9,019 nucleotides of DNA from Candidatus Caldarchaeales archaeon (GCA_039630085.1 JBCNVM010000022.1:1-9019), one strand, 5' to 3'. Shown: positions 1 through 9,019, counted from the first letter of the stretch. Made by a program: numbers and translations. The notes: generated by a model not told the origin, from the letters alone.

Positions 1-2
1 AG

Positions 3-344
3 CCCGGGCTCCTGAGGCTCGAGGTTGCGTTACACGACCTGAAGATCTCGATCACCGACTTCCTTGGAATGCCGGTGCCGTTCGCGGAGGTCTCTGTGAG
101 AGGACAGAAAGAGAGTTCCGTGAGCGCTGACGCGTCTGGAGTGGCTGAGCTCAAAGCAATACCATACGGCCGGTATTCCATGAGGGTATCGTCGCTGTTT
201 GGAAATCTGGAGAAGGAGATCGAGGCGCCGGTCGATGGAGGCAGAATCAACCCGAGGATTCCCGTCTCGCCATACACGCTGGTCCTTTTGGCGGCGGCGA
301 GCGTCTCGATCCCAGCGGTGTTGAGGGGATGGAGAAGAGGATAA
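3..344 (+). CDS. C-terminal part of a cell-surface protein whose 5' end lies outside the window: a carboxypeptidase-regulatory-like (prealbumin-type) beta-sandwich repeat followed by a C-terminal hydrophobic anchor and a basic tail
   Basis: Frame 3 is open from the window edge (PGLLRLEVALHDLKISITDFLG MPVPF...), so the listed 69..344 ORF is only the Met-started tail. The pattern PVPFAEVSV....ADASGVAELKAIPYGRYSMRVS resembles CarboxypepD_reg-like repeats. The protein ends PYTLVLLAAASVSIPAVLRGWRRG* (TM helix plus Arg-rich tail). Codon usage matches the other genes. Confidence 0.6.
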   Translation, partial: PGLLRLEVALHDLKISITDFLGMPVPFAEVSVRGQKESSVSADASGVAELKAIPYGRYSMRVSSLFGNLEKEIEAPVDGGRINPRIPVSPYTLVLLAAASVSIPAVLRGWRRG

Positions 345-624
345 TCATCGCAGCGCTGTTGGGAGCCCTCGTCGGCCTAGGAATACTGGCCGTGATCCCT
401 CCGAATCTGGGCAGGACGACGGTGACTCTGACGGTGACGGCCACGCTGCACGGAGAGATACTGACAATAGTGAGGGGACGACGGAGTACGTCTACGCCGT
501 CAGGACCGTGACGGTCACCCCTCCGGCCGCCCAAGGGAGCGTCCTCGCCGTCCTCGGGTCGGTTTCGTATAACTGCACGTCGTCGGTACTGAGCCTCATT
601 AGGCAACGAGAGGGTCTCAGTTGA
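329..624 (+). pseudogene. Small N-terminally anchored Thr/Val-rich protein split by a frameshift at a G4 run (frame 2 for 329-475, frame 1 for 475-624)
   Basis: ATG 329 overlaps the upstream stop by 16 nt and has GAGGGG just upstream. Frame 2 reads MEKRIIIAALLGALVGLGILAVIPPNLGRTTVTLTVTATLHGEILTIVRG, then RRSTSTPSGP* (stop 509-511). Frame 1 from 475 reads GTTEYVYAVRTVTVTPPAAQGSVLAVLGSVSYNCTSSVLSLIRQREGLS* (stop 622-624), with the same composition and no start codon of its own. The switch point is GGGG at 474-477. Confidence 0.5.
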
Positions 625-870
625 TCCAGAAAAGGACATGCGGACATAGGGGATCGAGCTCGGAACTAGGAGGTTTGGAATATCACGGAAACCCGGTACC
701 CACAGCCCCAGACCTCATGTATAGAATTAACGTCACTAGGAACCGGATAACAGGGATGGTGAAAGACGGCTAATTGCGGGCCCCCTTAAGATCTCATACG
801 AAACTGAGAACGGGAAAAGGGGTAATGGTGACGAATATATGATACTCGAAGTTATGCTAAAACGATTGAC

Positions 871-1255
871 TCAACTGAAGACAGCAATCACATTATAATA
901 GTCGTTCATCGGGATTTCGATTGCATATCCTTGGACCCTTACGTCCTCTATCCACCGGTAGGTTGGGTTGCCGAAGTCGCCGAGCCTGACCACTAAGTTA
1001 GGCACGTAGCTGAGCTCGATAACTCTGTTGATACTCCGCCTAACGGTACAGCTCTCGCTAACAACCGTGTAAGACACACCGGTAAGATCTCTCGGTGGCT
1101 CGGCCTCGATCTTGAAAGTGGAACCACTGGAGTCCGGCCTGTACCCGTAGGCTCACGCGAGGGTCCAATTGGGCGCGGAGATCTTCCCGAAGTGAAGACT
1201 CTTGCTCCCGACCGCGACGATAACAATTCCTAAAGAGCAAGGAGATCGCCAACAT
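871..1255 (-). pseudogene. Decayed ORF in the low-GC island: hydrophobic N-terminus, one frame change, one in-frame TGA, then an intact 68-codon beta-rich tail
   Basis: ATG 1255 gives MLAISLLF. The adjacent frame continues GIVIVAVGSKSLHFGKISAPNWTLA, then TGA (1153-1155), then AYGYRPDSSGSTFKIEAEPPRDLTG, and then the listed 871..1077 ORF (GTG start) VSYTVVSESCTVRRSINRVIELSYVPNLVVRLGDFGNPTYRWIEDVRVQGYAIEIPMNDYYNVIAVFS*. The long frame has no start codon of its own upstream of the TGA. Confidence 0.35.
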
Positions 1256-1354
1256 CGCTAAAAGCCTCGGCGTGTCCGTCAGTTTTGGCTCCGGTGAAAA
1301 ATGTACCGCTTTATTCGGACTGATTGGTTAGAAGACTGACACTCATTCGGCATG

Positions 1355-1383
1355 TGTAAGGTCGTTTCCCTCTTTTCCTTACA
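1355..1383 (-). other. 7-bp hairpin (TGTAAGG / CCTTACA, 15-nt loop) about 25 nt downstream of the tRNA 3' end
   Basis: TGTAAGG at 1355-1361 is the reverse complement of CCTTACA at 1377-1383. Function unknown; it could be a transcript-end structure. The next T5 run on the minus strand is at 1297-1301. Confidence 0.3.
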
Positions 1384-1408
1384 TCGCGCTCTCTGCTCAC
1401 GGAATTTA

Positions 1409-1484
1409 TGCGGCCGGTGGGATTTGAACCCACGATTTCCGGGCCGGAGCCCCGGCGCCTTAGTCCTGGCTTGGCCACGGCCGC
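1409..1484 (-). tRNA. 76-nt tRNA gene, best read as tRNA-Gly(UCC)-like, with a non-canonical anticodon loop register
   Basis: Minus strand: GCGGCCG UG GCCA AGCCAGGACUA AGGC G CCGGG GCUCCGG CCCGG AAAUC GUGGG UUCAAAU CCCAC CGGCCGC A. It has a perfect 7-bp acceptor stem, a canonical T-arm and a perfect 5-bp anticodon stem. No CCA is encoded. G1-C72, C2-G71, G3-C70, A73 and C35/C36 fit a Gly-type tRNA, but the loop has G32 and C33 instead of Y32 and U33. Confidence 0.7.
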
Positions 1485-1502
1485 CGATAGTTTTATCATC
1501 CA

Positions 1503-1516
1503 CTTGGGATATAAAC
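1503..1516 (-). promoter_or_regulatory. TATA-box promoter of the tRNA at 1409-1484 (GTTTATATCCCAAG)
   Basis: On the minus strand the TTTATA hexamer is followed by exactly 25 nt before tRNA position G1 (1484). The 14-nt box is identical to the one at 1719-1732. Confidence 0.65.
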
Positions 1517-1608
1517 CTACGGACTAAGCGCCGAGCAGTGGTCTGCTACATGCAGACAAGGGGTTTTAAGGTTAAACAAAAGCATGGAGTAGACTTATGC
1601 ATCAGGTG

Positions 1609-1648
1609 AACTGATTGACTATCTTAAGGAAAAATAGTAAGATCAGTT
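1609..1648 (-). terminator. Interrupted palindrome plus T5 run that ends the tRNA-fragment unit
   Basis: AACTGAT (1609-1615) pairs with ATCAGTT (1642-1648), and ACTAT (1618-1622) pairs with ATAGT (1634-1638). The minus-strand RNA reads AACUGAUCUUACUAUUUUUCCUUAAGAUAGUCAAUCAGUU, with U5 from 1630-1634. Oligo-T tracts are the usual archaeal termination signal. Confidence 0.45.
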
Positions 1649-1700
1649 GGTTTACGGACCAGAACCCCTGCCGTCCTAGTCCAGGCTAGACGACGGCCGC
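1649..1700 (-). ncRNA. Orphan tRNA 5' fragment (Gly-type acceptor 5' strand, D-arm, degenerate anticodon region) with no T-arm and no 3' acceptor strand
   Basis: Minus strand: GCGGCCG UC GUCU AGCCUGGACUA GGAC GGCAGGGGUUCUGGUCCGUAAACC. It is colinear with the first ~52 nt of the tRNA at 1409-1484 (identical GCGGCCGU, near-identical D-loop, one 1-nt indel). Similarity ends at 1649. Confidence 0.55.
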
Positions 1701-1718
1701 CTTCGTGTTCTTCACCTG

Positions 1719-1732
1719 CTTGGGATATAAAC
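1719..1732 (-). promoter_or_regulatory. Second copy of the GTTTATATCCCAAG promoter box, in front of the tRNA 5' fragment
   Basis: 14/14 identical to 1503-1516. The spacing is the same: 25 nt between TTTATA and G1 at 1700. Confidence 0.6.
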
Positions 1733-1800
1733 TTCCGCGCGAGGCGGCCCATCGATCGGTGCTCCGCGCGGACCCCCGGGCCCGAGAAGTGGGGCGAGAG

Positions 1801-1808
1801 CTTATTGG
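1801..1808 (+). promoter_or_regulatory. Possible TATA-like box (CTTATTGG) for rps26e
   Basis: This is the only A/T-rich element in the GC-rich stretch upstream. It lies about 36 nt before TTG 1840. A GGGTGAG Shine-Dalgarno-like sequence sits at 1829-1835. Confidence 0.3.
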
Positions 1809-1839
1809 GAGGCGCGGACCTGTGCAGTGGGTGAGCTGA

Positions 1840-2124
1840 TTGCCAGCCAAGAGGAAGAACAGGGGAAGGGCAAAGGGCCAGAAGGGCTCCGAGCCGATGA
1901 TTCAGTGCGACAACTGCGGCGCCTTCGTCCCGAGGAGCAAGATCCAGCGGATCACGAGGAGGGTCTCGCTGGTAAGAGGCGACCTCGCGAGGGAGCTGAA
2001 GTCGATGGGCGCTTACATCGCGGAGAACGTCATCACCGAGAACCTCTGCATCTCCTGCGCGATCCACTACGGTGTCCTCAAGGTCAGGGCGAGGGAGGAG
2101 AGGAAGCCGACGGAGTTCGTCTGA
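1840..2124 (+). CDS. rps26e: 30S ribosomal protein S26e
   Basis: MPAKRKNRGRAKGQKGSEPMIQCDNCGAFVP...CISCAIHYGVLKVRAREERK matches the conserved S26e N-terminus and its CxxC...CxxC pattern. The start is TTG, with an in-frame TGA immediately upstream (1837-1839). Confidence 0.9.
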   Translation: MPAKRKNRGRAKGQKGSEPMIQCDNCGAFVPRSKIQRITRRVSLVRGDLARELKSMGAYIAENVITENLCISCAIHYGVLKVRAREERKPTEFV

Positions 2125-2131
2125 GCGGGGC

Positions 2132-2704
2132 TCAGCCGGCCTGGACGGAACTCCTTATCCTGTCCAGGACCTCCTCGAAGTGCTCGGACAGGTTCCTCAG
2201 CGTCTCCAGGTCAGAGGCGCTGAACCTCTTCGCCGCATCCGCTCCCAAGGACTCCGCGTACTCCGCGAGGACCTCCCCGCGGATCCTCGACTCGTCGGGG
2301 AAGACCTCCTCGGAAGCCGGTATCGAGAGCCCGGCGTCGATCGCGCCCTTCACGACCGCGAAGACCCTCGCCCCCTTCGAAGGCGTCCTCATCCCTATGT
2401 CGGCTATCGCCTCCGAGTAGCCCTTGGACCTCGCGATCAGCCCCGCGAGGTAACCGGTGAGGTAGGCGGCCGGAGTGCTCTTCAGACCCGCCCTCCAGCC
2501 GAACCTCCTGAGCGCCGCGGAGTTCACCGTGAAGACGGTCAGGTCGCCTCCGGCCCTTGACTGCACCAGCTGGACGATCACGTGCCTGTTGGTCCTCCTC
2601 ACGACGAGCCTCGGCCTGCCGGACTTGACCATCTTGTACCTCGCCCTGTAGTCCGTCACTCCCTCCCTTCTCCTCCTCGGAGGCCTCCGCTTCAGCTCGA
2701 TCAA
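2132..2704 (-). CDS. rpl18: 50S ribosomal protein L18P (L5e family)
   Basis: The N-terminal RRRREGVTDYRARYKMV motif and overall layout are typical of archaeal L18. TTG is the only start codon between the in-frame stop (2741-2743) and that motif. A GGGGTGA Shine-Dalgarno sequence lies 7-8 nt upstream. The gene starts 7 nt after the rpl19e stop. Confidence 0.9.
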   Translation of the reverse strand: MIELKRRPPRRRREGVTDYRARYKMVKSGRPRLVVRRTNRHVIVQLVQSRAGGDLTVFTVNSAALRRFGWRAGLKSTPAAYLTGYLAGLIARSKGYSEAIADIGMRTPSKGARVFAVVKGAIDAGLSIPASEEVFPDESRIRGEVLAEYAESLGADAAKRFSASDLETLRNLSEHFEEVLDRIRSSVQAG

Positions 2705-2711
2705 CGCGCGC

Positions 2712-3128
2712 TCACCCCCTCTCGAGCTTACCCATCTCGATCAGGAGGTTCCTGATGTCCGCGACGGACTTGAACCGGCCTGCCTTCGCCTGGAGGTAGA
2801 GCTTCCTGTAGGTGCTCCTGTCGATGATCCCGGAGTCCCTGAGCCTCTTCAGGTACCTCCTCTGAGCCCTGACCCGCATCGCCCACCTCTCCTTCCTCGT
2901 GAGGACCGAGTACTTCCCTCCCTTCCTGACCCTGCCCTCCTTGACCCTGAGCCGCGTCTGGCCCTCGACCGGTGCAGCGTAGATCGCGCCCTCCTCGATC
3001 AGCGCCCTCACGTCCTCCCTCGTGATCGCGTCCTCGACGTCCTCGAGCCTCTCGGGGTCGAACCTCACCCTGTTCTCGCCCACCCCCAGCAGGTCCGCCG
3101 CGAGCCTCCTCTGGAGCCTCAGCTGCAT
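2712..3128 (-). CDS. rpl19e: 50S ribosomal protein L19e
   Basis: MQLRLQRRLAADLLGVGENRVRFDPERLEDVEDAITREDVRALIEEGAI is the conserved L19e N-terminus. ATG start. Confidence 0.92.
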   Translation of the reverse strand: MQLRLQRRLAADLLGVGENRVRFDPERLEDVEDAITREDVRALIEEGAIYAAPVEGQTRLRVKEGRVRKGGKYSVLTRKERWAMRVRAQRRYLKRLRDSGIIDRSTYRKLYLQAKAGRFKSVADIRNLLIEMGKLERG

Positions 3129-3156
3129 CTCCTTCCCCGCCAGAGCCCGCTCCCTT

Positions 3157-3165
3157 CTCTTATAC
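3157..3165 (-). promoter_or_regulatory. TATA box (GTATAAGAG) for rpl19e-rpl18
   Basis: About 33 nt upstream of ATG 3128, which implies a leader of only a few nt. GGAG lies directly before the ATG. Confidence 0.5.
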
Positions 3166-3261
3166 GTAGCGAGCCCGCCCGCCTCGAGGCCCCGCGGCCC
3201 GGATCACCGTCACCGACCGCAGCCGAGGGGCGCGAAGTTCCACTCTCTGGAAGGGCAAGGA

Positions 3262-3268
3262 CTATATT
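3262..3268 (+). promoter_or_regulatory. TATA box (CTATATT) for the galU-like gene, leaderless-type spacing
   Basis: The box centre is 26 nt upstream of ATG 3291, in an otherwise GC-rich divergent intergenic region. Confidence 0.5.
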
Positions 3269-3290
3269 CGGTCCGGGACCTGCGACGCCG

Positions 3291-4151
3291 ATGATCAGGA
3301 AGGCGGTGATCACAGCTGCAGGCCTGGGGACGAGGCTGATCCCCTCGACGAAGGAGATGCCGAAGGAGATGCTCCCGATCTACGCCAGGGGCGAGTCCGG
3401 CCCCGTCCTCAAGCCCCTCCTCCAGGTCCTCTTCGAGAAGCTCTTCGACTTCGGGATAAGGGAGTTCTGCTTCGTCGTCGGCAGGGGGAAGAGGGCGATC
3501 GAGGACCACTTCACCCCCGACTGGGAGTTCGTCGAGAGGTTGGAGTCGATGGGGAAGGCGGGGCAGGCGGCCGAGCTGAGGAGGTTCTACGCGATGCTCG
3601 AGAAGTCGGTCACGGTCTGGGTGAACCAGCCCGCACCCCGAGGGTTCGGCGACGCGGTCCTGAGGTCCCGGCCGTTCGTCAACGAGGAGTTCCTCCTCTG
3701 CGCTGGCGACACCTACGTCCACTCGCCCGACAACGGGTTCCTCAGGTCGCTCGAGGCCCTCAGGGCAGACCAATCGTGTGACGCTGCGCTCCTCCTCAAG
3801 TCGGTAGAGGACCCGAGGAGGTTCGGCGTCGCCGTGGTCGAGGACGGCTCCGCCGGCAGGCTGAAGGTCCTGAGGGTGGTCGAGAAGCCCTCGGTTCCCC
3901 CCAGCGACCTCGCCATCCTCCCCTTCTACGTCTTCACGCCGGAGGTCTTCGACGCCCTCGGGTCGATCGGGCCCGGCCACGGCGGAGAGGTGCAGCTGAC
4001 CGACGCGATCCAGCTCCTGATCGAGAGGAGGAGGTCCGTGATGGCCGTCAGGCTCCCCGAGTCCGACGTCTGGCTCGACGTCGGCACTCCCGAGTCCTAC
4101 TTCGAGGCAGTCAGGGTCTCCTACGCGATCGCTGCCGGTGCTGCGCGTTGA
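3291..4151 (+). CDS. galU: UTP-glucose-1-phosphate uridylyltransferase-like sugar-1-phosphate nucleotidyltransferase
   Basis: The N-terminal KAVITAAGLGTRLIPSTKEMPKEMLPI is the GalU-type nucleotide-binding signature; the KEMLP element distinguishes it from RmlA-type enzymes. 286 aa. Confidence 0.8.
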   Translation: MIRKAVITAAGLGTRLIPSTKEMPKEMLPIYARGESGPVLKPLLQVLFEKLFDFGIREFCFVVGRGKRAIEDHFTPDWEFVERLESMGKAGQAAELRRFYAMLEKSVTVWVNQPAPRGFGDAVLRSRPFVNEEFLLCAGDTYVHSPDNGFLRSLEALRADQSCDAALLLKSVEDPRRFGVAVVEDGSAGRLKVLRVVEKPSVPPSDLAILPFYVFTPEVFDALGSIGPGHGGEVQLTDAIQLLIERRRSVMAVRLPESDVWLDVGTPESYFEAVRVSYAIAAGAAR

Positions 4152-5512
4152 GCGGGGCCTCGGGCTCCATCGACGTCACGAGGGTCTCGGTCGTCGGGCT
4201 CGGGTACGTCGGCCTCACGGTCGCCGCGGTCCTCGCCTCGAGGGGCTTCAGGGTCAAGGGGATAGATGTCGACCGGGAGAGGGTCTCGGCGGTCTCCTCC
4301 GGGAGGTGTCCCTTCCACGAGCCGGGGCTCGACAGGCTGGTCAGGAGGTCGGTCTCGAGGGGGACGCTCTCGGCCACGACCGACTACGGCGCGGTCAGGG
4401 AGACGTCGGTCACCTTCGTCACCGTCGGTACTCCCAGCAACTCCGACGGAAGCATCGACCTCAGGTACGTCAGGGAGGCGAGCAGGTCGATCGGCGAGGC
4501 GCTGCGCGGAAAGCCCGACGGCCACTTGGTCGTCGTGAAGAGCACGGTCGTCCCCGGGACCACGGGCAAGGTGGTCGTCCCGGCGCTCGAGTCCTCGAGC
4601 GGGAAGAGGGTCGGAGAGGGGCTCTTCGTCTGCGTCAACCCCGAGTTCCTGAGAGAGGGGTCCGCGGTCAGGGACATGCTCGAGCCCGACAGGATCGTCC
4701 TCGGAGACGCGGGTGACGGGTCCTCGGACATCCTCCTGAAGCTCTACAGGAGGCTCTACCGGAGGAGGATGCCGCAGGTCCTGAAGACGAATTACGTTAA
4801 CGCCGAGCTGATAAAATACGCGAACAACGTATTCCTCGCGGCTAGGGTCAGCCTGATCAACGAGCTCGCAAACCTCTGCCAGCTCATCCCCGGAGCGGAC
4901 GTGAAGGTCGTCGCCGAGGGGATCGGGCTCGACGAACGGATAGGCCCTCACTTCCTCAGGGCCGGGATAGGGTTCGGAGGGAGCTGCTTCCCGAAGGACC
5001 TCAGGGCGATAGTCGCGCTCTCGAGGGAGCTCGGGCACGATCCCAAGATCATGAGGTCGGTCTACGAGGTGAACGCGCTCCAGCCCTCGGTGGTCGTCGG
5101 GATGGCGGAGGAGCTCCTCGGAGAGCTCAGGGGGAAGAGGGTCGCGGTCCTGGGACTGGCCTTCAAGCCGAACACCGACGACGTCAGGGAGTCCCCGGCG
5201 CTGAAGCTCGTGAGGCTCTTCGCGGAGAGGGGCGCGGAGGTCAGGGCCTACGACCCGGCCGCCGGGGAGAACGCGAGGAGGGAGCTCGGGGGCGCGGCGG
5301 AGGTGGTGGGCTCGGTGGAGGAGTGCCTGAAGGGCGCGGACCTCTGCGTCCTCGCCACCGAGTGGGACCAGTTCAGGTCGCTCAGGCCCGAGGACTTCGC
5401 TTCTCTGATGAGGGAGCCCGCGCTGATAGACGGCAGGAGGGTCTACGACCCGAGGGAGTTCTCCGGGAAGGTAAGGTTCAGGGCGATCGGTCTCGGGCCC
5501 TCTGAAAGGTGA
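4148..5512 (+). CDS. ugd: UDP-glucose 6-dehydrogenase family nucleotide-sugar dehydrogenase
   Basis: Contains a VVGLGYVGL Rossmann motif, the GFGGSCFPKD catalytic-Cys motif and LGLAFKPNTDDVRESP. The TTG start overlaps the galU stop (TTGA at 4148-4151). No other start codon precedes the Rossmann motif. Confidence 0.88.
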   Translation: MSGASGSIDVTRVSVVGLGYVGLTVAAVLASRGFRVKGIDVDRERVSAVSSGRCPFHEPGLDRLVRRSVSRGTLSATTDYGAVRETSVTFVTVGTPSNSDGSIDLRYVREASRSIGEALRGKPDGHLVVVKSTVVPGTTGKVVVPALESSSGKRVGEGLFVCVNPEFLREGSAVRDMLEPDRIVLGDAGDGSSDILLKLYRRLYRRRMPQVLKTNYVNAELIKYANNVFLAARVSLINELANLCQLIPGADVKVVAEGIGLDERIGPHFLRAGIGFGGSCFPKDLRAIVALSRELGHDPKIMRSVYEVNALQPSVVVGMAEELLGELRGKRVAVLGLAFKPNTDDVRESPALKLVRLFAERGAEVRAYDPAAGENARRELGGAAEVVGSVEECLKGADLCVLATEWDQFRSLRPEDFASLMREPALIDGRRVYDPREFSGKVRFRAIGLGPSER

Positions 5513-5515
5513 GCC

Positions 5516-6484
5516 TCACTCCACCCCCATCTCGGCCCTCCTGGGCAGGTACCACTCGACGTACCTCCTGACCATCGCGCGCAGGTCCGTCCTCGGGGAC
5601 CACCCGAGCTCCCTCCTGGCCTTGCTGACGTCGCCGTAGCTCTCGAGCGACTCGTGGGGCGCGAGCTCCCTCCTGACTACCTCTACCCTCCTCCCGATCG
5701 CGGCCATCATCTCGTGCGCCAGCTCCTCGACGCTGACGGGCTCCCCCCTGCCGACGTTGTAGGCCTCTCCCCTTCTGCCCCTCTCGGAGGCGAGGACCGT
5801 CGCCTCGACCGCGTCTCCGACGTAGACGAAGTCCCTCGTGGCGGGCCTGAAGACGCCGTCGACAGTCCTGCCGTTCACCTCAACGGCCTGTCCGGAGGTT
5901 ATCCTGTCCGCGAAGACCCTGAAGACGTTGTGGGTCCTGCACCTCTCCCCGACGACGTTGAAGTACCTCACGACGACCGCGTCGAGCCCGTAGTCGGAGG
6001 CGTAACCCCTCACGAGCTCCTCCCCCATCCACTTGCTGAGCGCGTAGGGCCCCTTGGGCTTGGGAGGCATGTCCTCCGAGTGAGGGGGCCTCTGGTCGCC
6101 GTAGACGCTGCTCGACGACGCGAAGACCACCCTCGGCGAGGGCTCGCACCTCCTCGCGGCCTCGAGGACGTTCAGGAGCGCCATCACGTTGTTCTCGATG
6201 AAGGTGTGGGGTTGGAGGAGGCTCAGTCTGTGCGACGACATCGCTGCGAGGTGGAAGACCCTCTCGGGCCCGTGGCTCCCGAAGAGCTGGAAGACCTGCT
6301 CCGCTGACCTGAGGTCTATCAGGACCGGCAACGTCCTGCTAGGGCCGCGCGCTCCGTGGAGCTCCTCCACTTCCCTCAGCGCTATCGAGGGGTGCCCGAC
6401 CGCCAGGACGTCGGCGCCGGAGGCGATCAGCGCCTCAACGAGGTGGCTCCCGATGAAGCCGAACGCGCCCGTAACGATGATCAT
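5516..6484 (-). CDS. NAD-dependent epimerase/dehydratase (extended SDR), possibly a UDP-glucuronate 4-epimerase
   Basis: The true start is MIIVTGAFGFIGSH at ATG 6482-6484 (GxxGxxG right at the N-terminus). ASSSSVYG and YALSK (YxxxK) catalytic motifs are present. The 116 upstream codons of the listed ORF run through a tRNA gene and a promoter. Confidence 0.85.
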   Translation of the reverse strand: MIIVTGAFGFIGSHLVEALIASGADVLAVGHPSIALREVEELHGARGPSRTLPVLIDLRSAEQVFQLFGSHGPERVFHLAAMSSHRLSLLQPHTFIENNVMALLNVLEAARRCEPSPRVVFASSSSVYGDQRPPHSEDMPPKPKGPYALSKWMGEELVRGYASDYGLDAVVVRYFNVVGERCRTHNVFRVFADRITSGQAVEVNGRTVDGVFRPATRDFVYVGDAVEATVLASERGRRGEAYNVGRGEPVSVEELAHEMMAAIGRRVEVVRRELAPHESLESYGDVSKARRELGWSPRTDLRAMVRRYVEWYLPRRAEMGVE

Positions 6485-6508
6485 TCCCGTCCGAGGTCGC
6501 CAGTGCCG

Positions 6509-6516
6509 CATATTAG
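6509..6516 (-). promoter_or_regulatory. TATA box (CTAATATG) for the epimerase gene, leaderless-type spacing
   Basis: The box centre is about 28 nt upstream of ATG 6484. The alternative upstream ATG (6509-6511) lies inside this box. Confidence 0.5.
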
Positions 6517-6583
6517 GATGGCCGGCCGGAGGGCTCCGGTCTCGCCGCGTCGCGGTGTGCCCGATCGCTCGCCTGAAGCAACG

Positions 6584-6687
6584 AGCCCCGGGCGGGACTC
6601 GAACCCGCGACCCCCGGCCTCGACCCTTGAGGTCTTCTGCCTGAAGGCTTACCAAGCCGGTGCTCTGACCAGCTGAGCTACCGGGGC
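6584..6687 (-). tRNA. tRNA-Thr(GGU) with a 30-nt intron in or next to the anticodon loop
   Basis: GCCCCGG UA GCUC AGCUGGUCA GAGC A CCGGC UUGGUA[A GCCUUCAGGCAGAAGACCUCAAGGGUCGAG] GCCGG GGGUC GCGGG UUCGAGU CCCGC CCGGGGC U. All four stems are perfect and the discriminator is U73. With canonical 37/38 placement, exon 1 is 6650-6687, the intron 6620-6649 and exon 2 6584-6619. No CCA is encoded. Confidence 0.88.
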
Positions 6688-6712
6688 GCCGGTCTCTGAT
6701 CGACCCGCCCTC

Positions 6713-6719
6713 AATATTA
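6713..6719 (-). promoter_or_regulatory. TATA box (TAATATT) for tRNA-Thr
   Basis: The proximal edge is about 26 nt from tRNA position 1 (6687), the same geometry as at the two tRNA-like units at 1484 and 1700. Confidence 0.55.
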
Positions 6720-6807
6720 GTTTGCCCGGGTATGAAGACAATATCCTTAGGAACACGTCCGCGGGTCCTCTGTCTAGCTCTACTTAAGATTTTTGACAGT
6801 TTAATAG

Positions 6808-6814
6808 TTATATA
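6808..6814 (+). promoter_or_regulatory. TATA box (TTATATA) for the Thr/Val-rich surface protein gene
   Basis: The box centre is 26 nt upstream of ATG 6837, in an AT-rich divergent intergenic region. Confidence 0.55.
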
Positions 6815-6836
6815 GCAATTTTTGTAAAGCAAATCA

Positions 6837-7850
6837 ATGGTGATTGGGACCGGAAGGGCCGTTCTTCTCCTTTCGACGATCTTGGTCCTAGCTCTCGGGT
6901 TGATCTACCCTGTGCTCAACGCGACCACGGTAACTAGAACCGTCACAACGACCGTCGTGTCTCCCGGGACGACGTTCGTCACGGTCGTAACGGCTCAGGG
7001 CAGCACGGTGTCGCTTCTCATCGAGATGCCTCGTGTCAGAATGGTCATGAGCGTCGAGGTGCAGGACCAGGTCTGCGTCGTGAGGTTCGCAGCTAGAGAG
7101 CAACCATCTGTGATCTCCTTCGCCGGCACGACAATTACTTTCCCGGGCACCACGGTGACCTACGTGGTCAGCTCGCCCTTCTCAACAGCGATAACCACAG
7201 CGCTCCCCACACGTGTCACCACCACAGGCTACATCCAAGTGGAGACGGTGACCACGATGACCGCCGGTTTCGTAACGGTAGTCTTCACGTATCCCCTGTC
7301 GATTTACGGTGTCATCGAGGAGGCCTGCAACCTAGCCTATCAGATATCCAGGCTGAGGTTCGAACCCGAGCGGCTTCCCGCGACGTTCGTCTTCGCGATG
7401 GCTGGACAGACCTTGACTGTACCGGGCTTCACGATGACCCTCGATCCCGGAATGATGCCGAACGTCAGGCTTACGACGACCTTCACCACGACCAAGAAGG
7501 GTGAAACCGAGGTCGTCACCACTACCATTCCTGCCACGACCGTCTCCATGTTGACAATCATCCCAGGGACCACCAGGACAACCACCGTCGTTCGGCCGGG
7601 CACCACGATCACGACCACGACGGTCATCACAACTGTTCTGGCCGATACCACTCCACCACCGACGCCGACTCCTACGCCAACTCCTACACCTCGACCGACA
7701 CCGACACCAACCCCCACACCCACACCTACGCCGACGCCGACCAGGACCGAGGCACAACCACTCGATGTCTCGATGCTGCTCCCCATCATAGCCGTCGTGA
7801 TCGCGGTCGTCGCGGTGGGAGCCTTGCTGGCCCTCAGGCGTCGCCGGTGA
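6837..7850 (+). CDS. Secreted or surface-anchored Thr/Val-rich protein with an N-terminal signal/anchor, a (Thr-Pro)n stalk and a C-terminal TM helix plus RRRR tail
   Basis: The N-terminus is MVIGTGRAVLLLSTILVLALGLIYPVLNATTVTRTVTTTVV. The body is rich in T/V beta-strand-like runs with repeated PGTT motifs. It continues TTPPPTPTPTPTPTPRPTPTPTPTPTPTPTPTRT and ends LLPIIAVVIAVVAVGALLALRRRR*. The opposite-strand ORFs are mirror artefacts (GVGVGV...). Confidence 0.8.
   Translation: MVIGTGRAVLLLSTILVLALGLIYPVLNATTVTRTVTTTVVSPGTTFVTVVTAQGSTVSLLIEMPRVRMVMSVEVQDQVCVVRFAAREQPSVISFAGTTITFPGTTVTYVVSSPFSTAITTALPTRVTTTGYIQVETVTTMTAGFVTVVFTYPLSIYGVIEEACNLAYQISRLRFEPERLPATFVFAMAGQTLTVPGFTMTLDPGMMPNVRLTTTFTTTKKGETEVVTTTIPATTVSMLTIIPGTTRTTTVVRPGTTITTTTVITTVLADTTPPPTPTPTPTPTPRPTPTPTPTPTPTPTPTRTEAQPLDVSMLLPIIAVVIAVVAVGALLALRRRR
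7647..7746 (+). repeat. Imperfect hexanucleotide (ACN CCN)n tract encoding the Thr-Pro stalk
   Basis: About 16 Thr-Pro units. All four Thr and all four Pro codons are used, interleaved (acg ccg act cct acg cca act cct aca cct ...), so the DNA repeat is much less perfect than the peptide repeat. Confidence 0.8.
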
Positions 7851-7871
7851 GGCTTCCCTCTCCTGACAAGC

Positions 7872-7877
7872 TTTTTT
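7872..7877 (+). terminator. T6 tract: candidate terminator for 6837-7850 and/or a TATA-like element for 7901
   Basis: AAGCTTTTTTGATG lies 22 nt after the stop at 7850 and about 26 nt before ATG 7901. Confidence 0.4.
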
Positions 7878-7900
7878 GATGAGACAACCGGTCAGACTAC

Positions 7901-8332
7901 ATGGACGAGTACGTCAACAGGGCACTCGACGCCTGTGCTAGGGTCATGGCCGAACCCAGCGTTAACGCTATAAGGGTTCTGATCGACTCGCTGCGGGTCC
8001 TCTCGCCTCCCGGGATCGAGTGGGGAGTCGAGCTCCTGGACGTCGCGGGGACTAGGTACGTGCTCGAGGGAGGCAGGTTGACGGTGGTTAAGCTCTCCAG
8101 GGACGAGTTCGGGCCGTTCATGCGGACGCAGGTGAGGGCGATCGAGCCCGAGGACGTTCCGGAGGAGGTGCTGAAGGTCCTCCTCAGGGACCCCAGGGGC
8201 CTGATCTCCTCGATCGCGGACCAGCTCGAGAGGTGGACCCGGACAGCCCACCCGAACCTGGAGCTAAAGGAGAGGGTGAGGGAGCTGGTGAGGGGTCTGC
8301 GGGAGCTACTTCAGGATCCCGTAGGACCTTAG
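7901..8332 (+). CDS. Hypothetical protein, 143 aa, with no recognisable motif
   Basis: ATG start. Codon bias matches neighbouring genes. The composition is helix-rich and sensible (MDEYVNRALDACARVMAEPSVNAIRVLIDSL...LKERVRELVRGLRELLQDPVGP). The competing minus-strand ORFs are Arg/Pro-rich shadows. Confidence 0.65.
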   Translation: MDEYVNRALDACARVMAEPSVNAIRVLIDSLRVLSPPGIEWGVELLDVAGTRYVLEGGRLTVVKLSRDEFGPFMRTQVRAIEPEDVPEEVLKVLLRDPRGLISSIADQLERWTRTAHPNLELKERVRELVRGLRELLQDPVGP

Positions 8333-8755
8333 GGTCTCCTCGGTCTTCTGCCTGCCGTACTCGGTCAGCTTGTAGCTCTTCGGCCCCTCTCCGGACTCGA
8401 CCGAGGCCACCATTCCCTTCAGCTCCTCGTAGAGCTTCTTGTCGAGCCACTCCTTCGTCACCTCCTTCCCCAGCTCTTTGCTCCTCTGGTTGATCCTCTC
8501 CTTCGAGAGCGGCCCCTCGTAGTAGAGGAGGACCAGCACCACGTCCCTGTAGCTCATCCTCGGGAGCCTCTCCACCAGCTCCCTCGGCATCGCCTGCTGC
8601 CTCGCCACCGGCACCGCGACCTGCTGCCACCTCGAGAGCTCCTCGAACGCCTCCCTCACCGCCCTCAGCACCTCCCCGAGCTCGCTCCCCCTCACCCTGA
8701 TCCTGACCTCCGGCGAGACCGTGACCTCGATCTCCAGCTCGACGTCCCTCTCCAT
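8306..8755 (-). CDS. Hypothetical protein with a C-terminal winged-helix-like DNA-binding domain (putative transcription regulator), 149 aa
   Basis: The start is placed at MERDVELEIEV (ATG 8753-8755). It is supported by the TATA box at 8798-8804 and a GGGTG Shine-Dalgarno sequence about 8 nt upstream. The C-terminal SYRDVVLVLLYYEGPLSKERINQRSKELGKEVTKEWLDKKLYEELKGMVASVESGEGPKSYKLTEYGRQ looks like a PadR/MarR-style wHTH with a wing. Confidence 0.65.
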   Translation of the reverse strand: MERDVELEIEVTVSPEVRIRVRGSELGEVLRAVREAFEELSRWQQVAVPVARQQAMPRELVERLPRMSYRDVVLVLLYYEGPLSKERINQRSKELGKEVTKEWLDKKLYEELKGMVASVESGEGPKSYKLTEYGRQKTEETLRSYGILK

Positions 8756-8797
8756 CTGGTGCACCCTTCGCGCCGCGCCCCCGATTCCGGCTGGTGG

Positions 8798-8804
8798 ATT
8801 TAAA
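8798..8804 (-). promoter_or_regulatory. TATA box (TTTAAAT) for the wHTH gene
   Basis: It lies about 46 nt upstream of ATG 8755, which implies a ~20-nt leader carrying the Shine-Dalgarno-like GGGTG. It lies inside the N-terminal extension of the listed 8306..8851 ORF, which argues against that extension. Confidence 0.5.
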
Positions 8805-8816
8805 GGTGGAGTACAC

Positions 8817-8874
8817 GGTCGCCCGAAAGTGGTCACCTTCGCAGGGACCACGGCAACGCGTTGACCTCGTGACC
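8817..8874. promoter_or_regulatory. Array of GGTC / GACC tetramers forming nested inverted repeats in the divergent intergenic region (candidate operator)
   Basis: GGTC occurs at 8817 and 8831; GACC at 8846, 8863 and 8871. GTGGTC (8829-8834) is the reverse complement of GACCAC (8846-8851). GGTCAC (8831-8836) is the reverse complement of GTGACC (8869-8874). Confidence 0.3.
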
Positions 8875-8930
8875 CGGGCCATCTCTGCGGGTCGGGGCGT
8901 TCGTCCGGCGAGGGCTCACAGCGTCAAGCC

Positions 8931-8936
8931 TTTTTA
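8931..8936 (+). promoter_or_regulatory. Possible TATA-like box (TTTTTA) for the gene starting at 8964
   Basis: About 30 nt upstream of GTG 8964. Confidence 0.3.
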
Positions 8937-8963
8937 CCACAGCGGTGACGCTCTAAGTCGGGA

Positions 8964-9019
8964 GTGACGCAGGAGCTGAAGAGGGAGCTGCTGAGGCTGC
9001 TGAAGGAGGACGAGGAGTT
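8964..9019 (+). CDS. 5' end of a CDS running off the window (VTQELKRELLRLLKEDEE...)
   Basis: The frame opens after TGA 8946-8948, and the first start codon is GTG 8964, preceded by GGGAG. The charged heptad-like sequence and codon bias are consistent with coding. Only 18 codons are visible. Confidence 0.35.
   Translation, partial: MTQELKRELLRLLKEDEE

Follow-up and report, generated by a model that had tools for sequence, protein, structure and literature searches.

The window, that is the whole stretch of DNA analysed here, is a complete MAG contig of 9,019 nt from Caldarchaeales (Aigarchaeota). On its minus strand, divergent from a ribosomal protein S26e gene, lies the 5' part of a tRNA preceded by a putative promoter of its own (hereafter the stub), and further downstream on the same strand a complete tRNA-Gly(UCC), hereafter tRNA'. 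The features of this locus are collected in Table 1. The window also encodes L18/L5e and L19e, and it contains a sugar-nucleotide operon and, at 6584-6687, a tRNA with an intron.

Table 1. Features at and around the truncated tRNA-Gly unit, in window coordinates
Feature	Coordinates	Strand	Basis
ORF-poor, partly AT-rich stretch, candidate degraded mobile-element DNA	345..1408		no detectable homologues
Complete tRNA-Gly(UCC), tRNA', candidate replacement copy	1409..1484	-	ARAGORN; Rfam 53 bits
Promoter box of tRNA'	1503..1516	-	exact second copy of the box, 18 nt from G1
AT-rich spacer, read as inserted/foreign DNA	1517..1608	-	low GC, homologue-free
AU-rich imperfect palindrome/hairpin, 7 bp + 8 bp, with T5 at 1630-1634	1609..1648	-	folding
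Diverged tRNA-like remnant, anticodon arm and variable loop	1649..1669	-	alignments with native gene and downstream tRNA
Native tRNA-Gly(UCC) 5' part, nt 1-31 (acceptor 5' strand, D-arm, start of anticodon stem)	1670..1700	-	31/31 against L004
3-SNP cluster, apparent gene-conversion patch	1717..1723		window against L001
Native promoter box, TATA-like GTTTATAT plus CCCAAG (putative promoter)	1719..1732	-	orthologous boxes at intact genes
Ribosomal protein S26e gene, synteny anchor, divergent from the stub	1840..2124	+	Pfam PF01283 on the identical Logan gene

Both units begin with the 14-nt box GTTTATATCCCAAG, which occurs exactly twice in the window, at 1732-1719 and 1516-1503 of the minus strand. 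When up to three mismatches were allowed, the same two matches were the only ones returned, against a chance expectation of 0.11. In each unit the box is separated by 18 nt from G1 (1700 in the stub, 1484 in the full tRNA), then comes GCGGCCGU, and G1 is followed by GCGGCCGT; the acceptor strand GCGGCCG is common to both, and the distance from G1 to G1 is 216 nt. The third tRNA promoter of the window, upstream of 6687, is devoid of GTTTATATCCCAAG. The shared box is therefore a mark of homology and common descent of the two Gly units, and not a generic promoter. The preliminary description of this DNA had pointed to the identical box, the common acceptor strand and a well-formed D-arm, and alignment bore out all three. 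It was also right that the spacers between box and G1 had diverged, the identity being 7/18 instead of the approximately 8/18 it had given.

The alignment of the stub with tRNA' extends through the D-arm, the anticodon arm and the variable loop and ends around nt 52 (position 1649), at the point where homology had been said to stop. The D-arm of the stub, GUCUAGCCUGGACUAGGAC, is normal. The anticodon arm and the variable loop are degenerate: the anticodon position reads UCU, not UCC, and the strands of the anticodon stem are unpaired. As also claimed beforehand, the T-arm and the 3' acceptor strand are missing from the stub, and no relic of either was found for it elsewhere in the window. Upon tRNA calling, only the downstream gene was reported in this region, the stub remaining uncalled, and a search of the stub against Rfam gave no match even at E<=10. 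The unit thus carries a 5' tRNA part alone behind its own putative promoter, as a split-tRNA half does.

The palindrome that follows the remnant folds at -11.6 kcal/mol (z = -4.05). It had been described beforehand as an interrupted palindrome followed by a U5 tract; the palindrome is real, whereas the T5 run (1634-1630) sits within the 5' arm and loop of the hairpin and not behind it. Oligo-T tracts commonly end transcription in archaea, and T5 is likely to act as such a stop for a stub transcript. Since an intact TATA-type promoter is followed by T5 after approximately 66-71 nt, the stub is probably still transcribed; the product would probably be a short RNA that is unable to form a tRNA and has no role. 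The palindrome itself is possibly a recombinase-binding site. A scan of the spacer for C/D-box sRNAs gave no candidate.

With S26e as bait, GTDB species genomes yielded 46 related loci and JGI metagenomes another 53, and exact-protein look-up added more. The closest genomes are Calditenuis-like Aigarchaeota. An S26e-tRNA arrangement was observed in one group only, made up of L004 (= L102), L104, L106, L103 and L105, which belong to one species, and of L005, which belongs to another. In every member of this L004/L005 group, a complete tRNA-Gly(UCC) stands at the place of the stub, beside S26e. The boxes in front of these intact genes are orthologous to that of the stub (GTTTATATCTCGAG in L004 and GTTTATATTTCAAG in L005) and keep the 18-nt spacing. 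Nucleotides 1-31 of the stub are identical to the L004 gene at 31/31 positions and to the L005 gene at 29/31. Furthermore, homology between the window and L004/L102 is unbroken from S26e through the promoter (1850 to 1662) and, beyond about 1662, is gone for the rest of the contig. The break in synteny thus falls within the tRNA sequence itself, at the anticodon stem, as expected of a recombination scar. We conclude from the intact orthologue, the 31/31 identity and the continuity with S26e that the stub is the tRNA-Gly(UCC) gene which this lineage originally had linked to S26e, and that the break lies in the anticodon stem, on its 5' strand.

A comparative look at this locus in relatives, which the preliminary description had proposed, therefore returned an unsplit tRNA-Gly(UCC) in all those that share the S26e-tRNA-Gly synteny, and a split arrangement in none of them. 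The truncated form is absent from all 116 related loci. Among these, the S26e loci of the closest Calditenuis relatives (L002, L003 and the P0037 loci L107-L116) have SufBD upstream and no tRNA, and are uninformative in this respect; the metagenome loci L048-L100 showed no tRNA-Gly synteny. A tRNA with a similar T-arm in L054/L055 was considered as a tRNA-Gly and rejected, its acceptor strand being GGGGCCG and not GCGGCCG; from its sequence, we take it to be an intron-containing tRNA-Pro.

The distribution of differences along the stub is uneven. The neutral DNA between S26e and the tRNA is 79.7% identical between the window and L004, and at this level of divergence the probability of 31 unchanged positions is approximately 0.001. 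By contrast, the next 23 nt differ from the native gene by 7 mismatches and 1 gap, the two portions (0/31 against 8/23 differences) being heterogeneous by Fisher's test (p = 5e-4). With no change in 31 positions despite a neutral identity of 79.7%, the 5' part must have been constrained until recently, or else refreshed by conversion. In our reading, this pattern fits a junction between native and foreign sequence at about nt 31, rather than the uniform decay of a duplicated gene. When compared with the downstream tRNA, the same 23-nt stretch is identical at 17/23 positions (counted by hand on the alignment). With this copy it has in common a GGGG run and the AAA of the variable loop, whereas its GC at positions 27-28 and its U33 are those of the native gene. 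The remnant at 1649-1669 shows approximately 70% identity with the native gene as well as with the downstream tRNA, and is probably a tRNA-like, attP-like arm of incoming DNA and not decayed native sequence. No identical blocks shared by the units are longer than the 14-nt box and GGCGGCCGT; at the breakpoint only GGGG is common to both, and no exact att-type core was found at the junction.

The downstream gene is not a copy of the native one. Its D-arm, GCCAAGCCAGGACUAAGGC, pairs as GCCA.../...AGGC, where the stub has GUCU.../...GGAC; its T-stem is GUGGG/CCCAC, against CCGGG/CCCGG in the native gene of the relatives; and the region above its box is identical to that of the native unit at 11/28 positions. 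Because the D- and T-arms, the spacer and the upstream region all differ, tRNA' is not a recent tandem duplicate. These differences bear directly on the proposal that a simple tandem duplication copied the resident tRNA's promoter and 5' two-thirds and that the upstream copy then decayed. Such an event would account for the direct repeats with the same box, spacing and acceptor strand. It is nevertheless extremely unlikely, given that it is the upstream copy which corresponds to the orthologue of the relatives, with contiguous S26e synteny, that the downstream copy is the divergent one, and that the relatives possess only one such gene.

The 3' half of tRNA' also differs from the native 3' half of the relatives, so that a single integration on the 5' side, in which only the promoter and the 5' part would derive from the element, does not fit. 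Either tRNA' is wholly foreign, or the gene was rebuilt by elements on both sides. The anticodon loop of tRNA', which has no intron, is GCUCCGG; it thus carries G32 and the unusual C33, at a position where U is almost universal in tRNAs. In view of this non-canonical C33, tRNA' is no more than a candidate for a competent replacement.

Both flanks of tRNA', the 216-nt spacer and about 1 kb downstream, are richer in AT than their surroundings and poor in ORFs, the GC content being about 0.48 over 1501-1700 (a 200-nt segment) against at least 0.6 in the flanking genes. BLAST of the spacer found no match in the 116 related loci, in plasmids or in phages, and blastn of 330-1700 found none in plasmid or phage collections. 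In addition, exact-pattern scans of IMG/VR viral contigs gave 0 hits for the D-arm and the 3' half of tRNA', for the stub junction and for the native 5' part. When all small ORFs in 1-1830 were compared with Pfam and PHROGs, a CarboxypepD_reg domain at the contig end was the only match, a 68-aa ORF at 871-1077 matched only itself, and the protein at the left end of the contig matched nothing but the entry of the MAG itself. No integrase or other mobile-element gene was recognisable in the window. The contig stops 1.4 kb beyond tRNA', and the displaced native 3' part was not found within it.

Two Logan contigs from one sample (SRR28200751), L101 and L001, tile the window. L101 is 100% identical to positions 1-1701. 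L001 covers 1673-9019 and is identical over these 7,347 nt save at 1717, 1721 and 1723. Here the sequence is GTTTATATCTCGAGCG in L001, which has the ancestral CTCGAG also present in L004, and CCCAAGCA in the window. At 1721 and 1723, which are box positions, the window agrees with the downstream promoter copy. Since the SNPs are clustered and two of them reproduce a paralogue 216 nt away, a short gene-conversion tract is likely. The 14/14 identity of the boxes is thus best explained by short conversion between nearby repeats, and not by selection; as the box of L001 differs, this identity is specific to a strain and not stable in the population. The orthologous functional promoters vary at the same box positions. 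The preliminary description had read the conserved box as a sign of selection on expression, a view at odds with a near-identical strain that differs at two box positions and one adjoining position, where gene conversion is indicated. Exact-protein look-ups with S26e, L18 and L19e gave matches in one Logan sample only.

The two contigs overlap by 29 nt (1673-1701), which are tRNA-Gly 5' sequence, and both sides of the join are supported. An overlap of this kind between contigs implies that the sequence occurs more than once in the community, most simply in other tRNA-Gly genes. It also raises the question of an assembly chimera, in which a mis-join at the repeated, approximately 30-nt tRNA-Gly 5' sequence would have brought the promoter and S26e side of an intact gene next to a truncated remainder from another locus: two independent contigs do end and start at a branch of the graph, and the promoter haplotype of L001 is not that of the window. 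On the other hand, reads, like the larger k-mers of the MAG assembly, easily bridge a repeat of 30 nt, the two SNPs in the box are most simply a conversion between repeats that are physically close, and the truncated piece at 1649-1701 exists on L101 regardless. We thus regard a chimera as highly improbable.

The same polymorphism weighs on the idea that the transcript is a stable small RNA resembling a tRNA half, with a regulatory or decoy function, whose promoter and 31 nt would be kept by selection. An intact promoter, a T5 stop after approximately 70 nt, a predicted hairpin and the 5' part free of changes would all be expected of such a gene. However, the predicted 71-nt RNA folds no better than shuffled sequences (z = -0.33), the truncated form recurs in none of the 116 related loci, a recent event or conversion from other tRNA-Gly genes would account just as well for the intact 5' part, and the three SNPs between the window and L001 lie in or beside the box. 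A small RNA of this type is distinctly unlikely.

The S26e-linked tRNA-Gly locus is, as the relatives show, a hot spot of recombination. Genes of a head-tail virus come after the orthologous tRNA in L102, namely those for the portal, a scaffolding protein, a tube/minor tail protein and a neck protein; a 329-aa protein without family match lies, in our own reading, at the position of the capsid gene. L005 carries the proximal part of this provirus block, and the tRNA of L104 also adjoins provirus genes. Strains of the L004 type possess a 12-nt intron in the tRNA and approximately 670 nt of extra AT-rich DNA before the next gene, while L005 is without both. Moreover, the Logan contigs of the L004-type strains are interrupted at the tRNA, within it in L103 and at the 3' end in L105. 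The same tRNA is thus used as an insertion site in relatives, as would be expected if the stub were a scar.

The stub is therefore most probably the displaced 5' end of the original tRNA-Gly(UCC), with its promoter, left behind by recombination of the type associated with mobile elements. The recombination scar was one of the readings offered in the preliminary description, and it has been strengthened here by the intact gene of the relatives, the break of synteny in the anticodon stem, the full tRNA downstream and the provirus neighbours. According to this scenario, foreign DNA would have recombined into the gene in the 5' strand of the anticodon stem, after nt 31 (approximately canonical position 28). 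At its front, the incoming DNA would have had a segment resembling the anticodon arm of a tRNA, in the manner of an attP arm. It would also have carried, or reconstituted, 216 nt further downstream, a full tRNA-Gly(UCC) with a promoter of its own, and the native 3' part would have been moved elsewhere or lost. The partial tRNA copy does lie in direct orientation with the complete gene, as in scars of this kind. We infer from these features that a site-specific recombinase took part, and the order of events given here is equally a reconstruction. Several points count against the scenario. The segment between the stub and the full tRNA measures only 216 nt, no mobile-element gene is recognisable in the window and the junction has no exact att-type core; the displaced native 3' part was not found in the contig; tRNA' carries a non-canonical C33; the mismatch of the 3' half of tRNA' requires that more than one event, or a wholly foreign tRNA', be assumed; and the preserved promoter and nt 1-31 are also what a functional 5' piece would show.

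A 5' tRNA fragment ahead of a full-length paralogue had been thought unusual in the preliminary description, yet such a configuration was published for Aigarchaeota in 2012. In Candidatus Caldiarchaeum subterraneum, likewise an aigarchaeon, a full tRNA-Thr is preceded at a distance of 1.8 kb by a 5' fragment of tRNA-Thr(GGU), which consists of nt 1-27 and of the sequence natively upstream of them; in other clones of the population the gene is undisrupted (Sugahara et al. 2012, PMC3293823). According to its authors, a pNOB8-like element integrated site-specifically into the 5' part of the gene and homologous recombination then took place; they suggested that stubs of this kind are the raw material of split tRNAs (PMC3293823). 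The scenario proposed here would involve the same integration and recombination on the 5' side as for this tRNA-Thr. The two loci (in C. subterraneum, that of tRNA-Thr-F together with tRNA-Thr-II) are alike in phylum, in the kind of fragment, which keeps its native upstream sequence, in the direct orientation of the repeats, in the presence of a full tRNA with the same anticodon downstream and in the existence of an undisrupted gene in relatives or in the population. In both, the fragment ends near the boundary between the D-arm and the anticodon stem, at nt 27 there and at about nt 28-31 here. They differ in the tRNA concerned, Thr(GGU) there and Gly(UCC) here, and in the intervening DNA, which is 216 nt long and free of ORFs here, whereas in C. 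subterraneum it comprises 1,868 bp with a putative recombinase and a repeated 545-bp region. In addition, the full tRNA differs here from the native one in both halves and has no intron, while in C. subterraneum it has the native 3' part and an intron added by the element.

Compared with the attL/attR duplications of tRNA genes made by tyrosine recombinases of the SSV and pNOB8 types, the present locus is similar in its partial direct repeat, its breakpoint in the anticodon stem, its AT-richer foreign flank and the provirus found at the same tRNA in relatives. Usually it is the 3' part of the gene that is duplicated; here the 5' part and the promoter have been stranded, as in the rarer 5'-distal type, and neither an integrase gene nor an exact att core was detected. 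A 5'-distal integration into tRNA-Ser is that of CalSub-E1 in C. subterraneum (Krupovic et al. 2019, PMC6563490). Thaumarchaeal att sites are short, with a median of 17 bp and a minimum of 8 bp (PMC6563490); the classes of integration sublocation are those of Williams (2002), as cited in the same article.

The locus is thus most likely a new example of a kind of scar that has already been described. As such, it would represent a second independent natural case, in another genus and for another tRNA, of the process by which, according to Sugahara et al., mobile elements fragment tRNA genes, their model having rested on a single locus. Several features make it useful for this purpose: the ancestral gene is present in sister genomes, the breakpoint is placed within a few nucleotides, a replacement tRNA is at hand and a patch of promoter conversion can be followed at the level of strains. 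Otherwise it is an ordinary scar, unless expression and a partner in trans are demonstrated.

The split tRNAs of Nanoarchaeum equitans and Caldivirga maquilingensis resemble the stub in having a stand-alone 5' unit driven by a promoter, and Gly is among the tRNAs known to be split, C. maquilingensis possessing a tri-split tRNA-Gly. Known halves are the sole source of their tRNA, and their trailer is complementary to the leader of the partner, with which it forms a bulge-helix-bulge motif. In the present case, by contrast, a complete gene with the same anticodon is adjacent, the relatives have an intact gene, and neither a partner nor the motif was found in the window.

It is accordingly very unlikely that the stub is a functional 5' piece of a split tRNA, the first 28 nt or so of which the splicing endonuclease and ligase would link in trans to a 3' piece encoded at another place in the genome. 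Such a function would be consistent with the intact box and the perfect nt 1-31 in front of a diverged remainder, with the possibility that the neighbouring full tRNA, having its odd C33 loop, is defective, with the occurrence of the 5' 29 nt at least twice in the assembly graph of SRR28200751, where contigs break, and with the proposal that stubs of this kind are precursors of split tRNAs (PMC3293823). However, an intact gene for the same tRNA stands 216 nt away, the gene of the relatives is unsplit at this site, the anticodon region reads UCU in a damaged stem and the promoter is polymorphic among near-identical strains. Complementarity to the trailer did not exceed that of shuffled sequences anywhere in the window, the best duplex reaching -36.8 kcal/mol against a shuffled mean of -37.9 kcal/mol. 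Pairings resembling a bulge-helix-bulge also remained at shuffle level in a test of low sensitivity: the 301-nt read-through transcript, when searched with a strict hBHBh' pattern, returned 6 hits, none of them compatible with a tRNA, where shuffled sequences returned 6.1, and the pattern missed the intron-containing control tRNAs as well. A chimeric tRNA made of the stub and the 3' half of tRNA', which would then serve as a shared 3' exon, was likewise considered and rejected, its stems being unpaired and no bulge-helix-bulge being formed.

It is also conceivable that a tRNA gene has been caught here in the course of splitting, the 28 or so nt of the stub being used in trans or as a stable RNA resembling a tRNA half, and the tRNA-Gly with C33 being poor or non-functional. 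This is distinctly unlikely; if true, a split tRNA would for the first time be recorded beyond Nanoarchaeota and Thermoproteales, and its intact ancestor would be visible in sister genomes. For the annotation of archaeal genomes, the locus gives a warning that tRNA stubs bearing a promoter, when situated at integration hot spots, can mimic split-tRNA halves.

When the window was compared with L001, a Logan contig from a near-identical strain (sample SRR28200751), only three differences were found in 7,347 nt. These substitutions, at 1717, 1721 and 1723, are clustered inside or adjoining the promoter box of the stub, the 5' tRNA-Gly(UCC) fragment beside the S26e gene, and two of the three give this box the same sequence as that of the downstream copy. 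The cluster resembles a patch of gene conversion involving the two repeats, which are separated by 216 nt.

The downstream copy is itself unusual. Its anticodon loop contains G32 and C33, at the second of which U33 is near-universal among tRNAs, and its D-arm is Leu/Ser-like, with an A13·A22 mismatch. This tRNA may be element-borne or partly impaired.

Coordinates of the features in the window and in sister loci (window positions unless a locus is named)
Feature	Position	Strand	Remarks
Possible degraded genes	329-640 and 871-1255		
Complete tRNA-Gly(UCC) (downstream copy)	1409-1484	-	anticodon loop GCUCCGG, non-canonical
Intron-containing tRNA-Thr(GGU)	6584-6687	-	ARAGORN intron mode on L001; Rfam on window
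Thr/Val-rich surface protein, predicted	6837-7850	+	
Orthologous tRNA-Gly(UCC)	L004 5773-5861 (= L102 7773-7861)		12-nt intron 3' of anticodon
Orthologous tRNA-Gly(UCC)	L005 872-947		without intron
Head-tail provirus-like gene block	L102 1-7023; L005 1-800		directly downstream of orthologous tRNA-Gly

In two sister species, represented by L004 (the same locus as L102) and by L005, the orthologous tRNA-Gly(UCC) is followed by a provirus-like block with about 80% nucleotide identity between the two. The block encodes a neck/HK97-gp10-like protein, a tube or minor tail protein, a portal, a scaffold protein, a 329-aa protein without family match at the capsid position, two 58-aa proteins and, possibly, a histone-fold protein; neither an integrase nor an att site was found over the covered stretches. 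The tRNA intron is confined to the L004-type strains and absent from L005. In L004, about 670 nt of additional AT-rich DNA separates the 3' end of the tRNA from the next gene, and L105, a Logan contig of the same species, ends precisely at that 3' end.

The Calditenuis genomes whose S26e protein most closely resembles the window's (L107-L116, L002 and L003) have a SufBD gene before S26e and an alanyl-tRNA-synthetase-like gene after it, and neither tRNA-Gly nor L18 flanks it; therefore, the gene order around S26e has been rearranged within the family.

On L001, ARAGORN in intron mode reads the gene corresponding to 6584-6687 as tRNA-Thr(GGU) with a 30-nt intron; it was a disrupted tRNA of this kind that was investigated in Caldiarchaeum subterraneum. 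The window gene was found by Rfam with a 32-nt insert and was not called by ARAGORN run without intron mode. The L004 and L005 orthologues carry 26-nt introns of different sequence.

In the left part of the window, a signal/TM-like ORF of 60 aa (329-511) seems to continue in a different frame, and upstream extension of a 68-aa ORF (871-1077) crosses an in-frame stop. Apart from their own Logan copy, no homologues of the ORFs in these two regions were found in 5.8 billion proteins; both regions are possibly degraded genes. Finally, the predicted surface protein ends with a (Pro-Thr)n linker and, after it, a C-terminal membrane anchor; the coding sequence of the linker is a degenerate 12-nt tandem repeat (7650-7741).
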